Assembly: GCA_964016885.1 (NCBI GenBank)
Contig: OZ024749.1
Location: 22,630,001-22,694,000, forward strand
Origin: Eledone cirrhosa
Lineage: Eukaryota
Direction: 5' to 3'
DNA: 64,000 nucleotides
Shown: positions 1 to 64,000 of the stretch, in pieces
Position numbering within the stretch: position 1 is the first letter of the stretch
How the letters are laid out: every line of letters begins with the position of its first letter
Made by a program: the position numbers and the translations under genes
Notes under the pieces: generated by a model
Databases searched by the model: none
Seen by the model: the letters and a program-made list of their open reading frames with translations, nothing else
Told to the model about the DNA's origin: nothing

Positions 1-145
1 TGACCTAGAAACATGTTGATTGTTCCCCAAAGCCAGTGTTGAACAAACAAGTGACGATCGGTCACCGGTACGGCACAGCTTCAAATCGGGCTCGTTTGTT
101 TACAAACGAATCGAACATTATTATCAATGTTCGATATAACCCATA
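1..145 (+). mobile_element. 3' part of a hammerhead-type mini-retroelement related to the 21610-22471 family (cut by window edge)
   Basis: GAAA-catg-TT at 8-17 (palindromic loop, hammerhead 3' half). Downstream cagtgttgaacaaac...tttgtttacaaac..cgaacattat matches 21799-21895. Confidence 0.5.
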
Positions 146-265
146 CTTACATATGTGTACGTATACATGTGTGTGTATATATGAATATATATACATATAT
201 ATAAACGTGTGCATACTTACATGCATATATATATATATATATATGAACGTGTGCATACTTACATG

Positions 266-317
<52 letters not shown>

Positions 318-321
<4 letters not shown>

Positions 322-497
322 AAAATGTTTGACCCCGACGGCAGAACTGAAGCCGTTTCGACGGGTATTTCTAGTCCATAAATAGCTTGAGCTCTGCCGT
401 CGGGGTCAAACATTTTCCTATTACCCACTCTACTACCCTAAGTATTGAGTACTCTGGTACGTTATGGTCCATCTGGTGCCTTACCACTCTTCCTTCG

Positions 498-499
<2 letters not shown>
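318..499 (+). mobile_element. Fold-back mini element (PLE pseudo-LTR-like): inverted repeat plus ~80-nt tail, in (TA)n
   Basis: taggaaaatgtttgaccccgacggcaga (318-345) is mirrored at 393-420. The tail 421-499 is shared with 4592-4784 and, inverted, with 48979-49058. Confidence 0.7.
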
Positions 500-871
<372 letters not shown>

Positions 872-1799
872 ATACTTTGGGAGGGTCATGTTGCCAATAA
901 GAAACACACGCACCAGTTGCTTTCACTTCAATTTAATTTATTATATATTTATAAATTTACAAATTTATAAATTTCTGGTTGGTTGGTTGGTTCCACAACC
1001 AGATAGTTGTTTATATATATATAGTCATAGGTCTTTCGTCACACACTCTGTGACCTCTTCAGTGACTGGGGATTTCTTTCTTCGTTTCTGTGCCTTTCCT
1101 TTCTTCTATCCTACGCCATTTTGTTTGTGTGTGGGTTGCGTGCTCAGTTTGCGCATGCGCCACATCCGGGTGTCTGTGTGTGTTTGTGTTCATTTTTCTA
1201 TTTTTCTATTTATATTTGTTTGTTTATTTATTTATTTATTGTTGGTTGGTTGTTTGTTCTATGTGTGTGTGTGTTTTCATTTTGTGTGTGTTTTCAATTG
1301 TAAGTTGTTTGTTCTATGTGTGTGTGTGTTTTCATTTTGTCCTTAATTGTAAGTTGTGATGTTGCTGTTCCACTCATATTTTCTATTTAATTTTGGTTTT
1401 AATTCTTTTATGCTTACTGCCTCTGTAATTTGCCTAAACATTGCGTCTTTCTTGTGTGTGGATTCTATTTTTATTTCTATGCTCTCTAATTTACCCCTGT
1501 GTTCTATCTTAGCATGTTGGTAGAGCACAGATGATTCTTTACTATCTTGGAGGTCTCGCCAGTGTTCATTTATTCGTTCCCCTATACTACGAGCTGTCTC
1601 ACCTATGTACACTATATTTTTGTTTCTACATTGTCCTTCAGTACATCTTATGCTATATACGACATTTCTAGTTTTACAGTTAATATGGGGGCTTATTTTA
1701 CAGGTTATACATTTCTTATCTATACATGAGGGTCTTTGGAACGGGTATGTCTTGCTAATAAGTGTTTTTACGGAGGTACCAGGTCTTTCTACTATCTTA

Positions 1800-3324
1800 A
1801 TACTTAAGCTTACCCATAGTAATAGTTACCTAGACACTTACGACCTTAGCAACCTGTGCCCTACAAGACCAGCAAGAGGCAGACCACCTACCATTACCTC
1901 AATGGCCAAGAAAACCCACACAGATAGATGGAACGGGTGGACCAGAGCCAAACGGACACCCGAAAACCACGATGAACTGAAGAAAATGATTGCACATGCG
2001 GTAGGGGCCAGCATAAAATTAACCCTTAAGGAACATATGTTCAAATTTAATGGTAAAACATATGCCCAAGAGGAAGGAGCAGCCATTGGTGTTAGCATTG
2101 CAGGCGACATAGCTAACTTATTCATGGTATGGTGGGACAGTAGACTTAAACAAAAACTTAATGAACAATTAGAAGACAGCTTAACCCTGATAATGTACTC
2201 CCGCTACGTAGATGATATAAACATCGTAGTTAAGACACCCCCACTAAAGAACAGTCAGGAACCAGAGAAAAACACAATGGAAAGCATCCAGCAAATAGCA
2301 AACTCCATCCACCAGAGCATTAGAGTTACTATAGACTACCCAAGTAGACACCCCAACCATCGATTACCTGTACTAGACACAGAGCTCTGGTTAGATACTA
2401 TTAACAACCAAAAACAAATCCTCCATTCCCATTATGCCAAACCCATGACTTCCAAACATCTGATCCACCGAAACTCGGCCATTTCGGCCCATACCAAAAT
2501 CAACATACTGATTGCGGATTTGGTACGGGTGATGAGAAATGTGTCCCGCATGTGCAACCCCGAAGAACTAGAGAGACACATACAACACTTCATCCACCGT
2601 ATGCAGTTCTCAGAGAGATAGAATCAGAGTGTATAAAGGAGCCAGAACCAAATGGGAAAAAATGGTAAATAATGACATAAATGGGACCTGCCCCTTGTAT
2701 AGGAGCAAATTTTGGAATAGAATAGAAAGAACTAAGAACAAGGCCAATAGAATAAACTCATCGTATGATAGCAATATATACCAGAGTGTAATGTTCATCA
2801 ATACAACCCCTAGAGGCGAACTAGCCTACAAATTTAGAAGGGCCCTAAAGAAACATAATCTCAATATTAAGATAGTAGAAAGACCTGGTACCTCCGTAAA
2901 AACACTTATTAGCAAGACATACCCGTTCCAAAGACCCTCATGTATAGATAAGAAATGTATAACCTGTAAAATAAGCCCCCATATTAACTGTAAAACTAGA
3001 AATGTAGTATATAGCATAAGATGTACTGAAGGACAATGTAGAAACAAAAATATAGTGTACATAGGTGAGACAGCTCGTAGTATAGGGGAACGAATAAATG
3101 AACACTGGCGAGACCTCCAAGATAGTAAAGAATCATCTGTGCTCTACCAACATGCTAAGATAGAACACAGGGGTAAATTAGAGAGCATAGAAATAAAAAT
3201 AGAATCCACACACAAGAAAGACGCAATGTTTAGGCAAATTACAGAGGCAGTAAGCATAAAAGAATTAAAACCAAAATTAAATAGAAAATATGAGTGGAAC
3301 AGCAACATCACAACTTACAATTAA
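1800..3324 (+). pseudogene. PLE reverse transcriptase + GIY-YIG endonuclease, 5'-truncated, one frameshift near 2610
   Basis: ORF 1605-2621 (RT part from ~1800) and ORF 2629-3324. Comparison with 53981-54010 shows an 11-nt deletion (ctggttacaat) at ~2610. Confidence 0.93.
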
Positions 3325-3621
3325 GGACAAAATGAAAACACACACACACATAGAACAAACAACTTACAATTGAAAACACACACAAAATGAAAACACACAC
3401 AAGACAAAATGAAAACACACACACACATAGAACAAACAACCAACCAACAATAAATAAATAAATAAACAAACAAATATAAATAGAAAAATAGAAAAATGAA
3501 CACAAACACACACAGACACCCGGATGTGGCGCATGCGCAAACTGAGCACGCAACCCACACACAAACAAAATGGCGTAGGATAGAAGAAAGGAAAGGCACA
3601 GAAACGAAGAAAGAAATCCCC

Positions 3622-3666
3622 AGTCACTGAAGAGGTCACAGAGTGTGTGACGAAAGAACTATGACT
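3622..3666 (+). ncRNA. Minimal type I hammerhead ribozyme in PLE pLTR (mirror copy 1023-1067 minus; homologue 52434-52476 minus)
   Basis: agtca-CTGAAGA-g-gtcac-agagtgt-gtgac-GAAA-gaac-TA-tgact. Stem I 5 bp, stem II 5 bp, minimal stem III. Confidence 0.85.
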
Positions 3667-4543
3667 ATATATATATAAACAACTATCTGGTTGTGGAACC
3701 AACCAACCAACCAACCAGAAATTTATAAATTTGTAAATTTATAAATATATAATAAATTAAATTGAAGTGAAAGCAACTGGTGCGTGTGTTTCTTATTGGC
3801 AACATGACCCTCCCAAAGTATAACAATATCGGTTTCAACACACGATTTCAGATAAAGAATCTTGCTAAACAAATTCAGAAACGATATATATATATACATA
3901 CATACATACATACATACATACATACATACATACATACATACATACATACATACATACATACATACATACAATAGACAATGTCCAGTTTATCTCACCGGAA
4001 GAATGAAAATAATAAAGGTGAAAGTCAAAAACAAACCCGACCAAGAGATGAAGAAGAATATTTACTTTAGTCTCCTACACATATCTATATCTATATTTCC
4101 ACATAGCGATCATCAGCCATGTGTTGATGTCTCTCATATCTACGCTATGTACACGCTATCTGCATTATGTTCATTCTGAACATTTTGTATGCTTTCTACG
4201 TTATGTACGCCATTTTTGTTCTATCGAACGCGATTTTGTTTTTTGTTTTTCGCTTCTTTTATTATGTACTTTTATTATGTTACGTTGTTAAGCATGAGAC
4301 GAGAGAGATGAGTGAAATATTGATACAGTCAACCATTGACACGATATTAGCTTCTGCTAGTAAAGTATTACGTGTCCACTATTGTATTTTATTAGGTTGA
4401 TCCTTCCCTTGCCCAGTCTATATGTGTATATATATATCAATATTTATCAATATATATATTGGTATATATAGATATATATATATTATATATATATTTATAT
4501 TTTCTCTAATAATTCTTCAAACTTGCAATTTTATATATATGTA

Positions 4544-4900
<357 letters not shown>

Positions 4901-4903
4901 ACA

Positions 4904-4937
<34 letters not shown>

Positions 4938-5263
4938 AATGAAGTATTTCCGTCGGAAACGTACAGGAAAAATAAGTGCTCTCTGTCGGCTACAGAGCTT
5001 ATTAGTTATGTAATAAACAACATAAGATAATTATTTCATTTACCAGTGGTTTCTTGAAGGCAGATGTTATGTGTATCTTCAGTCATCAGAATTTTTTTTT
5101 CAGCCTCACTTTCATATTTCCTAAATTTTGTTTTCAAATCCTTATTTAATAAAAACACCATGTTATTTATTCATTCTGACGACTGAAGACAGACATAACG
5201 TCTGCCTTCAAGAAACAACTGGTAAATGAAATAATTATCTTATGTTGTTTATTACATAACTAA
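4938..5263 (-). mobile_element. PLE pLTR-like fold-back with hammerhead: tail 4938-5001, arms 5002-5092 and 5173-5263
   Basis: ~90-bp inverted repeat with a hammerhead in both arms. Confidence 0.8.
5170..5230 (+). ncRNA. Type I hammerhead ribozyme (mirror copy ~5035-5093 minus, core CTGATGA)
   Basis: ttcatt-CTGACGA-ctgaagacagac-ataac-gtctgccttcaa-GAAA-caactgg-TA-aatgaa. The mirror copy has stem III cca-c-tgg. Confidence 0.8.
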
Positions 5264-5430
5264 ATATATATATATATATATTCTTCACCCTGGCGGTTTA
5301 ACGCCCCTTGTTATTTTATTTGAACGGGTATATGAATATATCTGTGTTTATCTTTCTTTATATATTATATTATATATGTATATATATGAATATTTATATA
5401 TGTATGAATCTATTTATGAGTTTGTGTGTT

Positions 5431-5503
<73 letters not shown>

Positions 5504-5507
<4 letters not shown>

Positions 5508-5758
5508 TTTATTTTATAGAAGGAGCTTCTACAGGACTAGTACTGTTTCATTCAGATGAAATCTTCAGGAAGCTCCTGAAGCTCCTGAAGCCCCTGAAGC
5601 TCCTGAAGCTCCTGAAGCTCCTTGAGCTTCCTGAAGATTTCATCTGGATGAAACAGTACTAGTCCTGTAGAAGGTCCTTCTATAAAATAAAAAAATTTTA
5701 CTCTGCCATGTATTGAGTACCTTACTTACTGTGGTTATCCCCGACTCAACCCGGGACC

Positions 5759-5760
<2 letters not shown>
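5504..5760 (+). mobile_element. PLE pLTR-like fold-back (5504-5693) plus tail, with hammerhead at 5626-5674
   Basis: cttc-CTGAAGA-tttcatctggat-GAAA-cag-tactagtc-ctg-TA-gaag. A related degenerate copy lies at 19601-19765. Confidence 0.82.
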
Positions 5761-5823
<63 letters not shown>

Positions 5824-5827
<4 letters not shown>

Positions 5828-6002
5828 CATTAACAGAGAAAGCTTTAAGCTATACTCTGACTGGCTTCCATCTCACTCAACAAACATTAGGATATACCTT
5901 AGTATAATCCCAATTTTACGTTTGGGGTGCTAACTATATGTATCTTGCGGAAAGCCAGTTGTATTATTTTATATGAGACATAATTAAAATATATCTCCCT
6001 TT

Positions 6003-6004
<2 letters not shown>
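5824..6004 (-). mobile_element. Dispersed repeat fragment (pLTR-like 3' end), second copy at 19941-20170
   Basis: Clear similarity between the two loci. The 19941 copy has GAAA-caattg-TT on the minus strand. Confidence 0.55.
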
Positions 6005-6053
<49 letters not shown>

Positions 6054-6056
<3 letters not shown>

Positions 6057-6172
6057 ATAATAATAAATTTGAAGACTAAAATCCAAAGAGGGCTCGATAA
6101 GGATAATATATATATCAAATATATAAGGGTGAAAGCAGCAATTCTTTGCTTAAAATTTAATCTGTTATTTTA

Positions 6173-6178
<6 letters not shown>
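6054..6178. mobile_element. Inverted tail plus forward pLTR fragment of the 16497-17940 PLE family (also 23401-23530, 38478-38530)
   Basis: Shared gtaataataataaa...aatccaaagagggctcgataagg and GAAAgcagcaattctttgcTTaaa (hammerhead 3' half). Confidence 0.7.
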
Positions 6179-6225
<47 letters not shown>

Positions 6226-6228
<3 letters not shown>

Positions 6229-6330
6229 GTTTCTACATTTGGCACAAGGCCAGCAATTACCCAGTGCATTACTGGTACTTTATTTTATCGACCCCATAAG
6301 GATGAAAGGCAAAGTTAACATTGGCGAGAT
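6226..6330 (-). mobile_element. SINE family A 3' fragment
   Basis: Reverse complement of gcctttcatccttatggggtcgataaaataaagtaccagtaatgcactgggtaattgctggccttgtgcc. Confidence 0.85.
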
Positions 6331-6360
6331 ATATATATATATATATATATATATAGTGGT

Positions 6361-6965
6361 AGAATATCCGTAGTGGTAGAGCACTCAGTCTATGGGCCGA
6401 GTTAGGTAGAAGTGGTTACACTTGGTTAGAAAAGAAGAGATTACAATTGTTTCACCTTAGCGGATGCTCAGTTCGTAATGGACATGGTTATACTGAACAG
6501 GAAGGAGAACTGTACGAACGCGCATGCGCAGAAACGATCACTTCACACAAACAATACTAAATTTCGTGCGAGAGGTGTAAGGGAGGTAACTGCGAAAGCG
6601 ATCACTAATTCCAAGCCAAACGCAAGGGGCAATCCGTCGTGTGGAATATGTATTGATGAACGACTAAATATTCTAAAGAGATTACGCAATAGTGATTGCC
6701 TAAACAGGAGAATTAATTCTTCACAGGTTGGCCGCACGTCTGGAAACACCTCTTACATAACTACAAAGCTCCAGATTGAATTACAACAATATCTTAATTT
6801 TCTTATCAACTTCGCACGAAATTTAGTAATGTCTGTGTGAAATGATTGTTTCTGCGCATGCGCGTTCGTACGGTTGTCCTTTCTGTTCCGAATAACTATG
6901 TCCATTACGAGCTAAGGTGAAACAATTGTTCTCGGTATGGTAAACTAACTGATGTGTAACCACTT
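6361..6965 (+). mobile_element. Old PLE remnant: GIY-YIG C-terminus between inverted pLTR arms (~6410-6570 and ~6812-6965)
   Basis: SKPNARGNPSCGICIDERLNILK...CLNRR resembles the CxxC..E...LNxR tail of the 29852-30247 endonuclease. A degenerate hammerhead (CTGAGCA...GAAA-caattg-TA) lies at 6439-6474 minus. Confidence 0.65.
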
Positions 6966-7084
<119 letters not shown>

Positions 7085-7116
7085 CATAAATACATTCATA
7101 CAAATATATATATGCA

Positions 7117-7275
7117 AGGCACGAGAGAAACCTAAGGGCAGCAGCAACGAACTCCATGTTACACCAGTGGCCAACCAATACAGGCTGGAGATAAAATGTG
7201 TAGCAACAAGGGCGGTGCCCCAGCATGGCCTCAGCCGGATGGCTGGAACAGGTAAAAGAGTAAAAGAATAAAATA
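7117..7275 (+). mobile_element. LINE/SINE 3' tail fragment (RTE-like tail)
   Basis: gggcggtgccccagcatggcc...ggaacaggtaaaagagtaaaagaataaaa terminal repeat tail. Family assignment is from recollection only. Confidence 0.45.
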
Positions 7276-7519
7276 GTATATATATATGTATATATATATA
7301 TATATATACACACATACACTCACAAATATACAAATATACAAATATATTTATATATATATTGTTGTATAGGCTCTACATGTAGACTGTAGTGGTTATAAAA
7401 AGCCACTACAGCCAATATATTCAGAGACACGACTCTTAGATTAATTGTCTTCTATAGCAGCAACTGTCTTGTTTTAAACTTGTTTTAACCTTGCTTTTCT
7501 CTAGTTGTTCACTTGTATA

Positions 7520-7690
7520 TAGTGTTAGTAGTAGTATTAGTAGTAGTAGTAGTAGTATTAGTAGTAGTAGTAATAGTAGTAGTAGCGGTAGTAGTAGTGG
7601 TATTATTATTATTATTATTATTATTAGTAGTAGTAGTGGTAGTGGTAGTAGTAGTAGTGGTAGTAGTGATAGTAGTAGTAGTAGTGGTAC

Positions 7691-7722
<32 letters not shown>

Positions 7723-8657
7723 GTAGTAGTGGTAGTAGTAGTAGTAATAGTAGTAGTGGTAGTGGTAGTGGTAGTAGTAGAAATAGTCGCAGTAGTAGTA
7801 GTGGTGGTAGTGGTAGTAGTGGTAGTGGTAGTAGTAGACGCAGTAGTAGTATTAGTGATGGTGGTGGTAGTAGTATTAGTAGTAGTATTAGTAGTAGTAG
7901 CTGTTGTCGATATTTTTGTAGTTGTTGTTGTTGTTGTTCCTGTAGTTGTTGTTGTTGTTGGAATTGATGTAATTGCTGGTGTTGTTGGCATTGTTGTTGT
8001 TGTCGTTGCTGTTTTTGTTGTTGTCATGGTTGTTGTTGTTGTTGTTGCCGTTGCTTGTGTTGTTGTTGTCATTGTTGTTGTTGTTGTCTTTGTTGTTGTT
8101 GTTGTCGTTGCTGGTGTTGTTGTTCTTGTTGTCATTGTTGCTGTTGTTGTTGTTATTGTTTTTTCTCTCTCTCTCTGTCTTTCTTTCTCTCTCTCTCTCT
8201 CTCTCTCTCTATTTCCCTCTCTTCGTCTCTCTGTTTCTCTCTGTCTCTCTCTGTCTGTCTCTCTCACTGTTTCTCCGTCTCTCTCTTTCCCTCTCTTATA
8301 TTTTGTCATACTTCTTGTGGGTCCAACCAAAAGCAATAAAGAATGGTTAATCAGTTGACCTCGTCCATAATGTTTTGTTGGGTTGACTTCAACTGTAGGA
8401 GACAGCGTTCTTGGGCTGATGTTCGCGTGTTACCTCATACAACAACAACACCACCACCCCCTCCACCACCACCAACAACAACAACAACAACAACGGCGAA
8501 ATTACCAATAACAACTATGACAAAAACAATTGCAATATCAACAGCTACGCAATAACAGCAATAACAACAAAAGCAGCAACAATAGAAATAACAATCACAA
8601 CAACAACAGCAATAACAACAATATGAATAACAACAATAACAACGACAGCACAACGAT

Positions 8658-8717
<60 letters not shown>

Positions 8718-9290
8718 AACGACAACAACAACAACAATAACAACAACATCAACAACAGCGAAAATACCAATAACAACTATAACAAAAACAATTGCAATAT
8801 CAACAGCAACGACAACAGCAATAACAACAACAAAAGCAGCAACAATAGAAAAAAACAATGACAGCAACAACAATAATAACAACACCAGCAACAACAAAAA
8901 TAACTAGGGCGACAACAACAACAAAAAGAATAATAACAACATCATTAGCAACAGTAGCCATAACAACAACAAGAAAAACAGCAACAACGACAGCAGAAAT
9001 AACAACAACAAAACAACAACAACGACATCAACAGCAAAACAACACGAACAACAATAGCAGTAAGAACGCCAACATACACAACTACAAGAATAATAACAAT
9101 AACAACAGCAATTACAACGAAAACTACAACAACAAACAAACGATAAGAACAAGAACAACAAAAACGGCTAGCACAAGAAGAAGAAGAAGAAGAAGAAGAA
9201 GAAGAAGAAGAAGAAGAAGAAGAAGAAGAAGAAGAAGAAGAAGAAGAAGAAGAAGAAGAAGAAGAAGAAGAAGAAGAAGAAGAAGAATTG
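7520..9290. repeat. Compound trinucleotide microsatellites (TAG)n, (TTG)n, (CAA)n and a pure (GAA)n at ~9177-9287
   Basis: Direct reading. Confidence 0.97.
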
Positions 9291-9326
9291 AGAGACATGA
9301 TAGAAAATTAACTTTCTCTTTAGAAA

Positions 9327-9685
9327 GGATTGGTAGTATCGGTAGAGAGTCGGACACCATGTTTTGAAGCATAGAGTTACGTCCCTTTATGATCTGAGTT
9401 CAAATTCCGCCGAGGTTAACTTTGCCTTTCATCCTTACGGGGTCGATAAAATAAAGTACCAGTAATGTACTGGGTAATACTGGCCTTGTGCCAAAAGTAG
9501 AAACAATTAATCATTAGAGTTATGACCCTTTGCCTTCTGAGTTCAAATCCCGTCGACGTTAGCTTTGCCTTTCACCCTTACAGGGTACATAAATTAAGGT
9601 ACCAGTAATGCACTCGAGTCGATTTAATCGACTTTCCCCTCCTCAAAAATTGCTGGCATTGTGCCCAAATCAGAAAGCATTAATT
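9327..9685 (+). mobile_element. Two tandem SINE family A copies (tRNA-derived head plus conserved central domain)
   Basis: A-box-like tggtagtatcggtagag, B-box gagttcaaattcc, central gcctttcatccttacggggtcgataaaataaagtaccagt. Confidence 0.88.
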
Positions 9686-10051
9686 ATGTCCGTACGTTTT
9701 ATTGGCGAGAGTAAAATGACATCGTGTGGTCTAGTGGTGGTGATGGTGGTGTTGTTGTTGTTGGTGGTGTTGTTGTTGATGTGGGTGTGTGGTGGTTGTG
9801 TTGGTGGTGGTGTTGATGGTGGTGGTGGTGGTGGTGTTGTTGTTGTTGTTGGTGGTGGTGGTGTTGATGGTGGTGGTGGTGTTGCTGGTAGTGTAGCCCT
9901 ATTGTTCGAAATACCAAGAGTTCGATTCCCAGACATCGGATTAAAATGACGTGAAGACATGTTGCCGAGTAATTGTGGTGGCTGTGGAGGTGTTGCCTCC
10001 ATCCATCCCAAATGCCACGAGCTGGATTCCCAGACACCGTGATGAAATGAG

Positions 10052-10210
10052 GTGAAGGCGTGTGGCCTAGTGGTAGTTTTGCTGATGGTGTTACGCCCAC
10101 CAACCTGATGCCAATGCCACAAATTCGATTCCCAAACATCATATAGTGTCCTTGAACACAAATCCATCCGTTTCACCTTGCTTACGTTCATTCAGCTGAA
10201 AATGTGTAAT
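10052..10210 (+). mobile_element. SINE family B (tRNA head plus CORE-like domain), degenerate
   Basis: gtgaaggcgtgtggcctagtggt...ttcgattccc...gtgtccttgaac...ttcagctgaaaatg. Confidence 0.6.
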
Positions 10211-10851
10211 ATTGGACTGAGCGTTAGAGTAAACCAAGGAAACATTATTTACGTTACTCCTTCCATTGCTTATTCTATCTGTTGGGTCTCAACTCCCAAC
10301 AGAAGGAGTAATATGAAATATAGAAAACAGAGACGTTGAATTGTCAGGGTCATTAGAACGTTGGATAGAACAATTTCCAGCATTAGTTCCCGCTCTCTTC
10401 CCTCTGAGATCAAATCCCGTAGTACACCAATGAAACAATATTTATCTTGATCCTTCCATTCCTTATACTATCTATTGGGTCGCAATTCCCAGCAGAAGGA
10501 ACAATATGAAATAAAGTACTTCGCTAAAGAGAACAGAGGCGGTGAATTGGCTGGGTCGTTCCAACATCAAATATAATCCTTTGCAGCATTAGTTCTGGCT
10601 CTCGTCGCTCTGAGTTCAAATCTCGTCAATGTGAAATTTGCGTTTCATTCTCTCGAGATCGATAAAAAAATTCCCAGTACGGTAATAGAACTGATTTTTT
10701 GTTGTTGTCATTGAAGTTGTTGCTGTTATTGTTGTTGTTGTTGTTCTTATTGTTATTATTGCTGTTGTTGTTGTTGTTGTTGTTGCGTTGATATTGTCGT
10801 TGTTGTTGTTGTTGTTAGGTTGTTGTCATAGCTGTTGTTGTTATTAATGTT

Positions 10852-11243
10852 GGGCGGTGGATTGGCAGTATCGGTAGAGGGTCGGACGCCATGCTTTGAC
10901 GCATAGAGTTACGGCCCTTGCCATACTGAGTTCAAATCCCGCCGAGGTTAACTTTGCCTTTCATCCTTAAGGGGTCGATAAAATAAAGTACCAGTAATGT
11001 ACTGGGTAATTGCTGGCCTTGTGCCAAAAGTAGAAACAGTTATTAATGTTGGGCGGTGAATTGGCAGTATCGGTAGAGGGCTGGACGCCATGCTTTCTAG
11101 CATAGTTACGTCCCTTTCTGGTCTTAGTTCAAATCCCGTTGAGGTTAACTTTGCCGTTTATCCTTATGGGGGTCGATAAAATAAAGTACCAGTAATGTAC
11201 TGCCTAATTGCTGGCCTTGTGTCAAAAGTAGAAACAGTTATTA
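10852..11243 (+). mobile_element. Two head-to-tail SINE family A copies (~200-bp period)
   Basis: ggcggtggattggcagtatcggtagaggg...aaaagtagaaacagttattaatgtt occurs twice. Confidence 0.92.
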
Positions 11244-11738
11244 ATGTTGTTGTCATTGTGCTGTTGTCGTCATCGTTGTGCTGTCGTTGTTATTGTTGTT
11301 ATTGCTGTTGTCGTTGCTCGTTGATGTAGTAATTGTTTTCGTCATTGTTGTTATTGGTATTTTCGCCGTCGTTGTTGTTATTGTTGTTGTTGTTGTTGTT
11401 GTTGTTGTATGAGGTAACACGCGAACATCAGCCCAAGAACGCTGTCTCCTACAGTTGAAGTCAACCCAACAAAACATTATGAACGAGGTCAACTGATTAA
11501 CCATTCTTTATTGCTTTTGGTTGGACCCACAAGAAGTATGACAAAATATAAGAGAGAGAAATAGAGAGGTAGACGGAGAGAGGGGAATAAAGAGAAGAGA
11601 ACAACAACACTAGCAACAACAACAACAATAGAAGCAACAACAACAACAATAGAAACAACACCATCAACAACAAATACCAGCATAAATAATACAAAATAAA
11701 CAACAAAGAACTAGAGAAAAGAAGAGAAAAAGAACAAG

Positions 11739-11782
<44 letters not shown>

Positions 11783-11939
11783 TATACAAGTGACCAGCTA
11801 GAGAAAAGCAAGGTTAAAACAAGTTTAAAACAACAAGACAGTTGCTGCTATAGAAGACAATTAATCTAAGAGTCGTGTCTTTGAATGTATTGGTTGTAGT
11901 GGCTTTTTATAACCACTACAGTCTACATGAAGACCCTAT

Positions 11940-12128
<189 letters not shown>

Positions 12129-12258
12129 ACTCTCAAGCGTGAAACTAATATTAACTTTTGTACTGCCTCGTCGCTGCCACGTTGTTTTTTTGTTTTTTGT
12201 TTACTGTCTCAACTATAATATGTATATATATATATATATATGTCTATTTCTCTCCCTT

Positions 12259-12313
<55 letters not shown>

Positions 12314-12949
12314 CTGTATTTGTTTGTATATATATGTAGGTATTTCTGTGTTCGAACTTCGTCTAGACATGTATTTTTATGCTATAACAACTTGTATATG
12401 CTTTGTAGCTAATATTTCAAGTAAAACACCATATTCAAAGCTAAAATGAGTATTGGACTTTGAAATATTTTATACACTGCCCTTTGTCCTATAAATTTGA
12501 TGCATCTTTATTATACTTTCTTTGTTTGATAAACCTTCCTGTGAGAAAATGTCTCTTAATATACAAATGTTAGGCTTTCTATACTAATGTGGCAATGGTA
12601 GTATACAACTTCGTTTTTCCTGAGCGTTAAACAGATATTTGCATATAGATGAGCAGGTTGTTAAGTAGAAAACCAAAGAGTAGAAAAGCGAGAAGAATCG
12701 TATGCATATATTATCGTTAAACGAAGGCATATTTTGTTCTTAAGTGGATATTTGCATATAGTGGAACATGTTTAGTGCGAATAATGAAAGAAAGAAAGGG
12801 AGATAGAGAGAATAGAGAGCGAGAGGGTGAGCGAGCAAGAGCGAAAGAGAGATACAACAGGGAGAGAGAGAGAGAGAATTGGGGAAAGAGGGTGAGAGAG
12901 AATAGAGAGCGAGAAAGTGAACGAGTAACAGAGAGAAAGAGATAGACAG

Positions 12950-13043
<94 letters not shown>

Positions 13044-13219
13044 CAGAGTGGGAGAGACTGAGTGCATGATGGGAAGAAAGAGAAAGAAACATAGAGATAA
13101 AGATGAGAAAGAACGTATATATTATCGTTAAGCGAAGATGTGTCTTATTAAACATTTATCTGCATCTTTATGAAAGTGAAGAAAGACAGAGGTAGAGAGA
13201 GAGAGAGAGAGAGAGATAC

Positions 13220-13254
<35 letters not shown>

Positions 13255-13407
13255 AAGAGTTGGTGAGAGTGAGAGTGAGTATGTGTGTGTATGAGAGAGA
13301 GAGAGAGGGAGAGAGAGGGTGTGCGTGAGAGAGAAAGAGAGAGACAGAAAGAAAGAGAATGAAACAGTGTGTGTGTGTGTGTGTGTGTGTGTATGAGAGA
13401 GAGAAAT

Positions 13408-13455
<48 letters not shown>

Positions 13456-13886
13456 GGTTAGAATAATAAAAAAAATGATAAATTATTACACCCATTTTAC
13501 ATACAGGCTTTAGGGTCGAGACAACGACAACATTTTAACTCTCTACCGAAAAAACAAAAAAACGAAAAAAACCTTCGTAGGTTGTAAGCGTTATATTGAA
13601 AAGCAAAATCCGTTTGAAAATATCTTGGTGGGGAAGAAAGATTTCAATGGAATATAAATACAGTACGACAATGAAGTGAGATGTTAGAACGACAGTAGGA
13701 CGCCACGCGGACATCTGGTGCCCATGTGCAGTTTCCAGTCGCTTGTAAGACGTTGCATTCTAAGCTGTTAGCTATGTAAATAATCTCATAAGGAAAGGGA
13801 GTGAAATATTTGCTTAACACATATTCCTTCTAATCTATGGTTTTATTAATTTATTTAACAAATATAAATAGCATGCATATAGGCTG

Positions 13887-13921
<35 letters not shown>

Positions 13922-14227
13922 ATATATATATATCTTTCTCTCTCTCTCTATATATATATATATAGACACAAACAAACACCTACACGCGTACATATATATA
14001 TATTTATGTATATGTATAAATATAAATAAATGCATATGATATACGTATGCAGGCATGCATGTGTGTATGTATGGATGCATATTTGTATGCATAAATATAA
14101 GTATGAATGCATATATATTTGTATAAATGTATGTATGTATGCATGTATATATGTATAAATGTATGTATGTAGCTATTTAAGTACATACGTATGTCTATAT
14201 GTATGTATTTATGTAAGTATGTATTTT

Positions 14228-14261
<34 letters not shown>

Positions 14262-14672
14262 GTCTATATGTATGTAGCTATATATATAGGTATGCATGTA
14301 TATAAGTACGTACGTATGTATGTACGTATCTGCATACGTATGTATGTAAATATCACTATATATATAGCTTCTTCTCTGTAATCGGAACAATACTTCGAAA
14401 GAAAAACTAAATATTTTCCGCCATGTTGAACTCGTAAGAATACGAGTTGTTTCCTCTGTGCTGTTACTTTCATTGTTGTCCGACATGTTTCTATACTAGA
14501 ATACACTTCATTAAATTTCTCTTTTCTTGCTTTTATACCCTTTTCTTCGTGTATCATTCGGCATATTCTTGTTTACATAGAAACGAAACAAATGTATATG
14601 AATATATGCATTAATGTATATAGGTATATATGTATGTTTTATATTTCTCTGAATATGAATGTTTTTCCTTGT

Positions 14673-14711
<39 letters not shown>

Positions 14712-14819
14712 TTGCATTTATATATATATATATATATATATACAATGACTAACACAGTTACTGAAATGACAATACACAAAATTGCAATTATGTATACAAT
14801 TATACATACACACACACAC

Positions 14820-14878
<59 letters not shown>

Positions 14879-15216
14879 AAGGGGGGAGAGAATGGGGAGA
14901 TAGAGAGTTAGACAGAGAGACGGGGAACGAATGCTGGGATATGTCGAATATTTTCCTTCCCTATTCAATAAGACTGTTCTTATTAAGTACAAAATAAAAT
15001 ATAATTTGCCATAGAATTTTTATACATCACAGCTTTTGTCGTCTCAGAGAAGGCTGCGGGTCTACCACTTCTATACTCTACCTTACACAATATCTACTAA
15101 TTTTCCGTATTCTCTTCGGAAATATTTGCCTCAAGTAGCGTGAATAAACATGGAATACGCATAACTATATATATATATATATATATAAATATATATATAT
15201 ATATGTGTGTGTGTGA

Positions 15217-15250
<34 letters not shown>

Positions 15251-15307
15251 GCGTGTATGCATGGGTGTAGGTATATAGATATATATATATGTGTATATAG
15301 ATATATA

Positions 15308-15416
<109 letters not shown>

Positions 15417-15869
15417 ATATGTATATATGTATGTGTAAATATATATATATATATATTTGTATATGTGTGTGTATATACATATACATATATACATATAATT
15501 ATATTTAAAAGCCACGTCTCTCTATATTCCTTCATCTTTATTTTTCCGGTTGTTGCTTTCCTTTAGGAAAAAATAAACATGAAATAAAATATATATACAT
15601 TCAAGTATGTAAAAATATATTTTAAAATGCTCAGAAATACCGACCCTATTCTTCATTTTTCTTTCAGCCCTAACATATGAATACATATATCTTTAACTAT
15701 CTATAAATATAAACAAACAAACAATATATTAAATAATATACACACATACAATATAATATACATTTATACAATAATTCATAGAATATATAAATTAAATAGA
15801 TACAATATATATCTATCTATATCTATATATCTCTCTATCTCTCTCTATCTCTCTTTCTCTCTCTCTCTA

Positions 15870-15965
<96 letters not shown>

Positions 15966-16465
15966 CGTATATATATATATATATTCTAATTTAGATACTA
16001 TTTGAAACACACAGATACAGTATAATATGTTGTTGTGTGTTATGAAGCCAGCAGTCATAGTATCATTGATATCGAAACCGAGGCTCAAAGCGGTCGTTTG
16101 TTCAAATGTGTTCTTTAATGTTCACGCTTGTCTTAACACAATTCTCCACATTGTTTCAGTTTTCCATGTCTGTTGTCAGCAAAATTCTTGCTGATATGGC
16201 GAGTTTTCTATGCACGTCTATCTATCTGCTTGTTTTTTCATCTGTCTCAATATCTATCTATCTATATATATATATATATGTTTCTTTATTTCTCGCTCTG
16301 TCTCTCTCACCCCCTCTCTCTGCACACACACACACATACATGCATACACACACATATATATATACATATATATAAGTATATAATACTAACAGGAATAAGG
16401 ATATGATGTCTGAAAAACTTCTCTACAAACGCCATAAACACATATTTATATGCGTATATGCATAA

Positions 16466-16496
<31 letters not shown>

Positions 16497-16499
<3 letters not shown>

Positions 16500-17940
16500 A
16501 TAATAATAAATTTTAAAACTAAAATCCAAAGAGGGCTCGATAAGGATAAATATATATCAAATATATAAATATATAAGAACCGTAGAGCAAATATTTATTA
16601 AAATAACAGATTAAAGTTTAAGACAAGAATCGTTTAAGACGGGATCTTCTGAAACTAACAAAGTCAATCTGTGAACGCAGAAGTGAATATTTCAAAAAAT
16701 GTTGCAACCGGAGGAAGACAGGAAGACGATACTTTGGTTCGTGGATACGTTCCCTGGAAAAGAACGAGAAAAAAAACGAATATAATACGTCATTATTTGG
16801 AGCGGTGAAAAACAATTACACGCAAAGACAAAACCACGTTTATGTTATAAAAGAAGTCGTAGACTAATATTCTATTAGGTGGCTCATAGAGACGTTCTCT
16901 GGCAATGAACGGGGAAAAACGAAGATAATACGTCATATGTGGAGCGTGGAGGTCAATTGCACGCAAAGACAAAACCACGTAAATGGTATAACTGAAGTCG
17001 TAGACTAAAATTCTAACTAGTAAACCGAATGAATCCCGGCTTCAGAGATAAGAATAAAGTAAATAAAATACAGAGGTAATTGAAATTAAATAAATACATA
17101 ACGCATCCATATACGTACATACACAAGCATACGCGAAAACACTCGCCATAGGTATACAAATACACGCACATGTATATATATATATGTGTGTGTGCGTGTA
17201 TACAAATAATTAAATAAACGTATATAAATAAATAAATACGTATATAACAAGCGCGCACACATACCTACATGTAAATACTCATATGTTCAGAGACTTACGT
17301 CAACCAAAACACGAAGTACACATATACACACCCCCTACATACGTACGAACCCGCATACTCACACAGACGCAAAACTCAAGTATACACATAACCAAAAGCA
17401 TATGTACCAGAATATATAAAATATACGCCATAACATATACAATCAAATATACGTACGAGAAAGTATACGTATCTTCACAAAACATACAGGTAATATATAC
17501 TTACCTATACAAATAAGTAATGGTATAAACATAACATATACTTTGCTACCACATCAAGACGTAAAATATCCGCGTATAGATCGTACCATCCATTATGTCT
17601 TTTAGTTTTTTTAGTAATGTATTTAAGTCATTTTTCAATTTGTTGTGATTTGTTCCTTTTTAAAATTTAGTTTCACTTATCATGTTCATAAGGTCCAGCT
17701 TGAAGGTATCGAGTGCGGGGTTGTTTGGCGGATTTTTGCAGGATTTAAACCCGTAATTCTCCTTAGAAAATTCCCTTCCGTTGGTATTCGGTCCCTTATC
17801 GAAATGGTAAGCTTTCCATCGGACCCTGCGGATGAAATCATTAGTCCGTCGTATCATGCCCAGAGTATAGTCCTTTTTTGTAGGTATAGGTATGTTTTTC
17901 AGTGACATAACTATACGGTGCTTCTCCAATCCTAGTTTTT
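16497..17940 (-). mobile_element. Internally deleted PLE: N-terminal ORF fragment, AT-rich body, ~125-bp internal repeats, pLTR end
   Basis: ORF 17660-17929 (SLKNIPIP...FIRRVRWKAYHF...ENYGFKS..PP...F..DL..MI...KF) matches the N-terminus of PLE ORFs. The 3' end is shared with 6054, 23401 and 38478. A degenerate hammerhead lies near 16617-16655. Confidence 0.75.
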
Positions 17941-18079
17941 CTCAAATCACTACTACAATGTAACTTTACCTTCCTTTTGCCATAATTACAATTAGCACGC
18001 TTATCTCTTTGCATGTATGTATATTTTTGTACGAGTGTATATTGATGTGTATGTATGTGTCTATGTACACATGCATGTG

Positions 18080-18238
<159 letters not shown>

Positions 18239-18596
18239 ATATGCGTATATTACTTCGTTAACCTCTGTATTAACTCAACAACTATTTAGCTTTGACAGTG
18301 TTGTCCCACTCATGTATACTATTGAAGATGAAAAGAAAGACTGTAAACACTGGCTTATCTTTATAATTTAAAATTGATACACACTTCGATACTCTGTACA
18401 TGCCAAACTCTTACTTTTGCCTCATGACAGCTAGTTTTACACGCCGTAATGTTAGATACATTATACCCACCACCTAAGTAATGTCAGGGTCTCCTCAAAT
18501 AATTTATTAATAGCATTGTTGTAATTGTTGTTATTGTTCTAATTGAATGCCATTACTACTTCATATATTCTTTTCTTACCTGTGTATTCTCTTCAT

Positions 18597-18717
18597 TCTC
18601 GCATGCTCCGAAGATCTGACTGGTTATAATTTTGTATTGGCGATCGAGTAACGTGAAAATAAGCGAATAGCGATCTCTAGACCTACCAGTTCAGAGAAAC
18701 AATTGTCAGCTATGAGA
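18597..18717 (+). ncRNA. Hammerhead ribozyme with ~81-nt stem II (core variant CCGAAGA) in a pLTR-like remnant (~18240-18940)
   Basis: gct-CCGAAGA-tctgactggt...accagttcaga-GAAA-caattg-TC-agc, with palindromic loop III. Confidence 0.7.
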
Positions 18718-18939
18718 TTAAAAACCTTTTTTGTATAGCAAACCATGTCAACCTTCTTTCCTGATTTATTATTACTCCAAGTGTTTACAACATGGGAATT
18801 ACGGCATACCCGCAGCATCACTATGAAAACGCCTTGTTGAGTCAAACCAAGCCAAGCGTTAATATCATCCACTACCTGGAATACCATAACTGGACTATAC
18901 CTAAGTGGACTGCATTTAACTATTATTTGTTACCCCGTA

Positions 18940-19047
<108 letters not shown>

Positions 19048-19554
19048 ATAATTGAATATAATTGGTAGTTACAACAATTCTGGTTTGTATTTATTTTCTT
19101 GATTTTTTCTTAAATTGAGACAGGCAAACAGAATTGTCTATAGTTAGTATTCTTTTCACCTTAGCGAATCTGGTCCCTTGCGATTTGAACACATATATCT
19201 ATATGACTGTGTTCGATTTTCTTTCATATTAAATTATAATATACAGCTCGAAAATAACTTTTTCTTAGAGCTATTTTATTGTAAGAGACTATTTGAGTTC
19301 CTGCGCTGAGCTAGCCAGCCGCAGGTGTGAGCCCCGCGAGTTGGAGTGGCTTTTCCAGCGCGTTCCCCTTGCCGTCCTCCGGGGAAACGCCTTCTCCATT
19401 CTCTCCGCCGGGGCTGTGGGTGGGCCCCATCGCATACCAATACATTAGTTAAAAACCATTCTTTCATCTGATATATCTCTAAATTATATTAGGTGGTTCA
19501 TGGAGACGTTCTCTAACAAAGAACGGAAAAAACGAAGACTCAATATATACCTTT

Positions 19555-19599
<45 letters not shown>

Positions 19600-19600
19600 T

Positions 19601-19765
19601 TAATATAGAAATAGCTGGAGAAATCATCAGGGCTTCCTGATGATTTCTCTCGTATGACGCAGTTCTTATCCTATAGAAACCAATTCTATATTAAATATTA
19701 ATACTCTGCTATGTATTGAGTACTTTACTTACTGTGGTTACCTCCGATTGAACCCGGGATAAACT
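19601..19765 (+). mobile_element. Degenerate fold-back of the 5504 family with hammerhead relic
   Basis: cttc-CTGATGA-tttctctcgtat-GACG-cagttcttatccta-TA-gaaa, with tail actctgctatgtattgagtac...aacccggga. Confidence 0.7.
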
Positions 19766-19907
19766 TATATATATATATATAATGTATAAAAAACAATACA
19801 ATATAATTACCTCATTAACAGAGGTTTCCCGAATAAGACGAATACGAAAGAAACGTCTTCATTCGTTCGTCGGACGAGGCAGATATTGGAACGGAAACTT
19901 CAATACT

Positions 19908-19941
<34 letters not shown>

Positions 19942-20168
19942 TAATACAATAACAGAGATAGCTTAACGCTAAACTCAGACTGGTAACCATCTCACTCAAC
20001 GAACATTAGGTTATATGTTAGTATAACCCAATTTAAGTGTATTTTGTGGGAAGCCAGTTGTATTATTTTATAAGATATAATTCAAGTTAAAATATATCTC
20101 TCTTTCCAAACAATTGTTTCATTATAAGTTTCTACAAATTGGGAGAATGTTTCCAGTTTATGTAGAAG

Positions 20169-21561
<1,393 letters not shown>

Positions 21562-21609
21562 AGGCGTGTGGCTGAGTGGTTAGGGAATTGATATATATAT
21601 ATATAAGCT

Positions 21610-22471
21610 TGTATACGTACATACATATATGTATACAGTAGTATGTGTATATGTATACATACATGCACACATATATATATATGTACGTATGGATTCACCA
21701 AACGTTAATATGCATAAGTAAAGCATATACTTTCGGACGTTCAACAATCTGGCAAGACGATAGCTAACAAGCTTGAAACTAGTACAGCGTTCCTTTGTCA
21801 GTGTTGAACAAACGAGCAACGGTGGTTGCTAGACACTGCGGCTTTATACGGGATGTTTGTTTACAAACACACCGAGCATTATAATAAATGTTTGGTGAAT
21901 GCATACGTACATATATATATGTATGCATGTATGTATATACTACTGTACGTCTGTATACATATATGTATGTACGTATACATACTTATATTTAAGTAACAGC
22001 TGTACTAAGAGTGGGAAATGAAATTTCGTTTCATTTTTTCCGTTTATCGTTTTTTGGTGCACCCGGCCGATTAACCCACTCGATATGCAAATTGGGCTAC
22101 TTAGCCGTTAATATGCATAAGGAAAGTATATACTTCGGACGTTCAACAATCTGGCAGGAAGGTATACGTTGCTGTCGATAGCTAACACGCTTGAAACTAG
22201 TACAGCGTTCCTTTGTCAGTGTTGATCAAACGAGCAACGGTGGTTGCTAGACACTGCGGCTTTATGCGGGATGTTTGTTTACAAACACACCGAGCATTAT
22301 AATAAATGTTTGGTGAATCCATACGTACATATATATATATGCGTGCATGTATGTATACATATATACATACTCCTGTACGTCTGTATACATATACGTATGT
22401 ACGCATACATACTTATATTTAAGTAACGGCCGTACCAAGAGTGGGAAATGAAATTTCGTTTCATTTTTTCC
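21610..22471 (+). mobile_element. Retrozyme-like element: inverted piece (21610-21703) plus two tandem ~400-430-bp units; hammerhead 22167-22207
   Basis: cgttg-CTGTCGA-t-agc-taacac-gct-t-GAAA-ctag-TA-cagcg. The first unit has a deletion across the core. Confidence 0.72.
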
Positions 22472-22678
22472 AATATATATATATGCGCGAAAAACCACAA
22501 TGCCTCCATCTCGATTCTACTTTTGAAAAGCACAAGAACTGCGAAACCGGTAAAAGAACGATATAAATAAATAAAAAAACAAGACTCCAATTGCATTTTC
22601 GATTTCATCTTTTTTCCTTACACTTTTACTCCTGTAGGACTCCTGGTTATTTTTCATTTTGCAAATAAACCTCACTTT

Positions 22679-22833
<155 letters not shown>

Positions 22834-23569
22834 CGAGAGAGAGAGGTTTACACACTCATACACATATACACACATATAATTAAAAAAACGACAAACACCG
22901 AGATATAAAAAACAAGTAGTTTCACGCATTGGGGAGAACAAAGAAAAATGTTCGACGTATCATGCGTTAGGCCTTCATGAGATGTACAAGAGGCTCAGAG
23001 ATTAGATTAGACAATTTAAAAAGATGGAGATATGTGGGTGTGTGTTTGTTGTTTTTAATTTCTTTAGTATGTATCTGCGTATATGTCGTTGAATTGGTCT
23101 ATACATTGTTCGTGATGGTTTTGAGAGTCTCGAACTGTATTAACATTGCGTATGAGTGTGGTTTGTCTCTGTATGTATAAACTATACATAAAGTATTTGC
23201 GGCAATTATGTATCTGTTAATTAAAAAAAAATCAAACTTAACTTCAAAAGATGGAATAACTAAGCTTAAACAAACAATAAAAAAGTTACACTGTGAGTGA
23301 GAAATATATGTGTATATATGCTGATGTGTGTGTGTATACACACCGAAGCATACACACCCAAGCACCCCGCCCCCACATTATATATATATATATATATATA
23401 GTAATAATAATAAATGTGAAGACTAAAATCCAAAGAGGGCTCGATAAGGATAAATATATATCAAATATATAAGAACGCTAGAGCAAATATTTATTAAACT
23501 TTGCTTAAACTTTAATCTGTTATTTTAATACACACACACACACACACGTATATATATACATATATATAG

Positions 23570-25490
23570 TGAAAAATGGAACGGGAACAAAACAGAGAGG
23601 CAGTACGAACAGAGGTTTATTAGTTTCACGGTTTTGAGATGGGGGGGGGGGTCGATGACGTTTCGGGAATAAGCTCTTCTTCAGGAGAAAAGTGTGTGGG
23701 AAGAGAGTTCCGAAGGTGTGTAGGGGAGTGGGTTTGATACATTTAGAAAAAGGGGGGGGGGGTTAACGGAGGAAAAACGGTGGAAGGGGTACAAATAAAA
23801 ATAAATATAAAAAAAATAAAAATAAAAATAAACATGAAGATAAACAAGTGGTGGAAGGGTGTGGGGCGTGTAGGGGTGGTGCCGGGCGGAGTGGGGAGAT
23901 GGAGGCGGGGTGTCCGAGCGGGGAGGGCTTAAGATGGTGTATGTGTGTATTTGTACGTGTGTGTGTATGTGAATGTGAGAGTTGGGGCAAGAACGAGGTT
24001 CCATGTTCAGGAAAAGGTGTGTGTGTGGGGTGGGGTGTAGGTCGGTGTGTGTTTGCGCTTGTAGATGGGGAGGGGTCGGGGGGGGGGGGGGGGGGGGGAG
24101 AGCAATCCGGAGGCTGAGTCTGTATATATGTGGGGGTACGCACGTGTATGTGGTGTTTATACGTATTGTGGATGTAGGTGGCGTGGTGGGAAAACATTTT
24201 TCGAGTGTATGTCCGTGGGTAAGTTCCTAAGGTAGTTCCGTAGAGGGTGTGGTGAGTGGCCGGATATTTTCCTTGTGATGGAGTTGATGGTCGGAACGAT
24301 GGCCAATGTGTGTAATCCGTGGTTGTGTTGGTCGGAAGAGGGGAGATGTGGGGTGTGCGCGCACAGGAAGTGGTCAGAGAGTCAAGGCAGGAGGAGGGTA
24401 GAGGAGAATGACATGTGGAGAGGGCTGTGTGTCTGTGTGTGCGGAGGTGCGGTGGACAGGGGTGAGGATGGGTAGGTGTGAAAGGCGGAGTGGGGAGGGG
24501 TCGTGCGGGGGGAGGGTGTGTGTATGCGTGTGTGTGTGGTGAAGGGCGATGTTAGTGTGTGTTACTATACTGGTGGTGGGGAAAAGGTTGAATGCGGGTG
24601 TGTTAGTGGTGGTCAGTGGTGGTAGGGTCTGTAGAGTGGGTGGTGTAAGTGGGTGTGGGTGGGTGTGTGTGTTCGTGTGCGTGGGGTCGGGGGGATGTTA
24701 GTGGTATTAGTTGTGGGGTGGTTGGAGTGGATGTGTGAGTGAGGGTTAGTGGTGGTAGTAGGGTGTGTGGATAGTGTGAGTGCGTGTATATATGTACCGG
24801 TGGGTGTGTGCGTTAGTATTGTTAGTTGTGGGATGTACGGTGAAAAGGAGGAGTGTGTTAGTGGTGTTAGTGGAGGATATGTGGATGGGGACAGGGCGGT
24901 CGAAGACTACATGAATAGGGGTGGGGAGTTCAATCCGGGGGGAGTGTGGGTCTGTAGGGTGAAGATGGTGCGTTGTTCGACCCTGAGGAGGGTGGCGGGT
25001 GTTCCGTGGCATTGGAGTAGGCCACAGACTGTGAGGTGGTGCGCGGAATGTCCAGGGGAGCCAAAGTGGCGGGCGATGGGGGAACTCCCGCCGAGACGAA
25101 TATCCCGGAGGTGTTCGGTGAAACGGTCCGCCAGGCGACGTCCAGTCTGTCCGACGTAGGTTGCGCTACACTCCGTGCAGCGATTCCATAGACTAAGTTG
25201 GAGGAGGTGCAGCGGAAGACGTGCCGGACAGAGAGAGAGTGGCCGTTGGGACCCTGGAAGGTGGTGGTGTTGGTGATATGGGGACAGGTGTTGCAACGAG
25301 GCCTGGAATAGGGAAGGGAACAAGGGGGGGGGGGGTGAGAGAGCGTGGGTTGGGGGGTAGGGAGCTGCGGACGAGGAGGGTGCGGAGATTGCGTGCGCGT
25401 TTGAAGGAGGGGAGATGTGGGGATGGGAAGATGTGGGAAGTGGAGGGATCGGACTTGAGGCGTCGGAACAGGCGGAGGTTGGTGCGGTGG
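23570..25490 (-). mobile_element. GC-rich Penelope-like element, 5'-truncated: GIY-YIG end, long C-rich 3' region, pLTR
   Basis: CSRPRCNTC...SNLVYGI/RCTECSATYVGQTGRRLADRFTEH...PIARHF (frameshifted, 24907-25490). Hammerhead-like CTGAAGA...ccc-GAAA-cg-TC at 23652-23690 minus. Confidence 0.9.
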
Positions 25491-25493
25491 ATA

Positions 25494-28012
25494 TCTATAT
25501 ATATAAAGGGAAGATGGACATTGTTTAGTGTACCGAACTTGCCTGCTACACCGTTCATCCAATTTTCATGAAACCTCACACATATATAAAACCCAACGCG
25601 TAGAGTGGAATAGGCTACTTGAAATTTTCGAAAAATCGATAATCGGGCCCTATGACAGAATGTTTTTCGATTCCAATGAAATTTTATGTGAATTCGAACA
25701 CAAGAACTCTTAGTTTACATCTGGCGCAATAAAAATAAATTTCATATGCCCATATAAGGACGTGCGTTATTGATTGGACGGCCAGCTGCATGTCTTCCCA
25801 GCTGTCTCAGTAAACGACCGACCATTAAAGAGTTTCTTTTCATATTCCACCTTATTCAAGTGGAAATACATATTATCCCTATCTGAAAAGGGAACCAAAT
25901 TTAATGGTGTCTTTTGTGAACCTAAAAGCTGTGAGTAAATTTTCAGTCTTAAATAATCATGCTTTTTGAAAAAAAATTTACTAAATAATACGTTGACCAA
26001 GTTGTGTTGTACACATACAATACAAGTAAACAATTTTACGTCGTACCAATGTTTTCCTTTTTTAAACAAAAGATTCTAAAAAATTACTTAATTTATAATA
26101 CAGTCTTTTGCACAGGAAGTGAGTAAGTTTTCGGGTGTTTAAACGTAAGTTCACCAGGGTTTGTGTCTTCATTATTAGCCCACCTCTAATGGCATTTTTT
26201 GTTCTGCTTACGACTAAATGTTATGAGCGTATTTGCAATTAATTGCGCACACGTGCACACCTGCATGCAGATAGACACTGACAGCCAATAAAAAATCGAT
26301 AACTTGTTTATTAAGATATCGGTCAAAAAGAGAGATTGAATGTACTTTAGAACATTTTTTTAATATATTGTTCTTTTTGGCATGATATGTCAGAAATATA
26401 GCTACTATACACTTTGTTATTTTTTGTAACTAAAAAACGGTTCCTTTTGGGTGGATACTTAACGAGAAAAATCCTAGGGTTTTGGACAAGTTTGTTTCAG
26501 GCGCTGTATAGACGCCTATTTTGTCACACCTTGGTCATGAATTCGTATTCTTTTCCAATAGATATTTTCCGCTCGATAAGGCTCACCAGGATATAAGGCG
26601 TATCATTTAAAATCAGGTCCGCGCAACGGCGTGTAAGGCCAACCAGAAAATGCTATCTGCTTTACTTTTAGTCTAGATCTATTACCTCTGTTAGAGCCGT
26701 AATTGATTACCATTGTATTATTTATACATAAGGCTCACCGGAGTATAAAGCGCAGAGCTGTTTTTCGATTAAATTTAATTATTTTAAGTGCAATTTATAG
26801 ACGGGAAAATTCGGTAAGTTATTGTAATCATATTTCCAAACCTTCCCATTCACCAGTAACCATGCTAACGAATCTGGTGTCATCTCTCTCTGTATTTAAT
26901 CACCTCTCTCTAACCTAACAGCTTCGTTACACGTCGTTATGCCCACATGGAAACGTTCAAGACTTACCTCCAAAAAAGGTACAGCTATTGCTTTGAGACA
27001 ACGAATTAGGCGTTCTCAGGTATGAGTTCATTCACAATTGATTAATCCTTTATGCAATATTCTCCCTTAATGTTAGCAAGTACTGCGTTTATCCTAACTG
27101 TCACCACTTTTAAGCAACTACAACATTCTAATCGTAGTTATATTAAATTTATTGTCTTACCTTGATTCCGTTTTGTTCATGTTAGACTTTTCTCATTTAC
27201 TATTGACACTGCCATTGGCTTAGCTAACCAGTAGAATTAATTAATTTTCTCTAGCAAACACCTGCTGAGCGCGAATCTCGACTCGCTGATAGACGTCTTT
27301 CCCGGCTGGTTGAGTCACCAACATCACGTACGACAAGGCTTGCTGATGTTCGCCTTCGTCGCCAACAAGCGCTGAAGCGCTGACGGAGGAATCACCAACA
27401 TCCCGTCAGACGAGGCTTGAGGCTGTGGCAAAGGGCAATAACCCTAGATACAATTTTGATCAACTTTTTTTCACCTATAGCAAATTTACCGGGACAGGTT
27501 TTTAGCTACTCAAATCTACTTCAGAGATCACGCATTGATGTAAAAAATCAATAAAACGGAAGCGGGACTCGACTTTGCGCAAAAAAACAAGGCAAAGTTA
27601 CACATGGGAAAACTTTTTTACAGGAACGTCCTATATTCTTGAAAACTGTCACAAAAGACTCGCCATTATGCCGCGGTTAAGATAAAGGCCCTTTTAAATT
27701 CTTCTTCTGCACATGTGAGCGCAAAAATTGTAAAAAAAAAAACCCCTGAAAGTAATCGACATTTTCACCCTGCTTTAAATTAACTGAACATTCAATATCA
27801 AGCGATTTTGACTTCCGTCAGTCGTGCAGAGAACAATTTCAACGATACACTGTGTAACTACAATTAATAAATTACACACCTGTGTCTATTAACCTATTTT
27901 TTTCCATTGAAGTTCGAAGTTTTGAACCTGTGATGCGCGGGAAGTAACTTTCACACATTCTAACAGACCAAGGGTCGACTTACACCCGGGCAACGCCGGG
28001 TACTTCTGCTAG
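25494..28012 (+). mobile_element. Non-autonomous Helitron
   Basis: 5' TC(TATATATATAAA) after A. 3' GC hairpin cccgg-gcaacg-ccggg (27985-28000) then CTAG (28009-28012) before T. Confidence 0.9.
26939..27450 (+). pseudogene. Spliced N-terminal remnant of Helitron Rep/helicase (exon 26939-27019, GT-AG intron 27020-27254, exon from 27255)
   Basis: MPTWKRSRLTSKKGTAIALRQRIRRSQ|QTPAERESRLADRRLSRLVESPTSRTTRL...ESPTSRQTRL. Phase-0 intron, and an 8-bp duplication (agcgctga) breaks the frame. Confidence 0.7.
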
Positions 28013-28055
28013 TATATATATATATATAAGTAATATATATATATATATATATTTG

Positions 28056-28086
<31 letters not shown>

Positions 28087-28295
28087 GTATATATATATAT
28101 ATATATATATATGTAGATAAATTGATAGTTTGTATAATTTTGTACATAGATCTGTTGAATATGCATGCCAATTCTAACATATATATCCTAGAAACGATCG
28201 TTAAATAATGAACTTTTTTTGTTTAATATAAGGAACTGTTTCATTGTTTTATTCATTATTTTTTTAATATTTTATATATATATATATATATATAT

Positions 28296-30247
28296 ACAAT
28301 AACTTCATACGCAACGAACTACACAAAAAATATAGAAAAACAAATGAAATTACGCTAGCAAATATTAACAACGAGGCATATAAAGTGTTGAAGAATCTCA
28401 AAATAGACGATAGAACCGAGCCGATTATACCCGCCACCTTCAACCTGAAGGACCATAAGGTACATTTTGACTCTAACCCTAAGATTAGACTTATATGCCC
28501 TTCTAAATCAGACATAGGGAAAATTAGCAAACATATACTTGACAGAGTAATAACTCAAGTGAAAAAGAAAATTGAAATTAAATTATGGGGCAACACTAGC
28601 GAAGCAATTCGCTGGTTTAATAATGTTAAGAATAAGAATAAATCTAAGTTTATACAATTTGACATAGACGAATACTACTCTTCCATCTCACCAACCACTT
28701 TACGTAAGGCCCTATCGTTTGCTAAGGCCAATTCCGACCTAACGGAGGACGAAATTAATATTATTCTCGAGGCTAGAAAAACCATTATTAAGTTCGATAA
28801 CTGCTACTGGGAACGTAAGGACAGACCCACAAATTTCGACATTACCATGGGTTCCAACGACTCGGCGGAGGTCACGGATCTCGTGGGAATATACATAGCC
28901 CACATATTACATAGTAAATTTAGTAATCTACAGGGGGGGGGGGGGGGGATATACAGAGATGACGGGCTCTTATTAGTTAATAACTTGAATAACCAAAATC
29001 TTGAAAGGCTACGGAAAGATATTAGAAAATCTTTTAGTGAACTGTGTCTAAAAATAACATACGAATACAATCTTAAAGTAGTAAACTTTCTGGACGTAAC
29101 TCTTAATTTAAATACCGGACAGATACGACCCTTCCACAAGGTGAATGAGAACCTTACGTATATTAACTTTAACTCTAACCACCCACTCTCCATGATCAAA
29201 TCAGTTCCCCGGAGTATTTCTCTTAGAATCTCTCGCCTATCGTCTAACTCTGATATTTTTAGTGAACACGCTGAATACTACAATAATGCATTAAGGAATG
29301 CTGACCACCGGGACACAATAGAATACATTGATAGGGATTTCCATAACACACGTAGCTCTACACGAAATCAAGGAATACGTAACCGGGGAACTAAAATACA
29401 AGCACACACACACACACAGTACTACCAGACATACTAATAATAGAAAATCACCACCAAATAAATCACGTTGTAGAAAGTATATCTGGTACAATCCTATTTT
29501 TAATGCCTCGATTAGTACAAAACTATCTCTTTCATTCTTTAAGTTAATCAACAAACACTTCCCTAGTTCCCATAAATACAGCAAAATTCTGAACTCTAAA
29601 ACTATTAGACTATCATACTCCACGGCACCAAACCTTGAAGCATACATAAAAAACTTAACTTAAGGCAATTAAACAACTCTACAAAACAAAACATTTTAGT
29701 AACAGATGGGCAGAACACAATATCTGCCTCCCAACCACTAAATGGGAGACGGGTATTACACAACCCACCTGTACCGCTATCACAACCTATCCATGGTATA
29801 CCCGCTACCCACAACAAGGAATGTAACTGCCATCTACCTGAAAGATGTCCATTGAAGAATGAATTCCTAAAGTCCAACATTGTTTACCAATGCACGGTTG
29901 AATCGAACGACCAGAAATGGTATTATATCGGATCTACCACCACCTCGTTTAAATCTCGCTGGTACCGTCATCGATTCTCAATCAAACATCCTAATCACCG
30001 TTTTGTGACCACGCTCGCCAACAAGACCTGGCAACTCCGTGAACACAACCAACAGTTCACCTTAAAATGGGATATACTTTCCAGCGCAAGTGCATATCGG
30101 AGTGGATTGAAGTACTGCAGGTTATGTAACCTTGAGCTCTTTTACATATTAAAATCCCAAAACAAACTACTTAACGATAGAATTGAACGATCATTATACT
30201 GCAACCACAAACTAAAAGCTAAATTCTCTCACTATAAAATAACTTAA
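28296..30247 (+). pseudogene. PLE RT + GIY-YIG, frameshifted (ORFs 28385-29437, 29328-29663, 29852-30247)
   Basis: Motifs as above. Frameshifts near the (CA)n at ~29403-29418 and at ~29660, and a poly-G run just before YRDD. Confidence 0.9.
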
Positions 30248-30734
30248 CATTCGAACCCGTAACTATAACACCGCTTTCTAGCTAACCACCTTCTCTTCCC
30301 CCCACACTACAAGACAATACACTGCTTATCACTATAAATGGTAACACAGTGCAATTCCTAGATTACTTCTACAAACCCAAAGTTCACTCACCACACAAAC
30401 TTCGTCTGTCCCCTCTCTACCTCTCTCTCTACATCCATTACACTCTCTCTCTCTCGCCTTTGGCCTACCCCCCTCTCAACATCTATGAACCTGCCCTCTG
30501 GGGCAATAAATAATTCCGACCTTAACTATCAACGCATCTCTCCAAAAGTAACCAGTATAATAAAACCCCTACCATAACATTTTGATTAAGATATCTACAA
30601 ACCACTCTCTCCTACTTCTCCAACCCCTGCATATCTTTCTCTCTATCTCCCTCTCCCCTACTTTTCTCTCTTCCTTTTCTACTCTATCTTCCCCAACAAC
30701 CCCACTTAAGGGTATTTACATTGTACATTTTACC

Positions 30735-30858
30735 ATTCTGCTCTGAGGAAACAGTGGTCACAGCATTGGATATTTGAGTTCTGCAAGTACTTGTGAATTT
30801 GCACATAGCATAACTAGGCTGTAGTACCACCGTGGAAAAACTTGTAAGCACACAGAAT
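30735..30858 (+). ncRNA. Hammerhead ribozyme with ~85-nt stem II in PLE pLTR
   Basis: tgct-CTGAGGA-aacagtggtcacagc...gctgtagtaccaccgtg-GAAA-aacttg-TA-agca. Stem I extends via attctg/cagaat. Confidence 0.68.
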
Positions 30859-31043
30859 AAATTACCTTTTTATGATGTTTACCTGTTATTATTCATTCTT
30901 TATTATACACTCCGGAATACAGAAGGATCGGGAACTAAGTTTCTTCAACAATTCTTCCATAACTCGTAGAGTAACCTCTTACCGTACGTCAACCATATCC
31001 AGTGTAGTAATTAACCATTACTACATCTTGGATAATCCTATAC

Positions 31044-31100
<57 letters not shown>

Positions 31101-31103
<3 letters not shown>

Positions 31104-31935
31104 ACGATAAATTAACGGAGGCATAGGCCGTCGTTATTCCCTGTAAATAATGTGCTCAAAGGGGAAGAGATCCTGAGCCCTTTAAAATATAATATGTTGA
31201 GAAGGTAACACACCAGAGAGAGATATATAGTGTGCCATCAATAATACAGGGAAAAAAACCACCAGTGTATGGAATCTATAACCTATGAAAGGCAGACTAT
31301 AGACACGATAATTAAAAATATAAATTAAAGCGTAAATAAATACCTTTATAACTATATAACACACGTACACATCCAAAGATATGTTTCACCAAAAAATTTG
31401 TTGAAAGAAATGGTCTAGTCTCGGTTCATCAGCGTGTGTAAGGCCATACATTTCAGACAACACTAAGAGAATTTTACAATTGACTGTCTAGCTACACGTG
31501 GGAGAGAGAAGTCACAGCGTGTTTAAGGGCAGTGAACCAGTGGCCTCTGAGAGACGAACTGCTAGAAGGGGCAGCCCAAAGCCACTCAGAGAAGTGTGCT
31601 CAACCAAACAGAGTTAGGAAAAACTGTTATTAGGAGCGAAATATCACGATAAATTAACGGAGGCATAGGCCGTCGTTATTCCCTGTAAATAATGTGCTCA
31701 AAGGGGAAGAGATTCTGAGCCCTTTAAAATATAATATGTTGAGAAGGTAACACACCAGAGAGAGATATATAGTGTGCCATCAATAATACAGGGAAAAAAC
31801 CATCAGTGTATGGAATCTATAACCTATGAAAGGCAGACTATAGACACGATAATTAAAAATATAAATTAAAGCGTAAATAAATACCTTTATAACTATATAA
31901 CACACGTACAAATCCAAAGATATGTTTCGCCAAAA
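31101..31935 (-). mobile_element. Retrozyme-like ORF-less element, 542-bp monomer x ~1.5
   Basis: atcacgataaattaacggagg at 31101 and 31643, (TA)n flanks, intact hammerhead. Confidence 0.85.
31359..31439 (-). ncRNA. Type I hammerhead ribozyme with full stem III
   Basis: Minus strand: acacacg-CTGATGA-acc...ggt-GAAA-catatc-tttg-gatgtg-TA-cgtgtgt. Confidence 0.88.
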
Positions 31936-31959
31936 TATATATATATGTATGTATGTATG

Positions 31960-31999
<40 letters not shown>

Positions 32000-32685
32000 T
32001 ATATATATATTACTTACATACATACACTCACACATACGCACTCAGACACAACCCCCCCCCCACACACACACACACCCAACACACATATATATATATATAT
32101 ATATATTTATACATATATGCTATAGTTAATATCGATTATTTTTCCAAATGTTTAGTCGTTGATGTGAATGTCATTTGTCACGTCTCCATACACCTGTTCA
32201 GAAATTTCTTTTGTAATTCTCTCACTAAGTAATGAACAGGTGAGTAGGCAATAGAATTACATACGAATATATTTGTTTCCGATATATTTCTATGATCATA
32301 TTGTTCATAATTTTATCGTTAATTAATGGTTTGTTTCGATGCTGTTGTTTTGTTAATCCATGTCTATCTGACATAGTAACGGTAGAATGATGAACCATTG
32401 AGATGAGGTAAGAACGAATTATTGATAATTTTGAGAATTGTAAAGGTGCGGTTGTTCTGATTCATAGTGTTTCTTGGTCACTTTAAATCTGAAGGGTACC
32501 ATCTCTCTTCAGGTTTCAATACCTACTGTCCCTGTTTTGTGTCCTTGATTTGATACATTGGTGCATTGGTCATTTTAAATCTGAAGGATACCATCTCTTT
32601 CTAGGTTTCATTACCCACTGTCCTCGTTCTTTGTGTATTGTACTTTATGTTCCAGCTCTAGTGCTAGTTTGGTATAAATTCTATA

Positions 32686-33362
32686 CGCGTGGAAGTGCCT
32701 TCGGCCGGGTCTATCCGAGATGCGCGCAGGACGACGAAACCGTCCTGCACACACTCGTCCAGTGTCCAAGCATTGTTGACTTGTGGATTTATTTCGGATA
32801 CCTGCTGTCGCGTGTAGGTCAGATCCGGCTATCAGCTGAGTCCATCTTGAAGATTGCACCGCCGCCTTCCTTTAGCCGAGATAGGCAGCCAGTTTTTATC
32901 TGCCTGGTGGCTATGGCGAAAGAGGTCGTGTGAAAAGGTTGAAGACGAGCACTTACCACTTCGGTTAAGCCCTATTAACTTTAACAACTTTCATTTGAAA
33001 AGGAAAATCAGGGTGGAAAGGGAAGTGCTCTCTTCCCAGCAATTTGTTGAAAGATGGGTGAGAGAGGCAAGCATGGCCCGAGTAAATGGGCCTGCTCTGA
33101 GTATGTGCCTGTAAATTGGAGGTGGAAAACTGGGAGAGGGCACTTGCCATGATGGTTAGGGTCAACGTGGCTTTTTTTAATGGGCTTTCTCTATGAGTGT
33201 CCCTTGGAAGTCCCCCCCCCCTTTCGGGAATTTTTCCTTTGTTTCTTTTTTGTTATTGATTTTTCTTTACACGCAGAAATGCCCATTTGTACCCTCTTGT
33301 ACCATCCTGTGATGTCATTAATGTTATACTTTATGTCAACCCTTGTCGTTAATAAAGAAAGC
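32686..33362 (+). mobile_element. L1/Tx1-like LINE 3' end (ORF2 zinc knuckle plus 3' UTR)
   Basis: YPRCAQDDETVLHTLVQCPSIVDLW (degenerate CCHC), and AATAAA at 33351. Confidence 0.75.
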
Positions 33363-33545
33363 ATTATTATTATTATTGGAGTCTCACTCATTGATGTTAT
33401 TTAACTGGAAAGTTTGTTCAAATGAACATCAAGCCGCTAGTTGCAGCCTCAGATATTCAGGGCGCATCGGAGGGTTCTTGCTGTTCCCAGCAAACATATC
33501 TTTTGAAATGTTCCCCAAAAGTCCTTGAAAACTCGTATTTGTTGA

Positions 33546-34610
33546 TGTGAATTGGCAGTATCGGTAGAGGGTTGGACGCCATGCTTTCTAGCATAGTTAC
33601 GTCCCTTTACAGTCTGAGTTCAAATCCCGCCGAGGTTAACTTTGCCTTTCATCCTGATGGGGTCGATAAAATAAAGTACCAGTAATGTACTGGGTAATTT
33701 GCTGGCCTTGGCCTAAAAGTAGAAACAATTATTAAGATAATGATGAAGGCGGTGGATTGGCAGAATCGGTGGAGCATCGGATAAAATGTATTGCATTCTG
33801 GGTTCAAATACATCCGATGGCTGTGAATTGGCAGTATCGGTAGAGCGTCGGATATCCTGCTTTACAGCATAGAGTTATGGCCTTTTACGTTCTGAGTTCA
33901 AATCCCGCCGAGTTTAGCTTTGCCTTTCATCTTTACGGGGCCGATAAAATAAAGTACCAGTAATACAATTATTATTATTATTATAACGTTTTGGCAGTAT
34001 CGGTAGTGCGTTGGTCACCATGCTTCACTGCATAGAGTTACGGCTTTTTACGTTCTAAGTTCAGGTACACCGAGGTTAGCTTTGCCTTTCATCCTTACGG
34101 GGGTCGATAAAATAAAGTACCAGCAACACAATGGGGTCAATTTAATCGACATTCCCCTCCCCGACAATTGCTGGCCTTGTCCCTAAGCCAAATAAAATTA
34201 TACTTATTATTGTAATGTTAATCAGGGCCGTGGATTGACAGTATCGGCAGAGGGTCAGAAACCATGCTTTGCAGCATAGAGTTACGGCCCTTTATGATCT
34301 AAGTTCAAATCCCACCGCGGTTAATTTGCCTTTCATCCTTACGGTGTCGATAAAATAAAGTACCAGTCACGCACTGGGGTCGATTTGATCGACTCTCCCC
34401 TCCCACAAAATTGCTGGCCTTGTGCCTGTATAAGAAACCATGAATTGGCAGTATCGGTAGACTGTTGGACCCCATGCTTTCTAGCATAGTTACGTCCCTT
34501 TACGGTTTGAGTTCAAATCCCGTCGAGGCTAACTTTGCCTTTCATCCAAACTAAAGTACCAGTAATGTACTCGGCAATTGCTGGCCTTGTGCTAAACATA
34601 GAAAGCTTTA
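33546..34610 (+). mobile_element. Cluster of ~6 same-orientation SINE family A copies
   Basis: Repeated ttggcagtatcggtag heads at ~33552, 33757, 33829, 33991, 34234 and 34445. Confidence 0.92.
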
Positions 34611-35267
34611 TTATAACGTTAATCGCAACAGCGATAGACAATGGCGTCCGTATTTTCAGTGAACCAGTAAATCTAGAAGATGGGGAGACGGAAACACTTA
34701 AAGAAGCAACAAATATCTACAGAACTTATGCGGAAACGATCTTCTATTTACATAAATCGTGTCTTCGTACTCTACGGCAGAATATATAATGAAAAGAGTG
34801 CATTAAAATTCTGTATTCCATCGCATATATTAATTTCACTCCAGCCGAGCATAGGCACAGAGTACTGTTCTCGTCAATATGTATGCGTATGACCATACGC
34901 ATACACAGACAGACATACACACACACACAAGCACATATATATATATATTTACACAACTACTTAGACATATATATGTTCACGTGTTTATGCATTTGTGCAT
35001 ATATATATATATTATTTTCTTCTTCCTAATAATCGTGTGTGTGTGTGTGTGTGTGTTTGTGAGTGTATATATAAATATATATATAATACATTCTGTCGAG
35101 AAATGTATAAATGTTCCCAAGTTCGGCTGGCTCCTGTTCTCTCCTGGAAACTCGCAGACTTCTCTCAAGTTATCAGACAGTATTATAATCAAATTTGGTA
35201 GAGCTACTGGCATATTCTAGATTTTATAACTCTGTCTACACATATATATTTATCATAGAATATAAAC

Positions 35268-35635
35268 TGGCCCTCCGTCGGCTACGACGGCGAATGTTCC
35301 AATTTATACTACCAACGGAACAGCCTGCTCGAGAAAATTAATGTGCAATGGGCGCAGCATTCCACTGATATGCGTATCTTTAACGGATTTCTCAGGGAGA
35401 TTCAGCGTAACAATGAATATGACAAAGCTGACATGTGTACCCTTACGTAGTTCTCAGGGAGATTCAGCGTGACAAAACATGTGATAAAGCTGACACGTCT
35501 ATCCTTACATAGTTCTCAGGGTGATTCGGCGTGAAACAGAATGTGACAAGCAAGGCTGGAACTTGTATGTTTACTTAACGCAGTTCTCAGGGAGATTCGG
35601 TGTGACACAGAATGTGACAAGGCAGGACTTTGAAA
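35268..35635 (-). mobile_element. SINE family B 3' part with ~4 tandem ~60-bp repeats (related fragment 36835-37005)
   Basis: gttctcagggagattcagcgtgac...atgtgacaa units, reverse complement of 42620-42750. Confidence 0.7.
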
Positions 35636-36184
35636 TTTTAGAATCTTACGGACATGAAGTAATTTCGGATATATAAAAGACCGATATACACCCTTTATGG
35701 TTCCCAGAAGACTTTCAGCTGCCCAGCTCTCCTGAGAAATTCTTACTACTTCAGGCTGTCGTATTTCATGGGTAAGGATATCAAATCAAATGTAGCTGAG
35801 ACTTAGAATTGTTTTAGGTTTTACCAATACCTTATACACATTGCTATCTATTCGTCAAGTAATTGTTCATTGAAGTAGATTATTTCAAATGGAGAATGTC
35901 CAGAGCGTCTAGTGATGTTGCCTCAAGACAGGTTATTTTGTGTTGTATATATATCTATCTATCAATTTCTCTTTCTTCACCAATCTCTTTCTACGCTCTC
36001 TCACTTGATACATACATACATGTATATATATATATATATATGTGTGTATATATATATGTATATATATGTATATATATATATATATATATTCATGCATACA
36101 TACATATATATACATATATATATATATATATGTATGTGTGTGCGTGCATATATTTGTATATATGCGTATATATATGTATGCATA

Positions 36185-36232
<48 letters not shown>

Positions 36233-36589
36233 ACATACACGTACATCACACACATGTACATATATACTATATATATATATATATATATATGGCCTTGTAG
36301 CTAAATATGAACACTCGATTTTATATTATTCGTTTATGAAACCATATGCTCTTGTGGTGAAACGAATTCTCATTTCGGCAATGCAACAGTTCAATGGAGA
36401 ACTTAATGTCGGATCAGGACTGACAGCTAAGAATTCCAAGCTTCTCTCGTTTATCTGCGAGAATAAAACCAAATAACCAAAATACAATTCCTTGAAAGGA
36501 TATTTGAACCCCCAACAAAATATAAAATTAAAACAAAAAAAGAAAAATCTAAGCAAACAAATAATAAAAATTAACAAAATGGAAGTTCA

Positions 36590-36808
36590 CTGGACAGATT
36601 TTACAGGCTAAGCCAACAGGTAGGAGACCCAGGGGTAAACTCTGAGAAAGATGGTTGGATAACCCGCATGAGCTTGTCTGGTCACGCTTGGCGATCCATC
36701 CGGATAAGTTGGAGGAGGTTGCTTCTGACAGGACCTGCTCGAGGAAGTGTTTAAGGACTCATCCTCCAGAAGTCTCTCAAGAATAATTGAGCGAAGAAAA
36801 GATGAACA
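36590..36808 (+). mobile_element. RTE-clade LINE 3' end
   Basis: QILQAKPTGRRPRGKL*ERWLD...LVWSRLAIHPDKLEEVASDR, matching the RTE C-terminal GxRxRGRP..RW.D motif. Confidence 0.75.
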
Positions 36809-37002
36809 AAAAGGATATTAAAATATTGGTCCTCTGTCGGTAATGACGATGACTGTTCCAGTTGATTCGACGAACGAAACACCCTGCTCATGAAATTAAC
36901 GGACACGGGGCTGATAATTCTACAGACACGTGTACACTTAACGTAATTCTCTGGGATATGAAATGTGACACAGAATACGATAACGCCACCCCTTCGAATT
37001 AC

Positions 37003-37052
<50 letters not shown>

Positions 37053-37219
37053 CTTGACTCTGTTTTCCGTTTATTTTTCACCGAAAGTAGTTTTTGAATG
37101 CATCTTCTCTTTTCATGATATCCGGATTACATTAAGTTCTTCATACGGATTGGACACTACCGTAAGCTTTTGGTAGATTTATCTACATATATATATATAT
37201 ATAATTCTCTCTCTCTCTC

Positions 37220-37715
<496 letters not shown>

Positions 37716-38162
37716 TAATAAGAGGAATTCCAACTTTGTCTGATTTACTCGTTTTATTTACAATCCTTTAAAATATATATAATGGTATTATAATGAAATA
37801 GTATGATAGAATATTAAATTCTAAGTGTTAATTGAACAAGTACTTTCATGCTTTCGCAATCTTCAGGTTCATGATATGTGGTGACAGTCGAGTTTGCAAT
37901 TTTCAACTGTGAAAATTTTCAACAGTTGAAAATTGCAAACTCGACTGTCACCACACATTATGAACCTGAAGATTGCGAAAGCATGAAAGTACTTGTTCAA
38001 TTAACACTTAGAATTTAATATTCTATCATACTATTTCATTATAATACCATTATATATATTTTAAAGGATTGTAAATAAAACGAGTAAATCAGACAAAGTT
38101 GGAATTCCTCTTATTAATATAATCTTCTATACACAATCATACACACCCGTGTATATTTACCT
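37716..38162 (+). mobile_element. Near-perfect 195-bp-arm palindrome (37716-37910 / 37922-38116) plus tail; PLE pLTR fold-back
   Basis: Arms differ at about two positions, and each carries a hammerhead. Confidence 0.9.
37961..37999 (+). ncRNA. Minimal type I hammerhead (mirror copy 37833-37871 minus)
   Basis: tgaac-CTGAAGA-t-tgc-gaaa-gca-t-GAAA-gtac-TT-gttca, with palindromic loop III. Confidence 0.88.
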
Positions 38163-38169
38163 ATCTATA

Positions 38170-38209
<40 letters not shown>

Positions 38210-38289
38210 TACCATATAAGCAAAGCATTTAACGTGAAATATAAGTTTATATATATATATATATATTAATCAATATATATATATATCTG

Positions 38290-38396
<107 letters not shown>

Positions 38397-38443
38397 GTAT
38401 ATGTATATATATCTCTCTATATATATATATATATATATATCTG

Positions 38444-38476
<33 letters not shown>

Positions 38477-38795
38477 GAGTGAAAGCAGCGATTCTTTGCT
38501 TAAACTTTAATCTGTTATTTTAATAAATATATATATATATATATTTATTTATTTATATATACACATATATATACATAGAGACACGGATAATATGGAAAAC
38601 ACAACTTATAATGGCTATTAAATAAAACTTCTAGGAAAGGGAGTTAATAGACTTTGTTTTTCCACCTGAATATATCGGAAGTGAATTGTAGGTCGCGTGT
38701 TTTTGTGTCGACATAACTGGTGATAAAACGTATTGCGTATATGAAAGAAAAATTACAAATTCATATATATATATATATGTGTGTGTGTCTGTGTG

Positions 38796-38826
<31 letters not shown>

Positions 38827-38831
38827 CTGTC

Positions 38832-38866
<35 letters not shown>

Positions 38867-38903
38867 CTGTCTATATATATATATATATCTGAAATATATA
38901 TAT

Positions 38904-38972
<69 letters not shown>

Positions 38973-39478
38973 ACAAATAACATAACATATATGTTCTTAT
39001 TCACAATATTTTGCGTAATCAGTTATTTTTTTACCATCTATCCATCGATGTCTAAAGTGATAAACAAACAAACATAGCAAAACACACACACACACGCACA
39101 CATATATATATTTATACACACACACATATATATGTATATATTTATGTTCGTATATGCACAAATATCCACACATACACACAAACACACGCAAAAATAAAGG
39201 TATATATATATATTTATATACATGTATATATAAGATATATATTTATATGAGTGGGTGAAACCGTGTCTATGTTCGTGTGTGTGTAGATATGTGTATAGAT
39301 ATGTAGAGATATACGAAAAAATATTAAGAAATTAAAAGATTTCTTAATACACTTCTTTGATTTCATTCGAAACTAACGAAAAAAGAAGGACATTCAGTAA
39401 TGAAAATAGAGTGATGTATGTATATATATATATATATATAACCTTTTAACTATATATATATATATATATAACCTTTTA

Positions 39479-39634
<156 letters not shown>

Positions 39635-39672
39635 TTATATACGTATATATATATATATCAATACACACATAC

Positions 39673-39704
<32 letters not shown>

Positions 39705-40246
39705 ATATATACATATACATACATACAATTTATTATTATTACTATATATATATATTATATGTATATATATTTATATATACGCACATACATATGTATATAT
39801 ACACATATTAAACATATGATATAGTGAATTCCATAAATAAATAAACAGATGCATAAATAAATAAATGAATTTATAAGTGAAGGCAAATTTATAAAAAAAA
39901 ATCGAATTTAAAAACAATAAAAAGCAAATTTGAAACAAAACGAAAAATTATAAATAAAATTTGGAATCAATTTGGGAAATAAAAATAGATAACAGAGAGT
40001 GACTGATTCAGATTTATCTAATTTTTTTCGTAATCCATTTTTTTTCTTTTGCGCTAAAATAAATAATTCACTTTCAATAAATTAATTTGTTTTTCAAAAT
40101 AGCTTTTCCTATAAAAAAAATATAATTGCTGAGTTGGTAGTAATATCAATGTTGCAAAACGATAAAGAGTGTGGATGTAACAGATGTAGGAAATAACATA
40201 TCATGAATTATTGAGGTCCGTTTCTCGTTTCCATAAGAGTCTACAG

Positions 40247-40823
40247 CAGTCGTTCCCAATCTTTTGTGCATCATGCCCCTCCTCAACGTCTAAAAAAATT
40301 GCTATCTCCCGCTTTGACATGAAAACAGCAATGATCAGCTGCAAAGTGTAAACAAATTGGTGTATAAGTGATGCCAAATGCACAATAACTATGGAGCAGG
40401 CAAGAGAGGAGTTTCTGACAGTAATGCCTATCAAAGTTGCCTTGGTGCAGGTGGTGCCAAATGCACAATAATTATGGAGGAGATGAGACAGGAGTTTCCG
40501 ACCGTAATATGTACCAAGGTTGCTTTTGTGTAGGTGGTGCCAGATGTACAATAACATATGGAGGAGGTGGGACAGGAGTATCTGATTTCTGACAGTAATA
40601 TGTACCAAATTTGCCTTGGTGTAGGTGGTGCCAGATACACAATAACATATGGAGGAGGTGAGATAGGAGTTTATGACAGTAATGTGTACCACAGTTGCCT
40701 TGTTGCAAAAACAATAAACTAAAACCTGAGTTTTGCTCTCATTAACATCATTTACAAATCTCCCCACTTAAAATATTCAATTTTGACTCCTCTGGGATGT
40801 GCGCCCCACGTTGGGAATCACTA
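40247..40823. mobile_element. hAT (Charlie/Buster-like) MITE with internal ~80-bp tandem repeats
   Basis: TIRs cagtcgttcccaa / ttgggaatcacta. 8-bp TSD gtctacag (40239-40246) / gtctagag (40824-40831). Confidence 0.8.
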
Positions 40824-40947
40824 GTCTAGAGTTTGGATCCACTTTAAGTCAAATTCGTTGTATGCCAGGTTAGGTTGTTTAGCTGAAGATTCGTTATTCT
40901 GTTCTTTTGTCGAAGCCAACTGAAATCTGAGCTTCTCCTGGGTGAAA

Positions 40948-41510
40948 AGATCGCATCAAGATGATATGATGGCTCTAGGTTTTGTAGAATATATGATACT
41001 TGGATACATGTTATGACTTGATCTACCTCGGCCTGGTAACCTGGATAAAGGTGTATGAAGTTATCAAATACAATGTGAACGTTTCAAAGATCACGTCAAG
41101 ATGACATCACGATGTCTTGATCGACCTCGGCCCGGTAACATGGATAGATGTTTATGTATTTAACAACAACATTGTAGAACTTTTAGAAATCATCGCATCA
41201 AGATGATATCATGATATATGACATTTGAACACAAGTTATGGCTTGATCGACCTCGGCCCGGTAACCTAGATAAAGGTGAAAGTAGTTATCAATAAAAAAC
41301 ATGGAAGTTTCAGAGATCCCATCACGATGAGGGTAGTAGAATATATGATACTTGAACACCTGTTATGGCTTGATCCACCTAGGCTCGGTAGCCTGGATAA
41401 AGGTGTATCAATAAAAATATGCAATTTGCGGAGATCGCATCACGATGAGGTTAGTGTAGTATATACCACTTTGATCGACCTCGGACTTGAAACCTGGATA
41501 GATGTTTTAA
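40948..41510. repeat. Diverged tandem repeat, ~5 units of ~100-130 bp
   Basis: Recurrent cttgatcgacctcggcccggtaacctggata and gatcgcatcaagatga motifs. Confidence 0.8.
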
Positions 41511-42009
41511 TTTTAAGACCCAAAATACCCGGTGAATCCAGGGACACAGCATTGATAATGTCTTCTAGGTTTTACATTCGTTATATGGGAAGTTTTTATC
41601 TTTTATGTTTTCATCTGCAGGCAAATTGGCCGGCAGCGAACAAGCAGTTTCCTTAGAACGTCGGATCAAATACCACACCTCGGTATTTATTCTGGCTTTC
41701 AGTACACCCAGCTCAAATCTAGATGATGTCAACTTAACCTTTCATTTTTTTCGAGGTCGATAAACAGTGTATCTGTTCATAGGCGTTGGAATTGTTAATG
41801 AGTCAGACGCATGTTTCGGTGATTTGATCTGGATCTTTGGTTTCTGAGTTCAAAATGGTCTCCTCTCACGGAGTAAGCTGTGATGCCTCTCTCAGGCGTG
41901 CCGATCAACATATAGTAACAACTATGGAAAGACCAATGGAAACATAATTTCTCTGGCCCTATATGACTTCTTTCATATTTTTTTCTTCTATACAAAATTA
42001 AGTTTACTA

Positions 42010-42330
42010 GCCTTTATGGTCTGAGTCCAAATCCCGCCGAGGTTAACTTTGCCTTTCATCCTTACGGGGTCGATAAAATAATGTACCAGTAATGTACTGG
42101 ATAATTGTGGCCTTGTGTCAAAAGTAGAAACAATTATTAAATGGTGAATTGGCAGTATCGGTAGAGGGTCGGACGCCATGCTTTCCAGCATAGTTACGTC
42201 CCTTTACGGTCCGAATTCAAATCCCGTCGAGGTTAACTTTGCCTTTCATCCTTACCGGATCGATAAAATAAAGTACCAGTAATGCACTGGGTAATTGCTG
42301 GCCTTGTGCCAAACGTAGAAACAATTATTA
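42010..42330 (+). mobile_element. Two tandem SINE family A copies
   Basis: Family A consensus occurs twice. Confidence 0.9.
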
Positions 42331-42454
42331 AATCTATCAGCCAGGATTTCCTTCTTTGAAGGCCTGCCAACCAAGGATTGACTGTATTGGAAAAAATGGC
42401 GGTGGATTGGGAAACGGATAAAATCGTGTGTGTTATTCAGTTTCATAACTTTAT

Positions 42455-42760
42455 GTGAAGGTGGGTGGCTTTGTGGTTATGGTATTCGACTCACAATCGT
42501 AAGTTCGTGAGTTCGATTCCTGGCGACGCGTTGTGCCATTGAGCAAGACATTTTATTTCACGTTGCTCCAGTCCCTGCAGCTGGCAAAACCGAGCTGTAC
42601 CTGTAATTCAAGAGTCAGCCTTATCACATTCTGTGTCCCGCCGAATCTCCTTGAGAACTACGATAAAGGTACGCGTGTCTGTAGAATGCTCAGTCACTTG
42701 CACGTTATTTTCACAATCGCATCAACTTGATCACCCGTCGTCGTAACCGACGAAGTGCCT
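42455..42760 (+). mobile_element. SINE family B, near full length (tRNA head, CORE-like domain)
   Basis: gtgaaggtgggtggctttgtggtta...gagttcgattcct...ttgtgccattgagcaagacattttatttcacgttgctccagt. Confidence 0.85.
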
Positions 42761-42969
42761 TCCATTTCAACTTTGTATTCTTAGTTCAAATCCTATCGAT
42801 CTAGAAATTGTCATTCACCCTTCCAGAGATCGATATATTAATCCCTACTTCAGCATTAATTTCCATAATACCTTCGACCGAATCGTCAGGAACCATCTTC
42901 AGTACCTGAAATCTGTAAATATCAAATTGTTTTTATTTATTTAACAGTAATAAATTGAAGTTTATAATA

Positions 42970-43186
42970 ATGGTTTCTTATACAGGCACAAGGCCAGCAA
43001 TATTGGGAGAGGGGAAAGTCGACTAAATTGACCCCAGTGCATGACTGGTACTTTATTTTATCGACCCCGTAAGGATGAAAGGTAAAGTTAACCTCAGTGG
43101 GATTTGAACTCAGATCATAAAGGGTCGTAACTCTATGCTGCAAAGCATGGCGTCCGATCCTCTACCGATATTGCCAATCCACCACC
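42970..43186 (-). mobile_element. SINE family A, full length (other copies 46745-46840 +, 46902-47118 -, ~51000-51169 -, 56122-56303 +)
   Basis: Reverse complement of the family A consensus. Confidence 0.9.
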
Positions 43187-43955
43187 CTCAATAGTGTTTA
43201 TAATAATAAATACAATTTAATAGAAAAAGAAAAAAAAATGAGATTGAGAAGAAAGAATGGAATGTAAAATAAGAAAACATAAAAAAACGGAAAAAAAGAA
43301 AGGCAAGGGCTCTAGTGTCATGGAAGAATAGGGAGCGGGAGGGCTGGGGTGATTGGGCTCTGGGCCTAGAGTGCCGTGGTAATAGGGTTGCGCCACGCCG
43401 ACAAGACTGCAGAAGCATTCCCGCAGACAATGGCCAGAGACACCAGCTGCAACAGCCACCGCACATCGCGGTTCTCCCATCTTGTGGAGGAGCTCGACAG
43501 TGAGGGGTCCAAGTTACCCCTCAGGTCTCGACGGAGACCTGTGCGGGAGGAAGCGACTGGACAATCCCCAGTATTTGTTTATTTTCCTTTACTCTGCATA
43601 GCGGGCGCTAAAAAAAAAAAAAAAAACCCCAAATCTAACAAAATATTAAATTGTTGAATGAAGCAATGGAACAATGTGAAATGAAAATGTTATATCACAC
43701 CGCAAATTTCTGTGATCAAATCTACGACCTTACGTCCGTGGTTTCAATACTCTAATCATCAAACCACGGACTGTTATATACTGTTTAAAATATTAAAAAT
43801 ATCACAGAGATGGACCGAACAACTGAACTCTACCAGAAAATTGTACAAGTAGGGAAAGAGAATTCTCGAATTGATCAGAATCTCCAGCAATTCCTTCTCC
43901 TCCACTAATTCTTGAGTTTAGTAAAAACGAATAAGGATATAGAATATCTATATCT

Positions 43956-44705
<750 letters not shown>

Positions 44706-45380
44706 ACAACGAAATTTTATCGAAACAAAATTAGCAATTCCAAATTAATTTTGTGTATTTTCAATGAGTGAAAATGATTATGGTAGATTAGATAGAATAG
44801 GAGAAATTTATTTCCTCACAAAATATTCCGTCTCGAAAATTTTATTACAGGTGTCTAGAATAATCGAGATATTTCCATAATAATAGAATTACAAGTTAAA
44901 TTCTTCGAAATATCATATGAGGAAAAACTAATTAATAGAATCCGAAGAAAAAATAAGTTAAATTTGAATATAGAGGATATAGAATTTTTCTTGGTATAAT
45001 TCAAAGCAAATATTTCGAAATTGATTTAGGTTTTCTGCATTGGGGTAAGTGTAACAATTTCGTTCAATAATGCAGTTGATAAATATAGAAGAGAATGTTC
45101 TGGGAGGGTTTGGAGGTGGCGTGGAGGGATGAATCAACAGCAAAAAGAAAAACAGAAGAAAAATTAAAGAAGAAAATAACTACTGGTTGTAAAAAGTTGA
45201 AATTGGAAAGATGCATGCTGCATTGTGCTTATAGAATCAGGCGTCCTTATAGTAGCAAGGTTTCCTGTCTCCAATTTGAAATCCAATCTTTATATCAAAA
45301 TTAGAGATAGAGCGGTGTATAAACAAAAAATGTGGATTTATATATATATATATATATGTATTAATCCTGCATCTTATTTA

Positions 45381-45475
<95 letters not shown>

Positions 45476-45517
45476 TACATACATATATACATATTAATTC
45501 TCATTTTTATTTATTAT

Positions 45518-45577
<60 letters not shown>

Positions 45578-46190
45578 TGGTCGATATACGTACATATATT
45601 ATTTAGAGAATATCAATCTTTGCAATTGTTGCAACGTTCTTTCGATGAAGCCGAATGTAATGCAATTATCTCAATCAACTGGGATTTGCCATTCTGCTCG
45701 AGAAAATACAAAAATCTCTCAGGGATTGTAGCGCCAGAAGAAGAACAACAACAATAACAAAGGCATATAAAAGTATGACGTTAGAACGTTTTTTTTTTTC
45801 TTGAGGCGGGGAAACTCTAATATGATCGTTAGAATTAATTTTAACAGCCGCAGTTTCCGTTTTCCGTTTAGAACCCATTTATTATTTTCTGATGCTAATG
45901 TCCATTACAAAGAAAGAAAAGTGTCGACGAAAAATTATTAAAGACGCCAACCAGCAAAGAATTTAATTATCCATATAAATGAAAATAAAAGAAAATTACG
46001 ACAAAAACCTAACCAAAACAACCCCTTATCGAAAAAAAAATGAACGAAATAAAATGAGGGCAATTTTATAAGTAAATCTCGCTGTAATTGGATGTAAATG
46101 TTGTGATCAAGTTACACGTTGCTATACAGATTATAAATATTGTATGTATTCAGCAAAATGATTGGAGTAAGTATATGTGTGTGTGTTTGT

Positions 46191-46436
46191 GACAGCTCAC
46201 ACCTATGGAGGTTTAGCTGGCCTCCTCCAAAGTATATCTCGTTGGTGGTGTCTTGGGTAATTTTAATGATATGGATCCCAGTCCCTATCATCTCATTTCT
46301 ACAGCTCAGTAAACTGGAGCAACGTGACATAAAGTGTCGTGCTCAAGGAAACAACACATCACCCGGTCCGAGAATTGAACTGACAACCTTTCGATTGCAA
46401 GCCCAATACTCTGACCACTAAACCATGCGACTTCGC
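46191..46436 (-). mobile_element. CORE-like tRNA SINE with a different tail (second copy 47491-47735)
   Basis: Two ~245-bp copies. The minus strand reads tRNA-like head then gtgttgtttccttgagcaagacactttatttcacgtt.ctccagt. Confidence 0.85.
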
Positions 46437-47735
46437 AAGTATATACCCAGTAAGTATATACCGAGGCGATATTTTAATCCCAACTTCACACGGACGCCGT
46501 CATACCCAAATGTCAACTTTTAAACAAATTAAAGATTACAGTCATACAACAGTACTTTGCTCGTAATAGTGAGATATGGGGAGGGTGAGAGAGATGGAGG
46601 CGATGAAAGTGGGAGTTTGGCTCCTCTCTGTTCGGACCTCGTGTACGTGTATGTACATGTTTACTGTCTTCTCAAAAGACTCATTATTTAGCCTAAATAA
46701 AATCAATATATTTATTAACAACAATACTTATATTATTATTCATTTTACTTTGCCTTTCATCCTTACGGGGTCGATAAAATAAAGTACCAGTACTGCACTG
46801 GGTAATTGCTGGCCTTGTGCCAAAAGTAGAAACAATTATTCATTTATTTGTGTATTTATTGATTTATTTGACCCGTACTTGTTTTGTAGACTGGGGAAGT
46901 GATGGTTTCCCATTTAGGCACAAGGACCAACCATTTTGGGGGAGGGGGAAAGTCGATTAAATCGACGCCAGTGCGTTACTGGTACTTTAGTTTTCGACCC
47001 TGTAAGGAGCAAAGGCAAAGCTAACCTAGGCGGGGTTTGAAATCAGAACGTAAAGGGTCGTAACTCAATGCTGCAAAGCAAGTTATGTGATGTTCTACTG
47101 ATACTGCTAATCCACCATCTGTGTTGAGGAAATAATGGTTTCTAATTTAGGCAGCACCCACTTTGAGAACCTCTTCTGTAGAAGATGTCTTTTCTAACTA
47201 CACATATCACGTGTTGCTCAGTTCTTTGATGTCATTTACATGAATTTAGTAAAAGACGCACGAATCATGAAACAAAAGCTTTATTTTAGAAGAAATCGGC
47301 TTGAGAATCTTCTAATCAATAAATCCACCGTTATCATTGATGACATTTTCAATACGAGATCTGAAACCATGACATGTCCAAAGCATTGACGTTGATTGAA
47401 TTTCCCCTCGTGTGTGCCCTATACATAACAGTCCAACTGATTCAGATTAGGAGATCTAACAGACCATATATGTGTTGTTGTTGTTGTTGTTACAGCTCAC
47501 ACCTATGCAGCTTTAGCTGGCCTCCTCCAATGTATATCTCATTGGAGGTGCCTTGGGTGATTTAATGATAGGGACCCCAGTCATATCAGCTCATTTCTAC
47601 AGCTGAGTAAACTGGAGAAACGTGAAATAAAGTGTCTTGCTCAAGGAAACAACACATCATCCGGTCCGAGAGTTGAACTGACAACCTTTCAATTGCAATC
47701 CCAATGCCCTAACCACTAAACCATGCGCCTTCACC

Positions 47736-48060
47736 ATATATTTGGGTCATGTGGTTGTACATCATCCATTCGTGGTTCGTCGTGGCCATATGAGATAGCG
47801 CAATTATGTCATTAGGCGTATGAACTACCTTTGCTCATGCTCTCTACGAAAAGTCTCACAACCAATTCCAACATCTCCTTATAGTCAGCGGCATTGACCA
47901 TTAAGCTCCGAGAAAAGAAGTGAGGAGGCATGGCATCTCCCTCGTTGCTTACGACTCCCAGAAAGATCACAGTTGCCTTAAACTGTGTGTATGACAGCTG
48001 GAACGCCATCAAGGTCTCTGCATAACTATCTCTTATTGTTTCGGTTGCCCGCCACACACA
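47736..48060 (-). pseudogene. Tc1/mariner (maT/DD37D-like) transposase fragment
   Basis: FKATVIFLGVVSNEGDAMPPHFF...VNAADYKEMLE, continuing after stops/frameshift as ALSHMA...HEWM. Confidence 0.75.
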
Positions 48061-48119
48061 TTTTCAAAAACTCATTTCATGTTTGTCTCCCCTTAGATAA
48101 CTCTTCAATAGTCTGAATG

Positions 48120-48385
48120 TTTCATTTTGAAAGATGGTTGACAACAACATGCACTTTCTCTCCAATATATTTTTTCAATCGTTTTCTCTTTTTAACCTCA
48201 TCTATTTTTCATCATCTCTATCACAAACATTATCCCATCTGCATTTCAGTCTCTCTCCCGATGAAGGAGAAACGTCCGAAACTGTAAGAACCTTTTCCAC
48301 AACTTCATCATGCGGTACACTCATGCACCATCATTACCTAGTATTATTGCACTGTGTTATTTTTCTTTCCTTGTTGACTTCTCTT
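48120..48385 (+). mobile_element. PLE pLTR remnant with degenerate hammerhead 48254-48289
   Basis: CCGATGA-a-gga-gaaacg-tcc-GAAA-ctg-TA-agaa. Stem I is imperfect. Confidence 0.5.
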
Positions 48386-48403
48386 ATATATATATAAAAT
48401 AAC

Positions 48404-48533
<130 letters not shown>

Positions 48534-48625
48534 ATATATATCTGTGTGTATATATATATATATATATATGTGTGTATAATAAAGTTAAATAAAAAGTCAA
48601 ATGATTAAATTTAGCTTCGCTTATT

Positions 48626-48680
48626 ACTGCTATATATATTTCTGTGGCAGCCATCTTTGGCTGTGACCTCTTCAGGCAGT
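48626..48680 (-). ncRNA. Type I hammerhead ribozyme in a mini element (~48578-48930)
   Basis: Minus strand: actgc-CTGAAGA-ggtca-cagcca-aaga-tggctg-ccaca-GAAA-tatata-TA-gcagt. Confidence 0.72.
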
Positions 48681-48932
48681 TTCAATTAGTATGCTATAGA
48701 CAAGTACATATGTTGTTGAGGTGTATAATATTGTCAATACTCTGATATACCCAGTTTCTGGTTGGGTTGTTATTTCACTGAGGAACTGGAATCATATATG
48801 AATCATATAAGACTTTTTATTTAACTTTATTTTACACTACTCCGGAGTAACCAAACCACCCTGCGCACTTCGCCGAGTGCTCCAGCCTGCATACTGAGGT
48901 GTTGGTATACAACCAACATAAACTCAAAATCT

Positions 48933-48978
<46 letters not shown>

Positions 48979-48980
<2 letters not shown>

Positions 48981-49120
48981 CGAAGGAAATGTGGTAAGGA
49001 ACCAGGTGGACCATAACGTACCAAAGTACTCAATACTTAGGGTAGTAGAGTGGGTAATTCTGGACGTCCAGAGTTAGCCGTCGAAACGGCTTGAGCTCAG
49101 CCGTCGGAGTCCTACTCGTT

Positions 49121-49123
<3 letters not shown>
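48979..49123. mobile_element. 318/4592-family element: inverted tail joined to a forward arm ending at the same boundary
   Basis: 48979-49058 is the reverse complement of the tail, and 49059-49123 ends ...ctactcgttccta. Confidence 0.75.
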
Positions 49124-49158
<35 letters not shown>

Positions 49159-49205
49159 TATATATACATACATATGTTATATATATATATACGTGCATAT
49201 ATATG

Positions 49206-49253
<48 letters not shown>

Positions 49254-49894
49254 GTATGCATATGTATGTATATTCAGTTTCTTAATGTCTTTTTATTTTT
49301 AGGGCTATTTTATATTTTATTACTTACTATTCTTTGTATATACTCCGAAAAAAAATATTGATTTGATATTTCAAAGTTTGTTTGATATGAAAACATAAAT
49401 ACACCATTAAAATATCCGGTCTTCGTTCTTTCCATTTGATCTCTCGTATGTAACAAGGCACTGATTGGAACTGATATCTTTTCATGTGTCTATAATATCG
49501 CAACTAAGAAGCCTTGAGATTTTGTTTTTACAATATTGAATCATAAACGTGGCTGAGCCGTCAGACATAAAAAATTTCGCCATCTTTTCATGTTTTATTT
49601 CGTTTATATATTTCCGCTGATTGTCTTAAACAATTCACCGTTTCCTTTATTTTATATCTTGGAATGTTTTCTTTAAAATTCTTGCTCAGTGATTTAGTAG
49701 TTGTACTTAAAAATAAAACTATCTGTAGTTAAAAATATATAAAATAAAAGATATCTGAGTAGCAAAACACTGAATTATTTCATATTATTTATGCATTACA
49801 CTTTGGTGATATGTACCACCGTTGTCTTTATTGTTGTTATTGGTGCTGTTGCTGTTTGCGTTGTTGTTATTGTTGTTGTTGTTGCTGTTGTTGC

Positions 49895-49926
<32 letters not shown>

Positions 49927-50054
49927 CTGTTGTTGCTGCTGCTGTTTTTATTGTTTAGGATGTTGTCAGTGCTGATCTAGCTGATTTACGATCAATGATG
50001 TTCCAGCTATTCTCATTATATTCCTTATTCAGATTGCATACTGATGTAGCCAAA

Positions 50055-50086
<32 letters not shown>

Positions 50087-51998
50087 CAAAGAAATAAAGA
50101 AATAAATAAATAAATAAAGAAAGAAAGAAAGAAAGGAATAAAGAAAGAAACAGGAAAGAAAAACATGGATCTACGTGTGATTTTAAAGATTTGAATGGTA
50201 TGTTTTGCTCTATCTGTTTTGGTTCTCTATGTTCAGATGTCGAATCTCACCTGATGTCAACAGACAAACTACAACACTTCTGCTACGAATGGTAACTGAC
50301 ACATGATATGACAGTTGGCTCTAAAGTTCATAGTTTGAACAAGATACTCCAATCAAATGACCAAATGAAGTTTATTTTTCAACATAGTCCTCTGAAAGAA
50401 ACAATGGAAATATTAATAACAATGTGTTGAAATTAATACATGCAAGATTTCACAGCGCTAGCATTATTCCTTCATAGTCAGCCAATGAACCTTTCAGCAA
50501 TTTGAAAACCAATGGAAACAGTTCTAATGGAAACATAGTTTCCTGGGTCAATCCAAAGATCAGCCATTCAATATTGTGTGATGGATATAATCAACTGTAT
50601 ATATCCTAAATAATATCTTCTCACCAACAACAAAAAGTAAGGAATATTTCGTTACAGCTTATTACTGTGTCAATGACTTGAAACTTAGGCGGGTCAACTG
50701 AAAAATTCATTGGCTAGTCTACTTAAAATAAGAATTTATCTGGTCTACTTGAAAAGAAATATCTATTTACATAAATGATCCGAAATAGCTACCAACAGAT
50801 ATGGGAACGATATCGTTGATGCATGAATATATAGTTATTTAACTCCTGATAGAGTCATAGGGGTGCCGTATTGATATAAAGCGTTTCTCGGGCATTTTAA
50901 GCCTAGCGGAGCCCATCCCTCTCCAGGCAAAGAGCAAATTTGTATAGCAAATTTCTTCCAGAGAGAGAGAGATAGATAAAATGGAAATAAGAAAGAGATA
51001 TAGCGGAAGAATCAATCAAGTACTAGACTGGTACATTTTTAACGACCCTGAAAGGACGAGAGGCGAAGTTGACCTCAGCGGGATTTGAACTCAGAGAGAG
51101 CAAAGAGCCGGAACGAATACCACAAAACATTCTATAAGACGTTTTGACGTCTCTGACAGTTCACCGCCTTATATCGTTGATAAAGTTAGCTAGAAAAGTA
51201 AATTTTGCTAGACAATACATGTATTTTCCCTTAATAGATTTCTCAATATATTGTGTAGAAACAACGAAATCATGTTATTTGCTTTAGAGGAAAAAAGTTA
51301 GAATATATATAGAGGAAAAGAGATTAAACATCACATTTATATCACATTTATATATACATAAATACAGTGTATAAAGTACGAATATATATATGTATGTGTG
51401 TGTGAGTGTGTGTGTGAGTATCTGCGTACTTATATATGTATATATCAACGTTCACACACATAAATAAACATGTGTATACATACATGCACACACACACACA
51501 TACACACACACGCACATATATATATATATACATGTATATATATAAATAATTCAAATAAATATATATATATATATATATATATATGCATATATGCATACAT
51601 ACATATCTCTGGTCATTTGAATGTCAAACATACAACATACTTCCATTAACAGAAATGTATATGGGATTAAATAATGAAAAATGACACTAAAGATGGAAAA
51701 CATGAAATTAATTATATATAAAAAATATTTTGTAAAGAGGTAAACACGATAATTTGTTCTCCATTGTTGTACATCCTAAAGGAAATTAACTGTCTTGATG
51801 AATCTCACTTTAACATATTAAATTAAATTATTTTAAAATATATATATGGTTGTATATATATATATATATATGTATACATATGTATATATAAATGTATGTA
51901 TATGTATACATATGTATATATATAAATGTATATATATATTTATATATTTATGCATATGTAAATATATATATATATATATTTATATATGTATATATATG

Positions 51999-52033
<35 letters not shown>

Positions 52034-52237
52034 ACATATGTATATATAAATGTATGTATATGTATACATATGTATATATAAATGTATATATATATTTATA
52101 TATTTATGCATATGTAAATATATATATATATATATTTATATATGTATATATATATATGTATGTATATATATATGTATAAATATATATATATATATATTTA
52201 TATTTGTATATATATGTGTGTATATATATTTATATAT

Positions 52238-54230
52238 TTCGTTTCTGAATTTGTTTAGCAAGATTCTTTATCTGAAAACGTGTGTTGAAACCGATATTGT
52301 TATACTTTGGGAGGGTCATGTTGCCAATAAGAAACACACGCACCAGTTGCTTTCACTTCAATTTATTATAAAGGAAATTTATAAATTTCCGGTTGGTTGG
52401 TTGGTTCCACAACCAGACGATTGTTCATATATTGTCAAAGTTCTTTCGTCACATATTCTGTGACCTCTTCAGTGACTGGGGATTCTTTTCTTTGTTTTTG
52501 TGCCTCTCCTTTGTTTTGTACAACGCCATCTTGTTTGTGTGTTTGTTGTGTGTTTAGTTTGCGCATGTGTTACATCCGGGTTACATGGCGTAATGGAGAG
52601 ATTGCATGCTTTCCAACAGAATGTCGGTTGACAGTCTGTCAAACTACATCCAGGCAATGCAACCCCACAACTAAAACAAGAGAAATAACACCACGAGAGC
52701 ATGAGGATAGCGAAAAAACCCTCAATGCCCATATGATGATGTGGACAAACATAATGCAGCCCAACAAAAGGACTGCCAACAACTTCCAGGAACAATGACG
52801 TGCCAGCGTTGTATGCGCTTCGAAAAGACCATAAAAAGAGCAGTGACCCTGTCACAGGACCACCGACACGGCCAGTCTGTGGAGCTAACATTGCTAGTCA
52901 TTACAGACTTTCCTACTTCCTCTCCCTGATCATACGCCCCATCATTGAAATGTCCCCAGATATATGAGACAGCATGGAGGACCTCCTCAGCAGAATCAGT
53001 GAAAGTAACCGATCTAGAGACCTAACAAACTGCATAATAGGTAGTATGGATGTTGTGTCCCTATATCCATCTATTGACGTGGATTTTGCTGTGGAGAAAT
53101 GCGTAGAAATGATCAGTGAGAGCAATGTTGAGTTCCGTGGGATTGATACCAGTGAGCTGGGACTCATACTTAAACTTACCTATAGTAATAATTACCTAGA
53201 CACATATGACCTTAGCAACCTGTGCCCTACAAGACCAGCAAGAGGCAGACCACCTACCATTACCTCAATGGCCAAGACAACTCACACAGATAGATGGAAC
53301 GGGTGGACCAGAGCCATACGGACCCCCGAAAACCGCGATGAACTAAAGAAAATGATTGCACATGCGGTGGGGGCCAGTATAAAATTAACCCTTAAGGAAT
53401 ATATGTTCAAATTTAATGGAAAAACATATGCCCAAGAGGAGGGAGCAGCCATTGGTGTTAGCATTGCAGGTCACATAGCTAACCTATTCATGATAAGGTG
53501 GGACAATAGAGTTAAACTTAAACTTAAAGAACAATTAGAAGACCGCAACCTCTTAACCCTGATAATGTACTCCCGCCACGTTGATGATATAAACATCGTA
53601 GTAAAAACACCCCCACTAGAGAACAGTCAGGAATTAGAGAAAAACACCATTGAAAGCATCCAGCAAATAGCTAACTCCATCCACCAGAGTATTAGAGTTA
53701 CTATAGACTACCCAAGCAAATACCCGACCATCGATTACCTGTACTAGTCACAGAGCTCTGGTTAGATAATATTAATAACAAAAAAAAAAACAAATCCTCC
53801 ATTCCCATTATGCCAAACCCATGACTTCCAAATATCTGATCCACCGAAACTCAGCTGTTTCGGACCATACCAAAATCAACATACTGATTGCGGATTTGGT
53901 ACGGGTGATGAGAAACGTGTCCCGCATGTGCAACCCCAAAGAACTAGAGAGACACATACAACACTTCATCCACCGTATGCAGTTCTCTGGTTACAATCAG
54001 AGAGATAAAATCAGAGTATATAGAGGAGCCAGAACCAAATGGGATAAAATGGTAAATAATGATACAAATGGGACCTGCCCCCTGTATAGGAGCAAATTTT
54101 GGAATAGAATAGAAAGAACTAGGAATTAGGTTAATAGAATAAACTCATGGTATGATAGCAATAAATACCAGAGTGTAATGTTCATCAATGCAACCCCTAG
54201 AGGTGAATTAGCTTACAAATTTAGAAGGGC
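52238..54230 (+). mobile_element. Second copy of the 864-3884 PLE family: complete pLTR end on minus (52238-52585) joined to a forward RT fragment (52585-54230)
   Basis: High identity to 1800-2845 and 3520-3884. RT motifs GSMDVVSLYPSI and SRHVDD, with stops and frameshifts. Confidence 0.93.
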
Positions 54231-54521
54231 TGAGCTCGTGCCGTTTTAACAGCGAGTTCCAGTCTGGAACTAGCTATTGAAATGTTGAAATGGAGAGAGA
54301 GAGAGAGAGAGAGAGAGGGCGAGAGAAAGAGAGAGGGTGAAAGAGAGAGAGAGTGGGAGAGAGAGAAAGATAATTGTTCAATAAATCTAGTGACACAATA
54401 CCCAGAGTAAGTAGGTGACATAAACACATGCACACACTCACAATCACACACACACACTCACAATCACACACAGATACACACACACACACACACACACAAT
54501 ATAAATCTACACATATATACA

Positions 54522-54692
54522 TATTTAATTAGAAAGTGAACAACACAATATATAACTACTCCATTACCAAAGGATCCAGAAACATTTTGTAATGGAGTAG
54601 TTATATATTCTGTTGCTCACTTTCTAATTAAATAGCTCTGTTCAATACATAGAGCACTCTTTTATCCTTTGCTTTTTCTTCGGAATTACCTA
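54522..54692 (+). mobile_element. Fold-back mini element (hairpin 54522-54634 plus tail) with hammerhead 3' half
   Basis: tatttaattagaaagtgaacaac.../...gttgctcactttctaattaaata, GAAA-cattttg-TA-atgg, and tail gctctg...tagagcact. Confidence 0.7.
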
Positions 54693-54896
54693 ACACACAC
54701 ACAGCTCCTAACGCGAATGATCGAAGCAAATTCTGCCTATCTATGGGATTGGATCTTCCAACCTGATAAGTCGAGTACTCGACAGTTATAAGGATATTAA
54801 CCAACACTATCGTGGATTGGCAGCAGTGTCGGTAGAGTGTCGGACGCCATGCTTTGAAGAATAGAGTTACATCCCTTTATGATCTGAGTTAAAATC

Positions 54897-56000
54897 CCGA
54901 CTAACATGCTGTTCCGGACTATAAGCTAACATGTTGTTCCGGACTATAAACTAACATGCTGTTCCGGACTATAAGCTAACATGCTGTACATACTATAAAC
55001 TAACATGTTGTTCTGGACTATAAGATACAATGCTGTTCCGGACTATAAGCTAACATGCTGTTCCGGACTATAAGCTAACATGCTGTTCCGGACTATAAGC
55101 TAACATGTTATTCAGGACTATAAGCTAACATGCTGTTCCGGACTATAAGCTAACATGTTATTCAGGACTATAAGCTAACATGCTGTTCCGGACTATAAGC
55201 TAGCATGCTGTTCCGAACTATAAGCTAGCATGATGTTCCGGACTATAAGCTAGCATGCTGTTCCGGACTATAATTTAACGTTGTTCCGGACTCTAAGCTA
55301 ACATGCTGTTCCGGACTATAAGCTAAATGCTGTTCCGGACTATAAGCTAACATGCTGTACTGGACTATAAGCTAACATGTTGTTCCGGACTATAAGCTAA
55401 CATGCTGTTCCGGACTATAAGCTAACATGCTGTACCGGATTATAAGCTAACATGTTGTTCCGGACTATAAGCTAACATGTTGTTCCGGACTATAAGCTAA
55501 CATGCTGTTCCGGACTATAAGCTAACATGCTGTACCGGATTATAAGCTAACATGTTGTTCCGGACTATAAGCTAACATGCTGTTCCGGACTATAAGCTAA
55601 ATGCTGTTCCGGACTATAAGCTAACATGCTGTACTGGACTATAAGCTAACATGTTGTTCCGGACTATAAGCTAACATGTTGTTCCGGACTATAAGCTAAC
55701 ATGCTGTACCGGACTATAAGCTAACATGTTGTTCCGGACTATAAGCTAACATGTTGTTCCGGACTATAAGCCAACATGCTGTTCCGGACTATAATCAAAC
55801 ATGCTGTTCCGGACTATAATCTAACATGCTGTTCCGGACTATAATCTAACATGCTGTTCCGGACTATAAGCTAACATGCTGTTCCGGTCTATAAGCTAAC
55901 ATGTTGTTCCGGACTATAAGCTAGCATGCTGTTCCGGACTATAAGTTAGCATGTTATTCCGGACTATAAGCTAGCATACTGTTCCGGACTATAAGCTAGC
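54897..56000. repeat. 25-bp minisatellite (gctaacatgctgttccggactataa), ~44 copies
   Basis: Contiguous units with point variants and no spacers. It starts right after a SINE A head (54810-54900). Confidence 0.97.
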
Positions 56001-56324
56001 GTCATGTTTATTGATTTTTGAATTTTCAATAAGATAGGATATAGACTTAATTAAATTGTTGGCAGTTTTTTTATGGGTTCTTTGTTCCACATTTGTGGAC
56101 ATTGTTAAGATAATGATGATAGTGGTGGATTGGCAGAATCGGTGGAGCATCGGGTGAAATATATTGCAGTCATTCGTTACGACTCTTTCTTTACCTTCTG
56201 AGTTCAAATCCCGCCGAGGTTTCCTTTGCTTTTCATCCTTTCGGGGTCGATAAAATAAAGCACCAGTAATAACTGCTGGCCTTGTGCCAAACGTAGAAAC
56301 AACTATATATATATATATAGAGTG

Positions 56325-57527
56325 AGAGAATTAGTATATCTACCAACATATGTATACAGATGTAACCCATGCTAGCAAATATATATGTTATGTCTTAGTA
56401 CCTTTGTGGTTCTATGCAGGGGGATGCAGAACAATTATATGAAAGACGTAAAATAAGAAAATTTTAAAAATTAACTTACTTACTAAAATTTTCACTCCAA
56501 CTAATTAGTTTCTGTAAGGGAATAAATATAGTTACGCAACGCAACTAAAGAGAAGTCCTTATGTCATCAGGGAGTCTATTCACAGCTAGGTTCCCAGGCA
56601 ATGCGCGGACACTAGGAACCCATATAAAATAATAATTCAGTGGATGGAACAAAGCTAGCGGAGACTAAATTCCAGGACACTGAAAAAATTGACTGCCTAC
56701 TTGGTCAGTGGCAAATTCTAAAGAATCAATCACGTGACACTGAGGTTAATCAGTGAGGAGTGGGGTGGTATTATGACAAGAGCCTAACTACTACCATGAA
56801 CCATAGCAGTAAATTTCGGCTAGTTTTGCTCAACAAATAATTTGGAGATAAATATAGAGAATTAGTATATCTACCAACATATGTATACAGATGTATACCC
56901 ATGCTAGAAAATATATATGTTATGTCTTAGTACCTTTGTGGTCCTATGCAGGGGGATGCAGAACAATTATATGAAAGACGTAAAATAAGAAAATTTTAAA
57001 AATTAACTTACTAAAATTTTAGGGAATAAATATAGTTACGCAACGCAACTAAAGAGAAGTCCTTACGTCATCAGGGAGTCTATTCTCAGCTAGGTTCCCA
57101 GGCAATGCGCGGACACTAGGAACCCATATAAAAATAATAATTCAGTGGATGGAACAAAGCTAGCGGGGACTAAATTCCAGGGCACCAAGTAGGCAGTGAA
57201 TTTTTTCAGTGCCCTGGAATTTAGTCCCCGCTAGCTTTATTCCATCCACTGAATTATTATTTTTATATGGGTTCCTAGTGTCCGCGCATTGCCTGGGAAC
57301 TTAGTTGAGAATAGACTCCCTGCTGACGTAAGGACTTCTCTATAGTTGCATTGCGTAACTATATTTATTCCCTTACAGAAACTAATTAGTAGGAGTGAAA
57401 ATTTTAGTAAGTAAGTTAATTTTTAATTTTTGAAATTTTCTTATTTTACGTCTTTACATCTGTATACATATGTTGGTAGATATACTAATTCTCTATATTT
57501 ATCTCCAAATTATTTGTTGACCAAAAC
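56325..57527. mobile_element. Retrozyme-like element: 531-bp monomer x ~1.6 (minus) plus inverted arm 57185-57527
   Basis: agagaattagtatatctacc at 56325 and 56856, with the fold-back at ~57185. Confidence 0.85.
56494..56575 (-). ncRNA. Type I hammerhead with long stem II (copy 57315-57396 plus has CTGCTGA)
   Basis: actcc-CTGATGA-cataagg...ccttaca-GAAA-ctaattag-TT-ggagt, with palindromic loop III. Confidence 0.85.
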
Positions 57528-57621
57528 TTATAATGCCGATGTTGTTAGACTATTTTGAGTGTGTACTGCCTCTGCAGTAGAGCCCCCCCCCCCCCGCAGA
57601 TGACTACAGAAGTCAAAGGAC

Positions 57622-57656
<35 letters not shown>

Positions 57657-57761
57657 TAAATGAATAGTTATGTATAGACACGGTAATATGTAAACACAGT
57701 TAATAATTCTTCTATACACTACAAACCAGTATTGAATGGGTTTATTTCCTCCATGAACGTA

Positions 57762-58320
<559 letters not shown>

Positions 58321-58322
58321 TC

Positions 58323-58390
<68 letters not shown>

Positions 58391-58415
58391 GATTTATATA
58401 CATATAGACATATCT

Positions 58416-58459
<44 letters not shown>

Positions 58460-58550
58460 GTTAAAACCCGTTTCCTGCTATATCAAGCGTTAACCTAATA
58501 TATCCCTTCCATATACTCTACCGATTCTGTTGTTATTTCTGTTTACCTTT

Positions 58551-58612
<62 letters not shown>

Positions 58613-58937
58613 CGCGTATCATTAAGAAAAAACAAATATGAAACTATTTTTCAGTACCAAACTGTAAGCAAAGCTTCTTCTTATTTATGTTTGAAATTTG
58701 TGTTTGAATCTTTCAATTTTTTATAAATCCTGATAATTTAATCTCCAGTTTACCTGTCTGGCTGCTTTTTCTGTATTTCCAAATATTTTCTGTATTTCTA
58801 TAAACAAAGAGAACATATTTACATTGTTTTCAGGTACATATACATTAGATATATATGTATGTATGTGTGTATGTATGTATGTATGTATGTATGTATGTAT
58901 GTATGTATGTATGTATGTATGTATGTATGTATGTATG

Positions 58938-59590
58938 TTCTTCTGGTTATATAATTTCACAATGTTTTACCAATAGAGAGAGACTCGGTTTCTAACATAG
59001 ACACAAAACTCTCTCATTGGAATTTACACAAGATCAACTAGGTAGATATGTATGTATGCATGCATGTGTAGATATGGATGTTATTGTATGTGTGGATGTG
59101 GATGTTTTGAATTGTATGTGTGCATGTGTATATGATTTGTTTCTGTACATGTGTATATGCAGTTATTAGATGCAACATTTTTGGAATGGTTTACATATTT
59201 TTACTGTTCCATTAATGGATTGTACTTGTAGTTTCCTAACTAGTTGTGTTCTTTCTGTTCCTGTGAAACCTAGCTTCTCAAGATTTGTATTGAGGCAGTT
59301 ACTAACATACCCCAGTGCCCCAATAATCACAGGCATAAATCTGAAGGTGTAATCAGGGTGGAGTATCTGCAGATTTCTCATCAGTTCTGCATAAATATTC
59401 TCCTTTTCACTAATCTTTGATATTATATTGGCATCTGTTCGGCAGCTAATTTCCACTACTGTGCATGTTTTCTTCTCCCTGTCCCATATCATAATATCTG
59501 GTCTGTTATGCCTGCAATTTATTGGGGTTTTTACTGGAACATTCCACCAGTACTCTTTCATATTATGTACATGGATGTCTTTCACATTGT
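58938..59590 (-). mobile_element. R4/Dong-like RLE LINE, short 5'-truncated copy (subfamily 2)
   Basis: HNRPDIMIWD...VVEISC...KENIY restriction-like endonuclease, its own 3' UTR, (TACA)n on both sides. Confidence 0.85.
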
Positions 59591-59604
59591 GTATGTATGT
59601 ATGT

Positions 59605-62052
59605 TATTTTCTCTTTCTCTTAATTTCGAGTATATTTTTTTTGACCGGCCACCTTCCTGGTGGCAAGGTTGTAAAAGAAAAGAAATTGTCATCCCTTGAA
59701 TCGCAAGAATGTTTTGCAAATTTTGAAGGTGCCAGCTATCGCAGCCATCTGCAGACTATGAATTAGGGAGCTGCGCTTTTTGTCCGCAAATCCAAGTTCA
59801 GTCATACTTTGGTCCAAGCGGGTTGGTATATAACCCGTAGCACCAATAATGATGGGTATGAAGCTAAAGGTATATCTTGGATACTGGATTTGTAAACTCC
59901 TCATCAATGGTCCGTAGATGTCCTCCTTCTCCTGTATTTTTCTGACAACGTTTACATCAAGTGGGAAGCTGATCTCCACAACAGAACACGTTTTCAATGT
60001 GTGGTCCCAAACTACAATATCAGACCGGTTGTGCTTTAATTTGGTGGCAGTTTTTATTTTCAGGTTCCACCAGTATTCCTTAGTGCCATCTGTCTCAATA
60101 TATTCTTCCTCGTTTGTTGTTAATTTTGTTTTCCGAAGTGCGTTCCAGATGGTTCTAGCTATCCCATCGTGTCTCATGGGGAGGTAGTAGCGAGATGACA
60201 TTCTTTCGCAGCTGGCAACAATGTGGCTTACATCCTCGATCTTTGTTTTACATAGCCTACATTTATTGTCAGCTGCTGGCCCTCCTCTTTTGTGCAGCAG
60301 ATATTTGGTAGGGAGTTCTTGTTCCTGTATTGCATAGAGATATCCCTCAAGGTGTGATGTCATAAACTTGTCGGAACTCCATGCCAGACTTTTTGAGTGG
60401 TTTATCCCCTCTATGGTCTGTGTTTTACGCCTCAAGTATCCATGCACAACTTTTTCTGTAAATTGGTCAATTTTCTTATCTTGTTTGAACATTGAATAGG
60501 ATCTTCCGATTTCTCTGGGTGAGAGATTTATATCAGGCTTTATTCCATATCTCTCCTCCAGATCAGTCGCTATTCTAATGATATTTCTTTTTTCATGCTC
60601 ATAAACCTGGGCAATATGGTTGCCAACCATTTTCCTCTGTTGAAGGTGTTGCTTCAGTGTTACTATCCGGGTCTCATATGTTGTTAATATTGATTTTAGA
60701 CCCCGGCCACCTTCCTTGCGTGAGAAGTATAGCCTATCCACATCACCATTGATGTTAAAGTTGCCAGTAACACTGAGAAGTTTTCGAGTTCTAACATCCA
60801 TCTCACTTAGTTCTTGCAATGACCAGTTCAGTAGGCCAAATGCTGGCGTTAGAATTGGCACAGCATAAGTATTGTGGGCAATGTATTTGTTGTATGCTGA
60901 CAGTTCTGATGACCATATTTTCTTTACACTTCTGAGGTATTCAGTTCTGGTTCTCTCCTTATTTATGGGTCCATCATATCTGACATTCTCATCCTGTCCA
61001 AGATATCTGTAGTTGTCACCTGACTGCAGAGGTTGTATTGTCAGGCGTTCATCTCTAGATTTCTAGAGGAGGGCACAGCTCTTCCACGTTTTACTGCCAA
61101 ATATGCACACTTGGACTCACCAAATTTCATTTTGATGTCGGTTGAAAATTGTGAAATAAGGTCCAATTGTTTCTTGATGTCATTGATATTTGGCCCATAC
61201 AACTTCAGGTCATCAACAAAGAAAAGATGGGAGATACTTCTGGGCCCACTTCTTTGTCCACCTTGTTTCCTGAGTATTTAGAAAGTGGATTCAGTGAGAG
61301 AACGAAGAGTAGCACCGACAAGCTATCACCCTGAACGATGCCCTTCTGGTAATGTATCTTATCAGTCTTAACCTGCTCCCTCTCACCTCTAAGGATCAAA
61401 TTGGTGTACCAGTTCTTGGTCAGGCGTTCAACAGCAGCTACCAATGTTTGTGCGACATTAGCTAACTGTAAAGCCTTAATAATCCACCCATGAGGTACAC
61501 TATGAAATGCTTTTTGATAGTCGAGCCACACGACAGTCATGTTTCTGCGATTCTTTGTTGTTTTTTTCCTGAATCATTTTGTTAGTTAGTAGGTGATATA
61601 TGCAACCCCACACCTCCCTCTTTCCACCAGCTTGCTCAGGTGTTATGATATTGTTGGTAGCACAGTGGTCCTGTAAGAACAGGTTAAGGCACCCAGTATA
61701 TAATTTATACATGATGTTTTGGCAGGCAATTGGGCGGTAATTTTTAGCAAGGGTTGTTTGGCTATTTTGGGGAATGAGGAGAGTAGTGGCAGTTGATAAC
61801 CATCTGGGCAGTTCTTGTGTGCCCTTAATGGTTTCTGTAAACAGCCGTATGAGATCTTGCCGATAGAAAATGAAATTCTTCAACCAGTATCCTGTAATGA
61901 GGTCTGGGCCTGGTGATTTCCTATTCGATATTTTCTGTAGAGCTGTTTCCAGTATTGACTCATCTATGTCATATTGTTTTGTCTGGACATGTTGGTAGTA
62001 GTCCTGTTCCAGTTCTTTTAGCCAATTAGCTTGTCTGTTGAATCCGTCATCC
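59605..62052 (-). mobile_element. R4/Dong-like RLE LINE, 5'-truncated, frameshifted RT + CCHC + RLE
   Basis: NYRPIAC, DYQKAFHSVPH, QGDSLS, HLFFVDDLKLY, CRLC..E...HIVASC and RHD motifs. The catalytic PD reads SD. Confidence 0.92.
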
Positions 62053-62085
62053 GTATGTATGTATGTATGTATGTATGTATGTATG

Positions 62086-63424
62086 TTTTCTCTTTCTCTT
62101 AATTTCGAGTATATTTTTTTGACCGGCCACCTTCCTGGTGGCAAGGTTGTAAAAGAAAAGAAATTGTCATCCCTTGAATCGCAAGAATGTTTTGCATATT
62201 TTGAAGGTGCCAGCTATCGCAGCCATTTGTAGACTATGAATTAGGGAGCTGCGCTTTTTGTCCGCAAATCCAAGTTCGGTCATACTTTGGTCCAAGCGGG
62301 TTGGTATATAACCCGTAGCACCAATAATGATGGGTATGAAGCTAAAGGTGTATCTTGGATACTGGATTTGTAAGCTCCTCATCAATGGTCCGTAGATGTC
62401 CTCCTTCTCCTGTATTTTTCTGACAACGTTTACATCAAGTGGGCAGCTGATCTCCACAACAGAACACGTTTTCAATGTGTGGTCCCAAACTACAATATCA
62501 GGCCGGTTGTGCTTTAATTTGGTGGCAGTTTTTATTTTCAGGTTCCACCAGTATTCCTTAGTGCCATCTGTCTCAATATATTCTTCCTCGTTTGTTGTTA
62601 ATTTTGTTTTCCGAAGTGCGTTCCAGATAGTTCTAGCTATCCCATCGTGTCTCATGGGGAGGTAGTAGCGAGATGACATTCTTTCGCAGCTGGCAACAAT
62701 GTGGCCTACATCCTCGATCTTTGTTTTACATAGCCTACATTTATTGTCAGCTGCTGGCCCTCCTCTTTTGTGCAGCAGATATTTGGTAGGGAGTTCTTGT
62801 TCCTGTATTGCATAGAGATATCCCTCAAGGTGTGATGTCATAAACATGTCGGAACTCCATGCCAGGCTTTTTGAGTGGTTTATCCCCTCTATGGTCTGTG
62901 TTTTACGCCTCAAGTATCCATGCACAACTTTCTCTGTAAATTGGTCAATTTTTTTTTCTTGTTTAAACATTGAATAGGATCTTCCGATTTCTCTGGGTGA
63001 GAGATTTATATCAGGCTTTATTCCATATCTCTCCTCCAGATCAGTCGCTATTCTAATGATATTTCTTTTTTCATGCACATAAACCTGAGCAAGATGGTCG
63101 CCAACCATTTTCCTCTGTTGAAGGTGTTGCTTCAGTGTTACTATCCGGGTCTCATATGTTGTTAATATTGATTTTAGACCCCGGCCACCTTCCTTGCGTG
63201 AGAAGTATAGCCTATCCACATCACCATTGATGTTAAAGTTCCCAGTAACACTGAGAAGTTTTCGAGTTCTAACATCCATCTCACTTAGTTCTTGCAATGA
63301 CCAGTTCAGTAGGCCAAATGTTGGCGTTAGAATTGGCACAGCATAGGTATTGTGGGCAATGTATTTGTTGTATGCTGACAGTTCTGATGACCATATTTTT
63401 TTTACTCTTACATCAAGTGGGCAG
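62086..63424 (-). mobile_element. R4/Dong-like RLE LINE, 5'-truncated near-identical copy with open frame 62167-63409
   Basis: Almost identical to 59605-60930 with intact NRPD..EISC, flanked by (TACA)n. Confidence 0.92.
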
Positions 63425-63512
63425 TATGTATGTATGTATGTATGTATGTATGTATGTATGTATGTATGTATGTATGTATGTATGTATGTATGTATGTATG
63501 TATGTATGTGAT

Positions 63513-63852
63513 ATAACACCTGCAACCCGGATGGTATCCAATGATGTTCTTTTTGGTAAATATCATCTTGGTTAAGAGAGTGGGACTGGCTTTGTGCAGT
63601 GCCTTTGCTCACTATAAAAGCTTCACGGCACAGGCATTGCTTTATATCTGGAGATCTCTCTGCACTTGTCGTCACATGGTACCATGGGCCCAACACTATG
63701 TGTCAATGATTGTCACTGGTGTAGTGTTTGTACCAGAGTTTTCAAGTCGCTGGCTGGACTAAAAAGTCACACTCGTTCAACGCATCGGTAGGGGTTCTCC
63801 TACACGGATATAAAGTAGTGGCCGTACTCGAAAACGAGTTGGCAGCTACCAT
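63513..63852 (+). mobile_element. RTE-like LINE 3' end with C-terminal C2H2 finger
   Basis: [22 protein letters not shown] (ending ~63791), a short 3' UTR with hairpin actcg-aaaa-cgagt, and a (TGTA)n tail. Confidence 0.65.
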
Positions 63853-64000
63853 GTATGTATATATATATGTATATATATATGTATATATGTGTATGTAGGT
63901 ATATGTGTATATATGTATATATATGTATGTATGTATGTATATGTATGTACATATATGTATGTATATATATGTATATGTATGTATATATATATATATATGT

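Follow-up and report, generated by a model that had tools for sequence, protein, structure and literature searches.

A dispersed non-coding 541-nt hammerhead repeat with two Penelope-type 3' ends in the genome of Eledone cirrhosa

A 64,000-nt stretch of contig OZ024749.1 of Eledone cirrhosa (the window) carries, at 31101..31935 on the minus strand, an insert that on balance is probably a 5'-truncated 1.55-unit copy of a dispersed, non-coding 541-nt hammerhead ribozyme family, mobilised by a Penelope-like reverse transcriptase (RT) and endonuclease acting in trans and copied round a unit-length RNA circle. The non-coding 541-base repeat sits at more than a thousand places in the genome. Its most informative feature is a pair of fixed Penelope-type 3' ends that combine one of each in head-to-head insertions.

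Read on the minus strand, the insert begins with 29 nt of a hammerhead, continues through a 541-nt cut-to-cut unit that includes a complete type I hammerhead, and runs for 266 nt more, giving a total of about 836 nt (1.55 units) bounded by (TA)n tracts. The 5'-truncated partial hammerhead (31907..31935, unit positions about 513-541, cut 31907/31906) retains half of stem II, GAAA, stem III and GUA, lacks the 5' strand of stem I and CUGAUGA, and marks at 31935 the 5' truncation point of the insert. The complete unit (31366..31906) is non-coding, has 39% GC, and contains internal sites for a short ('A') and a long ('B') terminus at 31729 and 31641, respectively. It is followed by a last partial lap (31099..31365, unit positions 1-266) which is 98.9% identical to the full unit, reads through the A terminus CATATTATAT at 31187 without stopping there, and finishes at the B terminus, GTGATAT. 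The last ATAT of the element (31099-31102) is common to the (TA)n target tract (31047..31102), and the 5' junction lies in a (TA)n/(TATG)n tract (31935..32010); a TSD is unreadable in these tracts. The repeat copies of the insert differ at five positions, one of which is an extra A in the downstream repeat, and because of this extra A the repeat spacing is 542 nt. The original prediction of a 542-nt monomer was thus right about the tandem unit and wrong about its length, which is 541 nt from cut to cut; likewise, the insert does end in (TA)n, at 31099-31102, 266 nt beyond the second hammerhead at which the end had been placed. Its starting point inside a hammerhead at 31935, its minus-strand orientation and its lack of an ORF were all borne out: stop-free frames in the circularised unit do not exceed 49 codons, and ORFs that begin with ATG reach 26 codons at most. 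The window also contains tandem arrays at 54901-55998 and 40368-40707 (25-bp x 44 and 83/91-bp).

In the complete hammerhead (31359..31439, predicted cut 31366/31365), a 7-bp stem I of ACACACG/CGUGUGU (31439-31433/31365-31359) is followed by CUGAUGA (31432-31426). Stem II (31425-31419/31394-31388) has three Watson-Crick pairs, or up to seven pairs when G-U pairs are included, and a 24-nt loop. GAAA (31387-31384) leads into stem III, CAUAUC/GAUGUG (31383-31378/31373-31368), which has 6 bp including one U-G pair and is followed by the UA (31367-31366) of the GUA site. The intact ribozyme predicted at the outset, with its 7-bp stem I, 6-bp stem III and GUA, is therefore present in the insert, but it does not represent the family, as the 6-bp stem III needs a substitution found in few copies and the majority have a U-U mismatch there. 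A hammerhead descriptor run over both strands of the 64 kb gave one strong match and one weak one, with none on the opposite strand of the insert, and Rfam gave no matches at gathering thresholds. In a side observation, a subfamily (L035, L036, L038, L039, L049, L067, L076, L102 and others) was seen to carry a 14-nt duplication inside stem III, which can still close. Further hammerhead-like families, with CUGAUGA...GAAA and a stem I of 7-8 bp, were seen in the flanks of L008, L056, L057, L070, L104, L111 and others.

The 541-nt unit is predicted to fold better than shuffled sequences, with z scores of -3.99 when linear and -3.92 as a circle, as compared to -2.25 for the antisense circle. In the insert, owing to competition between stem II and a hairpin in another register, the catalytic fold is predicted to lie 2.0 kcal/mol above the MFE, and the predicted pairing probability of stem II is only 0.06-0.13. 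In the common variants the catalytic fold lies 2.6-3.3 kcal/mol above the MFE. Compensatory change was found in none of 16 pairs of the hammerhead alignment, in which stem III of a sister family described below is out of register. Over unit positions 1-266, two-sided changes were found in 4 of 55 predicted pairs, and this covariation is weak because all four reflect a single split between the two families. By the original prediction the RNA should cleave as a monomer; for comparison, only one of nine predicted Xenopus dimers was reported to cleave (Li, Clavereau and Pollet 2026, 10.64898/2026.07.22.740005).

Searching the 3.0-Gb Eledone genome at the DNA level gave 2,935 candidates, of which the best 40 were scored. 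The exact family ribozyme pattern has 563 genomic matches, as compared to none for the reversed control, and the exact 3' junction patterns with (TA)n have 1,138 and 779 matches (1,917 in all), with none for the controls. The 104 non-redundant loci analysed comprise 22 from the genome search, which are biased to long, insert-like copies, and 82 chromosome-1 ribozyme matches, which are biased to ribozyme-containing copies; 12 overlapping or duplicate loci had been dropped. As had been anticipated for a retrozyme, the copies, which lie at unlinked loci, are circular permutations and multimers whose length varies between tens of nucleotides and 4.4 units, and what lies 5' of every unit position is the preceding unit position. 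Most copies are shorter than two units: of the 127 canonical arms in the chromosome-1 set (81 loci without L078), 92 span the cut site, 48 are longer than one unit, and a single arm is longer than two. The 'active' criterion of Li et al. is at least two complete hammerheads in tandem. The window insert has one complete and one partial hammerhead; with one complete ribozyme only, it is probably unable to release unit-length RNA, and is probably an inert derivative and no source of circles. Two complete hammerheads are found elsewhere, in loci such as L003, L005, L018 and L027, so that the family does include copies that are 'active' in this sense.

The 3' ends of the family are fixed at one of two positions, 178 (A) or 266 (B) nt past the cut, in 42 of 49 unpaired arms. 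The two ends are 88 nt apart and each terminates in ATAT. The 104 loci contain 69 head-to-head pairs, 20 of which were set aside because at least one arm, through interruption or rearrangement, has a different end point. The remaining 49 comprise 48 A+B pairs and one A+A pair; without L078, which has a junction in common with L076, the one-of-each rule holds in 47 of 48 (p 1.7e-13 against one half). A further 40 loci formed a second set, picked by their ends alone; it gave 21 A+B pairs, three B+B pairs (one of them fetched because it looked like an exception), no A+A pairs, and six pairs that were unscorable. Exceptions over both sets thus amount to three long+long and one short+short.

The template of these insertions was examined by comparing laps and arms within loci at diagnostic sites, after four loci (one duplicate, three diverged) had been dropped. 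At 27 subfamily-diagnostic sites, mismatches were found in 58 of 1,429 comparisons between laps (4.1%), in 49 of 769 between arms (6.4%), and in 39% between loci. Twenty-three rare variants occur in all copies of the locus concerned. With L094 excluded as two insertions, rare variants are shared at 38 of 34,160 position pairs across laps (pairs that are non-independent in long arrays) and at 9 of 7,230 between arms at the same linear position, as compared to about 0.3 and 0.07 expected by chance (Fisher p 0.70 between the two rates); with the strictest threshold applied, none of 5,255 cross-lap comparisons between arms showed sharing. Of 168 crossings of the cut-site junction, 143 are exact and nearly all of the others have single changes. 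Linkage across the junction is as strong as within a lap and, a few odd arrays aside, there is no re-assortment of monomers at the cut site. No A-to-G editing bias was found among the shared variants (two A>G, six T>C). Taken together, the sharing between laps and arms, the exact junctions and the intact linkage form the pattern expected of one unit-length molecule read repeatedly, and we judge from these variants that such a template was favoured, with a circle as its probable form.

An unlikely alternative is that the same two-start PLE machinery copied a linear transcript which had read through a tandem source locus and had not been cleaved, the hammerhead being dispensable and the units having been homogenised by duplication or conversion at the DNA level. 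The biochemistry of the Penelope-like element PAc speaks for this: in vitro, as described in PMC11167929, uncleaved RNA is inserted and hammerhead mutants have no effect on insertion. Both observations, and the lack of a strand difference in the start site of PAc, count against a circle with two starts. In the Eledone family, moreover, 5' ends fall at variable points with no excess at the cut (4 of 157 versus 3.2 expected), only one of the 127 chromosome-1 arms exceeds two units, and the common hammerhead variants fold weakly. The unit patterns of the L003 and L018 arrays are those of duplication after insertion, and DNA-level homogenisation therefore adds to the sharing signal. Against a read-through template stands the absence of variants inherited from particular units of a source: in 2,723 opportunities, no rare variant was present in both arms yet missing from another lap, and the three such cases among common alleles are noisy sites. 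Cross-lap sharing is also seen from one arm to the other and within arms that fall short of two units (L064, L023, L091), and the hammerhead core is identical between families that are only 77% alike, despite divergence of loop II. A linear cycle that truncates at the 5' end should, furthermore, shorten arrays over time. A unit-length circle read repeatedly is thus preferred to a linear read-through transcript.

It is improbable that the template was a self-cleaved linear monomer, with the RT jumping from its 5' end to the 3' end of the same or another molecule. A few arrays (L029, L083, L072) do have a last lap unlike the previous one at common alleles, lap pairs of the same arm with three or more such mismatches numbering 5 of 108, and two loci at which the repeat is fused to a truncated PLE ORF would be compatible with a jumping RT. 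Repeated jumping is, however, at odds with the precision of the junctions (143 of 168 exact), with linkage that is as strong across the junction as within a lap, and with the lack of a pile-up of 5' ends at the cut.

The parentage of the repeat was considered with reference to the PLEs of the same genome. A neighbouring PLE (28268..31046, plus strand), with an RT-like ORF containing a frameshift, a GIY-YIG domain (PF01541, E 1.1e-4) and a 3' region of about 800 nt, meets the insert tail-to-tail in the same TA tract and has no sequence in common with it. Its linker and the absence of CCHH suggest that it is Hydra-like in the scheme of PMC8557442, an assignment made without a tree. The family of this element has 3' ends at 30907 and 31046, which occur one-of-each in four of four inverted copies (19 loci), and no hammerhead was found in its 3' region. 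As it lies on the opposite strand and has these ends of its own, the neighbouring PLE was rejected as the parent of the retrozyme. The element is young, with 2,827 genome candidates for its 3' end. A fragment of another PLE, with a Cys-rich linker and a GIY-YIG-like motif, lies at 24907-25714 of the window on the minus strand and has no Pfam match at E 0.01.

A very abundant and young Neptune-like PLE (L157:1053-3833 on the minus strand; L117-L146) has a 927-aa frame with a weak RVT_1 match and a CX4CXXC linker, a minimal hammerhead, and two ends that are joined to TA and separated by 60 nt, which pair short with long in nine of nine scorable cases (13 regions fetched). Autonomous PLEs of this genome, in this family and in that of the neighbouring element, thus follow the one-of-each rule as well. 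Two 3' ends are also found in the PLE family of L234. A search of these three TA-targeting families (Neptune-like, neighbouring, L234) for sequence common to the 541-nt unit found none, the likeness being one of architecture only. A TA-targeted element whose final 9 nt are similar was likewise rejected as a partner, being short and having yielded neither a hammerhead nor a PLE-like ORF. A TA-targeted hairpin element of about 200 nt (L188-L198) has 1,930 candidates that are 98% identical, with no hammerhead or PLE-like ORF detected.

That the repeat is merely the pseudo-LTR or 3' UTR of an autonomous PLE known from truncated copies is highly improbable, although its ends, tail and target are of PLE type. 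An ORF combining RT and GIY-YIG, by which an autonomous PLE is recognised, is absent from the unit; every unit position is preceded by the previous unit position, and 33 single-arm loci yielded no 5' flank in common. Among the 20 unpaired arms of the second set there were two short shared matches, and three arms had a sense PLE ORF upstream, which in L233 is separated from the repeat by a TA tract. In two single chimeras, L234 and L238, a truncated PLE ORF in sense orientation runs into the 5' end of the repeat and does not resume downstream. These chimeras speak for a PLE parent; they may be RT template switches, and as such could point to partner enzymes. In its other copies the PLE family of L234 has its own 3' UTR, which is unrelated to the 541-nt unit. 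The segment 31394-31642, which might have belonged to a longer PLE 3' UTR, proved to belong to the tandem unit like any other part of it, and in none of the loci examined does it serve a PLE family as its 3' UTR. Since only the best genome-search candidates were scored, a rare full-length parent could have escaped.

A sister retrozyme family (L163:1463-2252; L162-L186; 585 candidates) also bears on this question. Its unit of about 528 nt is colinear with the 541-nt unit and 77% identical to it, and its ends, at 168 and 257, are homologous to A and B and occur one-of-each in six of six scorable pairs. The hammerhead core, which is invariant across both families, and stem I have been kept while loop II has diverged. 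No ORF was found in 25 loci of the sister family, from which we infer that the lineage has long been non-coding.

It is extremely unlikely that the inverted arms arose by fold-back or self-priming on an antisense template rather than by two primed reverse transcriptions: such a route has been proposed for PLEs (Arkhipova et al. 2013; PMC3846280), and 8 of 48 head-to-head junctions come within 7 nt of symmetry (null 1.9, p 0.0004), but the other 40 are asymmetric, the longer arm carries either end (24 versus 23), in 9 of 47 pairs each arm has sequence that the other lacks, and fold-back leaves unexplained why the partner end is the other terminus. The excess of symmetric junctions indicates that hairpin-guided joining contributes; collision of laps was considered as a further reading of them, and local hairpin joining fits them as well.

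From the unit structure, targets, two ends, pairing and template homogeneity observed in the loci, a cycle can be proposed in which the few loci with two complete hammerheads would be transcribed, and the transcript would cleave itself and be ligated to a 541-nt circle, as in retrozyme biology generally. A dimer of a TA-targeting PLE protein would then capture the RNA and cut both strands of a (TA)n tract, by analogy with PAc, for which cutting and extension of both target strands were found, a dimer is predicted, and the PLE tail is the stretch between two internal RT starts (PMC11167929). The subunits would start reverse transcription internally on a single RNA, one priming at 266 from one strand and its partner at 178 from the opposite strand, with help from ATAT microhomology. 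Each cDNA would cross the intact ligated cut site, sometimes for more than one lap, and stop at a variable point before the two were joined head to head; where the second cDNA was very short or absent, a single-armed copy would result. The window insert would accordingly be a B-primed cDNA of 1.55 laps that stopped inside the ribozyme, a second arm not being visible. In its full form, the proposal that a long-lived, ORF-less ribozyme circle parasitises PLE enzymes, with a dimer that primes two cDNAs at two sites of the circle, each able to lap, is put forward tentatively, at somewhat short of even chances. If true, the genome records rolling-circle, double-primed retrotransposition, and the 541-nt circle would be a ready substrate on which to reconstitute the unsolved second-strand step of PLE mobility.

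Copying of more than one unit from a circular template was proposed in 2014 (PMC4209133), as was mobilisation of animal retrozymes by PLEs via circular RNA (PMC4209133, PMC7229834), and a 2026 preprint supports the link between retrozymes and PLEs by co-occurrence and phylogeny (10.64898/2026.07.22.740005). To these proposals the Eledone family adds countable genomic evidence, both on whether PLEs mobilise retrozymes via circles and on how the inverted arms of PLEs, with their one-sided tail, arise: a PLE two-start signature is found without any ORF, the ends pair one-of-each almost always, and laps share rare variants. It also provides in vitro work with exact start sites (178 and 266), with (TA)n as the target and with a template of small size. 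In the literature searched, the 541-nt family is undescribed and no one-of-each count for retrozymes was found, and supplements may hold such data.

The original identification of the insert as a retrozyme is supported by the ORF-less head-to-tail unit without LTR architecture, the type I hammerhead and the dispersed family, and the 541-nt repeat is a new family of the known metazoan retrozymes, itself ordinary in kind. A plant LTR retrozyme or viroid-like replicon, which would call for type III hammerheads in LTRs with PBS/PPT or for ribozymes of both polarities, was ruled out by the type I topology and the lack of an opposite-strand hammerhead. Judged by features legible in the genome, the family would qualify under the testable criteria both as a metazoan non-LTR retrozyme and as a non-autonomous PLE. 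With the former, as described in PMC7229834 and by Li et al. (10.64898/2026.07.22.740005), it has in common a non-coding tandem unit with one type I hammerhead and low GC, dispersed monomers and short multimers, and PLEs alongside. Its size was at first thought to exceed that of metazoan monomers; this was mistaken, as 541 falls within the published range of 51-972 bp (mean 650 bp in ray-finned fish; Li et al. 2026). Fixed internal 3' ends, two-armed insertions and (TA)n targeting set it apart from the retrozyme accounts of these two papers, as far as consulted, and its stem III has 5-6 bp where 1-2 bp is typical of metazoan type I motifs. For the retrozymes of coral, mussel and axolotl both cleavage and circles were demonstrated (PMC7229834), and for the 541-nt family they would be predicted.

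With PLEs, namely Poseidon PAc (PMC11167929), Neptune, Hydra and Naiad (PMC8557442) and Adineta Penelope (PMC3846280), the family shares partial tandems, an inverted 5'-truncated arm, insertion into (TA)n or AT-rich sequence, and a hammerhead that lies upstream of two internal 3' ends, just one of which bears a 'tail'. PMC3846280 and PMC8557442 describe this tail as an option on one of the inverted pLTRs. It differs from them in having no ORF, a tail of 88 nt as compared to 30-40 nt, and a canonical long-stem hammerhead in place of the minimal PLE motif; PLE clades with an N-terminal EN are reported, in the relevant part of PMC8557442, to be without canonical hammerheads. Both ends of the 541-nt family also show ATAT microhomology to the target, whereas the PAc starts are non-homologous (PMC11167929). 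A further parallel is offered by the non-autonomous Chlamys PLEs such as MRC1, which likewise form pLTRs and multicopy head-to-tail insertions (PMC8557442); these resemble their autonomous partner at the 3' end, a likeness that the 541-nt family does not have to any of the three PLE families compared.

Follow-up and report, generated by a model that had tools for sequence, protein, structure and literature searches.

Decayed copy of an ORF-less hammerhead retrozyme family in Eledone cirrhosa, probably inserted into (TA)n by Penelope-like machinery

The analyzed window, a 64,000-nt stretch of the 3.0-Gb genome of Eledone cirrhosa (C9, positions 22630001-22694000), contains an insertion built of tandem and inverted copies of one unit. 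Its complete unit was used as a reference (U), numbered U1-U531 along positions 56325-56855. The features of the insertion and its flanks are listed below.

56304-56324: (TA)n target and, where U1 starts, a brief (AG)n stutter; located inside the tail of a SINE-like repeat
56325-56855, minus strand: full unit U1-531, without ORF, 36% GC; the minus strand is the RNA sense strand
56325-56435, minus strand: 111-nt "tail" between the start sites U1 and U112; long hairpin predicted
56436-56441, minus strand: second start site of the family, U112 (TATATG on the plus strand), internal in this copy
56494-56575, minus strand: predicted type I hammerhead, core intact; cut predicted at 56499/56498 (U175/U174); one private mismatch in stem II
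56757-56762, minus strand: CACUCC (U433-438), which is predicted to pair alternatively with the 3' strand of stem I
56844-56871: unit junction U531/U1, fixed across the family
56856-57185, minus strand: incomplete second copy (U1-356), in which GAAA, stem III and the cut site have been lost through a 24-nt deletion
57184-57528, plus strand: inverted arm, reading along the plus strand U381-118, a 76-nt deletion, U41-1, the junction and U531-498
57315-57396, plus strand: hammerhead of the inverted arm, core mutated to CUGCUGA, GUA site
57535-57656, plus strand: truncated 3' end of a LINE-like repeat with a (TGA)n tail; flank outside the element, microhomology joint

An earlier note on this DNA had described an ORF-less unit of about 531 nt, present in approximately 1.6 direct copies and followed by an inverted arm that crosses the unit junction, and this description was confirmed in each respect. 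Unit U is followed by U1-356, which aligns to it at 90% (with gaps), so that the direct part comprises 1.6-1.7 units, and positions 57495-57528 mirror 56822-56855 with one mismatch. The longest ATG ORF, on both strands and with the unit read as a circle, encodes 30 aa.

Judged by its sequence, the window copy is decayed: it has lost three stretches of DNA, and its ribozymes are broken in two of three places. The deletion in the second unit covers U169-192 (24 nt), while the inverted arm is devoid of U42-117 (76 nt). An intron was considered for the latter gap and ruled out, since GT-AG ends are absent on both strands and other arms do not have the gap. After these later losses the copy would be unable to release a monomer from its direct arm. 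The outer end of the inverted arm (U498) is atypical and is joined, through a 9-nt microhomology with filler bases, to the truncated LINE-like 3' end, which begins at approximately 57535 and whose other copies reach further upstream; the sequence ATTTGTTGA is common to this repeat and to U. The odd arm end is likely the product of a local deletion that took the U112 start of the arm together with its (TA)n. In the neighborhood lie a 44-copy satellite with a 25-bp unit, set in a SINE-like context (54901-55998), and a long (TA)n flanked by 280-nt inverted arms (57762-58321).

The single locus contributes little, and the interesting part is the family to which it belongs. In a first look, the unit matched at least 2,644 genome candidates, 40 of which were scored. 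Searches with exact patterns identified 1,525 (TA)+U112 termini, 249 (AG)+U1 termini and 229 unit junctions, all of which are lower bounds, compared with 0 for each reversed control. Comparison of 154 long segments, 75-100% identical to U, revealed several subfamilies, with full units of 511-550 nt. Recurrence of the junction had been set beforehand as the check capable of refuting the note: a unit that is just the end of a long coding Penelope-like element (PLE) should run into other sequence. Among the 76 segments (from 77 distinct regions) that reach U524 or beyond, 72 continue into U1 and four into inverted unit sequence, while none enters an ORF or any other non-unit DNA, and therefore the refuting test fails. 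Crossing of the junction is nothing unusual for the family, being seen in 33 of the 89 U112 arms and in 13 of the 53 U1 arms. Thus, the possibility that the unit is merely the pseudo-LTR (pLTR) end of a coding PLE, or a satellite that DNA-level recombination has dispersed, seems very remote. Part of the family was examined, the search for a partner reached 50 of 150 listed loci (see below) and one array did grow locally, which leaves such an origin some room, but the copies are dispersed, mostly shorter than two units, and have fixed ends joined to the target. The longest array (6.8 units) contains shared variants that alternate, indicating that it grew at least partly in place; long arrays were accordingly rejected as evidence of rolling-circle copying. 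Family variants were also found in contigs of four runs, which are uninformative with respect to RNA.

With its short, low-GC, non-coding tandem units, fixed junction, high copy number and predicted hammerhead, the family is classified from its sequence as a non-LTR retrozyme. Hammerhead motifs spaced at 459 nt and 511 nt were observed at L302:5700-6230 and L311:7068-7620, respectively, and probably represent other retrozyme-like families. At L189 (C1:142895500-142901250), a short fold-back insertion has been triplicated together with its flank, with a period of 1,547 bp.

The minus-strand hammerhead consists of stem I (ACUCC/GGAGU), CUGAUGA, 51 nt leading to GAAA(C), the loop UAAUUA, a GUU site and, behind the cut, GGAGU. 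The stem II of about 50 nt given in the earlier note agrees with this structure (51 nt), whereas the 8-nt palindromic loop III proved to be the core of a 12-nt palindrome around the 6-nt loop. Searches against Rfam detected no hammerhead in the window at the gathering level, and only hairpin look-alikes at E≤10; the assignment therefore rests on the motif and on covariation. Across 27 units the helices are 96.5% paired, with 48 double-sided changes located in stem II and its extension; none of 500 shuffles matched this value and slid controls reached 35-46%, although kinship among the sequences can inflate such a statistic. It is the family norm for stem II to begin with a C.A mismatch at its base and for the cut site to be GUU, and stem III has only 1-2 bp; together with the missing Rfam match, these traits weigh against the interpretation given below. 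The core and stems are conserved across subfamilies that are 75-100% alike. Each unit of the family thus bears a predicted type I hammerhead. The folding of the whole unit beats 100 of 100 shuffles (z -4.7), whereas the hammerhead stretch alone does not outdo its shuffles in this way (z -1.4). The conserved CACUCC can pair with the 3' strand of stem I, and one subfamily (L149) has changed both sides (GGAAGUG / CACUUUCC), as a single event.

The outer ends were determined in 89 insertions picked by a U112 end (90 loci taken in order along C1, with one duplicate dropped), of which 59 are fold-backs and 30 single arms. The other arm of the fold-backs ends at U1-7 in 53 cases, at U112 in none, and elsewhere in six (one of which ran off the stretch). 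Conversely, 30 loci were picked by a U1 end, and in all 26 resolved fold-backs the other arm ends, by eye, at U112-114 (this count omits three single arms and one array running off the stretch). In a third set, picked by homology, 47 of 59 insertions have the U1+U112 combination and 12 have one non-canonical end (one of these being U1+U10). Among canonical fold-backs, the pairing of one U1 with one U112 end thus appears near absolute. Read on the ribozyme strand, a fold-back has a 3' end on either outer side, and the two starts lie 111 nt apart, leaving a tail on one side only (published tails measure 30-40 nt). The free permutation of ends that a randomly primed circle would give is absent, and two fixed starts are found instead.

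The RNA reads UAUA or AUAU at both starts, matching the (TA)n target found at the canonical ends. Three or more extra AG units are present at 63 of 114 outer U1 ends, compared with none of 101 junctions. This stutter is confined to outer U1 ends, being observed in those of one subfamily; in a subfamily whose junction lacks the second AG, (TA)n is found directly at the U1 end. Three short fold-back inserts in (TA)n were also noted in the window at 4590-5700 (approximately 4595-4785, 4938-5264 and 5497-5690), the latter two with hammerhead-like motifs on both arms.

The inner ends of the fold-backs are usually unequal and some pairs of arms share no sequence (e.g. L123), which is why most fold-backs look like two separately started cDNAs. 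According to the self-priming model (PMC3846280), the inverted arm would instead be a snap-back product, in which one cDNA folds on a palindrome and primes itself. Such an origin is conceivable for approximately 14 of the 53 canonical fold-backs, whose inner ends lie, by eye, no more than 10 nt apart and often on palindromes. As a general route, however, snap-back was already disfavored and must be considered quite unlikely, because it is always the other fixed site at which the second arm ends, and arms of different subfamilies occur within one insertion (L170). Moreover, the inverted arm in the window holds 25 nt that lie beyond the point where the direct arm stops, and four family polymorphisms and a 7-nt insertion set it apart from the direct units.

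Two separately started cDNAs could have been copied from one template or from two, and the template could have been a circle. The earlier proposal of a "circular or multimeric" template holds as an either/or, since the same sequence pattern would be left by a circle, an uncut multimer or a template jump, as well as by gene conversion. Its strong form, a true circular monomer copied in rolling-circle fashion, falls in our estimate a little short of even odds. The junction is fixed and arms can exceed two units; in 71 insertions compared, the two arms match each other best in 22, fall within the top tenth in 52 and lie below the median in five, although gene conversion could produce this similarity too. 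The conserved CACUCC could lock stem I in a circular RNA (predicted pairing), and circles are known for other animal retrozymes (PMC7229834). The window copy points both ways: its two direct passes share an uncommon U224 allele, outside the three most frequent ones of 305 close segments, while the different family alleles of its two arms point to two templates. A genome-wide test of shared rare variants gave 0.08-0.16 per 100 nt against 0.05 in the control and is blurred by recurrent mutation. The circle is thus permitted by the allele, array and rare-variant patterns, which fit other routes as well.

The positions at which arms stop were analyzed in the U112-picked set, which is unbiased in this respect. 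Of its 142 inner ends, 41 lie at U150-176, with 10 at U177-203 and 10 at U123-149 (p=1.5e-5). In a pool of 494 segments, part of them from biased queries, arms stop at a rate of 7.0 per 1000 nt within U140-176, compared with 1.9 within U177-204 and 1.9-3.4 in other parts of the unit. The palindrome AAAATTTT ends 7.2% of the arms when located at U161-168, 6 nt before the cut, and 1.6% when located at U134-141, while 1.2% end in the 12-nt palindrome that directly follows the cut. Among single arms alone the peak is weak (eight of 30 stop at U139-176 and three at U177-214), and of the 252 arms that reach U174, 242 read on. Since the stops pile up just before the predicted cut, with few just after it, these data suggest that self-cleaved RNA serves as a template in vivo. 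In the simplest reading, some templates would start at U174, and cDNAs ending there would be trimmed to the nearest palindrome and annealed. The read-through of most arms and the weak peak among single arms speak against this reading.

The same stops could also arise without any role of the ribozyme in template formation, through stalling of the reverse transcriptase (RT) at the folded hammerhead or through a transcription start at about U174. The largest peaks (U150 and U167-168) precede stem I and sit on palindromes, pLTRs can hold a transcription start (PMC8557442), and the ribozyme was dispensable in vitro (PMC11167929). This explanation nevertheless seems rather doubtful: 11 stops fall at U174-176, beyond the stem I strand, where 2.6 are expected (P=8e-5), the stop rate falls at once past the cut site, and longer hairpins (in the tail and at U262-297) give no comparable peak. 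The conservation of the hammerhead core and stems across subfamilies likewise argues against it.

Taken together, the anatomy of the insertions indicates that the window copy is a decayed, ORF-less retrozyme, most likely pasted into (TA)n by the RT and GIY-YIG nuclease of a PLE acting in trans (probability roughly 0.85). In agreement with the earlier note, both the retrozyme identity and the PLE-type inversion hold: 59 of 89 insertions fold back, as partial tandems with an inverted, 5'-truncated copy, and the ends are fixed in (TA)n. The link to PLE machinery drawn there is supported by the anatomy of the insertions. It had already been published, retrozymes having been interpreted as non-autonomous members of the PLEs (Li, Clavereau and Pollet 2026, 10.64898/2026.07.22.740005; PMC7229834).

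Coding PLEs are abundant in the genome, with 10,597 GIY-YIG candidates in a first look (150 listed), and RT and GIY-YIG matches also occur in the window. Among 50 of the 150 listed GIY-YIG loci, no termini homologous to U were found; the only homology to U came from two separate, neighboring U insertions. A search for a partner with a short-stem-II hammerhead pattern returned deletion variants of U in 29 of 30 matches, and the organization of an autonomous PLE, with an RT and GIY-YIG ORF between pLTRs, was encountered in none of the 76 read-throughs. The sole mark shared with U in these comparisons is a TTTCAT(AT)n end in one coding family.

Several PLE-related sequences were observed in addition. 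The window contains a broken coding PLE with a head-to-head inverted arm (867-3890; RT, E 2e-4; GIY-YIG, E 4e-5), hammerhead-like motifs at 3627 (plus) and 1062 (minus), a tail of about 57 nt apparently on one side only (by eye), and a related fragment at 52385-53747. At 28268-30247, an RT-like ORF together with GIY-YIG (E 1e-4) marks another PLE-like family. A head-to-head pair at 37866-37966 carries a minimal hammerhead motif that is also found downstream of PLE ORFs in L304, L305, L307 and L314. Finally, the 3' regions of L241-L269 represent three coding PLE families with a half-hammerhead-like motif (GAAACCGGTAA or a near variant) approximately 70-210 nt before a (TA)n end, with no clear CUGAnGA.

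Taking the 511-550-nt unit, its junction, the (TA)n targets, the two ends, the TATA/ATAT starts, the (AG)n, the stop pile-up and the covariation as its sequence basis, the following mechanism may be proposed: (i) a PLE protein would cut both strands of (TA)n; (ii) each DNA end would prime its own cDNA, the two starting on opposite sides of the 111-nt tail, with base-pairing between TATA and the RNA probably assisting; (iii) the RT would, again with good probability, slip on UCUCU at the U1 start and add (AG)n; (iv) microhomology, in many cases that of AAAATTTT, would connect the far ends of the two cDNAs; (v) some templates would have a ribozyme-made 5' end at U174, where the RT stops, a step held slightly less firmly than the preceding pairing and slippage; and (vi) most passes would read through the cut site and the junction, perhaps on a circle (just under an even chance), or else on an uncut multimer or by a template jump.

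A more far-reaching and tentative reading, which we consider unlikely to hold in full, sees the family as a fossil record in which a PLE dimer on a retrozyme circle primes cut (TA)n ends by base-pairing, one at each site flanking a structured tail, with a telomerase-like (AG)n stutter at one site, and copies until the hammerhead opens the RNA. If true, in vivo cutting by PLE-type hammerheads would be documented in genomic sequence, and the one-sidedness of the tail would be explained. The family bears on how PLEs build tandem and inverted copies and on the purpose of their hammerhead, the in vitro study having found the ribozyme dispensable (PMC11167929). Its counts and controls lead to predictions for a substrate of 531 nt that can do without an ORF in cis: each DNA end should be primed at its own one of two sites, RNA should have a 5' end at U174, and (AG)n should be added. 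It also shows one way in which microsatellites may be seeded.

Regarding known systems, the family resembles the metazoan non-LTR retrozymes (Cervera and de la Pena 2020, PMC7229834) in its ORF-less, low-GC tandem unit and type I hammerhead, and the same paper names PLEs as the likely mobilizer of retrozymes. It differs from them in unit length (511-550 nt versus 170-400 nt) and in its 51-nt stem II. Most copies here are partial tandems with an inverted arm, whereas the word "inverted" does not occur in the main text of that paper. The study of Li, Clavereau and Pollet (10.64898/2026.07.22.740005) reached the same conclusion on origin, and the unit length falls within its range of 51-972 bp. 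It argues from co-occurrence and pLTR homology, and its text does not describe insertion ends; here, in contrast, the PLE link comes from the anatomy of the ends, with no homologous pLTR found at 50 GIY-YIG loci. Only one of nine Xenopus dimers was cleaved in that study, which speaks against a ribozyme-made template end. A circular PLE template was proposed as early as 2014 (Cervera and de la Pena, PMC4209133).

The Anole Poseidon PLE, in which two internal RT starts define the tail in vitro (Frangieh et al. 2024, PMC11167929), shares with the family an AT-rich target, cutting and extension of both strands, and these two starts bounding the tail. In Poseidon, the starts show no strand difference, the tail is 30-40 nt long, priming is not target-homologous, RNA reads ending at the ribozyme site are absent and ribozyme cleavage had no apparent role, whereas here there is one start per arm, both match (TA)n, the tail has 111 nt and stops pile up at the cut. 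Among the papers searched, mostly open-access main texts, none was found to describe arms bound strictly to one start site each, or arms truncated where the hammerhead cuts. Endonuclease-positive (EN+) PLEs (Craig et al. 2021, PMC8557442; Arkhipova et al. 2013, PMC3846280; PMC4209133) have ORFs, unlike the family described here, and their one-sided tail is termed "often" present or "optional". The family shares with them partial tandems and an inverted, 5'-truncated copy, a tail at one end, a bias for microsatellites, in particular (TA)n (PMC8557442, PMC3846280), palindromic junctions and a hammerhead whose loop III is palindromic; non-autonomous Chlamys elements of this group, such as MRC1, likewise form head-to-tail copies.
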